Translations under genes and position numbers: made by a program | Source of the DNA: Paramoeba atlantica | Taxonomy: Eukaryota; Protista; Discosea | Reading direction: 5' to 3' | Length of the DNA: 64,000 nt | NCBI GenBank assembly: GCA_977017575.1 | Contig: CDRNVI010000179.1 | Location: 1 to 64,000 of the forward strand | In this document: positions 1 to 64,000 of the stretch, one piece after another | Numbering within the stretch: the stretch's first letter is position 1 | Layout of the letters: each line of letters opens with the position of its first letter | The notes under the pieces: model-generated | Database searches by the model: none | Told to the model about the DNA's origin: nothing | The model's input: only the letters and a program-made list of their open reading frames with translations

Positions 1-423
1 AAGAGAGAGGGGAGAGAGAGGGGAGAGAGATGGGGAGAGAAAGAGAGAGGAGAGAGGGGAGAGAGATTGAGAAGGAAAGAAAAAGAAAAGAAAAGAAAAA
101 GAGAGAAAACTTGAAAGCTAATTTGTACATCCTGAAAAAAAAAGAAAACAGAAAAGAAAAGAGAAAAGAGAAAAGAGAGAAAAAGAGAGAAAACAGAAAG
201 GGGAGAAGGAAGATTTTTTTAAAAATGATGGGAGATGACAGTTTTTCTCAATTTAGATATCTGAAAATGTTTTCTTTGTCTTTTTTCACCCTCAATAATT
301 CCTCCCTTCTTTGTTTTTTGCAAAAGGGGAAAGGGGAAAGAAAAATCCAAGGGGGAAAGAGAGAAAGAGAGAAAGTGTCCCTCACCCCCTCCATACTTTT
401 GTAATTTCTGTCAATCCTTCAAC

Positions 424-1139
424 ATGGGGGACTCTTGCTCAAAAGAAGAAATTCAAGATGATACTCGGGAAGAGGAAAAAAATCGAAAAATAGTCATTTT
501 TGGAGAGCGAAAGACTGGAAAAACAGGTCTTATCGAACGATTCGTCTCCGGTTCCTTCCCTCCCAATTATAGGACAATGATTGGGGTTTCCTTGGCACTG
601 AAAGTCCTGACAGTAGAAGAGACCACCAAGGTGCATTTGCAACTGGTTGGTACTTTTTCCGCTCTTCTTTTCTCTCTTTTCCAAAAAATTGACCTTTTGA
701 GAAAGTGGGATCTTGCTGGTCGTTGCACAGAAAGTGAAAGTCGTGCCTTTTACTCCAAACGCGCTTCTGCTGTCATTTATCTCTACTCAATTGATTCAAG
801 GAAATCATTTGACTCGATTGTTGCCTGGTGTAACTCTCTCTCTTTAGATGATGAAGTCCAAAAAGTTATAGTTGGAAGTAAGTCTGATCTTGAAGAAGAA
901 CGAGTCGTCTCCGAAGATGAAGGAAGGGTTTTTATCTTTTTGTTCATTGTTTTGACTTTTTCTTTCCTTCTATTTTCTCAAAAAGTTTCCTTTTTCCCAA
1001 GGGTCTTGCAAATCAATTGGGAATGATGTTCATGGAGGTTTCAGGAAAAACAGGTCATAATGTTGATGATTTATTCTTTGAATTGGCGAGTACTCTTGTT
1101 CAAAGAAAGAATCCCTATATCAAAAAGGCTCGTTGTTGA
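424..1139 (+). CDS. Atypical Rab-family (Rab32/38-like) small GTPase, copy 1; exons 424-645, 706-927, 1002-1139 (193 aa)
   Basis: GT-AG splicing gives P-loop GERKTGKT, LKVL..VHLQLWDLAG, GSKSD, EVSGKTG. N-terminus is MGDSCSK; C-terminus is KKARC*. Confidence 0.85.
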
Positions 1140-1581
1140 ACAATATTTATCAGATGACAAAAAACCAAATCAATTCCTTTTCTTGTTGATTCCAGGAACT
1201 GTTTGGGGTGGCAAGTTGGGGATTCGAAAAGATCAGAAAATCCAATTTGATTACCTCTTCTTGGAAAAGTAATACCCCACGTTTGGATAGGCCTTCAAGT
1301 TAACTTTTTTTTGATTTTTTAAAAATGAGAAAAAAGAGAATTTTGAGGAAAAAAAAAACAAAAGACCACCTCCAAATAAACTCAGATATCATCTCAATTG
1401 AAGAAACCACAACCTCCACAAATAATTGAGGAAAAAATTAGATATCCGAAAATGTTCTCTTTGTCTTTTTTCACCCTCCATAATTCCTCCATTCTTTTGT
1501 TTTTTGCAAAGTCGAAAGAGAAAGAAAGAAAGTGTCCCTCACCCCCCTCCATACTTTTGTAATTTCTGTCAATCCTTCAAC

Positions 1582-2335
1582 ATGGGGGACTTTTTCTCAA
1601 AAGAAGATTTTCAAGTGAAAAATTCTGATGAGGATCATGAAGAGGAAACAATTCGAAAAATACTCATTTGTGGAGAGCCAAAGACTGGAAAAACAGGTCT
1701 TATCAGACGATCCGTCTACAGTTCCTTCCCTCCCAATTATAAGCCAACCATTGGGGTTGACTTTGCACTGAAAGTCCTGACAGTAGAAGAGACCAAGGTG
1801 CATTTGCAACTGGTTGGTATTTTTGCCATTCTTTTTCCGCTCTTCTTTTCTTTCTGAGCTTCCCTTTTCTCTCTTTTCCAAATAATTGACCTTTTGAGAA
1901 AGTGGGATCTTGCTGGAGACAGCACAGAAAGTAAAAGTTGTGCCCTTTACTCCAAACACACTTCTGCTGTCATTTATCTCTACTCAATTGATTCAAGGAA
2001 ATCATTTGACTCTCTTGTTGACTGGAGGAGCGCTTTCTCTTTCGATGATGAAGTCCAAAAATTTTTAGTTGGGAGTAAGTCTGATCTTGAAGAAGAACGA
2101 GTCGTCTCTGAAGATGAAGGAAGGGTTTTTATCTCTTGTTCACTGTTTTGACCTTTTCTTTCCTTTTATTTTCTCAAAAAGTTTCCTTTTTCCCAAGGGT
2201 CTTGCAAATCAATTGGGAATGATGTTCATGGAGGTTTCAGGAAAAACAGGTCATAATGTTGATGATTTATTCTTTGAATTGGCGAGTACTCTTGTCCCAA
2301 GAAAGAATCCCTATATCAAAAAGGCTCGTTGTTGA
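1582..2335 (+). CDS. Atypical Rab-family (Rab32/38-like) small GTPase, copy 2; exons 1582-1812, 1903-2124, 2198-2335
   Basis: GEPKTGKT, YKPTIGVDFALKVL (Rab32/38-like switch I), WDLAGD, GSKSD, EVSGKTG. Intron positions are the same as in copy 1. Confidence 0.87.
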
Positions 2336-2912
2336 ACAATATTTATGTTGATTCCAGTTTGAGGTGGCAAGTTGGGGATTCGAAAAGATCAGAAATTTCA
2401 ATTTGATTAATGATTACCTCTTCTTTGGAATACTCCACGGTTTGGATATCCCTTCAAGTTAACTTTTTTGATTTTTTAAAAATGAGAAAAAAGAGATTCT
2501 TGAGTAAAAACTTCCTCTGAACAAACTCATCTCCTCTCCATTGAAGAAACCAAATCCTCACAAATAATTGGAAAAAATTTTCAGAGTTGAATTCTCTCGG
2601 CACTTCTCCTGGAAAAAGGAAAACGAAGAGAGAAAACTCATGGAAAAATTCAAATTTTCAAAAAAAAGGCTGAAAAAGCTGAAAAGGATCAGAAAATTTT
2701 CAAAAAAATGTCGAGGAAGAGAAACGAAATTTTGCGTCTGTTCCTCACCCACACGCACAGTTCCCAACGAAATTTCAAAAAATATTAGTCCATACCCTCT
2801 CAATAATTTAAATGTAATTAGTCCCGACCTAAAAATGAGAGAGTAATTTTTCGTCTTTCCGCGTTTTCCCATTTTGTTTCCCAAAAAACTCGAGAAATTT
2901 GAAATTCTGCGG

Positions 2913-4949
2913 ATGAGTAAGAGTACGATGAACATGCCCTTTCACAGTGGCGAGGTGGAAATTCAGAAGAAGTTGGGTGTACATGAGTATGTCATGTCCT
3001 ATGCGCCCAGAGTGATCCGAGATTTCATGCCCGATCAGCACCGGAACTTCTACAACCAATTGCCTCTGATTTACACCGGTTGGGTCGACGAGAAAGGAAG
3101 GCCATGGGCCTCGGTTTTGTTTGGAAATCCTGGCTTCGTTTCCTCCCCCCATCCTAAGACACTCAGCATCATGGCCCGCCCTCCTGTTGGTGACCCTTTG
3201 GAGCAACATTTAACCATCGGCAGAGCGCTGGGATTTTTGGGTTTGGAACATCACAGCCGACGGAGAAACCGACTGACCGGAAAGGTGAGCAGCTCACAAG
3301 AAAATGGGTTTGACATTACGGTCGACCAATCTTTTGGCAACTGTCCTCAATACATCCAACCCAGAACCTTTGAAATATTGTCCGATCACAAACCAGGTCC
3401 TGCTCGTCCGGTCAAAGACTTGTTGGGGGACGAACAAGCAAGAGAGATCATCCACAAGGCCAGAAGCTTTTTTATTGCATCTTATTACATGGAAAACCCC
3501 AAGGACCGACGCCACGGCGCAGATATGTCTCACCGCGGCGGGAAACCAGGTTTTGTGAAAATTGAAGAAGACGGTTCTTTCATTTTCCCTGACTTCAGTG
3601 GCAACAACCACTACAACACTCTGGGAAACTTGAACAAGAATCCTGTTGCGGGTTTGCTTTTCCAGGATTTTGAGACAGGGCATTTGTTGCAATTGACCTG
3701 TTCCGTGGAGATTCTGTGGGACGATGAGCGCATTCAAGATTTTCAAGGTGCCTTGCGTTTTGTTCGTTTCCAATTAGACGAAGGAGTTCTCATTGAAAAT
3801 GGCATGCCCATGCGTTGGAACCTCTTCAATGAGGCGATTGGTGTGCCCCAATCTGGATCATGGGAAGAGGTGACGATCCGACAGAGATCACGAGAGGTCT
3901 TGGCCACTCGGTGGCGCACTTTGCGAGTGGCGAGAGTAAAGACGGAGAGCAACAATATTAACTCCTACCATTTAGAACCTGTTGATCAAAAACCGCTCCA
4001 ACCCTTTGAGGCTGGTCAGTTCCTGCCTATTCGAGTTTTGTCCCCCTCAGACGGGAAACCCATCTACCGTTCCTACTCGCTTTCAGGAAAACCAGGAGAG
4101 CCTTTTTACAGGTTGAGTATTAAACGTGAAGAAGGTGGACCCAACCGACCTCCTGGCTTAGTTTCTAACTTGTTTCATGAGTCTATGAAACCAGGATCTC
4201 TCCTCGAAGCCCTAAAGCCTCAGGGTGAATTTGTGATAGATCAAAGCGCAAAGAGACCCCTGGTTCTGTTAAGTGCTGGAGTTGGCATCACACCAATGGT
4301 TAGCATGATCCAAGACATGCCTGCCTTGCATCACGAGCGGAAGATCTGGTTTCTCCATGGAACCCAAAACAGCAAGACCCATGCTTTTCGAGAAGATATT
4401 CAGGCATTAAAAAGCCCCGGTCGTTTGACTGTTCACACCCGCTACTCCCAGCCCCTGCCAGAAGATGTGAGACATAAGGATTATCAAGACGTGGGTCGGT
4501 TGGATATAAACCTCCTCAAAAGCCTGTTGCCCTTCGACGATTATGATTTCTATCTATGTGGACCGGAAGGTTTTATGAAAGGAATGTATGCGAGTTTGCG
4601 AGGGATGAACATCGCAGCAGACCGCATTCACCACGAATTTTTTGGGAAGGGTAGTATCCACGAAGAGGCAGAAGCCGAGAAGCAGAGTCCAATCAAGGTT
4701 CAATTCAAGACCTCCCAAAAGGAAGCCACCTGGAAACCTGGCAAGGGAAATTTGTTGGACCTGGCCGAGAAAGTGGGATTGGAGCCTCCTACTGGATGCA
4801 GATCAGGGGCTTGTCTTACCTGTGTTACGAAAATTCTCTCTGGTGGTGTAACTCATAGTGGTGTTGCTAAACACAATGCACCTAAGAATTCTGCCCTCAT
4901 TTGTTCAGCCACTCCCAATTCAAAAGAACCTCTTGTCTTGGATCTGTAG
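2913..4949 (+). CDS. Intronless multidomain oxidoreductase: pyridoxamine-5'-phosphate oxidase-like split barrel(s) + FAD-binding FR-type/NAD-binding + C-terminal 2Fe-2S ferredoxin
   Basis: PFHSGE, FMPDQHRNF, GNCPQYI, DMSHRGGKPGFV, PDFSGNNHYNTLGN, RSYSLS, LLSAGVGITPM, LCGPEGFM, CRSGACLTC...C. The track ORF starts at 2874; the first ATG is at 2913. Confidence 0.92.
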   Translation: MSKSTMNMPFHSGEVEIQKKLGVHEYVMSYAPRVIRDFMPDQHRNFYNQLPLIYTGWVDEKGRPWASVLFGNPGFVSSPHPKTLSIMARPPVGDPLEQHLTIGRALGFLGLEHHSRRRNRLTGKVSSSQENGFDITVDQSFGNCPQYIQPRTFEILSDHKPGPARPVKDLLGDEQAREIIHKARSFFIASYYMENPKDRRHGADMSHRGGKPGFVKIEEDGSFIFPDFSGNNHYNTLGNLNKNPVAGLLFQDFETGHLLQLTCSVEILWDDERIQDFQGALRFVRFQLDEGVLIENGMPMRWNLFNEAIGVPQSGSWEEVTIRQRSREVLATRWRTLRVARVKTESNNINSYHLEPVDQKPLQPFEAGQFLPIRVLSPSDGKPIYRSYSLSGKPGEPFYRLSIKREEGGPNRPPGLVSNLFHESMKPGSLLEALKPQGEFVIDQSAKRPLVLLSAGVGITPMVSMIQDMPALHHERKIWFLHGTQNSKTHAFREDIQALKSPGRLTVHTRYSQPLPEDVRHKDYQDVGRLDINLLKSLLPFDDYDFYLCGPEGFMKGMYASLRGMNIAADRIHHEFFGKGSIHEEAEAEKQSPIKVQFKTSQKEATWKPGKGNLLDLAEKVGLEPPTGCRSGACLTCVTKILSGGVTHSGVAKHNAPKNSALICSATPNSKEPLVLDL

Positions 4950-5126
4950 GGATCGGTTGGGGAAGAGGAGACGAAAATAGAAAGAAGAGAGAGAAGAGAG
5001 ACGGGAAAAAAAAAAAGAATTTTTATTTCTCTGACTCTCTCTTTTCTCAGCTAACCACTTCATTTCCCTCTCAACCTTTTCTCCCCACTCCTTTCTCTCT
5101 CTCTCTCCCTTCTGAACTCATCGAAC

Positions 5127-8100
5127 TCATGGTCTGTGAGAAGAAACCCAAGCCAGAAGCTGCTTCTTATGACGCTGATCCATTTGAATATGATCTAAAT
5201 CAGACTCAAGCAACCAACGCAAATCATCAACACAAGAAACACCGACAGAAGGAGAAGCAAGTCTTGTTTGGTATTCATCTGCAATCTCTTCTGAGACCTT
5301 TAGTTCTGTAATGAGCCATTTTGTTACATCCTGTCAAAATGAGTGAGAGGAAAGAAATGTGAAATAAATTAAAGAAAAAGTAAAAAAAGAATGAAATTTT
5401 CATTAATTATTTTGTAACTCCCAGAACAATAAAATCACTCAAAATAATAATAATAAAAAAAAGGAATACCAACAATCTAAATCAAAAAGAAATCAAAAAG
5501 AAAAAAACCTTTCTAACTCGCCTAGAAGACACAGGTCCAAAATTACCAGGTCCAAATGGGATAGCCAATGGCATCGCACCACTGACAGGAATTGGTGCTG
5601 CTAAACCTGATGAATGAAAGATAACTGTTAACATTTACATTCACAAATCGAAATTATGAATTGATCAAATGGAAATTTTGATTCATTTTTTTGATTCTGG
5701 AAACAAGATATCGAAATAAAAAGGAAACTATTCTCCTTAAACACCCCCAAACCAAAAAAAAAAAAAAAATTTCAATAAAATATGAACTAAAAAAAAAATA
5801 ATAATAAAAAACCTTGTTGCAGCTTACGTTCAGCAAGTGTAGTAAGAGTACCATCACCAAGTTGTTCTTTCAATTCATCAGAGACAAAATGATCCCAAGC
5901 ATACTGCATCCCCCAAATGGCAAGGGGTCTCATGTATCCAATAGCACGGTAATTACCTTGTTATTTTGTTTTGAGAAAGTTTTTTTAAAAGAGAGAGAAA
6001 GAGAGAGAGAGGAGAAAGAGAAAAGGAAATATTAAGAGAGAGTTAAGAAAGAAAACAATCTTAAAAAAATAATGAATAAAAAAAGATAGATACAATTGAC
6101 ATCCCAAGCCTCAGGAGTTTGATACATATAACCAACAGTATTATATGTAACATTCACAATCCCATATGCTGTCTCGAACCCTTCCTATTGATAATAAAAA
6201 AAAAAGTAAATCTTCTAAAAAGAAAAGAAAAAGAAAGAAAATTGAAATAAAATATCGAAATAAAAAAAAATTAAAAAAAATTACCAAAACAAGTCCTTCT
6301 TGTAACATAGTAGAAGCAGCACCATAAGCAGTACCTGTCCAAACTTCCACACTCTGCATACAAGTCTCATCGATTTTCCCATTTGGTCTAGCAAGAAAGA
6401 GAGAAAGGGAGAGAGAAAGAGAGGAGAGAGACAGGGGAGAGAAAGAATTTGTGAGAAATGGAATTTATAATGAACCTAAAAAAAAGAGAAAAAAAAAGAA
6501 AAAAAAAAAAGAAAAAAAGAAAAAGAAAAAGAAAAGAAAACCTCATGCCATTAATAGGACCAAACTTACCATCATTAAATTTCTTCAAATTATAATTATA
6601 AATCATAGAAAGAGAGCTCTCAAAACAATCACCATCACAAATTTGTGGTAAATTCAGTGCTCGTGCCCACCTTGATTTTAGAGTTTTTTTTATTTTTTAG
6701 TGAAATTTTAGTGATTTTTTTTGGGGGGGTGGTGGTTTTTTTTTTGAATCGTTTGTTTTGTTTGTTTGTTTGTTTTGTTGATTCTTTATATTTTGAATAT
6801 TTTCTCTCTCTCTCTAAGATACCTTTCTTGTCTTTTCTTGTCTCTTTTCTTCTTCTCTTTTCCTCTTCTTCTCTAATTAAATCAGAAATAAAAAGAAACC
6901 ATTGTCCACAACACATATCGGTTTGAATTGAATCATGTTGTGGATTTGCACTTGTATCATAATTGAAATATTTTCCATTCCACAATTTTGCTTTGTATGC
7001 CTGATGAATTGAATAAAATTAAATCATTTTTATTTTCTCAAAAGGAAAAAAGAAAGAGAAAAGAAAACCTTCTTGGCTTTTAGATACATTTCATGATATT
7101 GAGCGGCTTTTCTTTCCAAATCCATTTCATGGCACATCGCAGAAGCTGCAGAGAGCGCACACAACCACAACCCACCACTGTAAGCAGATGCACCTAAAAG
7201 AAAGGAAGGAGAAAAGGAAGAGAGAAAAGAAAGAGAAAAGGAAAAAGAAAAAGGAAGAAAAGTTAAAACTAAAAACGACAACAAAACTCAAAACTCAAAA
7301 ATAGAGAAATAAATATAAAAAAATAAAAAATGAGTACCAAGAGCAGACCAAGTATCATAAGTCTGATCAGGAAAGCCTTCATTTTCAATCAAACCATCTC
7401 CATCTTTATCAAATCGAATCAAATATCTGTTTTTCAAAATATTATTTTTTTAAAATCCAAAAATGAGGGGAAAAAAAAGAATCTTATTATTTATTTTATT
7501 ATCTCATTTTTATCTTACTCTTAAGAATATTTTTATGTTAATAAATAAAATTTATTGATTCATTTTTGGAAATATTTTATGCGTACTGAAAGATTTAATA
7601 ATTTTAATGAATAAATAAAAGAAAAAATACATACTTAAGAGCTTCTTCAACAGCGTGCCAACAAGAAAACAGAAATTGTCGATTCTTTGTCACCAAATAA
7701 TCTCTGTACACCTATTCATTTTCAGTTTTAAAAAAAGAAATAAAAGAGAAAGAAGAGGAAAGCAAAAAAAACACAAAAAAATAACAAAAAAAATAGCAAA
7801 AAAAAAAACCTGAAGTGCAAATTTACAATTCAAATCCTTCCAACAATTAATCTCCTGAATATTATAAGAATTAACTTTGTACCAAGGATCATCTCCAGGA
7901 TTTCCCAAATCGTGTGGTACTGCATATTGTACTTTTCTTCTTGCTTTCTTTCCGCTGTTGTGTTTATTTTTTTTTAAAAAAAAAAGAAAAAGATGAGCGA
8001 GTTTTTCTTTAAAAAAGTGAAATAAAAAATAAAGTAAAATAAAAAATAAAAAAATAAAGTAAAATAAAAAAATAAAAATATAAAAAAAAATAAAAAACAA

Positions 8101-11100
8101 AAACAAAAACAAAAAAAACCTATGCAAAGTCTTCCAAATAATATCATAATCATCATTCAAAGTAGAATGAGCGAAATCTCGCTGAATTGTCAAATCCAAC
8201 AAAGGCCACAATTGCACCAAAGCCCAAGAAGCATAAAAATGAACATCATATGTATTTACCATTAAATATTCCATACTTTCAAGATATCCAAATTTTCCGA
8301 GATGTTCCTATGATGGATGAGAGAGAGAGAGAGAGAGGGTAAGAGAGGATTGTGGGGAGAGAGAGGAGAGAAAGAGAAAGAGAAAGAGAGAAAAGTTACA
8401 TATGCATCTTCATTGGTTTCTTTGGAATCTTCTTCTTGAATTTCAGAATAACGTTCAAGATCAACTTGAGGATTCTTTTTCCCTGTTTTTTCATACATAA
8501 ATAAAATATGCCAGGCAAGAATCTTTCTTCAAAAAATCTTTTTTAAAGAAAAAAAGAGAGAAAGAGAAAAGAAAAAAAAAAGAAAAAAAAAAAGAAAAAA
8601 AAAAAAGAAAAACCTTTACACAAAGCCTCATTCATCTGCTTCGAAAAATTCAAACTCAAAGGGTCATTTGAATAACAAAGCTCCGGATTCACACTCAAAT
8701 CAGGAGATTCAGCAACACTCACAGTCATTCTCTGGGCATCCTTTCTCTTTCTTGAAGAAGCCGAAACTTCCTTCAACCCTCTCTCTTCTTTTCCTCCTCC
8801 TTTCTTCCCTTTTCCTTTCTTCTCTCCTTCTTTCTTCTCTCCTTCTTTCTTTTCTTCTTCTCTCTCTTCTCTTGCAGGAGATAAAACGTCCTCGACAACT
8901 CCTTCTTCTCCGTCTGTCCAAACTGAACCACCTTCTGCGAGATAGTATAATTCATTGAAGAGAGCTTGTTTGTACCAATTTGGGAGACGATTGTCCTGAA
9001 AAGGAAGAAGAGAAAGAGAGAACAGAGAGAGAAGGGAAGAAGGGAATCAAAAAAAAAGAAAAAGAAAAAGAAAAAGAAAAAAGAAAAGACAAAAAAAAAC
9101 CTTTAAAATAGTATTTTGCCAATCCTCAATTTGTTTTTCCCAATCCTCATCATTTTCAAGAGCATCAGAAACAATATTTTCAACACTATTTCCATCTTTT
9201 CCAAAAAATTTTGTATATCTTCGGTAATAACCTCTTCCTGAATTAAACCTAAGAACCAAAAAAATTAGTTCAAAAAAATCGATCCTTTCCTTCCCAATAA
9301 ACATAATTTTTTTTTCAAAATTGATAAAAAATCACTCCCCAAAAAAGAAAAGATTACCTGACAATTGGAAAGTCCCATCCAAGAGCAAAAGTAACAGTAC
9401 GCTTGCTATCAGCTGGCACTGGTACTCTCACCTATCATCATAAGTGGGTAAGTAAGAGAATGAGAGAACAGAAAGAGAGAAAAAGAGAGAAACAAAGAAA
9501 AAACGAAAAGGTTTTTGAACAAAAGGAAAGAAAACCACCAAATATCTCACCAACAACGACCAACAACCAACAACCAACCAACAACCAACAACCAACAACC
9601 AACACAACCAATACAACTAACACAACCAACCAACAGAATAAACAAAAGAAAACAAAACAAAAAACAAAGCAAAACAAACCATCAAAGCAGCAGCAATTTC
9701 CTGCCCCTTCTCCGAACGAGCATCAGAGGGAGGAGAAGGTGTCAATTTCTTTGATTTCTCAAATTCATTCCAAATCGTCTTCAACGATCTCTTATCATTT
9801 GGCGAAAAAGTGCTAACATGACTCACCTATTCCAATAAGATGAATTAAATTAATAAGATTCATTCAATAAATAAGAATCAGTAAAAAAAAAAAAACAGCA
9901 TGTCAGATAAATCCACACTCTTATCATTTTTTATTTGACCAAAAGAAAGAAAGAAAGAAAAAAGAAAAAAAAAAGAAACCTCAATATCGTCAGATTCGGA
10001 CAAAACAGCAATCGCAAATTCAAGAGGATCAGGTTTATCTCCAACACGAATTGCACGCTTAACTTCCTGTTCTTCTTCATCTTCCTCTTCTTTTTTTGAG
10101 TCTTTCATCATACGAAGAGCAAGTCCCCGATTTCCTTCAGTTTTTGCAACTTCTCGTAAGATTCGAAGATTTCTGAAATCATATTTTTATTTAGAAAGAA
10201 TTTTAGGGAAAGAAAAGAGAAAAGAAAAAAAGTGAATAAGTGAAGAGGAAAAGAGGAAAAGAGAGGGGGAAAAAAAGAAAAGAAAAAAAAAATTCAAACA
10301 AAAAAAAAGAAATGACCTTTCATTTGGAAGAACATGATGTTTGAGAGCAACACCAGTAATTGTACCTCCCTCAATATTTCGTTCAAAAACTTGGTTTGAA
10401 TGGCCACCACCGGAATCGTTCAAATCACCTTTTTTTTTAATTTAATTTTTTCTTTATTCTTTATTCTTTATTTATTCTTTATTTATTCTTTATTTATTTT
10501 TTTCTCAATGAAATTCAAACAAATAGAATTGAATGAAACAAACTTTAAAAAAGAAAAAAAAAAAACCTGTTCCATTAAGAAAAGTGAACATAATATTGAC
10601 ATACTTGGTAGAACTAGAATTATTGTCCATAATCCACTTAAAAGTTCCAACAGGATAACTACTTTCCTTATAGTTGTGTGGAATAACCTGTTTTATTGAA
10701 TTGTTTTAGAGAGCAAGAATATTATTAAAAGAGGGGAAGGAAGGGGAAGGAAGAAAGAGAGGGAAAAGGGAGAAAGAAGAGGGAAGGAAGAAAAAGAGAA
10801 GGGAGAAGGAAGAAAGAAGGAAGAAAGAGAGAAAGGAGAAAGAAGAATGAGAGAGAAAAGGGAGAAGAGAAAGAGGGAAAAAGGAAAGAAGATAGAGATA
10901 CCGGAGACATTTGTCGACAAACAATTTTCATTTCAGGAAATTCACCATCATAAGTTGTCCAAGCTCTTGGATAAAGACCTAGAAATTGTTTTTTTGTTAA
11001 CAATTGTTTAATAAACAATAAGTTTAATACAATAAGTTTATTAAAAGAAAAGAAAAGAAAAGAGAAAAGAAAGAAAAAACAAGAAAATAAAAAATGATTT

Positions 11101-12167
11101 TAGAGAAAGAGAGAGAGAACCTTGGTAATAAGACTGGGAACTTTTCAAATCATAATTCCATGTTCTTTTGAGAGCTTTATTATTATCTGGTTTTCCATAA
11201 GTCATGACTGTCCCAACTCCATCTGAGCCATCTTCTTTGGAAGACATACTCACCTAAAAAAAAAAGAATAAATAAATAATACTAATAAATAAATAAATAA
11301 ATAATAAATAATAAATAAATAATAATAAATAAATAATAAAAAAACAAAAAAAAAACAAAAAATCCAAAAAAAATCCAAAAAAAAATCCAAAAAAAAAAAA
11401 ATCCAAAAAAAAAAAAAAATCCAAACCGAAAAAGCATTAACATCAACAACATTATAATTAGGAAAGCCCTGAAACAAATAATTCCTACCCCAATCACCCC
11501 TCCAACCCTTACCAATTGTACCAGAACCAAAACCACCAACCGGTACCCCCATTCTTGGTCCTGCTGCTGATTTTTTGAATGGGTTCATGATTGGGATTCT
11601 CCCGTTTTTTGTCTCTTTTTGTATGTATTTCCACATTCTGTTTTTTTTTTTTTGTTTTTTTTGGTTTTTGTTTTTTTGTTTTTTGTTTTTTTGTTTTTTT
11701 GTTTTGTTTTTTTGTTTTGTTTTTGTTTTTTTGTTTTTGTTTTTTTGTTTTTGTTTTGTTTTTTGTTTTGTTGGTTTTTTTTTTTTTAAAAAAAAATTAG
11801 AATAATCAGCAATCAGAAAAAAAAAGAATGAAGAAAAACCTGTATCCCAAAGAAGCCAAACGTAATCCTTCAGCAGTCGAGACTTGAAATTCCTAAAAAT
11901 TACAAAACTCATTCGAATAGATTTTTCTTCCCTCACCAACAAAAGAGAGAGAGAGGAAAAGAGAAAAAGAGAAAAAAAAAAAAAAGAAAAAAAAACTTGA
12001 TGAGGAGGGAAACCATTCTCTAAATGGCGAGTCCAAGTAAGAGAGGGAGGAGGAGGATCTCCCAAATCATGTTTCTTTTTCCATTCTTCAAAATCATCTG
12101 TTTTGGGAGAAAGAAAATCGAATGTGTCTAAATTGCTCCCTTTTGTTCCTCCTGAAAATGGAAACAT
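5127..12167 (-). CDS. GBA2: Non-lysosomal glucosylceramidase (GH116) with C-terminal SAM-like extension; multi-exon
   Basis: [19 protein letters not shown]; [23 protein letters not shown]; nucleophile motif [21 protein letters not shown]; HDLGNP; [17 protein letters not shown]; QTPEAW; [11 protein letters not shown]. Last exon is 5330-5127. Confidence 0.93.
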
Positions 12168-12483
12168 GGTTTTTTCTTTTTTCTTTTTTCTTTTTTCTCT
12201 TTCTCTTTTTCTCTTTTTTTTGTTTTGTGGAGGTTTTTTGTTCTTTTGTTGTTCTGTTTTGTGTGAAAAGGAAAAAGAGAAACAAAAAAAATTGGACCAA
12301 GAGAACAAAAAAAATAAACGTTGAGGATCGGTAAAGTACTTTTTTATAAAATTTTAATAAAATAATTTTAACGTAATTTTCATAATAAAAAAACTCGGAT
12401 AATTTACAAAAATACCCCTGATCTGATCCTCTCTCTTTCCTGTTTTCTTTTTCAAAAAAACAGAACAAACATCAAAAATTCGA

Positions 12484-13884
12484 ATGAGACGTTTCTTCTT
12501 TTCTTCTTCTTTTCCAATAGAAATGAGAAGTTTCTTCTTTTCTTCTCCAAGACAAATCAAATCTTTCCCTTTTTCCTCAACGAGAGACAATCTTCTCCAA
12601 ATAACCAATCGAAACTCTTTTTCAAAAAACACCATTCACATGAAACGTTTCTTTTTTTCTTCTCCAATCCCGAGATACAATCTCCTCCAAACAACAAATA
12701 GAAACTCTTTTTTTTCTTTTTCTTTTTCTTCTTCTTCTTCTTCTCCTTCCTCTTCTTTTTCATTCATCCAAAGAAAGAATCATCACCCAACAAAAAGATC
12801 TTCTTCTTCTTCTTCTTCTTCTTCTCTTTTGTGTCGAAACGAAGAAGAAATGAGACAAATTGGAGAGAGAGTAGCTCAATTGATCTCTTGTCCTTCTTCA
12901 ATCTTCCTTCATGGGTAACTGTAAAAATTCATTTCTCTCTCTCAAATTTTCTCTCTCTCTCTTTATTCCTCTTTTTTTGATTCTCTCTCTCTCTTCTTTA
13001 TATCCCAACAACAAAAAGAGATCTTGGGAGTGGAAAGACAACATTTGTCAGAGGGTTTATACAATCTCTTGCTTCTGAAGAAATCTCTGTCTGCAGTCCT
13101 TCTTATCTCCTTGAAATTGAATATCCATTTCCACAATTCAGGTTTGAAATTGGAACCAAAACCAAAACCAAAAACCAAAAACCAAAACCAAAAACCAAAA
13201 AACAAAAACCAAAAACCAAATACCAAAAACCAAATACCAAATACCAAAAACAAAACATAAAACCAAAAAAAGTTGAATGTTTTGTTTTTTCTTTTGTTTT
13301 TTCTTCTTTGTTTTCCTTATTTTGAGTGATTTTAGTTTCTTTGACTTTATTTATTTATTGGCAATGAAAAATGATTTCATTTTCTTTTAGTGTTTCTCAC
13401 CTTGATTGTTATCGATTGGAAAACGAGGAAGACTTCCAAATTTTGGATTTGGAAAAGAAATTTCGGGAAGGTTTGTTTGTTATTCTGTGTTTGTTGTTTG
13501 AGGGGTATCATTTAAAAGAAGAATTAATCTCATCAAAGAAGAAAAAATGCCACTCTTTAAAAAAAATGAAAAAAGAAAAAAGAAATTTTTTGTTTGTATT
13601 TTTGTTCTTTCATTTCAATTTTTTAAATTTTGTTCTCTAATTTTGAAGCTATCTGTTTGATTGAATGGGCTGAGCGAATACCTTCGAATCTCCACACAAT
13701 TGCTGATCCATTAATCGTAAACATTGAAGTTTGTGAAGAACAAACCCCACCAGACCAACAATTTTCTTCGAATGAGAATAAGAATGAGGATGATTTTGTT
13801 CGGCGAGTTTGTTTTGAGGGATCAGAGAGATGGAATGAATTGATTCAAGCAGCAACAATACCCCAAAAAAGAACAGAGGAATGA
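12484..13884 (+). CDS. tsaE: TsaE/YjeE-family P-loop ATPase (t6A biosynthesis) with long Arg/Ser/Phe-rich N-terminal extension; 4 exons
   Basis: Spliced product reads LHGDLGSGKTTFVRGFIQ...CSPSYLLEIEY...HLDCYRL...ICLIEWAERI, all TsaE hallmark motifs. Confidence 0.88.
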
Positions 13885-14039
13885 AATAAAAAGGAAGGAA
13901 AAAAAAAAGGTTTCACACAAAGACAAAAAAAAAACAAAAGAGAGAAGGGCAAAGAGAAGGAGTTTCAAACAAAAAAGTTTTATTGATCACACAAAAATTT
14001 TTAAATTAAAAAAAAGGAGATCGATTTCAATATCTCTCT

Positions 14040-15874
14040 CTACTTCTCAATAATAATTGCACCTTTCTGACCACGGTTAGAAAAGTTGTTGTTTCGGGTA
14101 CACATATAGACATACTCTCCAGGTGAAAATCTCAAGAGACCTCCATTGTATGATGCAGGAGCATTGTTGAGAAGAGAGTCAGTACCGGCACCGTTCCCTG
14201 CAGTGGCAAACTCCATTGCAAGCTAAACAAAAGATGTTAAGTCAAATGAAAAAAAATATCTTGGAGATGGGAGGATAAACTTGGAGAGAGAGGGGGAGGG
14301 GGGAGGGGGGAGGGGGGACGAGGATGGGGAAGAGGATCCAAAAGAAGAAAGAATTGAGGAGAGAAAGAGAAGAATAAAAAAAGAACCTGTCGAGAAGTTC
14401 TTCGAGGAATTGAATCAGTCACACTGTCCCACATGTTTGCTCGAGAGTCACTAAGATGCAAAGGATAGTTACGGTTTTGATTCTCAATTTGAACAATATT
14501 TGAACGATCAGTTCCTCCAGTTCCTTGACCATCATCACCAGCTTGTCCATCACCAGCAGGAGGATTGTTATCATGTGTGTTCGATCCAGTCCATTGAACA
14601 TGGATGTAGTCACTTCTGGAAGCATGAAGAAATTCAGGCATAAAGTTATACTCAACAGAAGGGTAGCATTGAACAATGTTTCCTCGCTTTCCTTGAACCA
14701 TCAGATTGTGGATGGTGGTAGAACGGCCGATACCATTTGGACGAGGGTTCACACTGAAGATATGAGATCGATCTTGGAAAGTACGACCAGTTTGGGCAGT
14801 GTTGATGGCAAGCTTAAAACCTTGACGAACTCCAATATCGACGGTAGGGTTTTGTTGAACAGGTGAAAGTTCTCCATTAAAAGTTGAATTCAAATCCCAA
14901 GCATAATCGGAAGTCGAGATGTTATAACGAAGCCTCATAACACATTTGGGGCAAGTATTTGCTCCACAAAGTTGTTGGGGAGAGGGCATAGTAAAATTGT
15001 ACATATTCTGCCACCCACTTCGACCATTTCCGAGATGGTTATCACGACTCCAAGGACAATCACCACAGGAGATTGGGAATGGTTGAGTAGGGTTTACAAG
15101 ATCTTCATACCAACCACAACGAGAGGCATTTGAAGTCATCACACCAATAGTTCTCCAAGGACTGGGGCCCCAGTATGGAAAATAGTCCCTTTTCGAAGAA
15201 AAAAAAAACAAATCAATATTCATTTTTCACAAAAAGAAGGAGAAAAAGAAGAAAGAGAGGTTGAAAAAGGAAAAAAAAAAAAAAACAGATAAATAAAATA
15301 AAAAAGGGAACCTTTCTTCAGGACATTCAAGACCACTTCGACCACCATTGGGATTTTGACGAGTTTTAGTCGCATCATCACCATTCAATCGCTGATCAGC
15401 AGTGAAGAGACCCTTGTTACGTTCACGGGCTTTGCAAGCGGCATAATACTCTTGTGTCTCATGCAACCCAGTGTTGGTATCATCATTATTTTCATTAGGT
15501 TGGTTGGTGTTTTGTCCATTACGGAGATGGTCAGCACAATAAACCTGAACAATCAACTCTGATCTGGTCTTGTCGTTAGGATCGCCTTGACCCCCAGCAG
15601 CGTGTTGGTTGGTCCAAGTCATGTAATATTGAGATCCTTCATAGATTTGCTCCGCATATTGTTCAGCTTGGGATTGAGAGGCAGCGGCACCACGGTCACC
15701 AACATTGTAACCACCCTTATTATTGTTTTGAGAATCAAAAAGACGATTGTTGTTGGCACGATTTGCAGTTTGCTCGTTTAAACGGTTGTTCGAACCTCGA
15801 GGCATATGCAAGTAGACATCAGCGTTGACGATACTGCAACAGAAGAAGAGGGCGAGAAGAGGGAGGAGCCTCAT
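14040..15874 (-). CDS. DD3-3: DD3-3 family secreted protein; exons about 15874-15312, 15188-14387, 14222-14040
   Basis: Signal peptide [18 protein letters not shown], then [84 protein letters not shown]. Confidence 0.88.
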
Positions 15875-16189
15875 TCTGTTCTTTTGGTCCTTGAAGGGGA
15901 GGAAAACGGATGAAAAGAAGAGAAAAGGACGAGAAGAAGACGTTCGTTCACCCAAAAAAAAAACAAACAACGCCTTGGGGGCGGTCCAAAATTTTTTTTT
16001 CCGCGTAAAATAACTATTCCGAAAAAGCGAAAAGTGGATAAAGTAATATTGAAAAAGGAAATGAGTCTTTTTATCTTTCCATTTTCAAATCTAAAATAAT
16101 ACGAAAACGCACCCAAAATTTTCCCTGCGCAATAAATTAAAAAGACCATTACATCTCTTCGCGTTAACCGAAAGAAAAAAGGACCAATA

Positions 16190-16298
16190 AACGTGGTCCA
16201 AAAGTGTGACGCGTCACCCACCACGTCACACACTTCAAAGACATTTTTCCTTTTCCACATCACCAACACGCCACATCACCAACACGCCACATCACCAA
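16190..16298. promoter_or_regulatory. Putative bZIP-type elements in the DD3-3/bZIP divergent promoter: palindrome GTGACGCGTCAC (16206-16217), CCACGTCAC (16221-16229), 16-bp direct repeat CCACATCACCAACACG x2.75 (16255-16298)
   Basis: Motifs read directly from the sequence. TGACG/ACGT cores are established bZIP half-sites. Function is inferred. Confidence 0.45.
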
Positions 16299-16548
16299 GC
16301 TTGAATAAGCTGACAAAGGCTATTCCTTTTGCCACGAAAGCAAAAGGATAATTTAATTTTTTTCGAAAACTCTCGTCGTGAGATTCCAACCGCCACCGGT
16401 TCCCCTTCGATTTGATTCGAGGAAGAGCCCCTTTTCTTCTTTTTGATTTTGAGAAACTCTTCTTCTTTTTTTTTTTCCCTCCTCCTCCTTCCCTTTTCCC
16501 GCCAAAATTTTTTGCACACTCCCCACTTCACAAGAAAAGGTCAATCAT

Positions 16549-17211
16549 ATGGATTCCTCCTCCAACCCCTCTCACGATCCTGGAATGGTTCAACAAAATC
16601 ACCCAACTCTTCAAAGTCATCCTCCTCAGAGTCATCAATCTCTTCAAACACATCCCCAGAATCTCTCCCAAGGCCATCCCCCTCATCGAAGTGAACATGG
16701 GAGCCCCAGCCAACAACATGAATCTCCTCATGATCAAGTCCATCCCTCTCACGTTGCTTTAGCCCATGCTGTACATTCTCAACAATCTCTTGTTTCTCAA
16801 CAACAAGCTCATATGGTCCAACAAGCCCACGCACACGCTCAAGCACACCAACACGCTCAGCTTGGTCAACCACAACAATCTGGTGGAGTTCCAACTCACA
16901 CATTACTTGTGAATCCTTCCCCTGAAGAAGAACGACTCATGAAGAGACGACGACGTTTGATCCAAAACCGAAAGTCTGCTGCGTTATCTCGAGCTCGCAA
17001 GAAGGAATATCTTTCGAATCTCGAAAAACAAGCTGGTGAATTGAAGATTGAGCTCGAAAAAGCGAACCAACGAGCCCTTCAAATGCAAAATGCAGAATGG
17101 GAGTATAAGAATCGAATCGATGATCTAGAACAGCTAATTAAGATGCTTCGAGACGAAAATGCAATTTTAAAACAAAAGTTGGGCATTCCTCTTGATGAAA
17201 CCCCAAAATAA
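16549..17211 (+). CDS. bZIP transcription factor (CREB/ATF-like basic region), intronless, with His/Gln/Pro-rich N-terminus
   Basis: RLIQNRKSAALSRARKKEYLSNLE followed by a leucine heptad coiled coil. Confidence 0.93.
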   Translation: MDSSSNPSHDPGMVQQNHPTLQSHPPQSHQSLQTHPQNLSQGHPPHRSEHGSPSQQHESPHDQVHPSHVALAHAVHSQQSLVSQQQAHMVQQAHAHAQAHQHAQLGQPQQSGGVPTHTLLVNPSPEEERLMKRRRRLIQNRKSAALSRARKKEYLSNLEKQAGELKIELEKANQRALQMQNAEWEYKNRIDDLEQLIKMLRDENAILKQKLGIPLDETPK

Positions 17212-17483
17212 TAATGTACACCAATACTATCAGAGAGAAAAGGAAGTGTGGAGATTGAACAACAAAAAAATCATCTCCAAAAACACCTTTTTTCATTTTT
17301 TATCTATTAATATCTATCAATAATAAAAATTATTCAATATTCGATTAATAAAACCAAAAAGAAAAAAAATAAAAATAAAAGTTCATTTTTTTTAAAATTA
17401 TTTGAATTTCATTTTTTTATTATTTTTTTTTCTGGGAGATCTGTTGGGGATATTACGAAACCCATCATTAAATTGATATTGTT

Positions 17484-19015
17484 TTACTCGTGCTCCAAAG
17501 TCTTGGTTTGGAGCTTGCCATCTGCGGTCACTGTGGTCACAAATTGTTCAGGAACTGGAAGTTCGACGTGATCATCACCTTTGGGGAACATAACATTCAC
17601 GGAATCGCACTTGGAGGTGACAATTTGCGCATCCAATGAAGCCTTGGAGAGAATAATTTGGACAGAGGAAGCTTTGTCAACAGCAAAGTTAGGGATCTTT
17701 CCTTGGGATTGAATGTTGACGCTCTGGCTGTTCACGATCTCACATCCGGAAATAACATCCTGGAAGACAACACCAATACGCTTGCCACTATCAATAATGA
17801 CACCGTTAACCTTTCCGGGAATCTGGACAGTGGATCTTTCACATTTGTACATGTAAACAGAGTGCTTGGCTTCGATTTGATCCGCAGGGATGGTGAGGTT
17901 TTGGTTGTTCTCGTGAAATTCCTATTAAAAAAAAAAAAATCAACTCAATATTGGATTCTTGAAGAGGAGAGAGAGAGAGAGAGAGAGATAAAGAGAAAAA
18001 AAGAAAGAGAAAGACTTACAATGACCCATTTGTTTCCTTCCAAGACAGGTCCCTTGGGGTCATGTTTCTTAGCAACAGCTCCAAACTTGGGTTTTGCGGC
18101 GGGTTCCTTCTTGGGGGCACTCTTGACAACACCACCAGCACGAAGTTCAGGGTTCTTGTGGGTTTGCATGTCCCTGGTGACTTTCTTCAAACCCGAGGTA
18201 ATTGCACCTCCCTTATTCAAGGAAGCAAACAAAGCAGAGGTATCACCACCACCAGATTTGGCTGGAGCAGCAGCGGCAGCAGGAGGAGGAGGTCCGGGAG
18301 GAGGAGGTCCAGGAGGAGGAGGTCCACCAGAAGGAGCAGCAGGAGCAGCGGCACCACCGAGCCCACCGAAATTCCCTCCCTTAGCGTTCCAGGAAAGACC
18401 AGTGGTATGATGTTGTTTGATGTATTTTTGCATCTCGTTCAAAAAGTCTTTCAATTGATTGCACCAGTTAACATGATCTTCGTCTTTTCCCTTGTACATT
18501 TTCAAGATCTTGTTGCTCCAGAAGAGAGAAGCATCGAGAGCCTCCTTCACGAAAGGACCAGGGGTTGGGGAAACCGCGACCCAGCTGGAATAAGCACCAG
18601 CTTCACTGAGGGTGGACAAATGCTCCCATTGTTTATCTCTGCGGTTTTTCTCTCGAAGTTCCTTTGCTTCCTTGGCGGCACCAGACAAAGCCCCACAAGC
18701 TGCAAGGAACTGATCCATTGGTGGTTGCTTGCTACGGGAAGCAGCATTAATCGCCTTGCGAATTTCTCCATTCACAATTGCAAACTGAGCAACTTGGGCT
18801 TTCAAGTTGTCACCTCCAATTTTGTCGGTAGTGGCGGAAAAGGGAGCGAAAAACCCGGCGATCAGGTCATCCCAAGCTTTGGCAGCAGCAGAATCCTCAC
18901 CTTCAGCAACAGGAGCAGGTCCAGCACCACCACCACCACCAGCGAGCTTGCCTTCGAGAGCTTCGAGGCGAGCGGTGATTTGTTCAAGACGAGAAAGGAT
19001 TTGATCGGCAGACAT
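17484..19015 (-). CDS. CAP: Adenylyl cyclase-associated protein (CAP/Srv2); exons 19015-18020, 17921-17484
   Basis: RLE motifs, helical folded domain, polyproline, WH2 (ALFASLNKGGAITSGLKKV), THKNPELR, CARP domain (LPVPEQF). Confidence 0.96.
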
Positions 19016-19106
19016 GATTGTTGTGGTTCACAAAGACTGGAAACAAACACACAAAAAAAAAAAACAAAAAAGTTTACGAGCCCAAAATGAGGGCCCTTTT
19101 TTTCCG

Positions 19107-19114
19107 TGACGTCA
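19107..19114. promoter_or_regulatory. Perfect CRE palindrome TGACGTCA about 92 bp upstream of the CAP start codon
   Basis: Sequence ccgTGACGTCAgag in an AT-rich intergenic region. Confidence 0.4.
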
Positions 19115-20133
19115 GAGAGTCATGAATTGATTTTCGAGGTTTAAAAAACCAATTTTTGTTCTATTTGCGGTTTAAAAAAGGTTAAATTTTTTGGCTGATT
19201 TGCGTGGCTCTTTTTTATTTATTTCTTGCTCTTTTTTCTTGGAACCGCGAATTGTTTCGATGAATCCAAAATGAAAATAGAAACTTTTTCTTGGTCTGGC
19301 TGACTTTGTTCAAAGAAGTTGGACCACCACACTCTGTGTTGGTTCTTTTTTTCTTCTTTTTCTTCTTTTTTTTCTTTTTCGAAATGAAAGAGATTTTATT
19401 TTAAAATTCTTCTCTTCATTCCAGGAAGGTTTCCACCGCCATCACCACCTTTCAATTTTTTGAAATTAAAAAGATGGATTTGCGTTTCTTTCGTGGTCTC
19501 TGAAAGAGAAAAGACAGAGTAGAGAAGAGAGAAAGAGAAGAGAGAAGAAGATAAAGGGGAAAAAAATGAGGTTTAAAAAGACAAGAGAGGAGAAGATATC
19601 TGGAAGAGAGCAAAGGAAGGGGACCAGCTTGATCGGAGAACAAAATGTCTCTCTTGTCTTTCTTTTTGTCTTTTCAGGTTTTCTTTCTCTTCGTCTCAAT
19701 TTTTTTCTTCTTCTTCTCTCTTCTTTCTTTTTTCCCTTTTCACTCTCTTTTCTCCTTTTTTTTCTCTTTTCTTCTCCAATCAAATCTGACAATTTGGAGA
19801 TTTCAAAAAAAAAAGGACTCCAATGAGTTTGGGGGAAAAGAGAAAAGAGTGAGAGATAGAAGAATGATGAAATCGTTTCTTTTTTTGTTGCCTTTCCGTT
19901 TTTCTGGCTGAAAATTTTTCTCCTCCAAACAAGAGCTGTCAAAACCGAAAAAAGTTGCCCAAAACTTTATTCAAGTGGGAGAATTCAAATGGGAAAAAAA
20001 AAGATGATACATTTTGAAAGAACTTTTGAATTCAATAAATGAAACACCAACAAGAGCCAGAGACAAAAAAAGATTGAAATGAACAATTTTATTCTTTTGA
20101 AATTTGAATGGTGGAAAATAAATTCTCAATTGC

Positions 20134-20715
20134 TCATACACGTCCGGTACCCTTACACTTCATGCACTTGGCTTTGAGGTATCCACTACCGCTACAATTG
20201 GTGCCGCGTTTACATGTTCCTTTCCCTTTGCAGATGTGGCAAAGGCGATTTCCACGACCATTACATCCCTTGCATGGTAAACTGCTCTTCTGTGAAGCTT
20301 GAACCGAGGCGGCTCCACTACTACTCGAGGCTCCACTACTACTCGCAGCAACACTCCCCCCTATGCGTCCGGTACCCTTACACTTCATGCACTTGGCTTT
20401 CAGGTATCCGCTACCGCTACAATTGGTGCCGCGTTTGCATGTTCCTTTCCCTTTGCAGATGTGGCAAAGGCGATTTCCACGACCATTACATCCCTTGCAT
20501 GTTGAACTGCTTCGTGAAGCTTGAACCGAGGCGGCTCCTCCCAAGTCCGAGTCATCACTAAGATCACCATCACTGTCATCACCACTCAGCTCCCCATCTA
20601 AAAGATTTTCTATCTCCTCAATTGTCTGTTGCAAGTCATCCTCAGGTGGACTTTCCTTGACACCGAGTTCCTCAAGAAGAGCGTCCAAATCCACATCGTC
20701 ACCCGAATCTGCCAT
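20134..20715 (-). CDS. J-domain-less DnaJ-type cysteine-rich (CxxCxGxG) zinc-finger protein, two tandem Zn domains, acidic N-terminus with LD-like motif
   Basis: Intronless 193-aa ORF with (CKGCNGRG, CHICKGKG, CKRGTNCSGSG, CMKCKGTG) x2. N-terminus contains DLDALLEEL. Confidence 0.8.
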   Translation of the reverse strand: MADSGDDVDLDALLEELGVKESPPEDDLQQTIEEIENLLDGELSGDDSDGDLSDDSDLGGAASVQASRSSSTCKGCNGRGNRLCHICKGKGTCKRGTNCSGSGYLKAKCMKCKGTGRIGGSVAASSSGASSSSGAASVQASQKSSLPCKGCNGRGNRLCHICKGKGTCKRGTNCSGSGYLKAKCMKCKGTGRV

Positions 20716-20937
20716 TGATCAAAGAAACGAAACTACAAAATGAAAAAACAATTACTCGTTCGGTTCTTCGAAAAAAGCGGGGAAAATAAAGAAAGTTTTT
20801 GTTTTTCACCTCAAAACTGAATTTTTCACCTCAAAAACTCAAAATGAATTTTTTTTCACCCGCACACCTCAACCAGATCTCTCCTTTTTTGGTTCTCCCT
20901 GTCCCCCACTCTAAGGCGCCTCAAACGGCCAAACCCA

Positions 20938-20978
20938 AAAGTTTCGCGTCGTTGTTGGAAACAGAGACGCGAAACTTT
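20938..20978. other. Perfect 13-bp inverted repeat (hairpin) upstream of zinc-finger gene A
   Basis: AAAGTTTCGCGTC, 15-nt loop, GACGCGAAACTTT. Confidence 0.8.
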
Positions 20979-21298
20979 CTTTTTATTTTTTGGTTTTCTC
21001 GATGGATCCAATGTAAAAAATAGAAACTTTTTCCTGATCTCTGTTTTTATGGCTCAATTTTTTTTTCTCCTCCAAACTTGCTGTCAAAGGGTATTTGAGA
21101 AAAGGTTTAAAATAATTTAAGGTATTATTCAATTCAAATGGGAAGGGAAAAAAACGATGAAACATTTTTTTTAAAAGAACTTTTGAATTCAATAAATGAA
21201 ACACCAACAAGAGCCAGAGACAAAAAAAAGATTGAACAGTTTTATTCTTTTGAAATTTGAATGGAGGAAAATAAATTGCCAAGGTACCTTCCCAAAGA

Positions 21299-21673
21299 TC
21301 ATACGCGTCCGGTACCCTTACACCTCATGCACTTGGCTTTGAGGTATCCGCTACCGCTACAATTGGTGCCGCGTTTGCATGTTCCTTTCCCTTTGCAGAT
21401 GTGGCAAAGGCGATTTCCGCGACCATTACATCCCTTGCATGTTGAACTGCTTCGTGAAGCTTGAACCGAGCCTCCCAAGTCCAAGTCATCATCGCTCAGA
21501 TCATCACTGTCATCATCACTGTCATCATCATCGTCACTGTCATCATCATCACTGTCGTCATCATCATCACTGTCATCATCATCATCACTGTCATTACTCT
21601 CCAAACGACTTTCTATCTCCTCAATTTCTGCAAGAAGAGCGTCCAAATCCACATCGTCACCCGAATCGGCCAT
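21299..21673 (-). CDS. Paralogous J-less DnaJ-type zinc-finger protein, single Zn domain, poly-Asp linker
   Basis: Intronless 124-aa ORF near-identical to the 20134-20715 gene in the Zn domain and N-terminus (DLDALLAEIEEIES). Confidence 0.8.
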   Translation of the reverse strand: MADSGDDVDLDALLAEIEEIESRLESNDSDDDDDSDDDDDSDDDDSDDDDDSDDDSDDLSDDDLDLGGSVQASRSSSTCKGCNGRGNRLCHICKGKGTCKRGTNCSGSGYLKAKCMRCKGTGRV

Positions 21674-22734
21674 TGATCAAAGAGACGAAACTGCAAAATG
21701 AAAAAAAAAATTACTCGTTCGGTTCTTCGAAAAAAAGCGGGGAAAATAAAGAAAGTTTTTGTTTTTCACTCCAAACTGAATTTTTTCACCCGCTCACCTC
21801 AACCAAATTTCTCCTTTTTTGTTCAGACTCGCCTCTTCTCGAAGACAGCGTTTGATGCAACAGAGGAGACGAAAAGAATGTGGAGGATTTGAAAAAAAAA
21901 TTGCCCAGAGGATTCCTCAACCTTCAAACAAAATTGGCAAGTCGAAGGGGAATGACCCTCTCTCTCTCTCAAATTGACCGAACTTCTGATGTCGAATAAA
22001 TGAAGAAGAGAGAAAAGGGGAAGTCGAGTGAAAGTGAACCCACTTTGTCAGGATCACCAGATCTCCGGAAGGACAAACAAAACAAAACAAAAACAAATCA
22101 GGAAGGGATAAAATAAAGATCAGGAAAAACAAGAAAAGGGAAAATAAAACAAAAGGAAAAATCAGAAAGGAAAAGAGGGAAGGAAACGGAGAGAGAGAGG
22201 GCAGTGATCAATTGGGGGAGCAGAGCAATCAGATGGCATCAAATTGAACAGAAGACAACCGAACAGGGTTCGTAACACACTTGTGTGAGGAATCATCCAT
22301 CCTTTAGGAGGCCTGAATCCAAAGAGAAAATAATCAATCGTTTAAAAAAACCTTTTGAGGGAGGAGACCTGGGTGAAAGTTTCGAAGAAAAGTTAAAAAG
22401 AAGGAGAAATAATTCCCACTGGTAGATCACAAAGCTCTCGAAAAAGGTCGAGGGGAAGCACTGATTCGGAGAAAACAGAAGGGAAGAAATCTTTTTCTTT
22501 GCAAACAAACCCAAAGAAACCTTCGAACGCAAAAAAAAGTCAACTCCAAAATAAAATTGGCACGCAAAAAAAAAAACTTTCTTTTCTTTTTCTTGGTTGT
22601 TGTTTGTTTGGTTGTGTGGTTTTCCGTCACCTCCACACAACCTGATGGACGAATGGTTGTGTCCACCAACCCAACCGAAACTTCCCGACAGGGGACTTTC
22701 TTTTGTTTTGTTTTGAAAAAAAGAAAATAAGAAA

Positions 22735-23796
22735 ATGATGAGCGAGATAAAGTTGATGCTGCTGTCACTACTATGTGTCCTACCCCTTTCGTCATCCTTT
22801 GAATATGCGTCTGAACAACACTCAGCAGAAGCACTGGTGATACCCTATTGTTCAGGTCTCGACCACAACCCAAATCGTGTCCAAGTGTATTTTAATGATG
22901 TGTACGAAACCACTCAAGTCAATTTCGCGACCTCCATTACAAGTGTTGTCCCGTTTGAACCCCTCTCATCCCCTCAATTAATGAAGGTCTATTTCCAGAA
23001 TGATAATGTTAAAAATAACTGGGAATCCTTCAACTTTTCAACTGTCGAAGATCTCCTTTCCATTTCATGGGAGTCTACTGGTGGTGGCGGTTCTATCTCT
23101 TATTGTAGTGTCCACTACTGCCTTGAAGAACCATTCATAGTTGATCCTCATTCAATTCAATTTAATGCCACAGCGGAATTCAATAGCACTGAGCTTTTTG
23201 TTCCAACCAACGTCGATCTCCCTTTACCTGGTCCCACGGGCTTCAACGGTGAAATACAAGACTTCACGTTCTCCTATGAAGCTGGAGTGGAGATAGAGCT
23301 GACACTCAAGACTCCAGGAAATACCAATCTCTTTTACTCCCAAATGGACGTCTTCGGTGCCCTCCAGCGTTATAGCTACACAATAGATTTCGATAAAGTG
23401 GAGGATAAGTCTTCAACTTTCACTATGAGGATTGGTGGATACAGTATTTGGATGGGTGAGGATAACGACCATTTTTTTCAAGGTCCTGCTGTGCTTCTCT
23501 ATGTGAGGAATGTTACAAGTGAGGGATCCATTCGATTTCAAGAACATTTCAGTTTTTTTCTAATGTATGGAACTGGGCCAATCATCCTCATTTATATTGG
23601 ACTCTTAGCTGGTGCTGGAGCTTTTATGTTTGCAGTTTTCGCTTTACTGTCTCACCACCTAAAAAAAAATTCTGCAGAAGAAACGGGAGAATTTGGAGAA
23701 GAAATGGGAGAATTTGGAGGAGAATTTGGAAAAGAAGAAGAGGAAGATGGTCCAAAAAGTCAATTTTTTTCGAATGTTGAAATAAATGAAATCTGA
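22735..23796 (+). CDS. Orphan type I membrane protein (signal peptide, about 260-aa beta-rich ectodomain, one TM helix, acidic tail), intronless
   Basis: 353-aa non-low-complexity ORF with N-terminal LMLLSLLCVLPLSSS, TM IILIYIGLLAGAGAFMFAVFALL and a GEFG-repeat tail. Confidence 0.75.
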   Translation: MMSEIKLMLLSLLCVLPLSSSFEYASEQHSAEALVIPYCSGLDHNPNRVQVYFNDVYETTQVNFATSITSVVPFEPLSSPQLMKVYFQNDNVKNNWESFNFSTVEDLLSISWESTGGGGSISYCSVHYCLEEPFIVDPHSIQFNATAEFNSTELFVPTNVDLPLPGPTGFNGEIQDFTFSYEAGVEIELTLKTPGNTNLFYSQMDVFGALQRYSYTIDFDKVEDKSSTFTMRIGGYSIWMGEDNDHFFQGPAVLLYVRNVTSEGSIRFQEHFSFFLMYGTGPIILIYIGLLAGAGAFMFAVFALLSHHLKKNSAEETGEFGEEMGEFGGEFGKEEEEDGPKSQFFSNVEINEI

Positions 23797-23854
23797 TAAA
23801 ACCAAAAAAAATCTTCTCTTTCTCTTGTTTTTTTCCTGAAGGTTTTTTATTTTA

Positions 23855-26800
23855 TTATTTTTTCCCTTTTTTCTTATCTTTTTTCTTCTCTTTCTTCTCT
23901 TCATTCCAGGATCCCCCAACACCACCACCACCACCTTTCAACCGAGCATGTTCTTCACTTGCTTCTTTGGCAAAGATTGCCACTGCTTTTGAAGCAACAT
24001 CAATTGCATAACGATCTTTTGAGACCACCAAAAGCTCTTCTTGATATCGTTGCTGTTGGTCTGTTTTTTTTTTGTGAGTTTTTCTTACTCAAATAAAGGA
24101 AAGAAAAAAAATTCAAACCTTTAAAAGATTCTGCTTCTTCTGATACTCCAAAGAGTTCTCTCTGAGATGCCTCCAAAGCTTTTTGTTGGGCCTCTGCTTC
24201 AAATCGCAATCTTGTTAATTTATGCATTTTCTTTTCAATCTTTCCTCTATTTGCGATCTTTCCATCCCATTCTGCCCATACTTTGCAATACCATCTTTTC
24301 CTGTAAAATACCATTAAATAGGAAAGATAAGAGCAAGTTTTTTTTGTTGTGAGTTTCGAATAAAAACACACACAAAGCGAAACAACAAAAAATAATAACT
24401 AAATCACAAACCTTGCTTTCCCAGATGAAATTGCCTTTCTGAAAAAATTCACAGTATCTGGTGAAATTCGAACTTTGACAAGATAACGAAAATCATCTTG
24501 TTCTTCTCGGCTCACCTCATCACAAGAACAATGGTACCTTTCTGATTGGATGGAATAGTGTCTGATCTATTTCAACAATTTTTAATTCAGAAAATTAAGA
24601 TTCGAAACCAACAAAAATTCTTTTGTATTTGCTTTTTTTAAAAAAGGAAGAAAAGAAGAATGAAAAATTAAAGAAATACCTCAGCAGTTAATGGGACAAC
24701 TTCAGGTTCCTTGATGTAAATACGATCATTTCCATCAAGATAAACATATCCGCCTCTGATCCGTTCTTGAAGTGCTGTAATTTTATCTTCAAGAGTTGAA
24801 GCGGCAAGCAATTTCTGGACAATTTCTGTGAAAAATGATTTAAGATCAAGAGAGAAGTTCAAAAAAGAAAGAAAATTTTGTTTGTTTTTTTTCAAATCTA
24901 AAAAAAATCTGTTGAATTCAAACCTTTTGATTGGGATCCAAGTTCCTCGAGTTTATTTTCTTGGATATCATAGTGGAGAGAAATCTTTTCTTGAACCTCT
25001 TTAAGCAGGACTTCGACTTTTTGAAGCCTCCTCAACCGAATCTGGAAGATTAGGGAGATGAGTAACTCCTACATATGCTCAAAAATAAAAAGAAAAAATA
25101 AATTTAAAAAAAATTATTTCAAAACTAGTTCAATCGCAGGGGGAAGTGGAAAAGTATGACCCATCATCGAAACAGGCCGAGATTCAAGCATTCTGAGAAG
25201 ATACTCATTTCGTCCCTCAAGAGACACCCGATCCGCACTAAATCCCAAAAATAATTTAAGAAAAAGAACATCAAAACAAAAAAGGATGATGAAAAATTGA
25301 TTTCATCAAATAAAAAGAGAAAATGTGAACGTGTAAGAAGGAGAATTTTCGAGAAATGATGCAATCTCTCTCTTTCGAGACATTCTTGTGGTTACACTTT
25401 CAAAAAAAGCACAAGAGGTAATTTTTAACCCACCTAATTTGTGCTGTGAAAGAAACAAAGAAATTTTAACCAAAAAAATAATTCTCAAAACAAAGTAAAT
25501 CATCAAATATGTCAGATTAAAAGGAAAGAAGAAAACCTCGCATTCTCTCTTCCATACATTCAGGTATGTGTTTAAAATGACAGGAATTTCTTCTTCTGTT
25601 TGAGCTTCATCCATCAACTCTTCCATTCGCCGTTGTCCAAAGTTTGGAATCGCAAGAAAAACATTTCCATGTGTAAATACAGGTTTAAAAAGGGTCTGAT
25701 AGTATTTGACTGTATGAACTGTTTGCCGATCAAACCTATCATCCAAAAAGAAAACAAGTTAGTTATCCCAACAGGAATCAAAACCAAAAAAACGGGGGAA
25801 AAAAACCTATTCTGGATCCCAACAACTAAAATAACAACATGAATTTCTTTCATTTTCATTGTTTCTTCGAAAAGCCTGAAAAAAAAAAAAGAGAAAACTT
25901 GATCAAAAACTTTGGATCTTTCACCACTTTCAAAAAAATCCCAACAAAATAATAATTTAGAAACTCAAAAAGACAAACCCAATCATATGCTTGAGATCTT
26001 CTGAAGGGTTTTGTTCTGAGAGACCTGGAGTATCCATAATATTCACTTTGACAGTTTTACCCAAGTATGTTAACCCAAATGATGTTGTGAAAGCTTCTTT
26101 ACTGTTTTTTTTTTTTGAAGAAAAAGTTAGAAGGAAAAAGAGAGAGAGTAAATTTTTTTGAAAAACTCAAAAAAAACAAACAAAACAAAACCTGCAAGAA
26201 GTTGTGGGATCATCAGAAGTCTTGAAAAGAAAAAAATCTTTATCCCCCATTTTGTAAAGATAGTTTCCCAATGTACTTTTTCCAACGCCCATATTACCAA
26301 CCAAGACAACATTAATCTCAGTTTCAAACACTTTTTTCTTTTTTGGGTCTACTGGAAAGGTTTCGGGCAATGTTCGACTGTATTCTCCCGGTGCTGAGAC
26401 AAACGTTGGAGTTGTTCTGACTTGTTCTTTTGTTTCTTCTGAAGTTAATGTGTTTCCATAGGGAATGGATGAAGAAGAAGTAAAAGAAGAAGAAGAAGAA
26501 GAAGAAGAAGAAGAAGAAGAAGAAGAGGCCATTGGGTTTTTTGGTGTAGCTGAAATTGAGTTCTCAGAATTTGTTTCTTCCGGGGAAAGTGATCCAAAAG
26601 GATTTGATTGAGAAGGAAGATCCGATGATTTTGATGGTGAGGTTAAGGTCTCTTTCTTAGACGAAGAAGAACTTGGTGATGATTCAGAGAATGGATTTGA
26701 AGGATTTGTTGTTCCTGATGGTGTTGTGATAGAATTTGAGGAGTGATTGGTTAAGTTTTCAGGGGGTTTTTGATCCAAAGAACTCTTTGAACTCTTTGAA

Positions 26801-27312
26801 CTTGGTCGTTGTTGTGAAGGGGGTGAGGATTCGAAAGGGTTTGAAGAAGAGACGACTGGAACTGAAGAATGTGGGGTGGTTCTAACTTTTTTTGAGGAAT
26901 CAAAGGGATTTGTTGTGGAAAGAGAGTTACTTGGTTGTGTTGGAGGTTCAGAAAATGGGTTTGATTCCGCAAAAGGATTTGATTCAGAAGACCCAGAAGG
27001 GACAGTAGGAGTTGGACTCGATTCAGGAGAAGTTGGGTTGGCAAAAGGATTTGCTTCAGAAGGAGTTGCAAAAGGATTCAATTGAGAAGGTGTTGGTTCA
27101 GCAAAAGGGTTCGATTCAGAAGGATCTGGTTCAGCAAAAGGGTTCTTTTCTGGAACCTCAGAAGCAAACGGATGAACAGGGGAAGCTGTTGTTTCAAAAA
27201 CCCGTGTTGTTGGAGAATCAGATAAGAGAGCAGCGGCTGGGGGAGAAGGGGAACCAGGAATTGAAGAAAAGCTTGGAGAAGTTGAAGAACTTTTTGAGGC
27301 ACTTGTTCCCAT
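23855..27312 (-). CDS. AIG1/GIMAP-like (TRAFAC) GTPase with N-myristoylation motif, NPF-array N-terminus and coiled-coil C-terminus; about 10 exons
   Basis: MGTSASKS; 10 NPF motifs; VVLVGNMGVGKSTLGN; IMDTPG; IHVVILVV..RFD. Splice phases are consistent through to ...KDKKKGKK* at 23855. Confidence 0.82.
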
Positions 27313-27493
27313 TTAACGGAGATTTCGGTTTTTGGGAGAGAGAAAGAAAGGAAAACAAAAAGAAAAAAACGAAAAAAAACGTGAAAGTATTGTTATACTA
27401 TTTAAGGAATATTTCTTTTAAAGGAAATTACTTTATTTAGTTTGATATTTTGTGATTTTTTTTGGGGATTCTTGATTCTTTTTGTTTGGGTTC

Positions 27494-30323
27494 ATGTCTT
27501 CTTCTCTTTCTTCTTCTTCTTCTTCTTCTTCTTCTTCTTCTTCTTCTTCTTCTTCTTCTTTTGAAAGGGTGACAAGATGGACTGAGAAAATGAAAGAAGG
27601 AAATTTATTTCTTTTGGATGGTGCGACTGGGACTCAGGCTCAAAAATTGGGTGGGAAAATGGACGATGATGGATGGTTTATCTTTTTATTTCTTTTTTTT
27701 TGTTTTTTTGTTTTTGTTTTTTTTACTTTTTTTACTTTTTTCTTTTGATCCAAGTTTAGTTGATCCAGTTTTTTGGATTTTTCATGTTTTTCATTTTTTT
27801 TGAATGAAGGTCTTGTGTCATCCAGTTACGCGATCCGGAAATCTGTTTGTTTTTTCTTATTCTATCTTGTGATATTATGAAAATATTCTTCGAAAATATT
27901 ATTGTATTGATTCTTATTCTATAAAGAATTAAATTATTCTTCATATTCATTCAAGTTGAATTAATTCATTAATTAAGATATCATTCTTATTAATTAATCA
28001 AAATTATTATTATTAATCTCAAGAATGAACAGTGAAAAGAGTACATCTTGACTATTTGAGAGTTGGAGCAGATGTAATCACTTGCAATACATATGCAACG
28101 AATGGTAATGTTCTCTCTGCTGCTGGTATTCCAGGTCTTCTCTTCTTTATTTTTTGAAATTGTTTTGAAGAGGAGGAAAGAGAGGAAGGAGAGAGGGAGG
28201 AGGGAGAAGAGAAAGAGGAGAGAAGAAGAGAAGAAGAGAAGAAGAGAAGAGAGAGAGAGGAGGGTCGATCTATGGTTTTATTATTTTATAAAAACATTTT
28301 TGAGTTTAAAAATTCAATAATAATTTTTCTTTTGTTTCAGAAAAGACAGAAGAGGCAATTTTGGAAGCTGTTCGAATTGCGCAAGAAGCACGAAATGATT
28401 ATCTCAAAGAATCTGGTTTTTCTTCTTTCTCTCTTCTTTCTCCTCTTTTCTCTTTTTTGTCTCTTTTATTCTCTTTTTTGATTTTCTCTTTTTGATTTTT
28501 TCATTCAAAGGAAAAGAGAAGACAATTATTGTAGCGGGAAGTATCTCTGCCCATTCTCCTTCTCTCCCAAAAACAGATCAAATTCTCAATGGTTTTTTTC
28601 TCCTCTTCTTCTCTCTTCTTCTCTCTTCTCTCTTCTTCTCTCTTCTCCCTTTTTCTCTCTTCTCTCTTCTTCTTCTCTTTCTCACAATTTAACCCCTCTT
28701 TTTCCTTTCTCTCTCTTCATGAATAGCTCCATATATTGGTGTTTTCCCACCACCTGAGCAAGAAGAGGAAGCATATTGTCTTGCTGCACAATATCTTGGT
28801 TTTTTTCTTTCTCTTTTCTCTCTTTGTTGAAAGAGAGAGAAATCGAGATGAAGAGAAGGAAAAGAGATGAAGAGAGAGGAAATAGAGAGATGGAGAGAGA
28901 AAGAAAAGAAAACAAGGAGAATTTTATGGAGGCTCAAAAATATCTAACAAAAAGAATGATTGATATATTTTTCTCTCTTCTTTCTTCTCTCTTTCTTCTC
29001 TCTTCCTTCTCTCTCTTTTCTATTTTCAGAAAAAGCGGGAGTGGATGTTATTTTTCTTGAAATGATGAAATGTCCAGAACGATCGCCTCGAGTTATTCGT
29101 TCTGCAGCAAAAACTTCCCTCCCAATCGGTTTTTTCCTTTTTCTCTCCCTTTTCTCTCTCCTTTTTCTCTCTTTTCTCTTTTCTCTTCTCTCTTTTCTCT
29201 TTCTCTTTTCTCTTTCTCTTTTTTCCTTTTATTTCTTTTCTTCCTCTCCTCTCCTTTCTCTTTTTTACTTCCCTTCCTCTCTAATTTGATTTGGATCTCA
29301 GTTCTGGGAGTGAGTGCAAGATTAAGTGAAAAAGGAGAGCTTTTATTATGGGGGAATGGGGCTGATCATATCCCTTTTACAGAACAAGTATTCAATGATT
29401 TTGTAAAATTGGCAGGTCAAGTTTATTTTATTTTATTTTTATTTTTATTTTTATTTTATTTTATTTTTATTTTTATTTTATTTTATTTTATTTTATTTTA
29501 TTTTTTTAATTTCTATTTCTATTTTTGTTCTTGATTTGATGTTTGAAAAGTTCTCTTTCAAAGAAGCCTATTTTCTTAAAAAATTGAAGTCTTTATTTTA
29601 AAAAAATTTTTTAAAATATAAATATTTTTATTATTAAAATATATCATTCATTTTTCTTTTCTTTCCTTTTTTTTTTTCTTTTTAGGCCCACGTCTCATTG
29701 GTGTGAATGTTATGCACACGAAATTTAATGTTGTTCTTCCAACTCTTCGTATGATTCGGAATGCTGGATGGGAAGGACCTCTTGGCGGTTTTCTTTCTTT
29801 CTTTTTCTTTCTTTCTTTTTCTTTCTTTTCTCTCTTTTTTTGAATAAATAAAAATAAAAAGAAATAGGATTAAAAAGATATTATTTTTTATTCTTATTTT
29901 AAATTTTATGATTATTAATTTACTTTTTTTGAAAACAGCTTATCCTGATCATGGGCACTTTGCTCCTCCAAACTGGCTTTTTGAAGAACTGAGTTGGTAA
30001 TTATCATCTTTCTTTTTTCTAATTGTATATTATTTATTATTGATTATGATTATTATTTATTATTTATTATGATTATTATGATTCTTATTCAATTGGTTAA
30101 ACAAATAAAAATAATCATAATAATAATAATAATAATAATTAAAAAGTTATGGAATTATTTTTTTATTAATAATTTTTTTTTTTGGAACAGGGAACAAGCA
30201 AGAGAGTATATTCAGAGTTGGGTAGAAGAAGCTTCTCTCTCTATGGTGGGAGGATGTTGTGGTTTAGGACCAGAATATATCTCTTCTCTTTCAATGGATT
30301 TTGTTCACAAAGAAAAAAAATAA
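27494..30323 (+). CDS. Homocysteine S-methyltransferase family protein; about 11 exons, poly-Ser N-terminus
   Basis: LLDGATGT, GADVITCNTY, VAGSIS, GVDVIFLEMM, GVNVMHT, AYPDHG, VGGCCGLGPEYI. Confidence 0.9.
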
Positions 30324-30433
30324 AAATTGTTTTATTTTGGGGGGGGTTTAATTAAAAAAATTTAATTTTTTTTTTTATTTTTATTTTTTACAAATAATTT
30401 TTTGTTTTTTGTTTTTGTTTTTTTTTTTAATTT

Positions 30434-32513
30434 TTAATTATGGTGATGGGATGTTATTTTTTTTGTTCTTTTACAAGGAATTAAAGAAAGATCAAAAGAA
30501 AAGTCCATTTGACTCAAAGCATCATCCATATTAAAATCTCCAATAAATTTTCTGTGTTGGGGTTTGTGAAAAGTTGATGCATTGGCAGTAACATAATTCT
30601 TTCCTGCTGGTCTTCCAAAAATTGGCGGAATTGATTCAAGAAAGGTTCGAAATCCTTTGAATGATTGGGATAATGGTTGGTAAGGAAGATGGTCTATCCC
30701 ACTGGATTTGAAAAAGAAAGAGAGAAAGAGAAAAAAAGAAATTTTAAATGTGAAAGGAAAACGAAGAGGAAAGATTGGGTTTGTACTTTTTTTTTGGAGA
30801 ACTTGTGTGTGTATGAAAAATAGAATTAATTTTTTTTTTTAGATTTATCTATTGTTAGACTTTTTGATTTTTTTTTTTTTTTTTTGAAGAATGTGAAAAG
30901 AAAAAGAAAAGAAGAAAAAAAAGAAAAAAAAGAAGAAAATGCTGACCGCGTACGATTAAAAGGTTGTAGAGAAGACATCGTGTGACAAATCTGCCAAAAG
31001 TGAGAAGGAACAGCTTCTTTCAAAGGTTTGTTTGACATGACAATTTTTTCGACCATTGGCATTAATGCGTTTTGGTATGCTCCGTGTACGAAGAGACGGT
31101 CGTATGGTGTTTCGTCGAAGATCCTTTTTTGTTTTTTGTTTTTGTTTTTTGTTTTTTGTTTTTGTTTTTTGTTTTTGTTTTTTGTTTTTGTTTGTTTTGT
31201 TTTTGTGTGGTTGGGTGTTGTGAGGAAAAGGAGTGTTGAATTTGTTTTTAGAGAATAAAGGAGGGGTTTTTATTTTCAAAAGAGAGAGAAAGGAATTAAT
31301 TTTTTTTTTCCAATAAAAGAAAGAAAATCAATAAAAACAAAAAAAAATAAATAACAAACAAGAAAAATAAATCAAATAAAACAAAAAAAAAAAAAACCAA
31401 TGCAAAAGATGTTCATACTGATGAAAACGATCAAAACCATTTTGATAATAATCAAATTTGGACATTGTGGGAGAGATTGTGCATGTTTCTCTTGTTATTG
31501 CTGCCAGGTGTCTTATGTGTAATTTTCTTCGAAATAGACTTTTGTTTTGTTTTTGTTTTTTGTTTTTTGTTTTGTTTGTTTTTTGTTTGTTTTTTTTGTT
31601 CGTTTGTTTTTTTTTGGTTTGTTGGTTTTTGTTGGTCAGTTATTTTGAAGAAGAGAGAGAGAGGGGAGAGGGGAGAGAGGAGAGAGGAGAGGAGAGGAGG
31701 GGAGAGAGGAGAGAGGAGGAAGAGAGAGAAAAGAAAGTGAGAAAAGGGGGAAAAACCTCGAAAGAGGATCACCAAAAACATAATTAAGAAGAAAAAGAGA
31801 GAGAAGAGAAGAGAAGAGAAGAGAAGAGAAGAGAAAAGAGAAGAGAGAGAAAGAAACGGAGAAGGGCAATAAAGAGGATCACCAAAAACATAAATAATAA
31901 GAAAATGAGTTCCAAAATGGGAGGTTGGAGGGTGTGTTTGAGCCCTTTTCCTCTTGGATTGACTCGATACTTTTCTTCGAGAGAGAGAAGAGAGAGAAGA
32001 GAGAGAAGAGAGAAAGAAACCTAGAAGGACAGTAGAGAGGATCGCCAAAAACATAAATAATAAGAAAATGAGGATTCAAATTTTCTAAAATGGGAGGTTG
32101 AAGAGTGTGTTTGAGTCCTTCTCCTCTTGGATTGGCTCGATACTTCTTTACTTTAGTGAAGTAATTCATTGTTGATGTACTTCCTACCCCTTTTGTTTTG
32201 TTTTTGTTTTGTGTTGTTTTTTTTTTTTTGTGGTGTCAAAGAAAAGAAAGAGTCAGATTTTCTATTTTTTTTTTCAATGGCACGAAACAAAACAAAAAAC
32301 AAAAAACAAAAAACAAAAAACAAAAAACAAAAAACAAAAAACAAAAACAAAAAAACAAAAACAAAAAAACAAAAAAACAAAACCTCCAGGAGAAGCAATC
32401 ATCAACCGAAGATCCTGCTTACAACCACGACAAAGATACCTTTCATTCGGTAAATTTCGACATTCTTCAGGAGCATACAATTGTTCAATCCCTTTTCCAA
32501 ACTCGTGTCGAAC

Positions 32514-32571
<58 letters not shown>

Positions 32572-32627
32572 GAAAAGAGAGGGAGGAAAGAGAGGGAGAG
32601 GACCATCATTAAATTTGACAGATTCAT
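30434..32627 (-). CDS. Sulfotransferase-like (P-loop fold) protein with poly-Thr stem; exons about 32627-32384, 32189-32021, 31539-31399, 31123-30947, 30702-30434; 5' end uncertain
   Basis: Spliced frame LMIASPGGVGSTSTMNYF...GLKHTLQPP...FLIIYVFGDPLYCPSSLFRR resembles the 5'-PSB and 3'-PB motifs of sulfotransferase-like proteins. Splice phases are consistent. Confidence 0.6.
31757..31972 (-). pseudogene. Two degenerate copies of the KHTLQPP/IYVFGDP exon inside the following intron
   Basis: 31858-31972 copies exon 32021-32189 with a 10-nt frameshifting deletion. 31757-31790 is a shorter remnant. Confidence 0.75.
32514..32572. repeat. (GTT)n microsatellite, about 19 units, encoding poly-Thr on the minus strand
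   Basis: Read directly from the sequence. Confidence 0.95.
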
Positions 32628-32757
32628 CTTTTTTGTTTTTTGTTTTTTTTTGTTTTTAATCAAATGAGAGATTGGTGAGTGAGAATGATCAAATTACAGA
32701 AAACCATCCCCCATTCAAGAAAAAGACAAAAAAGAAAGAAAGAAAAAGAAAAACAAT

Positions 32758-33665
32758 ATCAGGGACATCTTTAGGGGACACCACCATAATCAAAAATGAC
32801 AATCGAAATTGTGGAAAAAAGAGAAAGAGTTTTATTCTCAAGAAGAAAAGAAAAAAGGGAAGAGAAAGTATTTTCATCTCTTTGCCGGTTTGATTGAAGT
32901 TACCAAGAGGATGCAATCTGCCCTTCAACCAATCAAGATCAAGATCAACATCCCCAAACACCAAAGCAAACTCAGATATTTCTCTTTGCCGGTTTGATTG
33001 AAGTAGTACCAAGAGGATGCAATCTGCCCTTCAACCAATCAAGATCAAGATCAACAAAACCAGGGACATCTTGAGGGAACACCTTCATAATCAAAATGAT
33101 AACCGGAAAAAGTGGAAAAAAGAGAAAGAGTTTTATTCTCAAGAAGGATAGAGAAAGGGAAGAGAAAGTATTTTCATCTCTTTGCTGGTTTGATTGAAGT
33201 ACCAAGAGGATCCAATCTGCCCTTCAACCAATCAAAATCAAGATCAACAAAACCAGGGACATCTTGAGGGAACACCTTCATAATCAAAATGATAACTGGA
33301 AAAAGTGGAAAAAAGAGAAGGAGTTTTATTCTCAAGAAGGATAGAGAAAGGGAAGAGAAAGTATTTTCATCTCTTTGCCGGTTTGATTGAAGTACCAAGA
33401 GGATCCAATCTGCCCTTCAACCAATCAAGATCAAGATCAACAAAACCAGGGACATCTTGAGGGGATACCTTCATAATCAAAATGATAACTGGAAAAAGTG
33501 GAAAAAAGAGAAGGAGTTTTATTCTCAAGAAGGATAGAGAAAGGGAAGAGAAAGTATTTTCATCTCTTTGCTGGTTTGATTGAAGTACCAAGAGGATCCA
33601 ATCTGCCCTTCAACCAATCAAGATCAAGATCAAGTTCCCCAAACACCAAAGCAGACTCAGATATC
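32758..33665. repeat. 193-bp tandem repeat array (about 4 copies plus a 107-bp partial copy) duplicating the 3' end of the LamG exon and adjacent sequence
   Basis: gtattttcatctctttgc recurs at 32868, 33168, 33361 and 33554 (spacings 300, 193, 193). Confidence 0.93.
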
Positions 33666-34237
33666 TGACCAGGAAAAGGATTTTCAGGTTGATCCCCTTT
33701 TCCTGGTGGTAATCGACTTCCAACTCGGAATGGTTTCTTTTCTCCTTGTGATGCATCGTAAAGATCCTCTGTCTTGTATGTACTGACTGGCAATCGAGTA
33801 TTGTTGACAAACAAACTGTAATTGAGCCCTCTTCTCATGACAAGAACAAAATGCCATTCTCCAAGTTTGAGAGGTTGAGAATGAAGACTTCCTCGATAGC
33901 CATTCGGATCACCATTCTCCCCAAAACCAGGTCGCACAGAAGTATTATGATCAGACAAACTAACCATCAAATTACCAAAGAGTTCAAAACGAAATTGTGA
34001 AACCGGATCACAAGATCGATCGCGAGAACAAATGATTCCATATTTCGGTTGCTCTGGTTTGATCCAACACCCAAAAGTGAAGTCTTCTTCTCCAACATTG
34101 ATTGACTCTTTTTCCACGATTTCTCCAAACGAGTAATTTTTAAAAAAGATTGGATCTTCCGAAGCCATATGAGATAATAAAACAAAAAGAGATAATAAAA
34201 CAAAAAGAGATAATAAAACAAAAAGAGAAAACAACAA
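33560..34237 (-). CDS. Concanavalin A-like/LamG (pentraxin-like) domain exon preceded by a repeat-derived hydrophobic anchor; start and downstream joining uncertain
   Basis: DFTFGCWIKP, GEWHFVLVMRRG..SLFVN, FRVGS..FPGQISE. Upstream hydrophobic LFVLLS x3 comes from an 18-nt repeat. Confidence 0.75.
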   Translation of the reverse strand: MLFSLFVLLSLFVLLSLFVLLSHMASEDPIFFKNYSFGEIVEKESINVGEEDFTFGCWIKPEQPKYGIICSRDRSCDPVSQFRFELFGNLMVSLSDHNTSVRPGFGENGDPNGYRGSLHSQPLKLGEWHFVLVMRRGLNYSLFVNNTRLPVSTYKTEDLYDASQGEKKPFRVGSRLPPGKGDQPENPFPGQISESALVFGELDLDLDWLKGRLDPLGTSIKPAKR

Positions 34238-34311
34238 TAAAAGAAAAAACTCAACGGTTTCAAAAAAAGAAACGGTCAGAAGATGTTTTCACATCAATTT
34301 TCCAGATTTCT

Positions 34312-34467
34312 CTTCCCCTCAACCCTCTTCCCCCTCAATCCTTCTAACCCATCAATCCTCTTCCCCCTCCATCCTCTTCCCCCTCAACCCTCTTCCCCCT
34401 CAACCCTCTTCCCCCTCAATCCTCTTCCCTCTCAATCCTCTTCCCCCCTCAATCCTCTTCCCCCTCA
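34312..34467. repeat. 16-bp minisatellite (CCCTCAA[C/T]CCTCTTCC)n, G-run rich on the minus strand
   Basis: About 9 imperfect units read directly. Confidence 0.85.
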
Positions 34468-34789
34468 AACACTTCTCCAATCCCCTTCCTCATCTTCACT
34501 CCTCCGCACAACACTCCCCCTCAACCACCACTAACTTCTTCCCAAACAAAAAAGGGTGTTTCTGGAAAAACTCAAAAAAAGATTTGGAGTTAATTTTTAT
34601 TACTTGATTGTTTTATTACATATTTCAGAACTCGCTTGAATTGCGTTGTTTTGAAAAGCTTATATTTAGAGAGAGAAGAGAGAGAGACTCAAGGAAAGAG
34701 AGATCGATGAAAGAGAGAAGAAAGATTGTGAATGAAGAAAATGAAACAAAAGAAAGAGAGGAGAGAGAGGAGGGAGAGAGAGAGGAAAA

Positions 34790-35406
34790 TTAGACAGAAA
34801 CATTAAAAGAGGCAGCCAAAACACCTCTTAAAACAACATCTCGCACATCACCCATCAACTTTTTGACCTATTTCGAGAGTTTGAGATTTATTTAATATTT
34901 AATAATAAATAAAGAAAGAAATAGAAATAGAAATCATATTAAATCAATACAATAAATAATAATAATAAAAAAACAATAAATAAAATAAAATAAAATAAAA
35001 TAAAATAAAAATAAAAATAAAAATAAAATAAAATAAAATACCATTTTTGTGTCAGTACAACAAGTAATATGAGGATACACAGTTCGTTTTTGATTTTGAT
35101 TCAGAGATTTAAACATTTTTGTAATAAATTCACATCCTGCTGCATAATCATCTCCTCCTAAAAAAATAATTAATTTTAGTAAATGTTATTAAAAGAAAAA
35201 AAAATAATTAATATTAAAAAAAATAAAATTAATAACAAAAAAGAGATAGAAAAGAAAAAAGAAAAAAAACCAGAATATTCTGAAAAATAATCAGAAAGAG
35301 GGAATTTTTTCAATTTGTCTGCAAATAAATCACTGTGCAAATTTTCTTTAATAAAAACAGAGAAAAGAAGAAAGAAAAAGAAAAAAGGAAAAAAAAGGAA
35401 AAAGGA

Positions 35407-35438
<32 letters not shown>

Positions 35439-37089
35439 ACCATTTGTTGAGAAACAGAATAACAGGAGTATCTTTAAACCACACACAATTTACAATTTCG
35501 TCGAACAATTTTAGTGATTCCTGTTTTTGTTTTTATTTTAATTTTATTTTATTTTATTTTATTTTATTTAATTTTTATTTAATTTTTATTTTTATTTATT
35601 TTATTTTTTTTTATTTTTAAATATTTACTTTACTTTATGATCATTTATTATTATTTTGGAGTTAATTTCGACTGTTTTTCTTTTTCTCTTCTCTTCTTCT
35701 CTTCCTCTCTTCCTCTCTCCCTCTTCTTCTTCTCTTCTTCTCTTCTTCCTCTCTTCTCTTTACCTTCATTCGATTCACCGCACGTTCTTCATAAAGACCC
35801 AAATTATATTCGCTCAGAGCAGCAAAAAAGATAATCGTTGTCACCTTTTTCAGTGAACATTAAATGAAAGAAAGGAAAAAAAGAAGAAAAGAAACAGAAA
35901 GAAAAAAGAGAAAGAAGAGAAAGAAAAAAAGAGAAAAAAGAAAGAAAGAGAAAGAAGAGAAAAAAGAAAAAAGAAAAAAAAAAACTTCTTGAAAACAATG
36001 AATCCATTTCCTTCGCTCAGAACGTTGACCTCCCACATCTACCACTCTAAAGTATCTTCCCTATTTTTCAATTTGTTATTCCTCTCTTCTCTTCTCTTCT
36101 CTTCTCTTCTCTTCTCTCTCTCTCTCTCTCTCTCTTACTCCCACATCTACCACTCTAAAAATAAAAGAGAGAGAGAAAAAAAGACAAACATCAGTTTCAA
36201 AAGTTGTCTCTGCAACACCACTTGTTCGAGCACGGGCAAAGAGAACATCTGTTTTTGAGGGTTAATTATTTAAAATTAATTTTATTTTCTCTCTTTCTTT
36301 CTCTTCTCTTCTCTTCTCTTCTGCTTGTTTTTTCTTCTTTTTTTTCTTCTTTTTTTTCTTTCAAACCTTCATCGTTGGGAAGATAATTCTTAACAGCAAC
36401 TCGCTCAAGAGATTCAAAGAAATATCTCGCTGATTCTCCCAACTGAATTTATTAAAAAAAGAATTGAATTAGAAGAGAAACAAAAGGAGAAAGAGAAAGA
36501 GAAAGAGAAAGAAAGAGAGAGAAAAGAAGAGAAGAAGAAGAAAAGAGAAGAAGAAAAGAGAAGAAGAGAAACTTGAAAAGTGTGAGCTTGAGCATAAGCA
36601 GCTTGGATCGCAGGATCATCCCACAACAATAGGATATTTTCTTTATTTTCAATTAAAATTGAAAATCTTTCTTCTAATGATGGTAATGATTGATCTATTT
36701 TTTGGATTTAAGAAAGAGAAGAGAGAGGAAGAAAAAAAGAGAGAAAGATAATAACGATAAAAATTAAAAATAAAAAATAAAAAATAAAAATAAAAAAATA
36801 AAATAAAAATAAAATAAAAATAAAAACAAAAAACAAAAAACAAAAAACAAAAAACAAAAAAAACAAAAAACAAAAAAAAACAAAAAACAAAAAAAAACAA
36901 AAAACAAAAAAACAAAAAAACAAAAAACAAAAAAAAAACAAAAAAAAAACCTTCAATCCGCTGAACAATACGACGAGAAGCAGCATCATTATCAGGATTT
37001 TTCCATTGCAATTCCATTGTACCAACTGCTGATATTAATGTGTGCATCCATACTAACATGTTTGTTGCTATTATGTCTCTGTGTATTGG

Positions 37090-37123
<34 letters not shown>

Positions 37124-37809
37124 GGGAGGGGAGAGGGGAGAGAGAGGAGAGAGAGAGAGAAGGGAGGGGAGAGGAGAGAGAGAGAGAGAGAGGAGAGGGG
37201 AGAGGGGAGAGAGAGGGAGAAGGGAGGAGAGAGAGAAAGAGGGAGGAGAGGGAGAGAGAAAGATGGGGGAAAAGAGATTTCTTTCAGTGAATACTTTCGG
37301 ATATTGGTTATTCAGAGGGAGAAGATGAAAAGAGAAGAAAAAGAGACGAGAGAAAAGAGAAAAAAACGAAAGAGAAAAGAAAGAAATCCGAGAAAAAGAA
37401 ATCCGAGAAAAAAGAGAAAGAGAAAGAGAAAGAGAAAAGAGAAAAAGAGAAAAAGAGAAAAGAGAAAAGAAAGAGAGAGAAAAAAAAAACCTAAAAATTT
37501 CTCTTTCAGCATTAGTAAATCCCCTTTTATAAATGAGTTTGATTTGTTTGACTAAGGTGCTTTTTCCTGTGTCTCCTGCTCCTAATAATAATATCTATTT
37601 TTTTTTTCTTTTTGTTTAGAAAAAGAAGAGAGGGGGGAGAGAGAGAGAGAGAGGAGAGGGAGGGAGAGAAGAGGAAAAGGAAAAGGGAAAGAGAGAGGAA
37701 AGAGAAAGAGAGAGAGAGAAAAAAAAAGAAAAAAGAAAGAAAAAAGAAAGAGAAGAAAGAGAAGAAAGAGAAGAAAGAGAAGAAAGAGAAGAAAGAGAAA
37801 GCGAAAGGA

Positions 37810-37857
<48 letters not shown>

Positions 37858-38339
37858 AACTTTTGATTCAGTAGCAAGAGCTTTTTGTTGAGAACGCATT
37901 TCTTTTTCAATTCTGCGATGTCGAACTGCTTCTTCTTCTGATGTCTATTTTTTTATTTTATTATTATTTTCATTGACCATCTCGTCTTCTCTCTTTTCTC
38001 TCTCTCTCTCTTTTCTCTCTCTCTCTCTTTTCTCTCTTCTCTCTTTTCTCTCTTTTCTCTCATTTTCTCGTGTCTTCTTTTCAATTCTCCGAGATGGATT
38101 ACTCTTCTCTTTTTTAATTTTTCTTCTTTTTTCTTTCTTCTCTTTGAAGAATCAAAGAATTCTTATTCAATTTGAGGTTATCTGTTTATCAGTTTCTCCT
38201 TTTAAATCTCTTTCTTTTTCAAGATTTTTCTTTCAATTCTTTTCTTCTTTCCTTTTCCAAAACCAAGCCACCTAAAAAACCAAATTTTTCTTTTTTCAAA
38301 AAAAAAAAAAACCTGCAGCCCAGAATTTGCACACCCCAT
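34790..38339 (-). CDS. Heterotrimeric G-protein alpha subunit; about 13 exons
   Basis: MGCANS; [12 protein letters not shown]; ARARTSG; [18 protein letters not shown]; ILFLNKCD; HITCCTDT. Confidence 0.95.
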
Positions 38340-38949
38340 TTTGAGTGAACAAATATTCCCAAAAGAAAAAACAACAAAAACAAAACAACAACAACAAAAG
38401 AGAAAAAAAAGAAAAAAAAAGGAAAAAAGAAAGAAAAAAAAAGAAAACAAAAAAATGAAACCGAAAAACTTGGTTCTGGGAAAGAAGCACGTTTTTTCTA
38501 TATTAGGCAAATTAAGCAACTTGGATATTCTATATTTAGACAAACCAAAGAACCGATTTTATTGATTCGAAGAATAGACAACATTTTTCACATGGATCCC
38601 TGTTATTGTTTTTTTGTTTTTTCAAAAAAGAAATTTTTAGAGTTTCTTTTTGAAAAAAATATTTTTTTTGACCGAGCAAAATTGACTCATGTTTTCCACC
38701 GAAGGTGAAAAAGAAACTTGCCGCTTTTTTGCACCTTTTGCACCTTTTGGCATGAAAAACATTAAGCTAAAAAATTAAGCATTAGAAACCTAAATTAGGT
38801 CTCTAAATAAAAACTCCAACTCGAAAAATGAAAAAGTGAAGAAGTTTTTTTCTTTTTCTTTTTTTTGTTTTTTTGTTTTCTTTCTTTTTTTTCTTTCTTT
38901 TTTGGTTCATTCTTTTTTGGTTTTGGAAATCAAAGAATTTGAGGGGACC

Positions 38950-41900
38950 ATGGCAGATGATTTGGATTCTGCTCCTCTAAAACATTATGAGTAAGAATAT
39001 TTTTTTGTTTTATTTTTGGGAGAAGACAAAAAGAAAAGAGATTTTTGGGAAAAAGAGAAAAAAGAAAATTAATTCACCTTCTCTTTTCTCTCTCTCTCTC
39101 TTCTCTCTCTCTTTTCTCTCTCTCTCTTCTCTCTCTTCTTCCAAACAAAAAAACAAAAAAACAGTTACATGCCTTCAATAAGAGAAGATGCATCTTTTGA
39201 TGACAAATCAAGAATGGAGAGGATCTTGGCTCTTGCTTCCAGAGCTCATCTTTTACCTCGTTATACTTATGCAGCTTGTTTGTGTATGTTTTTCTTTTCT
39301 TTTATATTTAAAAGAGAGAGAAGAGAGAGAAGAGAGAGAGAGAGAGAGAGAAGAGAAGAAAAAGAGAGAAGAAAGAAGAGAGAGGGGAAAAGGCGCATTT
39401 TGGGTTTTGAGTCGAGAGCTCATCTTTTACCTCGTTATACTTATGCAGCTTGTTTATGTATCTTTTTCTTTTCTTTTATATTTAAAAGAGAGAGAAGAGA
39501 GAGAGAGAGAGAGAAAGAGAAGAGGAAAGGAGAGAGAGAGAAGTGAGAAAAGAAAAAAAGAGAAGAAAGAAGAGAGAGGGGAAAAGGCGTATTTTGGATT
39601 TTGAGTCGAGAGCTCGTCTTTTACCTTGTTATTCTTCTCCTTGCTTCGTGAAAGGAAGAGAGAGAAGAAAGAGAAAGAAAAGAGAGAAGAAAGAGAGAAG
39701 AAAGAGAAAGAAAAATGAAAGAGATAGGGAAAAAACGACAAGACAAAGGAAAGAAAGAGAGAGAGAGATAAAGTCTCGATGGATTTATCAACAAAACGTA
39801 ATGATCAAAAGAAAGAGCGAAAATATTGCAAAGAAAAGAAAAGAGAAAGAAAAGAGAAAAGAAAAAGAAAGAAAAGTTAAATTAAACTTGATATTATTTT
39901 GGAAAAGTTTTTTTTTAATTTATTTTTTTTTATTTTTTTTGAATAATTCGCTATTTTCCTTGTTTTTATTTCTCTAGTAAAATCGTTTGCTGATTGTTTA
40001 TTTTTTTAATTTATTTTTTGGTTTATTTTATTTTTTAATTTTAATTTTAATTTTAATTTTAATTTTGTAGTGATGTTACTTGCTGGTTTTGCTATTTTAA
40101 TTGGTTCTATTGTTGGGCAATCTTCTTTGAATCCTATTCCTTCTCAGGTTTTATTTTATTTTTTTTATTTATTTGTTTTTTGTTTTTTGCTTTTGTTTTC
40201 GTTTTTGTTTTTGTTTTATTTATTCTTTCTTTTATTTGTTTGTTTTTGTAATTTATATTCTAGAAATTATTGTTTGTCTCTCGATCTTTAAAATGAGAAC
40301 AAATAATAGCCTACCAAATAAATCTCTCTTTCTTGTTTCTTTTTCTCAAATGAATGATAAAAAATAATAACTATTTTTGATATATTTTCTTTTTTTTGTA
40401 GGCTCTTGTTGATACAGTCCCTTACCCTGAAGTTCTTGATGTTATTGGAGGATGTCTTATTGGTTTCTCTTCTCTTCTCTTTTCTTTCTTTCCTTCCCTT
40501 TCCTTTCCTTTCCTTTCTTTTCTTTTCTGTTCTTTTTTCCCTTTCTACCCAACCCATTTTTTTGTTTTTTATTCTTTCATTCTTTTTCAATCAATTTTTT
40601 TCCAATTCTTTTTTTGTTTGTTTGTTTTCTAATCTTTTTTTTTATTACTTTTTACAGTAATGTCACTTGCTGGAGTAGTTGTGGGATGGGTGAACAAACT
40701 AATTGTCCTGAAAGTCTATTTTGGGGTCTTTTTAATTTTCTTTCTAATACAAGGTTTTTTTCTTCTTTTGATCATATTTTTTCTTTCTTTCTTTCTTTCT
40801 TTTTTGGGTTTGTTGAGAAAAAAATGGCAGGGATATGTATGGTCGGTCTTCAATTTTGGGATGATTTGGCAATGGAATCTTCTGAGGTTTTTCCTTTTTT
40901 TTCCTTGGATAAAAAAATTCATCAGAAAAAGAAGAAGCTAAATTTGATCAAAATAGGGTTTCTTTGACACAGCAGTTGGCGAATTTGAGATCATGGTATT
41001 ATATCTTCTTTTCTTCTATTTTCAAAAATCAACAGTTCCTTTTTTGAATTAAAAAAAAATGACATGATTTCTCATTCTCAGGAAGCAATGTGTTGTTGTG
41101 GTTGGGAGATAGGGTCTGAGCTTGACAATTGCACACAAATTACTCCCTCTCCCTCTCCCTCTCCAACACCACCTCCAACTCCAACACCAACACCAACACC
41201 ATCTCCAACTCCAACACCGTCTCCATCTCCAACACCATCTCCATCTCCAATACCATCTCCAACACCATCACCATCTCCAATTCCATCACCATCTCCAATT
41301 CCATCACCGTCCCCAACTCCATCACCGTCCCCAACTCCATCACCGTCCCCAACTCCATCACCATCTCCAACTCCATCACCATCTCCAACTCCAACTCCAA
41401 CACCAACTCCAATACCAACTCCATCACCAACACCAACTCCATCACCAACACCAACTCCATCACCAACACCAACTCCATCACCAACACCAACACCAACTCC
41501 AACTCCAACACCAACACCGACTCCAACACCGACTCCATCACCAACTCCAACACCAACACCAACTCCAACGGAGGACACTGATGATTTTGATGATTCTGAT
41601 TCAATTGGTGTTGATTCTTTGCGGTTTGTAGTTTTTTTTTGATGAATGGAGTTTGAGTGACCCAAATTATAAATTATAAATTTTTAATTACAAATTTATT
41701 TTTTATTGAAAAATTAAAATAACCCAAAATATTCTTTTTTTCCACATTTTAGATCTTTTCAAATTTTTAATGGATGTTAAAAAATAAATAGGAATGCAGA
41801 AATTCTTGATTGTAATTTTGATCAACCCTTGCCAGGATGTTACGATCTCATTTACAGTTTGTTTTTCATCTTTTCTTTGTTTTGGTTGTTTTGTGATTTC

Positions 41901-42290
41901 AATTGTTTCTTTGTCAGTAATCATTCTCACGATTTGAATTTTTAAAGGTAAAGTTGAAGATGCTCAAGATTCAATGAGTTTAGGAATGGAGATTGGACTC
42001 ATCCTCGAGGTTCAAAAAAAATGAAAAATCAGAAAATAGAAAAAAGGAAAAAAGGATTAAGAAAAAGAAAAGAAAGATGAGAAGAAAATTCTTGTTAGAA
42101 AATGTTGTTCAAAATATTGATTTCTGAATAGATACTCGCCCTCCTCGGATTACTATTGGCATTATTTTTAACAAGACACAGAGAAAGCATCAGTTTTTAT
42201 GACGATTTTGAGTTAACAGCCTCTTTTCTTGATGATGATGATGATGATGTCAGCCTTGATGATTATAGTCCTGATGAATTTGATTATTAA
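38950..42290 (+). CDS. Tetraspanin-like 4-TM protein with Pro/Thr/Ser stalk inserted in EC2; about 11 exons
   Basis: TM1 [19 protein letters not shown]; TM2 [19 protein letters not shown]; TM3 [20 protein letters not shown]; EC2 CCCGW...C...C..PGCY; TM4 [21 protein letters not shown]; acidic Tyr-rich tail. Confidence 0.78.
39241..39630. repeat. Tandem duplication (174 and 194 bp periods) of the exon-2 end plus donor site within the tetraspanin intron
   Basis: agagctc[a/g]tcttttacct at 39241, 39415 and 39609. Confidence 0.9.
41140..41572 (+). repeat. Coding Pro-Thr/Pro-Ser dipeptide repeat (about 143 aa)
   Basis: ORF 41064-41642 has CCCGW followed by (PT/PS)n. Confidence 0.9.
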
Positions 42291-42655
42291 TCTTTTCTTT
42301 TTTTTTTTCAATTTGTGAATTTGTGATGTTTCGTTTGTTTTTTTTTTGGTTTATGGTGTTGTGGGGCGGTGGTGTGTGTTTTTTGAATTGGATTCATTTT
42401 TTGGGTGGAGTTTTGTTGTTTTTTTGTTTGGGGGTGGGTGGAGGGGAGAGAAAGAGAGAAAGAGGGAGGGGGGGTGAGGTTCAAGAAAGATATTCATTTT
42501 CGTACTCTTTCAAAAATTAATAAAAACAATAAAAATCAACTTTTATTGTTGTGGTCAGTCTGGTCTTTTTTTTACAAGACAGAGAAGTCTCTCTTTAGAA
42601 AGATTGAGAGCAGTTTTTCCTTTTTGTTTTCAGGGGTGTTGTTGGAACCAACGTT

Positions 42656-43519
42656 TTACACTTTCTTTTGGGAAGTCGCAAAGAACTCAAAGAAGGCAAG
42701 ACAATGAGAAACGTGGAGGGGAAAATAGAGGAGGATCGCCGAAGGGATGAGGATTGTCGAATGAACAAGAAAGTCAGAAAACCAAGAGAGAAGAAGTTCT
42801 TCTATTGTTCTCTCAAAGAGGAAGCTAATTCCCCAGAGGAGAGAAAGAGGATTTAACAATCCGAGAAACAATCCTGTCACAACCACCTATTCCTTATGTT
42901 TAGAAAAAATTATTTTCCTCATTTTTTTTTGAGAAGAGAGAAACAAACATGAAGAGGAGATGAAAGAGAAAGAGGGAGGAGAGCATGAAAAGAAATTAAT
43001 GAAGCCCAGACGACTGCTTGGCTAAAATTTACAATGGCGACACAACTGCAAAACACAGCAAAGTAAGTAAAAAAAAATGTTTTAAAATGCAATCGAGAAA
43101 AGATAAAAGAAAAAAAACCTCAAAAACAATGAGGCAGTAACAATAGCCGTCCATCTCTTTGCAAAATAAACAGCGTCTCTCCCTGAAAAAAAACACACCA
43201 ACATCATGAGAAAAAATCCAAAAACCAAGAACCACATCAAAAAGAAAATTAAAAGAAAATTAAAAATAAAAACCATCATCATTTGGGAGAAAGATTGTAA
43301 AACTACCAAATATCAAAAAGGGGATAAAAGGAATGAAATTCAATTCCTCAGAATTCTATGAAAAGAATTAATTAAAATAAAAGATATTGAATGAGAGAAG
43401 AAATCCAGAAAAAAAAACCCCTAAATAAGATAAAAGGACCAAAGAGCCAAAGGAACAAAGAAAGAGAATCAAAGTCGAGACCATACTCCCTTTTAAAGCT
43501 ACAAACAAAAGTAAATGAA

Positions 43520-43550
<31 letters not shown>

Positions 43551-45868
43551 AAAGGAAAAGTAAAATAACATTTCCATTTGAGGAGGGGACCATATCCTCC
43601 TTCAACCACAAAAACAATCACTGGCGCGCCAATCAAACCTGCCATCATCTCATTCATTAGAAATAGAAAGAGGGTGAGATTGAAGAGAGGAAAGAGAAAG
43701 AGAAAGAAAGAGAAAAAGAAAGAAAGAGAAAGAGAAAGAGAAAGAAAACCAAGAGAGATCATATACTGCCCAATCGAAACATAAATCTGTGCGTGTGGTA
43801 AAATATAATGATAAAATGATTGATGAAATGTTTCAATCAAATTATTACAACTTCGAATTAATCCTAATTTTGGAATAAAATAATTAAAAAAAAGAGTGAA
43901 TCTTCTAAATTTTCTCTTCTGTTCAGATATTTTTTTCTCTTTCTTGAATTATTCTCTTTCTTAATTTACTTTTAATACTTACTTTCTTCAAAACTCAAAA
44001 AAAAAAAACACAAACCAACAACCACACGCCCAATCTTACTTCTCTCTTGATAAAGTAAAGAAAAAGGATAAGAGAAAGTTAAAGCATCCATACGATATTG
44101 TAACAGATGAGAGTGAAGACCCGATGGATGGCCAACAGCTTGTTGGACCATTCCCCAAATAAAAGTTTCCACTGGTCCTGGTGTCAATCGAACTCCAAAA
44201 TCTGAGATTGATTTGGAAAAAAAGAAGAATTAATTTATTAAAAGAAAAAAAAAACACAAGAGAGAGAGAGAGAAAAAAATCTCATGAAAAAAAAAATCTC
44301 AAAAAAAAATCCAAAAAAAAAAAGAAAGAAAGAAAAAGGTACTTGATGAAACGAAATGAATAGCAGAACGAATATAAGAAACAAAGGGAGAAAATGGAGA
44401 GGGGAGTCCCTTGTATTGAGGGTCTTGTCGTGTGATGTCGGGTACTCCCGCCCGGATTCTCTCTTTCCCCGCGATTCGAAAAGCACTAAAAAGAAAAGAA
44501 GAAAGAAGAAAGAAGAAAGAAGAAAGAAGAAAGAAGAAAGAAAAATTAAATTGAAAGAATAAAGGAAATGAAGACAAAGAGAGGAAATGAGGGGGAAAAA
44601 AAAGAAACAAACAAATAGAAAACAAAAAAAAAGAGAAAAAAAAAGAGAAAAAAAAAGAGAAAAAACCTATTCAACAAATCTAAATTGGGCAAAAGACCAT
44701 CAACCCCTTGATGCAACATCATCAACTGAACAAAAGAAGGAGAAGAAGAAGAAGAAGAACTTTTCCTTTGAAAAGAAGGAGAAAAATCAAAACAAATTCC
44801 AACTCGAGGTCTTCCAAGAGGTGGCAATTCATATAAATTCCAATTTGTTGTGTTTTTTTTTGGTTCTGTTTTGTTTGTTGTTCTTGGTAATCCAAATTGG
44901 TGTGGTTTTGTTGTTTCTTTTAAAAATCTTGATACTAAAAAGTCTTTGTGTTCAATTTCTGGGACTAACAAAATGATATCTATTTTTTAAATTTTGGTTT
45001 AGTAAAAAAAAAGAAAGAAATAATAACAAGAATAATAAGAATAATAAGAATAAATAAATAAATTAAACTGAATTAAACTAAACTAAACCTTTGTTCAACC
45101 AATTGGCAGCCTTCAAAGAACTCAAAATCGAAACAGCAAAAGGAAAAGCAATTTGATCACCATTTCTCTGCTTATTTGAAGAAGAAGAAGAAGAAGAAGA
45201 AGAAGAAGATCCCCCTTCTTTATAAGAATGAGGAGCAACCAATACCATACTCTCTGTACCATACCCTTTCTTTGCTTGAAGAACTCCGATTACCATCTGT
45301 GCTGTTTCGGAAGAAGAAGAAGAAGAAGAGAAGAGAGGAGAAGAGGAAACGAGAGATGAGGCATTCCAGTGAAAGTGAAGGAGAGAGAGAGAAGAAAGAG
45401 ATTTCATGAGGAAGGAGACTTGTGAGGAAATGTTGTTTGGGGGAAGAGTTTTTTGTTCAGATTCCAAAAGATTCATTAAGTTTTGATGAGATGTTACATA
45501 CTTTGCATTTCCTTTTTGTTGGGGAGAGACAGAGAGAGGTTTTGAGAAATTGAAAAGAGAGAAAAACATGAACCAAAATAACAAAGAAAGGAAACAAAGA
45601 GAATAAACAAAGAAACAAAAGGAAAAGAAAAAAGAAAAAGAAAAAGAAAAAGAAAAAGAAAGAACAGAAATAAAAAAAAAAGAAAAAAAAGAAAAAAAAG
45701 AAACGAAAAAGAAAAAGAAAAAGAAAAACCAGCTGCAGGAATGAGAGCATTTTCAGACAAGTAAGTGTGGTTGGCAACATGATCGGCATAGAAGAGGAAA
45801 GAGACAATCCCCCCAAATAATAATATTATTTTGATTCTGTGTAATACTACCAATAATCGTTCTATCAT
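42656..45868 (-). CDS. GAA1: GPI transamidase subunit Gaa1/GPAA1; multi-exon, an extra upstream exon is possible
   Basis: TYLSENALIP; GTESMVLVAP; GVDGLLPNLDLLN; QQAVGHPSGLHSHLLQYRMDALT; HQSFYHYIL; YVSIGQYM; C-terminal TM helices. Confidence 0.92.
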
Positions 45869-46200
45869 TTTCTTCTTCTCTTTCTTCTCTTTCTTCTCCT
45901 CTTCTCTTTTTTTTTTCTTGTTTTTTTGTGTTTTGTGTTTTGTGTTTTGTGTTTTTTTCTTTTTCTTTTCTTTTTCTTTTTCTCTTTGTTCTGAACGTCT
46001 AGGTTAAGAACTTTCTCTGAGACTAATCTCTGTGAAGAAAAACAAAAACAAAACCAACACCCCAACCAAAAAAGAAAAAGAAAAAAAGGAAAAAAAAAAT
46101 CGAAAAAAAAAGTTTTTAGACCCCTAAAAAAGATTGCGGAGATTCTGATTTCTTTTTTTTTCATTTTTTGTTGCACACAAAACCAGAAAAAGAAAGAAAA

Positions 46201-47030
46201 ATGTCCTCCCAAGAAATAAAGTGTTGCGCCTGTGCTGCCGCCATTGGCGAATCAGAGAGATTTTGTCCTGGATGTGGCATGCCTCAAAACCCCAAAAAGA
46301 AAGAAGGAACCAAATTAGATGCTACCAAGTTTCGAGATCAAGGCTCAGCAGCTGCTCCATGTTCTTCTTCTCTTTCTCTATTTTTGTGGAGCTCCCGAAA
46401 GGAACTCCTCCTTTCTTTTTTTTTTTTGATTATTTTTTTTGATTAATTTTTTTGATTATTTTTTTTGATTTTTTTTTTCTCAGCTTCTTCCCCAGCTTCT
46501 TCTAGTGATCTGTCTGCTGTTGTTGGAAAGTATGAATACGTGAAACCTGGTTCTGGTGGAGATAAATCGACTCGTTTTTTGACACTCCAGAAAGATGGAA
46601 CAGCCATTTTTTTCGAAAAAGGTTTTGTTGTTGTTGTTGTTTGGAAGTTATTTTTTTTTTTGATTTGGTCCAAAATTGAAAAACCACCACCCTTTTTGTA
46701 GGAGAAAATTCAATGGAGACTTTTGAGATTAATGGAAAAGGGACCTTCTTTGTTGCGAATGGGATGGTTCAGATCTCATTTCCTGAAATTCGAAAAGAAA
46801 ATAAGTTGAAAAGGTTTGATTTATTCATTTTTGTTTTGAGTGAAAAGAATTGATTTTGTTTCCATTTCTCCTCATTTCTTTTTCTTTTTTTTTTTGAAAT
46901 GCGAAATAGACGAGTTTTGGTTCCTGGAATGGGGGACCCTCATGTCACTGTTGATGATGGAATGGACATTTCAGTCGAAACACTGGTTAATGCCCCGGCT
47001 CATGGAGTTCATAAGTGGAGGAGAGCTTAA
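46201..47030 (+). CDS. Small protein with N-terminal zinc ribbon (CxxC..CPxCG) and lipocalin-like beta-strand domain; 4 exons
   Basis: MSSQEIKCCACAAAIGESERFCPGCG; GKYEYVKPG..FLTLQKDGTAIFFE; ends ...HKWRRA*. Confidence 0.7.
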
Positions 47031-47426
47031 GATCGAAGATAAAAAAGAAAGAGAGAAAAAAAAATGAGATGAAACAAGAAAAAACACAAGGAACAACAAA
47101 CAAACAAACAAACAATCTTTTTTTCTTTATTTTTTTTTTCAAATGGAGAAAGACTCCAAATCGTAAAAAACTTGACCAAAAAGGGGGATCATTTTTAAGG
47201 TTCCCTTTTTTTGGACAGAAATAAAAGGGAGCGGACTTTTTGTGATTGAAAAGGAGCGAAAAATAATGACAAAAAGGGAAAAGTTACTTTGAAGTATTAA
47301 AAAAGAGACAACTGCACGCTGATTTGGCGGTTTTTGGCAGTTTGGCGGTTTTTTTTTCTTTTTTGTGTTTGTTTTTTTTTTCTTTTTGACGCACATCGTC
47401 AAAACTCATTCTTCATCAACAGCAGC

Positions 47427-49294
47427 ATGGGTACGAAAGATAAGGGAAAGAAAGAGAAGAAGGAGGATAAGAAGAAGAAGGACAAGAAGGGGCACAAGGA
47501 ACCTCCTCCAGTTTCTCCTCGAGTGACCCGGGATCCGGGTTGGTAGTTTTTTTTTTTTTTTTCCAAATGAACCTTTTTTTTTTCCTTTCTTTTTGGGGGA
47601 AAACAAAAAACGAGTTTTCCCCCAAAAAAGCAATCTTGTGTGCTGTTTTTGGTTGGGTTCTTTTTATTATTATTATTTTATTATTACTCTCCACCAACTC
47701 GATTTTTCCAGGTCCTTCATTTGATTCTGGAAGTGCAGCGTCATCTAGTTCTGTGGTTGCGCCCGCTTCTGGTGCTTCTGGTGAAACACAACCTCTCTCT
47801 TCCATTTCTATGATGGACGAAAAAGTAAACTCTGACGTGATTTTTACTTTGAGTGATGGGAAAACGATTAATACTCACTCTTTTGTTTTGTCTTTCCGTT
47901 GCCCAAAATTGTATGAGTCTTACGCCAAGAAGAAACCAAAGGGTAAATCAAGAAAACCTGTTACTGTTGATATGAAGGAAAATATGAATCCTGAGAGCTT
48001 CCGAATTGTTATTCAGTTCCTTTACGCAGACAACATTGACTTTCCTTCTTTCACTCCTCTCTCTGTGTTGAATATTGTTTTTGCTTCTCACCAGCTTGAA
48101 TTGGAGCGTCTTGCTCGTCTTGGTGAAGAACATCTCCGTTCCAACTTAAATCTTGATATGGTGTTCAGTTTGTTGAAAGGTAATCAAAAATTCCTTCCTC
48201 TTTTTCACAAACAAACAATTGATTTTTTTTTGGAGAAGAGAGAGAGAAGAGATTGTCGGTTCAATTATTTTTGTTGAGTCACAAAAAATACTTTGATTCT
48301 TTTTTCTAACTCATTTTTCATCTCTTTCTATTCTCTCTTTACTTCTCTCTCTGTTTTTGTGTTCTCCTTCTCCTTCTCCTTCTCTCTCTCCTTTCTGTTT
48401 TTTTTTTGTTTTTTTTCTATTAGGGGCTCATGAGCTTGGTGAAATCAGAATCAAAGATTTCTGTATGGATTACGCTCACAAAAACATGAAAGAGTTTATC
48501 AAACGAAAGGAAGATGCGAGAAACCTTGGTGTAGAATTGTTTCAAGAAGTCGTCTCTCTCTCTTTGGAAGAATACAAACCACCTCCTCCTGACACAACCC
48601 CTATTCCTCCCAATACACTTCATGAAGACTTTGCCAAAATCTATGCGACTACCAAGTCTGGTGAAACCTGTGATGCGTATGTTAACATTGCTGGAGACAA
48701 GATTTTCTTTCACAGGGCTGTTGTTTGCGCACACACCAAACCTTTTGCAAATGCGCTTTCTTCTACCAAGGATGACGATATGACCGATGTTCTTGGAGTC
48801 ACAGGAATGGAACCAGATGCGTTCCGATCAGTCTTGAAATTCATCTATTATGGTGATCAAGACATTACCCCTCTTCTTGCTTGTGATTGCGCTCCTTTTG
48901 CCAAACGTTTTGAAGCTTTCGATCTCCAACGAATTACTGAGTCTGTGATCGCACATAATATCTCTGCCAACAATGTTCTCCCCATCCTCAAAGTTGCCTA
49001 TCTTCCTGAAAATATGGATCGTGCTGAAATGGCTTCTCTTCGTGCTCATTGCCTCATGTTCTTAACCCAGAATGTTGCTGGTTTTTATTTTCCTTTTTCT
49101 CTTTTTTTGTTATTTTACATATTTTGATTTATTTCCAGTTTTTATTTATTTCTTTCTTTCTCAATCCAAACTGTTTTTTCTTTTAAAATTGAACTCTTTT
49201 TTTTTTTTTAGCGGTCAATTTGGATCCTTTGATGGAGCTTGACATTCGCATTTCTGTGGATATTCTCCGGGCTTGGCAAAAAACTGTCATGTAA
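47427..49294 (+). CDS. Tandem BTB/POZ(-BACK) protein with Lys-rich N-terminus; 4 exons
   Basis: SDVIFTLSDGKTINTHSFVLSFRCPKL..FRIVIQFLYAD; CDAYVNIAGDKIFFHRAVVCAHTKPF..FRSVLKFIYYG. Confidence 0.88.
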
Positions 49295-49985
49295 AATGGA
49301 ATATACGAAAACTCGAAACTTTTTGAAACTCGAAAAATCGAATCAAAATTCCTTCTTCTCGTTTCTCTATCTCTCTCTCTCTCTCTCTTTCCAAAAACGC
49401 AAGTAACTCTTCTTTCTTTCTCCCCTTCTCTGTCTTACCCCTTCTCTTTAAATTTCTCGAGGAATGAAACTTTGATGGAATCGAAGTTCCATTCGTGAGA
49501 GTATACGGTGCAAGTTTGTGTGTGTGTCTTGACAAACAAAATAAATCTGTAACAAAAAAAAAAGACAAGAAGAGAAAAAGAAAAACAAGAAGGAAGAAGA
49601 ATAGATTTTGTGTTTCAATCGCTGATTTTGTTTTTTGTCAAAAACGACCGAGGAGATTTTTCAAGTGCCCGAAAAGAACGATTTCGGTGAAAAAAGCTCT
49701 TTCTTCTTTCTCTTTTTTTCGTTGTTGTCACCTTTTTCCAAAAAAGGGAGTGGCAAAACACCGTTCTTTGTTCGCTTTCAGGACCTGGAAAGCGGTGGCA
49801 CCTTTGCAAAAGGAGGTTTAAGGTGAGTCTCTTTCACCATTCTTTTTTGGTTCTGGTTCATATTTATTGCCATTGAGAGATCTATTTATTCCTTTTTTTG
49901 TTTTTGTTTTTTTGGGGGGTTGAAAAAATTCTTTCAACGGAAGGAAAAAGAAAATCTTAAAAAATTGTAAAAAGTTGGGAGAGAA

Positions 49986-52900
49986 ATGGCTGAGGAAGTG
50001 TTAGGCGAAGGAGGAGGCCGTGTCCTGCGTTCAGCCTCTAAACTAACAAAACCTAACAAGGAAGAAGAGATGGCAGACGGGAACCACCAATCTCAACAAG
50101 AAAGGAGAAGAACAAGACAAAACCTGTCACGTGAAGTCGTAGAGATCTTGGAAGCACAGTACCAAATTTGCCCCTATGTTTCCCAGGAAAATTGTAAGCA
50201 GTTGCTTGCCCAAAAAACTGGTTTTTTTTCTTTTCTTTTGACCAACCGCGCAACATTCACCCCCCCCCCAAAACTCTTTTTATCTTTTTATTCAACAAAA
50301 AAAATAACAGGACTTCCTGCTCAAAAAATTGTCAAGTGGTTTGATAACAGAAGATCAAAAGACCGAAAAAGAAAGAGGCAAATTCAATCAAACGATCTTT
50401 TATCCCATTCTCATCTCGCAAAAAAGTCTCCCCAACCGTTGCCTCGAGACACTCTTTCTTCCGAACAATATGGACAACCTCAAAAGGGCCACGCATCCTA
50501 CTATTCTTTGAGCGTTCCTCCTTCTACAACTAGAAAAATGATGTCCAGTGGCCCCATGGAAATGGTAAATTCTGCGGCAGTTGCAGCTAGATGGCCAACA
50601 TCACCCGCTCAAACAAAAAGAGGAGGAGCTCAAGGCGATATGAAGGCTTCTTTGGCGACTCTTATGAGTGTAGCAGAATCACCCGCCCAACAACAACAGA
50701 ATTCTCAACAACAAGCTGCGCTGGGAGGGTTTCCTTCTCTTGGTTCAGTTAGCGATGGCTCAAGAAAAATGGACTCGGAAATTCAAGATTTTTCAGCCTA
50801 TGGTTTGATGTCAAATGCCACAGGTGAAAAGATCCCCCCCCTCCCACTTCCTCCCTTCTTTTCTTTCTTTCCCCCCCCCCCCTCTCTCTCCTCTTCTTTT
50901 TTTCGATAACTTTAATAATCTCGATTTTTTTTGTCTTTCTTTTAGATCCAACAAGAAATGGGTTTTGGGGCAACCAAAAAGACCAGCAGCAGACTGTCAC
51001 TCAAAGATTCCATCAAACCCTACTTGAAAAATTAGCTGAAAGTAGAGCTGATGAGAGAGGAATCGGGGGAAATTCACAGCAGTTTCTTGTCCCAACCGAA
51101 CGACCTTTACAATCATTGGGTGAAGTTCACCAAAATGAGAGGGATTGGGCCGAAAATGCTTATTCTCGGAAAGGAAAAGGAGTTGGGAATGATACTCTTG
51201 GAAAAGGGGAGAAGTCTCCTGTTTTATTCCAACCCTTTTGGAGCCAATTGCAACAACGTTTTTTTTTTGTTTCTTCTTTTTTTTTAGTCTTCCTTTCTTT
51301 TTTAATTGATCAAAAAAAAACATAGAATCAGAGGGCGATACTGATGATTTTCGAGCTATTTTTCGAGTCTATTTTACTGGGCGGAAGCGTGGTTCCTTCC
51401 TTTCTTCTCCTATCTCTGGTTGGTCATTCTCTTTCAAAAAGTTACTTAAGAAAATAGAACCTTTTATTTATTTGTTTATTTTTTATTTTTTTCTTTGACT
51501 GATGAGAACCACAATTTCAGATTTAGACTCTCAACATCTCCATTTGTGTATCAACCATGCATCAAAGTTTGTTTTTCTCTTGATGATTCTTTCCAAAAGT
51601 TGGGCGTCTTTCTAATATTTTTCAAAACTAAAGAGCGTTGGAATGCTTGGCAGAGCGTCTTGTTCATCAAATTCGACATGTTATTCAATCGATGTCTGCT
51701 TTGGTAAGTTGCTCATTTTTTACTTTTGCTAATTGAAACGGCTTTGACGCGGAGGGGGAGATTGTTTTTTTTTTTTTTGAGTTCTTTGTTTTGGTTTTGC
51801 CTCACCTTATTATAAAATAGGATGTTATTGAAATGTTCAAAAATGCACAATACAAAGATCCAAAGAGAACCCTTCATTTCCTCACAAATAATCGTGAAGG
51901 TGCCGAGGCACTTGGTTTTCATCCCTCTGTTCTTTCAAAAATCTCTCGTCTCCTTCCAATGGTAAAGATTTTCTCCTCATTTTTTTCGTTTCCCCTTTTC
52001 CTTCTCTTATTCCATCTCTTATTATGGGGGGGGGTGTCAAAAAATTAACTCTTTTTCAATGAATTAACAGCTTTCCACGATGTTAGAAAGTCAATACTCT
52101 TTCCCTGAGCAGAAATATGCTTTCGAGCAGTTACTCAAATGGGTCTGGGCTTATTGGTCGAAGGCTCGAAAGTATGGTTGGTCAACTCCGAAAGTAAGGC
52201 TTCAACAAAGCAAAGAAAATCGACAGAGACTCTCTTCCTCACAAGATTCTGGTGACTTTCTTCCTGCTGCTCTCCCTTCTCCTCGCAGCTCTTGGGGTTC
52301 AGAATTAGAGGGTGGTCGTGTAATAAAAAATGAGACTGGGGGAACACCATCTGTGACGAATGGATCTGGGATGACAAGTGCAACCTGGAGTTCATTAGAA
52401 ACTCCTTCTCAAATGTTTGCAACTCCAAATTACCCTTTTATGTCCCCAATTCCACCTTTTGTTTCTCCTGGATTTGGTGCACCTTTTGAGTCTCCTTATG
52501 CGTTATTTGGGTATCTCTTTCAGTTTTTGAAACAAAAAATATTTTCTTTTGTTTTCTTTTTTTTTGTTACAAATCCGCTAATTTTTTTATTATTATTTAA
52601 AACACACAGTGAGAAAGGAAAGTTGCATTCAGGGAAAGAGTCCCACAATTCACAATCTTGTGAGACAACTTCATCTTCGCTTGGACCTCCTCTTCCAGCG
52701 CCACAATGTCGACCAGACAAAAATAGCCCTAATGTTGGAAATGTACAGCTCTTGGGCAGTTTGCCACCGGGCAACTCACCTTCCCAATCGACATCACGTC
52801 TTTTTAATACTTCATCGAGTTCCAATGTAATGACTGAAAACCCCAAGAAGGCTTCTCCTCTTTCTTCAATTGGTGTGTTGAGCTCATTGACTGAAGTCGC

Positions 52901-54009
52901 AAGCGCATCATCCCCTCGAAGTGGCACTCATCAATCCTCTTCTCTCTTCTCCTCTGTTTCGGGAACATCATCAACATCAAATTCTTCAGCAATTGGAGAA
53001 AATAGTGAAAGACAGAGGGTCAAGACAGAACAAAACGAAGGTAAAAACGACCCAAAAAAAGTAGAAAAAATGTTCATGTCTCCTATTTTTGTGGCTCCAT
53101 CTCCTCGAACTTTGTTTGGTGGACTTGATTCTCCCTTTCCTTCACTGGCGGTTCTTTTTATTTTATTTTTGTTTCCTGTTTATTTTTTTTTCTCCTTTGT
53201 TGTTGTGTTTTGTTAAAATGTGGTGTTTTTTTTATATAGAGTCCGATGGGTGCGTCACCGATGACTTCAGCAAAGTCTCCCAGTTCACGAAAGCAAAAGA
53301 CACCGACACAATCGATCAAAAAATCGTTCGTATTTTTTCCAAGACTTCCAATGGTATTCTCTTTAATTCATTTTTCTCCTCAGGTTAGGTGAGAAGACTG
53401 GGGCTATTTTACAGAAGGATCTGGGAAAATTTTCTTCCCCATCTTTTGTCCAGACGTCATCAAATACCCCTTCAGCAATTGCAACGAAAAATGGTTTCTC
53501 TCTCTCTCTCTTTCATCTTTTTCTGTTCCCTTTTTTTGATCTGACTTTTTAATTTCAAAAAAAAAGAAAGCGGACCACCTGCACTCACACTTCCTGATTC
53601 GGTCATCCCAGAAGAGAAAGGTGACAAGGAGGGGGGGACAACTGGAGGGGGGGAAACAAAATCGCTCCAAACTCTTTTTGAAGGATCTCCTCCAAATCTT
53701 TCTCCCAACTCATCTCAATTGTCCCTCCCATCCCTCTCCTCAGCGCTTTCCAGTCGTTTCGAAAAAGTTGTTGGCGGTGAAAAAGAAGCTGAATTGTTGG
53801 TTCTCTTTCTTACACGCCCACATCGTGATGTCTGTGGGCAAGTGCTCTATGATCTGTTAGATGCCTGGTTGAAAGGTCAAGATTCGTTAAAAGATTGTTT
53901 ATCGAGTTTGCCATGTGATGTGAAGATAACTCCAGAGAATAATCAGTTGGTTTACCACAACGGAGAGGGAGAGGAAATCATGCTTCATGAAGAACAGTTC
54001 AACCCATGA
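49986..54009 (+). CDS. Homeodomain protein with an unrecognised central helical domain and Ser/Pro-rich regions; multi-exon, 3' exons tentative
   Basis: RRRTRQNLSREVVEILEAQYQICPYVSQENCKQLLAQKT|GLPAQKIVKWFDNRRSKDRKRK. Phase-consistent downstream exons run through about 52200. Confidence 0.8.
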
Positions 54010-54395
54010 AAAGTGGTTGATGATTTTTTTGAAAGGTGGGTGACAACGTTGTTAATTCTCCTTCAAGGGTCACGAAAAGGGGAATCCATTTTCCATTTTT
54101 TTCAAGACAGAAGAGAAGAAAAAAAAAAAAGAAAAAAATAAATTTATTATTCACAAAAAAAAACGAAAAAAAAACGAAAAAAAAAAAACGAAGACCGAAA
54201 AACGTTCCAAAAGAATAATTTTTTGTGCTCCTTTTCTTGGGAGGGAATGTAGTCCTTTTTGATTTTTTTTTCGTGGATGCGATTGTCGCTTTTTTGTTTT
54301 TTTTTTTGAAACAGATCCGAAAAAGAGGATACGCACAAAACCTCCTTTGTTTTTTCTTTTTTCTTGTTCTTTTTCTCTCAAGAGATGTCCTTACG

Positions 54396-57300
54396 ATGAA
54401 TTGGGTCTTGGAAGAGAAAAGGAGAGAGGATGAAGAGAAGAAGGGCCTTTTTTGGGTTGAGCTGACCTCTTATGACCATTTTCAGCTTGAAAAGAGAGTG
54501 GCGATGGTCTCTGGGGGCGAGCTTCCAGGTTGAGTATCAAATTCATCCCAAATCAAATCAAAATATTCACAAAAATCTTTTCAAAACACAGAAGAGAACA
54601 CTGGAAATCCCTCAGCAGCTCAGTTTCGAGTCGTAAGTTGTTGTGGATTATCTTCAATGGATCGAGCGATCTTGGATTCAGTCAAGTTAGTTGAGATTCG
54701 GTCTCTGTCCTCTCCTCTCTCTTTTTCGTCTGATCTACCTCCTGCCCCTCGAACCCCAAGTGAACGAAAAAAGAAATCAACTTCAATCTTTATGAAGTTT
54801 ACAAAGAAAAAAGAAGAAAATTCAACGAAGAAGATCCCCCTGGTTTCATTTATGAATAATTCTTTTCTTCTGTTCCGCTCAAGAACAAGCGTTTCTCACA
54901 TTGACTTCCTTTTCCCCCTCTTTTTTTCAGACCGATTTAGAACGTTCATCCAAATCATTGAGCGCTTTGGACAATTATTTTCCTGATATGTTTATTATTT
55001 ATTCATCAAGAGAACTGCCTGAGATTTTACCGGTGTGGCGGATGTTAATTTCGTTAGTTATCAACAAAGAAAAAGGAGTGACCAACATCACACCCATTGC
55101 CAGTCTTATTCGGCTTGCTGCTCACCGGTTTTTTCTTTCTTTCTTTTCAAATTAGGGAACAAGAATACTAAATATCTACATTTTTTTCACCCCCTTCAGG
55201 TATCAAGTAGATGTGAAATCGATCAAGATGAAAATCACATTGGATCATCATTTAAGTGAAACAGCGTATTTGGATGAGTGGAATTGTTTGAAACCAAGAG
55301 GTCGTCGTCCTTCTTCCTTTCTCGAAAGATCTCCAAAGCAAGAAGAAATTTTCACAGCTTGTGAAGCTCGGTTCCGAAACCTTTTCTTTCTTCCTTTCTT
55401 CTGTTGTTTTGCCGAAACTCAATTTAATTAATTTTTCGTATTTTCAGAATGGTCCGCGTTGTTGACGAAAAATCATTTTCTGGTGTTTTGATTGTGACAT
55501 CAAGTCATGTTAGTTTTTTAGTTGAAGAGGAGTTAAAGGAACCTCCTCTTTGCAAAAGACGAACAAAAAAGGAAAAGGAGAAGGCCGGGAACGTCACAGA
55601 GGAAGAGAGAATGCAAGCATTGAGTGATGTGATAAATCAACTTGAAAAGAAGCACAATCGAATACCAATTCCTTTCTTGTCCGTGATGGCTCTCTGGCAA
55701 AACCATTGTGACTGCTCTGAAAATTGCTCAAATGACATCATCTCTATTCAAACAGTTATCAGTAAGGTACTCTTCTCTCTCTCTCTCTCTCTCTCTCCCC
55801 CCTCTTTTATTAATTTACCATCTCCTGATCTAAAATTTTCCTCTTCTCAGTATTCCATTGTGCTTACTTCTGCTTCTGCTTCAAAACAAGCATCTATTGG
55901 CTATCTCATCGATCAACTCTGGAGATGGGTGATGGTATTAACACTACAAAGAGCAAAGGACACTTTCGACACTTTTGGTTTGGAAAGAAACAAATCAATC
56001 AGTGTGAGAGACTTAAAAAAAATATCGAAAGAAGAGGACGAAGAAAAGAAATATGACACCGACATTCTACCTTTTTATAACATTCCTTTTGAACCGACTG
56101 AATGCGTGGTGAATACCCCTTGCATTTGTTGGGAAAATTATGTATATTTTCCGGGCCAGTTAAAAGCGACCCATGATGGACTAATTTTCCAAAGCGACGC
56201 AGCGATTGATTTAATGTCTTCTTCTCAAACTCAGCGTGGTGAACCACTTGTTTTCTCCATCCAATTTCCAACCATCACAGAGATTATGTTACCTAACCCA
56301 ATCCCAGCAATATCAGAGAGAGAGCGTGCTCACCTCATCCAAATCTCAACTATCAGAGGAAAAAAATTCTTATTTCAAGTTGAACAAGGCGATTCTATTC
56401 TCTTGTTATTCCAATTATGGGCAGTTTCAATTCGATCGCCACATTTTCGCCATGAAGGTCCTTCACTGATGACTCCACCTTCTTTGACTCTTTGTGAAAC
56501 AACACTCTCAAAATCATGGTAATTTTGTTTTGAATTTATTTTTTGTGCATTTTTTTTTTTGTATTTTTCATTTATCATGATAAATTTAGTTCACTTTCAT
56601 TCTTTGGAGGCCAGCAATTAAATTCAAAGATATTGCTGCGCGCTGATGTCCATGTTGATATGTGGCGAGATATCCATTTTCTTCAATCAATCGCGAGTGG
56701 AATCTCAGGTTTGGATTCCTTCTTTCAAAAATATTTACAGAGGCTCAAAAAAAAAAAGTCTTAGAATTTTCTTCTCTTTTAGATTTGCAGAGACCCTTTA
56801 TCTGGCAAGTGATATCAGGGTCATTATCCAAGTACTCAGATTCAATTGCCCATTCACAAAGACAATGCTTGCTTCGATATGTTCCAGAAATTATTTCACG
56901 TGAGAATTATTATCTTCCTCAGGTATTTAAAAATTTCAATCAAAACCCAAAAGAAAGAGAGTGCAAATATATTTGAGATCATTCAAATGATCCTTTTTCT
57001 CATCAAAAAAATATTAATATTCAATTTTAAAAAAAAAATCAAAAAGGGGATTGTAAAAAAACTTGGTTCTACATATGAAGATTATTTATCCAATGCTCGA
57101 AAGAATCACAAAAAACACTTCATGGTTGGTTCATTTCATTTCATTTTTCTACTCTATATTTTAAAAGTATATTTTTGAAATCACCTTTTCACACCACCAA
57201 TTTTGTCTTTCTCTCAAAAAGGGGGAAATTGAAAAAGATTTGTATCGGAGTTTCCCAGAACATCCAATGTTTCAAGAAGATGAAGGAATCGCCTCTCTCC

Positions 57301-58728
57301 GAAGAGTTCTGGTTGCTTTTGGAATTCGAAATCCATCGATTGGTTATTGCCAGTCAATGAATATTCTTGCAGCTTTCTTATTATGTTGGATGGATGAGGT
57401 TTTTGCATATTTTTTTCCCAGAATTTTTTAATCTCTCCTTCTCATTTTTCAAGTAGCAAAATGCTTTTTGGTTGCTTTGTGTTATCACTGAAAACCTCAT
57501 GATTGATTATTTTAATGCTTCAATGACTGGAGCTTGTCTTGATCAAAAGGTTTGAAAAGAAAATTTGGTCTTTAGAAAATAGAAAAGAAAGAAAAAAAAA
57601 AGGGGATCAAAGAAAAAATCAGGGAAGATTCCCATTTTCTTCAAAATGTGTAATTTTTTTTTGTCTCAAAAAAAGGTTCTTCAAGATTTGGTTGCTGAGT
57701 TACTCCCAGGACTGAACGATCATCTCCTTCTCCTCGGCTCTCAAAATTTACTTCCAGTTGTGACAACACAATGGTTTTTGTGCTTGTTCATTCAGTGCCT
57801 CCCTTGGCCGGTGGTGTTGCGGATTCTTGACAACTTTTTTGCGATCGGGATCCATTATCTTTTCCAGACAACTCTCGGATTGTTGGAATATTACTCGAAT
57901 GCAATTTTAGAGATGGAAGATAGTGCAGAAGTTCTGATCCTTTTACGGAGTTGTGAAGAAGTTGAAGTTGAAGAGCTATTTCGGTGTATTGAAAAGTTTC
58001 GGTTGTCTGTGACCTCAAGTGTAATCAAGGAGTTGAGATCTGTTCATCGACCAGAATTGTTGAATCATATCGAAAACACAATTGATGAGAAGAGCGAGAA
58101 CGACGCTGAAATGGAAGATCAATCCATGACCAAAGAAGAAGAACAGCAACTAAAAGTGAAAGAGGATAAACCACTCAAAAGCAAGAAGTCAAAATTGGCT
58201 TCTATCTCTGTGCCGTCTTTAGCCAACATTAACCGAGCAGGCAAAACCGATGTCATCCAACAACAACAGAAGAAACTCACGCCCACCACACCTTTGGGGG
58301 TCAGTCCTGTTGGGAAATTCCAATCCAGAGAAAAATCAGTCCGCCATCGCTCTCTCTCAAGTGAAGTGGATACCACCGAAGCAAGAGGAGCGATTACAAG
58401 GGGGGAGACTTTGCAACTCTTCCATATTGCAGATAATCTTCGCCATGGACGGTTCGAAAAGGCTTCAGGCAGAGGGTCTGGTTCTTTTTCTGCAAGAAAG
58501 AGTTCTGGTTCTTCACCAAGATGGGATATTGAGGAATTAAAAGATTTTTCTCCGAGCCTCTCAAGATCAAGAGCTGCGACAACTTATGAGAGAAGCCGAC
58601 TCCAAGATTCATCACCAACTTTTGAAAAAGACAAGAAAGAACAAAAAGGAGGGAATGAAGAGAATGAAGCACAAGTAAGGGAAGAAAAAAAGGGAGAAGC
58701 AAAAAGAAACTTAAATAAAACTCCATGA
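54396..58728 (+). CDS. GRAM-domain TBC RabGAP (TBC1D8/9, Gyp2-like); start uncertain
   Basis: GRAM-like [16 protein letters not shown]; [13 protein letters not shown] (R finger), [12 protein letters not shown] (Q finger), [30 protein letters not shown]. Confidence 0.9.
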
Positions 58729-58843
58729 CAAAAAAAACATTATTTCCTGGAGGAAAAGAGAGATTTTTGATTCCCAATGTCAGAGAAGGGAAAACCTAAT
58801 TTTTTTCTTTCTTTTCATCAGGTTATTATCTTTATTTCTTCAA

Positions 58844-61629
58844 TCATTGATATTCTGTTTCTGTTCTCAAATTATCAAAAACTTGAATTGTTTGTCGAGC
58901 TGGTTTTATCGTCCGTCCCTACAACAACCAAAAAAATCAAAAAAATTGAAAAAAAAGGAAAATATCAACAAAAAGAAGAGAAAAAAAGAAATAAAACCTT
59001 CAATTGGATGATCAATTCAACAATGTTACGATTTTTCGCAACATCAAGGACTGTTTTCCCAACCTAACACAAAAAAAGGAAAGAAAGTTTCAAAAAAAAA
59101 ACCACTCCAACCCCCTCTATCCTCCCCCATTTCCCCCACCCACCACAATCCAACAATTCACAAATCAAAAAGAAAATGAAAACTTTGGTTTTACGCTCAA
59201 CATTGGATCCATGTTCAACAAGAATTTCCACAATTTGTTCAAAACCTTTCCAAGCAGCATAATGAAGAGCGGTCATTCCATACTTTAACAAAAAGAAAGT
59301 TGTTAAACAAAGAATAAAAAAAATAAATATCACACAACACACAACCATTCACAATCAACATGAAACCACAAAGAATAAAATCAAAAAAAGAAAATTAAAA
59401 CTTCATCTTGAAGATGAATGTTGGATCCATGGTCAATAAGAATCATCACAATTCCTTCATGACCATTCTTAGCAGCAACATGAAGAGCAGTCTGTTTGTC
59501 CTAACACAAAAAGAAGTTTTTTTAAAAAAAGCAAAACAAAGCACACCACTCTCCATCCTATCTGAATTCCAAAGAATTAACAACAATTAAAGCCAAAAAA
59601 AGAAAATCAAAACTTTGTTTTGTTGCTGAATGTTGCACCCATGTTCCACAAATATTTTCACAATTTCCCCAAAACCATGGAGTGTTGCCCAGTGAAGAGG
59701 GGGATGTCCATCCTAACAAAAAAAGGGGTTTCAAAAGAACAAAAAACAAAATGAAATCACAATCCACCATTCACCCACCCTCCATCACAATAGCAAACAA
59801 CCAAGAATGAATTACAAACAAAAGTGAGAAATAAATAAAATGAAAATTAAAAATAAACTTGATTTTGAAGATGACTGTGAGCACCATGTTCAAGTAAAAT
59901 TTTTACAATTTCTCCAAAACCTTTTGCAGCATAGTGAAGAGCGGTGAATCCCTTCTGAACAAAAATAAGTTAAAAAAAAAAGAACAAATTACACAATCAC
60001 ACCTTTCATCGCACCCTCCTATCATCAACAGAACCAAAGAATCAAAATTTGAGAGAAACAAAAAAAAAAGAAAACTTGATCTTGGAGATTAATATTGGCA
60101 CCAAGTTCAATCAGAATTTCGACAATTTCTTGATTCCCATTGAATGCAGCAAAGTGGAGAGCAGATTTTTTTCCTTGAAAAACCTAAAAAAACAAAAACA
60201 AAAAAATAAATCACAATCATGAAAAAGAAAACTTTATCTTGAAGATGAACATTGGATCCATGTTCAAGAAGAATTTTCACAATTCCTTCAAAACCATGCC
60301 CAGCAGCGAGGTGCAGAACAGTCTTTCGATCCTGAACAAAAAGAAGTTTTTTTCAAAAAAAAGAGAAAGAGAAAGAAACAAAAGAGAAGGAGAAGAGAAG
60401 AGAAGAGAAGAGAAGAGAAGAGAAGAGAAGAGAAGAGAAGAGAAGAGAAGAGAAGAGAAGAGAAGAGAAGAGAAGAGAAAAAGAAAAAAAGAAAGAAAAA
60501 ACCTTGTCATTGTACTGGAAATTGAAATCGATTTTTTGTTTTCTTTCTTGAAGAAGAAGATTGACAAATTCTTTATCCCCTTTCTCGACAGCATCCAAAA
60601 AACTGGTTCACAATTTGTTCATAACCTCTCTCAGCAGCAATGTGAAGAGCGGCCCATCCATTCTTTAACAAAAAGAAGTGAAAGAATAAAAACAAAATAA
60701 ATATCACACAACCAACAAAACAACATGAACATCCAAGAATTTAACCACAACAAACAAAAATGAAAACAAACAAAAAAAGAAAATCAAAACTTCATCTTGA
60801 AGATCAACACTGGATCCATGTTCAAGAAGAATGTTCGCAACTTCTTCAAAACCATAGTCAGCAGCATGGTGAAGAGCGGTCCAGCCATGCTTAACAAAAA
60901 GAAATTGGTCAAAGAAAAAAAACAAATATCACAGAACATGAACAACCAAGAGAGTTCACCACAACAAAGAGATTATCTCTTTAAAATGCAAAATCAAAAT
61001 CAAAAAAAAAAGAAAATCAAAAACATTATCTTGAAGATCAACATTGGATCCATGTTCAATCAGAATCTTCGCAATTCCTTCAAAAGAATTGTCAGCAGCT
61101 TTATGAAGAGGAGTCATTCCATCCTTAACAAAAAGAACTGATAAAAAGAACAAAACAGAACAAAATATCACACAACATGAACAAAGCCAAGAATTTAACC
61201 ACAACAAATAAAACAAAGAAAAATCAAAAAGCAAAAAAGAAAAAAGCAAAACTTTGGTTTGAAGATCAACATCGGATCCCTGTTCAAGAAGAATCTTCAC
61301 AATTTCTTCAAAACCTCTGTCAGCAGCACAGTGAAGAGCGGTTATTCCATCCTTGAACAAAAAGAAGGGTTCACAAAACAAGAACAAGAACAAGAGAGAA
61401 AAGAAAAAAAGAACAAAAGAAGAAAAAAAAGAGAGAAAAGGGGAACAGAGAGGTTAGAAAATAGTTTTTGAAAAAAAACCTTGTCATTGAACTTGAAGTT
61501 GATATCAAGTTTGAATTGTTCGTTTTCTTTTCCAAGAAGAAGAGCTTTGACAACTTCTTCATCTCCATTCTCAACACCTTCAAAAAGATTCTTTGTTTCT
61601 TTGTTTGGACTTTCTTCTTCTCCATCCAT
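58844..61629 (-). CDS. Ankyrin-repeat protein A: N-cap exon (61629-61480), about 10 single-repeat phase-0 exons, C-cap exons; out-of-frame fused exon at 60662-60503
   Basis: 99-nt exons at 61351-61253, 61123-61025, 60889-60791 and 60331-60233, plus further exons to about 59185, each giving xGxTALHxAAxxGxxEIVKILxEHGxxV. Confidence 0.88.
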
Positions 61630-61755
61630 TCTTCTTCTTGTGATCTTTTTTGCAGAAGAGAGAATTGGAGAAAAGCTTGGAGGGGGACACTCCAATAATG
61701 GTGTCACCTTTTCTTTTCTCTTTCTCTTGATCACAAACAAACAGAAAGAAGAAGA

Positions 61756-63060
61756 ATGGATGGAGAAGAAGAAGGTCCAAACAAAGAAACAAAGGATTTT
61801 TTTGAAAGTGTTGGGAAAGGAGATGAAGAAGTTGTCAAATTTCTTCTTCAAAAACAATTCAAACTTGATATCAACTTCAAGTTTAAGGACAAGGTTTTTC
61901 AGAAACAATTTTCTTTTCCTTTTTTTTCTTTCTTTCTTTCTTTTCTTTTCTCTCTTGGTTCTTTGTTTCTTTTTTTCACAATTTCTTTTTTGTGAAGTAT
62001 GGACGGACTGCTCTTCACAGAGCTGCTTACTATGGTTTTGAAGAAATTGTGAAGATTCTTCTTGAACATGGAGCCAATGGTGATCTTCAAGAGGAAGTTT
62101 TGATTTTTCTGTTTTGATTTTTTTTTGTTGTTGTGGCTAAATTCTTGGAGGTTCATGTTGTTCTGTTGGTTGTGATACTTATTTCTTTTAAATAATTTCT
62201 TTTTGTTCAGTGTGGCTGGACTGCTCTTCACTATGTTACTTTTGAAGGTTTAGAAAGAATTGTGAAAATTCTTCTTGAACATGGATCTAATGTTCATCTT
62301 CAAGATAAAGTTTTCTTTTCCATTTTCTTTTTTCTTTTTTCTCTCTTTGTTTTTTGAGTTTGATTTTCTTTTTGTTCAGGATGGAGAGACTCCTCTTCAC
62401 TATGCTGCTAAACATGGTTATAAAGAAATTGCCCAAATTCTGATTGAACATGGAGCCAATGTTGATTTTCAAGATCATGTTTTCCTTTTTTGATTTTTCT
62501 TTGGTTGTTTGTCATTTTTATATTTTGATTGTTGATGTGTTATTGATTGTTCTGATGGGAATGGAGGGTGTGGTGGGTGAAATGCTGGTGGACTGTCTGA
62601 TTTGTTTTGTGTTCTTTTTTTTTTTTCCATTTTTTTTTGTTAGGATGGTAAGATTGCTCTTCACAAAGCTGCTTCCAGAGGTTTTAAAGAAACTGTGAAA
62701 ATTCTTGTTGAACATGGCTCCAACATTCAACTTGAAGACCAAGTTTTCATTTTCTTTTTTGATATCAAATTTTTGATCATTTTTTTTGTGGTTCTTTTTT
62801 TTTTTGAAACTTTCTTTTTCTTTTTTGTTAGGATGGTAAAACAGCCCTTGATGTTGCAATAGATCAGAGCATTGTTGAATTGATCATCCAATTGAAGGTT
62901 TCATTTTTATTATTTTTTTCATTTTTTTTTATTGAGAAAAAACTCAATAATACAATGGAATAATTTTTCTAGGGTAATGAATGTTACTCATTATCTCACA
63001 TTTGTTTTTTTCTTTTGGTTGCAGGGACAAACAATAAAATCAGCATCGAGGAGAGCTTGA
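61756..63060 (+). CDS. Ankyrin-repeat protein B (inverted paralogue): exons 61756-61893, 61998-62096, 62211-62309, 62380-62478, 62644-62742, 62832-62897, 63025-63060
   Basis: Same N-cap (MDGEEE.PNKETK), four 99-nt ankyrin exons and C-cap (IVELIIQLK|G.TIK.A) as gene A. Confidence 0.9.
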
Positions 63061-63660
63061 GATGAATACCATGAGACAAACTCCTTAACACGTATGATGT
63101 TCCAGATGATTTTGATAAAGACGAATTCCCACTTGTCCACCAAAGGCTGGTTTGAGACTCACCCCAGCCTCTCAACCCAATTTTTTTTTTCTCGCCCAGG
63201 GAGCACTCTGCAAAAAAAATTTACCCTCTTACAGAAGGAATATTTCGAACAAGAAGCCGAAGAGTTTCAAAAATTTTTGTCCGAATGATGTTGTGATGCA
63301 ATATCTTCACCTAATCTCTCAGTCTGTCCTGTTGAATCTCCTAATTCAAAGGGGCAAAAAATTGAGTGTCGTGCGACCCAAATTTCGAATCTAGAAGATT
63401 GGATTGTTGAGCTTGGATCAAAAGTTGCAGCCTTAAAGGAAGGAAGTATTGCAAGAGAAACAATTGAAAAACAAATTTCTTTGAAATGTGCAGAACTTGA
63501 TATGGAGTCGAAGATTTGGACCTTGGGTTCGCTGAGATCGTCCAAAAACATGGGAAGGAGGGAGAGAATCCACCAGTTGGTCTTGAAAATGCATCAAATA
63601 GCGATGATGTTTGTGATTTTGCACAAGCTGGATTGTCCTTTCAAATCCATCAATATCAAT
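63061..63660 (+). pseudogene. Possible frameshifted remnant of a C-terminal domain of ankyrin gene B
   Basis: Non-low-complexity sequence with overlapping partial ORFs, ending tatcaatga (YQ*) like the final codons of gene A. Confidence 0.35.
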
Positions 63661-64000
63661 GATAAAATTATGAAGATGAGCACAATAAGAAAGAATTTCT
63701 GTCTTTTTCTATTTCCTTTTTTTGCTCTTTGGCCCAATCAAAAGAGACAATTATGTCAACAAATCAACATCAACAAAAAGACCGACACCAACAAATCGAT
63801 CAGATTCTGATCCACGCCCTTTTCGTCTTTTTACTAAATGACGGTCGATCTTAAAAAGGAAAAATTTCGAATTTTACCGAAATTAGGAAATGGGGTCACG
63901 CGGTCACCTCCTCGGTTGTTTTTCCAAAAAAAAAAGGGGATGACCAAGATAGCATCTTTTCTTCCTTTGTTTCTCTGTTTTGTGGGATTTCTGATCCATG

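What the first reader, a model, noticed from the sequence alone, without database searches (positions are those of the whole stretch)
58844..63060. Natural DARPin-like library: ankyrin genes built from interchangeable one-repeat, phase-0 exons with hypervariable binding positions
Seen: about 14 ankyrin repeats, nearly all on their own 99-nt exon with phase-0 introns, between dedicated N-cap and C-cap exons. The framework is nearly fixed (TALH.AA..G..EIVKIL.EHG). The residue after LH varies (C,K,H,I,L,F,Y,W,V,Y,R,Y,Y,K), as do the two residues before the conserved Gly (DR,DN,DY,ER,GH,FN,-K,LH,KN,WK,YY,FE,KH,SR) and the hairpin residues. Known: these are the concave-face positions randomised in DARPins, and symmetric exons can be skipped or shuffled without frameshift. 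Inference: a combinatorial recognition system diversified by exon skipping or recombination, possibly for sensing pathogens, symbionts or prey.
Basis: partly seen in the sequence, partly recalled or inferred. Interest (0 to 1): 0.82.

Follow-up and report, generated by a model that had tools for sequence, protein, structure and literature searches.

The report
Cassette-built hypervariable ankyrin gene pair
Two back-to-back genes of a protist encode small ankyrin-repeat "gripping" proteins with one repeat per 99-base exon; they belong to a large family whose target-contacting residues change unusually fast, but RNA shows ordinary in-order splicing and one of the two genes is a broken fusion.

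Summary
Window 58844-63060 holds two head-to-head ankyrin (ANK) genes with 14 repeats: 11 on exact 99-nt phase-0 exons, one of 108 nt, one of 96 nt and one chimeric, lying between N-cap, C-cap and tail exons.

The scan met this family before on at least 8 other pieces of this genome. It has at least 36 N-cap exons and at least 545 candidate repeat exons.

Six positions per repeat are hypervariable. Their non-synonymous divergence is about 4 times framework synonymous divergence family-wide. None of 18 such residues is shared between positional homologues of the two genes here.

New at this locus:
- Exact spliced RNA contigs from two runs join neighbouring exons strictly in order; no listed splice joint with canonical splice ends skips an exon.
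- The minus-strand "10-repeat gene" is two genes fused through a 160-nt chimeric exon (half a repeat plus a partial N-cap). The exon breaks the frame and is included in RNA.
- A 49-nt intron in that gene is retained in RNA.
- A second public assembly has the same exon order.

Best reading: a germline, birth-and-death family of stand-alone ANK binders, diversified by exon+intron cassette duplication and selection on the binding face. The closest parallels are Ectocarpus LRR/TPR exon-shuffled genes and fungal NLR ANK repeats. Splicing-based combinatorics is not supported.

The parts
61756..61893 (+). Plus gene, N-cap exon (46 aa, starts with ATG)
   Evidence: The family profile A1 aligns to the N-terminal capping repeat of designed ANK proteins. 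No Pfam hit.
61998..62096 (+). Plus gene, ANK repeat 1 (99 nt, phase 0)
   Evidence: (PF00023, E 1.7e-9).
62211..62309 (+). Plus gene, ANK repeat 2 (99 nt)
62380..62478 (+). Plus gene, ANK repeat 3 (99 nt)
62644..62742 (+). Plus gene, ANK repeat 4 (99 nt)
62832..62897 (+). Plus gene, C-cap exon (66 nt, 22 aa)
   Evidence: Weak match to DARPin C-caps, GKTAFDISID type.
63025..63060 (+). Plus gene, tail exon with stop. It deviates from the family tail GRTIKPARxKKEN.
61630..61755 (.). 126-nt spacer between the two divergent start codons. It lies inside a 104-nt, 92% inverted repeat (61536-61639 / 61746-61849).
61480..61629 (-). Minus gene, N-cap exon (50 aa)
   Evidence: The splice to R1 is seen in RNA contigs (joint 61350/61479).
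61253..61351 (-). Minus gene, ANK repeat 1 (99 nt)
61025..61123 (-). Minus gene, ANK repeat 2 (99 nt)
60791..60889 (-). Minus gene, ANK repeat 3 (99 nt)
   Evidence: Spliced to the chimeric exon in RNA contigs of X1 and X4.
60503..60662 (-). Chimeric exon, 160 nt. Nucleotides 1-56 are the first half of an ANK repeat (91% identical to a paralogue). Nucleotides ~61-160 are the 3' part of an N-cap exon in the +1 frame. In the incoming frame there is a TAA after 29 codons.
   Evidence: (partial N-cap match, E 1e-3). Included in RNA with 0 mismatches over 60529-60662 in X1 and X4.
60385..60478 (.). (GAGAA)n microsatellite inside the intron after the chimeric exon
   Evidence: One unit shorter in the second assembly.
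60233..60331 (-). Distal array, ANK repeat 5 (99 nt)
60184..60232 (-). 49-nt intron, the shortest of 198 family introns. It is retained in otherwise spliced RNA contigs.
   Evidence: (60076-60267 contiguous in X1, 60076-60261 in X4).
60076..60183 (-). Distal array, ANK repeat 6 (108 nt with an upstream acceptor)
59859..59954 (-). Distal array, ANK repeat 7 (96 nt, one codon short)
   Evidence: Spliced to R6 and R8 in RNA.
59614..59712 (-). Distal array, ANK repeat 8 (99 nt, the most divergent)
59402..59500 (-). Distal array, ANK repeat 9 (99 nt)
59184..59282 (-). Distal array, ANK repeat 10 (99 nt)
58998..59063 (-). Minus strand, C-cap exon (66 nt)
58844..58918 (-). Minus strand, tail exon with stop. 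The family KKEN end is lost and the tail is extended.

Best explanation
The locus holds two members of a large, germline-encoded family of small, stand-alone ankyrin-repeat proteins in an AT-rich protist. Each protein has an N-cap, n ANK repeats, a C-cap and a short tail. There is no signal peptide, no membrane span and no other domain, so the proteins are probably cytosolic.

Each repeat sits on its own phase-0 exon, and the unit of duplication is exon plus intron. The framework builds the usual ANK solenoid. Six positions per repeat vary strongly: exon positions 1, 3, 8, 11, 12 and 33, on the hairpin tip and inner helix. They form a variable concave surface that most likely binds protein targets.

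Diversity arises over evolutionary time in three ways:
- gene duplication, here an inverted duplication giving the head-to-head pair;
- gain and loss of cassettes by unequal recombination;
- fast amino-acid replacement at the six positions.

Turnover follows a birth-and-death pattern. The plus gene is an intact 4-repeat member. The minus 'gene' is two former genes joined by a deletion that made a frame-breaking chimeric exon. It is still transcribed and spliced in the ordinary order, but as assembled it can encode only N-cap + 3.6 repeats.

Shown: the anatomy, family size, site pattern, rate excess, intron homology and splicing order. Inferred: the binding function, the cytosolic location and selection by targets.
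For: - Anatomy and ANK identity.
- Family size: 37 N-cap matches; 545 candidate repeat exons, of which 150 were scored and all were significant.
- Architecture is family-wide: 232 of 239 repeats lie on in-frame AG..GT exons.
- Hypervariable positions have entropy of at least 3.1 bits, against mostly under 1.5 bits for the framework, in 148 unique repeats.
- 42 independent cassette pairs, chosen by intron-flank similarity only: hypervariable dN 0.48, framework dS 0.116 (ratio 4.2, bootstrap range 3.1-6.0), framework dN/dS 0.6.
- Locus-specific test. The two genes are collinear inverted duplicates over N-cap-R1-R2-R3 with their introns. Their positional homologues share 0 of 18 hypervariable residues but 58 of 81 framework residues (Fisher p 8e-9), with hypervariable dN 1.36 against framework dS 0.21.
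- Introns of different cassettes are homologous: 21 of 153 pairs have z>5.
- Consecutive repeat-exon runs range from 2 to 23.
- Chimeric exon.
- RNA shows six minus-strand introns removed exactly, neighbour to neighbour, the chimeric exon included and the 49-nt intron retained.
- A second assembly (ENA ERZ24900291, contig ctg3709l) is 99.66% identical with the same exon number and order.
Against: - No binding partner, location or phenotype is known.
- The rate test compares paralogous repeats. Patchy gene conversion that homogenises the framework could inflate the contrast. The six positions were also picked from the same data set.
- The RNA evidence consists of assembled contigs, which drop rare isoforms, so low-level exon skipping cannot be excluded.
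- No exact RNA contig was listed for the plus gene, so its expression is not shown.
- The distal repeats R5-R10 still score as typical family repeats (24th-62nd percentile). Either the disabling events are recent or that part is still used in a way I did not see.
- The T-run at the junction reads T6 in the window and in the RNA contigs of two runs, but T7 in the second assembly. Neither restores the frame.
Confidence: 0.7

Rival explanations
1. This is an ordinary expanded ANK adaptor family with no recognition role. Surface positions drift because they are unconstrained, while gene conversion and folding constraints keep the framework alike.
For: - Expanded ANK families are common in protists.
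- Framework dN/dS is 0.6, which is not strongly constrained.
- Broken members exist: this locus, and frameshifted repeats in L032 and L039.
- No signalling domain is attached.
Against: - Neutral drift gives dN about equal to dS, not 4-6 times dS.
- The fast positions are the ones that face the binding groove (for the register; PMC4986451 for the same mapping in fungal NLR ANK repeats).
- Aromatic and charged residues are frequent at these positions.
Confidence: 0.17
2. This is the first reader's model: one gene yields many proteins because symmetric one-repeat exons are skipped or chosen in varying combinations during splicing.
For: All repeat exons are phase 0 and multiples of 3, so skipping any of them would keep the frame. 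Skipping the chimeric exon would restore an open frame from R3 into R5.
Against: - Exact spliced contigs from two runs show only neighbour-to-neighbour joints and include the frame-breaking chimeric exon.
- No canonical exon-skipping joint is among the listed joints.
- Splice sites are uniformly strong and introns short, with a median of 109 nt. Established knowledge links such intron-defined genes to intron retention rather than exon skipping, and a retained intron is what is seen.
- Diversity is already present as dozens of germline genes.
Confidence: 0.05
3. Diversity comes from programmed somatic DNA rearrangement of cassettes, as in lamprey VLR genes or as hypothesised for Ectocarpus.
For: - The cassette structure and intron homology would permit it.
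- The locus lies about 18 kb from a telomere.
- Another agent reported two versions of a sister locus in the same cultures (s1-396052, not checked here).
Against: - Both genes are complete in the germline assembly.
- RNA contigs match the genome exactly.
- Two assemblies agree in exon number and order.
- There are no orphan or antisense cassettes in the window or in the 17 kb out to the telomere.
- The only recorded junction is out of frame.
Confidence: 0.03

Closest known systems
[quoted passage not shown] 2012, PMC3341825)
   Same: One repeat per exon; phase-0 exons of equal length; exon shuffling and variable repeat number; high birth and death rates; diversifying selection on the repeat domain; proposed recognition role.
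   Different: The repeat type here is ANK, not LRR or TPR. No ROC-COR or NB-ARC signalling domain is attached. No spare exons lie in introns or on the opposite strand at this locus. The organism is a different protist.
Fungal NLRs with ANK repeats (Dyrka et al. 2014, PMC4986451)
   Same: ANK repeats whose variable, positively selected sites lie on the concave face (inner helix and hairpin). Repeat number changes by recombination.
   Different: Fungal repeats are over 85% identical within a gene, lie in a single exon and are joined to NACHT/NB-ARC and effector domains. Here repeats average 54% identity, each has its own exon, and the proteins are ANK only.
DARPins (designed ankyrin repeat proteins)
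   Same: N-cap, internal repeats and C-cap build. Single exons match DARPin modules and the caps match designed caps weakly. Five of the six natural hypervariable positions equal randomised positions 2, 3, 5, 13 and 14 (the list of positions is from my memory of Binz et al. 2003; the register is).
   Different: This family is natural and germline encoded. Position 10 (after LH) varies here but is Leu in DARPins, and DARPin position 33 is a conserved Gln here. A family-specific acidic N-terminus and a conserved tail exon are present.
Vertebrate ankyrin genes ANK1-3 (from memory, not checked here)
   Same: Many of the 24 membrane-binding repeats are encoded by single 99-bp exons, so one repeat per exon is not new for ANK.
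   Different: Those are single conserved genes with fixed repeat number and no hypervariability.
Lamprey VLR assembly and insect Dscam exon choice
   Same: Diversity built from repeat or exon cassettes.
   Different: Both make diversity somatically, by gene-conversion-like assembly or by mutually exclusive splicing. Here RNA follows the germline order and includes every exon seen.

Membership tests
Ankyrin repeat (Pfam PF00023) | 33-residue helix-turn-helix repeat with the TxLH and GxxxIVxxLL signature, scoring above the curated cut-off | tested here: met
   all eight single repeat exons tested score 26.8-46.2 bits against a cut-off of 21.1, with exon residues 1-33 aligned to profile positions 1-33 where the match is full-length; matches to ankyrin-1/2 and DARPin chains.
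Capped ANK domain (DARPin-like NxC build) | Dedicated N-terminal and C-terminal capping repeats around the internal repeats | tested here: met
   N-cap profile positions 13-31 align to residues 6-24 of designed ANK proteins (their N-cap); the C-cap aligns weakly (E 0.2) to DARPin C-caps; the C-cap exon is conserved in 19 family genes.
Capped ANK domain (DARPin-like NxC build) | Variation confined to DARPin-randomised positions 2, 3, 5, 13, 14, 33 | tested here: inconclusive
   five of the six coincide. Position 10 also varies, and position 33 is conserved Gln (81%). The list of randomised positions is from memory.
Exon-shuffled repeat receptors (Ectocarpus type) | One repeat per phase-0 exon of uniform length | tested here: met
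Exon-shuffled repeat receptors (Ectocarpus type) | Diversifying selection on the repeat domain | tested here: met
   (paralogue-based, so indicative only).
Exon-shuffled repeat receptors (Ectocarpus type) | Repeat domain joined to a signalling module (ROC-COR or NB-ARC) | tested here: not met
   the genes start at an N-cap ATG and stop after the tail exon, with no other domain.
Exon-shuffled repeat receptors (Ectocarpus type) | Spare repeat exons in introns or on the non-coding strand | tested here: not met
   only the 14 annotated repeats are found in the 64-kb window, and none in the 17 kb out to the telomere.
Fungal NLR high-internal-conservation ANK repeats | Repeats over 85% identical within a gene | tested here: not met
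   mean 54% identity, maximum 67%.
Fungal NLR high-internal-conservation ANK repeats | NACHT or NB-ARC nucleotide-binding domain | tested here: not met
Fungal NLR high-internal-conservation ANK repeats | Repeat-number polymorphism between strains | tested here: inconclusive
   two assemblies agree, but they may derive from the same culture.
Splicing-based diversity (Dscam type) | Alternative inclusion of cassette exons in mRNA | tested here: not met
   only neighbour-to-neighbour joints in exact contigs. Contigs cannot exclude rare forms.
Somatic cassette assembly (VLR type) | Incomplete germline gene completed from flanking cassettes | tested here: not met
   the plus gene is complete in the germline and there are no flanking spare cassettes.

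The most novel reading that the evidence does not exclude
The family is a germline-encoded intracellular recognition repertoire of an amoeboid protist. Dozens of stand-alone ANK binders would have binding faces driven by an arms race with prey, symbionts, viruses or mobile elements. They would act without any NOD, TIR or kinase module, perhaps coupled to a common pathway through the conserved acidic N-terminus or the KKEN-type tail.
Probability: 0.2. Interest if true: 0.75.

Novelty: new variant of a known kind. Interest (0 to 1): 0.45.

Why it matters
If the fast-changing face really binds varied targets, this would be a natural counterpart of engineered ANK binder libraries. It would also be a third, independent case of repeat-cassette recognition families, after brown-algal LRR/TPR genes and fungal NLR repeats, this time without an attached signalling domain.

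This locus adds two sobering points for the family. Transcripts are spliced in plain genomic order, so the diversity lies in the genome and not in splicing. Cassette recombination also produces broken products, which fits birth-and-death evolution rather than a dedicated diversity machine.

Tried and rejected
- **Out-of-frame query.** The query was one base out of frame. It still found paralogous N-cap DNA. I repeated it in frame and use only the numbers.
- **Intronless retrocopies.** I looked for retrocopies that would record spliced forms. The long open frames near repeats are read-through of T-rich introns, not cDNA copies.
- **Spliced family proteins in the 1.84-billion-protein library.** I searched with an N-cap profile. 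About 30 representatives carry a full N-cap. All 22 that I read are unspliced read-through ORFs. The three I looked up lie on one ENA assembly. The other hits are generic ANK proteins matching only the helix part. No spliced protein with an id was obtained.
- **Joined protein models.** The joined exons have no reference, so I neither searched nor folded them. The structural placement of the variable sites therefore rests on sequence register and on the literature.
- **Organism identity.** An amoeba genome paper that came up (PMC10980511, 27 Mb, 48% GC) does not fit this 45.7-Mb, roughly 35% GC genome. The telomere repeat is TTTAGGG.
- **Frame rescue at the T-run.** T6 (window and RNA contigs) and T7 (second assembly) both leave the chimeric exon out of frame. 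I consider programmed frameshifting unlikely and did not test it.
- **DNA-run joints that skip 62-3025 nt.** They have short sides, non-canonical ends or inserted letters. I take them for cross-alignment of paralogues.
Full report
**What is there**

The window comes from a 45.7-Mb, 248-contig eukaryotic assembly. GC is about 35% around the locus.

Between 58844 and 63060 lie two divergently oriented ankyrin-repeat genes. Their start codons are 126 nt apart.

The plus gene has seven exons: an N-cap exon, four 99-nt repeat exons, a 66-nt C-cap exon and a 36-nt tail exon. It is open throughout and encodes 211 residues.

The minus strand carries, in order:
- an N-cap exon;
- three 99-nt repeat exons;
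- a 160-nt exon discussed below;
- six further repeat exons of 99, 108, 96, 99, 99 and 99 nt;
- a C-cap exon and a tail exon.

Every intron begins GT, mostly GTTTT, and ends AG after a T-rich tract. Every exon except the 160-nt one is a multiple of three, so all introns are phase 0.

Each repeat exon on its own passes the curated threshold of Pfam Ank. Where the match is full-length, exon residue 1 aligns to profile position 1 and residue 33 to position 33. Single exons also match ankyrin-1/2 and DARPin chains.

**It is a family trait, already met by this scan**

The scan has noted the same kind of gene on at least eight other pieces of this genome, five of them followed up. I re-measured the family myself.
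- An in-frame N-cap query finds 37 places.
- A single repeat exon finds 545 candidates; all 150 that were scored are significant.
- In 19 fetched loci plus the window, a profile of the local repeats finds 239 repeats. Of these, 232 are bounded by in-frame AG..GT at the repeat borders: 149 are 99 nt and 60 are 102 nt.
- Runs of consecutive repeat exons range from 2 to 23.
- N-cap, C-cap and tail exons are conserved across members.
- The N-cap profile aligns to the N-terminal cap of designed ANK proteins, and the C-cap aligns weakly to DARPin C-caps.

No other domain, signal peptide or hydrophobic span is present in either gene, judged by direct reading of the exon translations. The products are most likely small cytosolic ANK-only proteins.

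**Where the variation sits, and how fast it arises**

In 148 unique 33-residue repeats, six positions have 16-18 residue types and at least 3.1 bits of entropy: positions 1, 3, 8, 11, 12 and 33. Most framework positions are below 1.5 bits.

The register against DARPin modules maps these six to DARPin positions 3, 5, 10, 13, 14 and 2. From memory of the original design, positions 2, 3, 5, 13, 14 and 33 are randomised in DARPins. Five therefore coincide. The residue after LH is an extra natural variable site, constant Leu in the DARPin modules. DARPin position 33 is a conserved Gln here.

For a rate test I paired cassettes by the similarity of their intron flanks only, not their exons. This gave 42 independent pairs:

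| Measure | Value |
|---|---|
| Non-synonymous divergence, six hypervariable codons | 0.48 |
| Synonymous divergence, framework | 0.116 |
| Ratio (bootstrap range) | 4.2 (3.1-6.0) |
| Framework dN/dS | 0.6 |

This agrees with the 4-5-fold figure reported by earlier agents on other loci.

**A test specific to this locus**

The two genes are collinear inverted duplicates across N-cap, R1, R2 and R3, introns included.

| Segment | Identity between the two genes |
|---|---|
| N-cap | 91% |
| Aligned intron columns | 71% |
| R1 | 81% |
| R2 | 73% |
| R3 | 77% |

The three positional pairs of repeats share 58 of 81 framework residues but 0 of 18 hypervariable residues (Fisher p 8e-9). Hypervariable dN is 1.36 against framework dS of 0.21. 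The change since this duplication is therefore concentrated on the presumed binding face.

A 104-nt stretch covering the start codons and the first halves of the N-caps is 92% identical between the two genes. This points to conversion or constraint there.

**The duplication unit is exon plus intron**

Introns of different cassettes, also between the two genes, align far better than shuffled controls: 21 of 153 pairs have z>5. This matches the copy-and-paste picture drawn by earlier agents.

**The minus 'gene' is a broken fusion**

The 160-nt exon (60503-60662) is a chimera.
- Its first 56 nt are the first half of a repeat exon, 91% identical to a paralogous repeat.
- Its last ~100 nt are the 3' part of an N-cap exon.
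- The two parts are in different frames. Read from R3, the exon runs into a TAA after 29 codons.

This looks like a deletion that joined repeat 4 of one gene to the N-cap of the next gene in tandem. I cannot tell whether the junction itself or a later change in the adjoining T-run broke the frame.

Downstream, the R5-R6 intron is only 49 nt, the shortest of 198 family introns; the next shortest is 62 nt. R6 needs an upstream acceptor, which makes it 108 nt. R7 lacks a codon. The tail has lost the family ending.

The distal repeats themselves still score as ordinary family repeats, at the 24th-62nd percentile. The damage is therefore recent, or that part still has some use.

**RNA**

Of the runs that hold the locus, X1 (2015) and X4 (2023) contain intron-less contigs that match the exons exactly. 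X2 and X3 behave as DNA.

The exact contigs join:
- R9-R8-R7-R6 in one piece, with a separate joint R10-R9;
- R3 to the chimeric exon;
- N-cap to R1.

Each joint lies at the predicted GT..AG borders and always joins neighbour to neighbour. The same contigs run straight through the 49-nt intron, so it is retained. The chimeric exon, with its T6 run over 60529-60662, is present with no mismatch in both runs.

No joint with canonical ends that skips an exon is among those listed. The odd joints listed have short sides, foreign letters or non-canonical ends, and I take them for paralogue cross-alignment.

Three limits apply:
- These are assembled contigs, so rare isoforms would be lost.
- A masked repeat hid the chimeric-exon-to-R5 splice.
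- No exact contig was listed for the plus gene.

**A second assembly**

The plus-gene N-cap read-through ORF is on record in ENA assembly ERZ24900291. That contig aligns to window 55744-64000 at 99.66%, with the same exons in the same order. The 20 differences break down as follows:
- mostly homopolymer lengths, including T7 instead of T6 in the chimeric exon, which also does not restore the frame;
- one GAGAA unit fewer in the microsatellite;
- five substitutions;
- a 5-nt deletion inside minus R1.

Whether this assembly is an independent isolate is unknown. It is therefore weak evidence on strain variation.

**Reading**

The data fit a germline repertoire that evolves by three processes: gene and cassette duplication and loss, fast replacement at six binding-face positions, and frequent death of members.

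They do not fit diversification by splicing, and they give no sign of somatic assembly. There are no spare cassettes in the window or in the 17 kb out to the telomere. The contig ends in TTTAGGG repeats about 18 kb from the locus.

**Comparison with what is known**

The closest published parallels are two:
- Fungal NLR ANK repeats have hypervariable concave-face sites and repeat-number polymorphism (PMC4986451).

The present family differs from both in three respects: it is ANK and one-exon-per-repeat at once, it is only moderately alike between repeats (54%), and it lacks any signalling domain.

My literature searches found no description of an ANK family of this kind.

The joined (spliced) protein models have no reference. 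All searches were made exon by exon.

Noticed in passing
window 58844-58918 and 63025-63060; L033-L049: Most family members end in a conserved tail exon encoding GRTIKPAR-x-KKEN. This is a KKXX-like C-terminus, and such motifs bind COPI when they sit on membrane proteins. Both genes in this window deviate: one ends SASRRA, the other is extended by 12 residues.
   Followed up: partly
window 60385-60478: A (GAGAA)n microsatellite of about 19 units sits in the intron after the chimeric exon. It is one unit shorter in the ENA assembly.
   Followed up: partly
L051 7000-7395 (= contig C179 80,4xx-81395): The contig ends in a long TTTAGGG telomere tract, so the ankyrin pair lies about 18-22 kb from a chromosome end. 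Other family clusters sit both near contig ends and in contig interiors.
   Followed up: partly
window 61536-61639 / 61746-61849: A 104-nt inverted repeat, 92% identical, covers both start codons, 10 nt of leader and the first halves of the N-caps. This is much more alike than the rest of the duplicated genes (about 75%), which suggests local gene conversion or a shared control element.
   Followed up: partly
L042, L046, L048 (contigs C191, C201, C206): A second subfamily has 102-nt exons (34-residue repeats of the TPLFIAAQxGHEQIVQxLLEKGKxNVDL type). Its T-rich introns are often multiples of three and free of stops, so whole arrays read as long false ORFs.
   Followed up: no
window 61329-61333 (minus R1) versus L054: The ENA assembly lacks 5 nt (CAGTG on the plus strand) inside minus-gene repeat 1, which would break that exon. 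It could be a real allele or an assembly error. The RNA contigs listed showed no such gap.
   Followed up: partly
protein P0052: In one family member in the public protein library, the N-cap and first repeat are contiguous in a single open frame. The intron between them is absent there.
   Followed up: no
L032 and L039: Other family loci contain repeat exons with single-base frameshifts. Decaying members are therefore not confined to this window.
   Followed up: no
window 57646-58728 / L054 1899-2972: The gene just upstream of the minus-strand tail exon carries a RabGAP-TBC domain, according to the Pfam marks on the ENA contig. It is unrelated to the ankyrin family.
   Followed up: no
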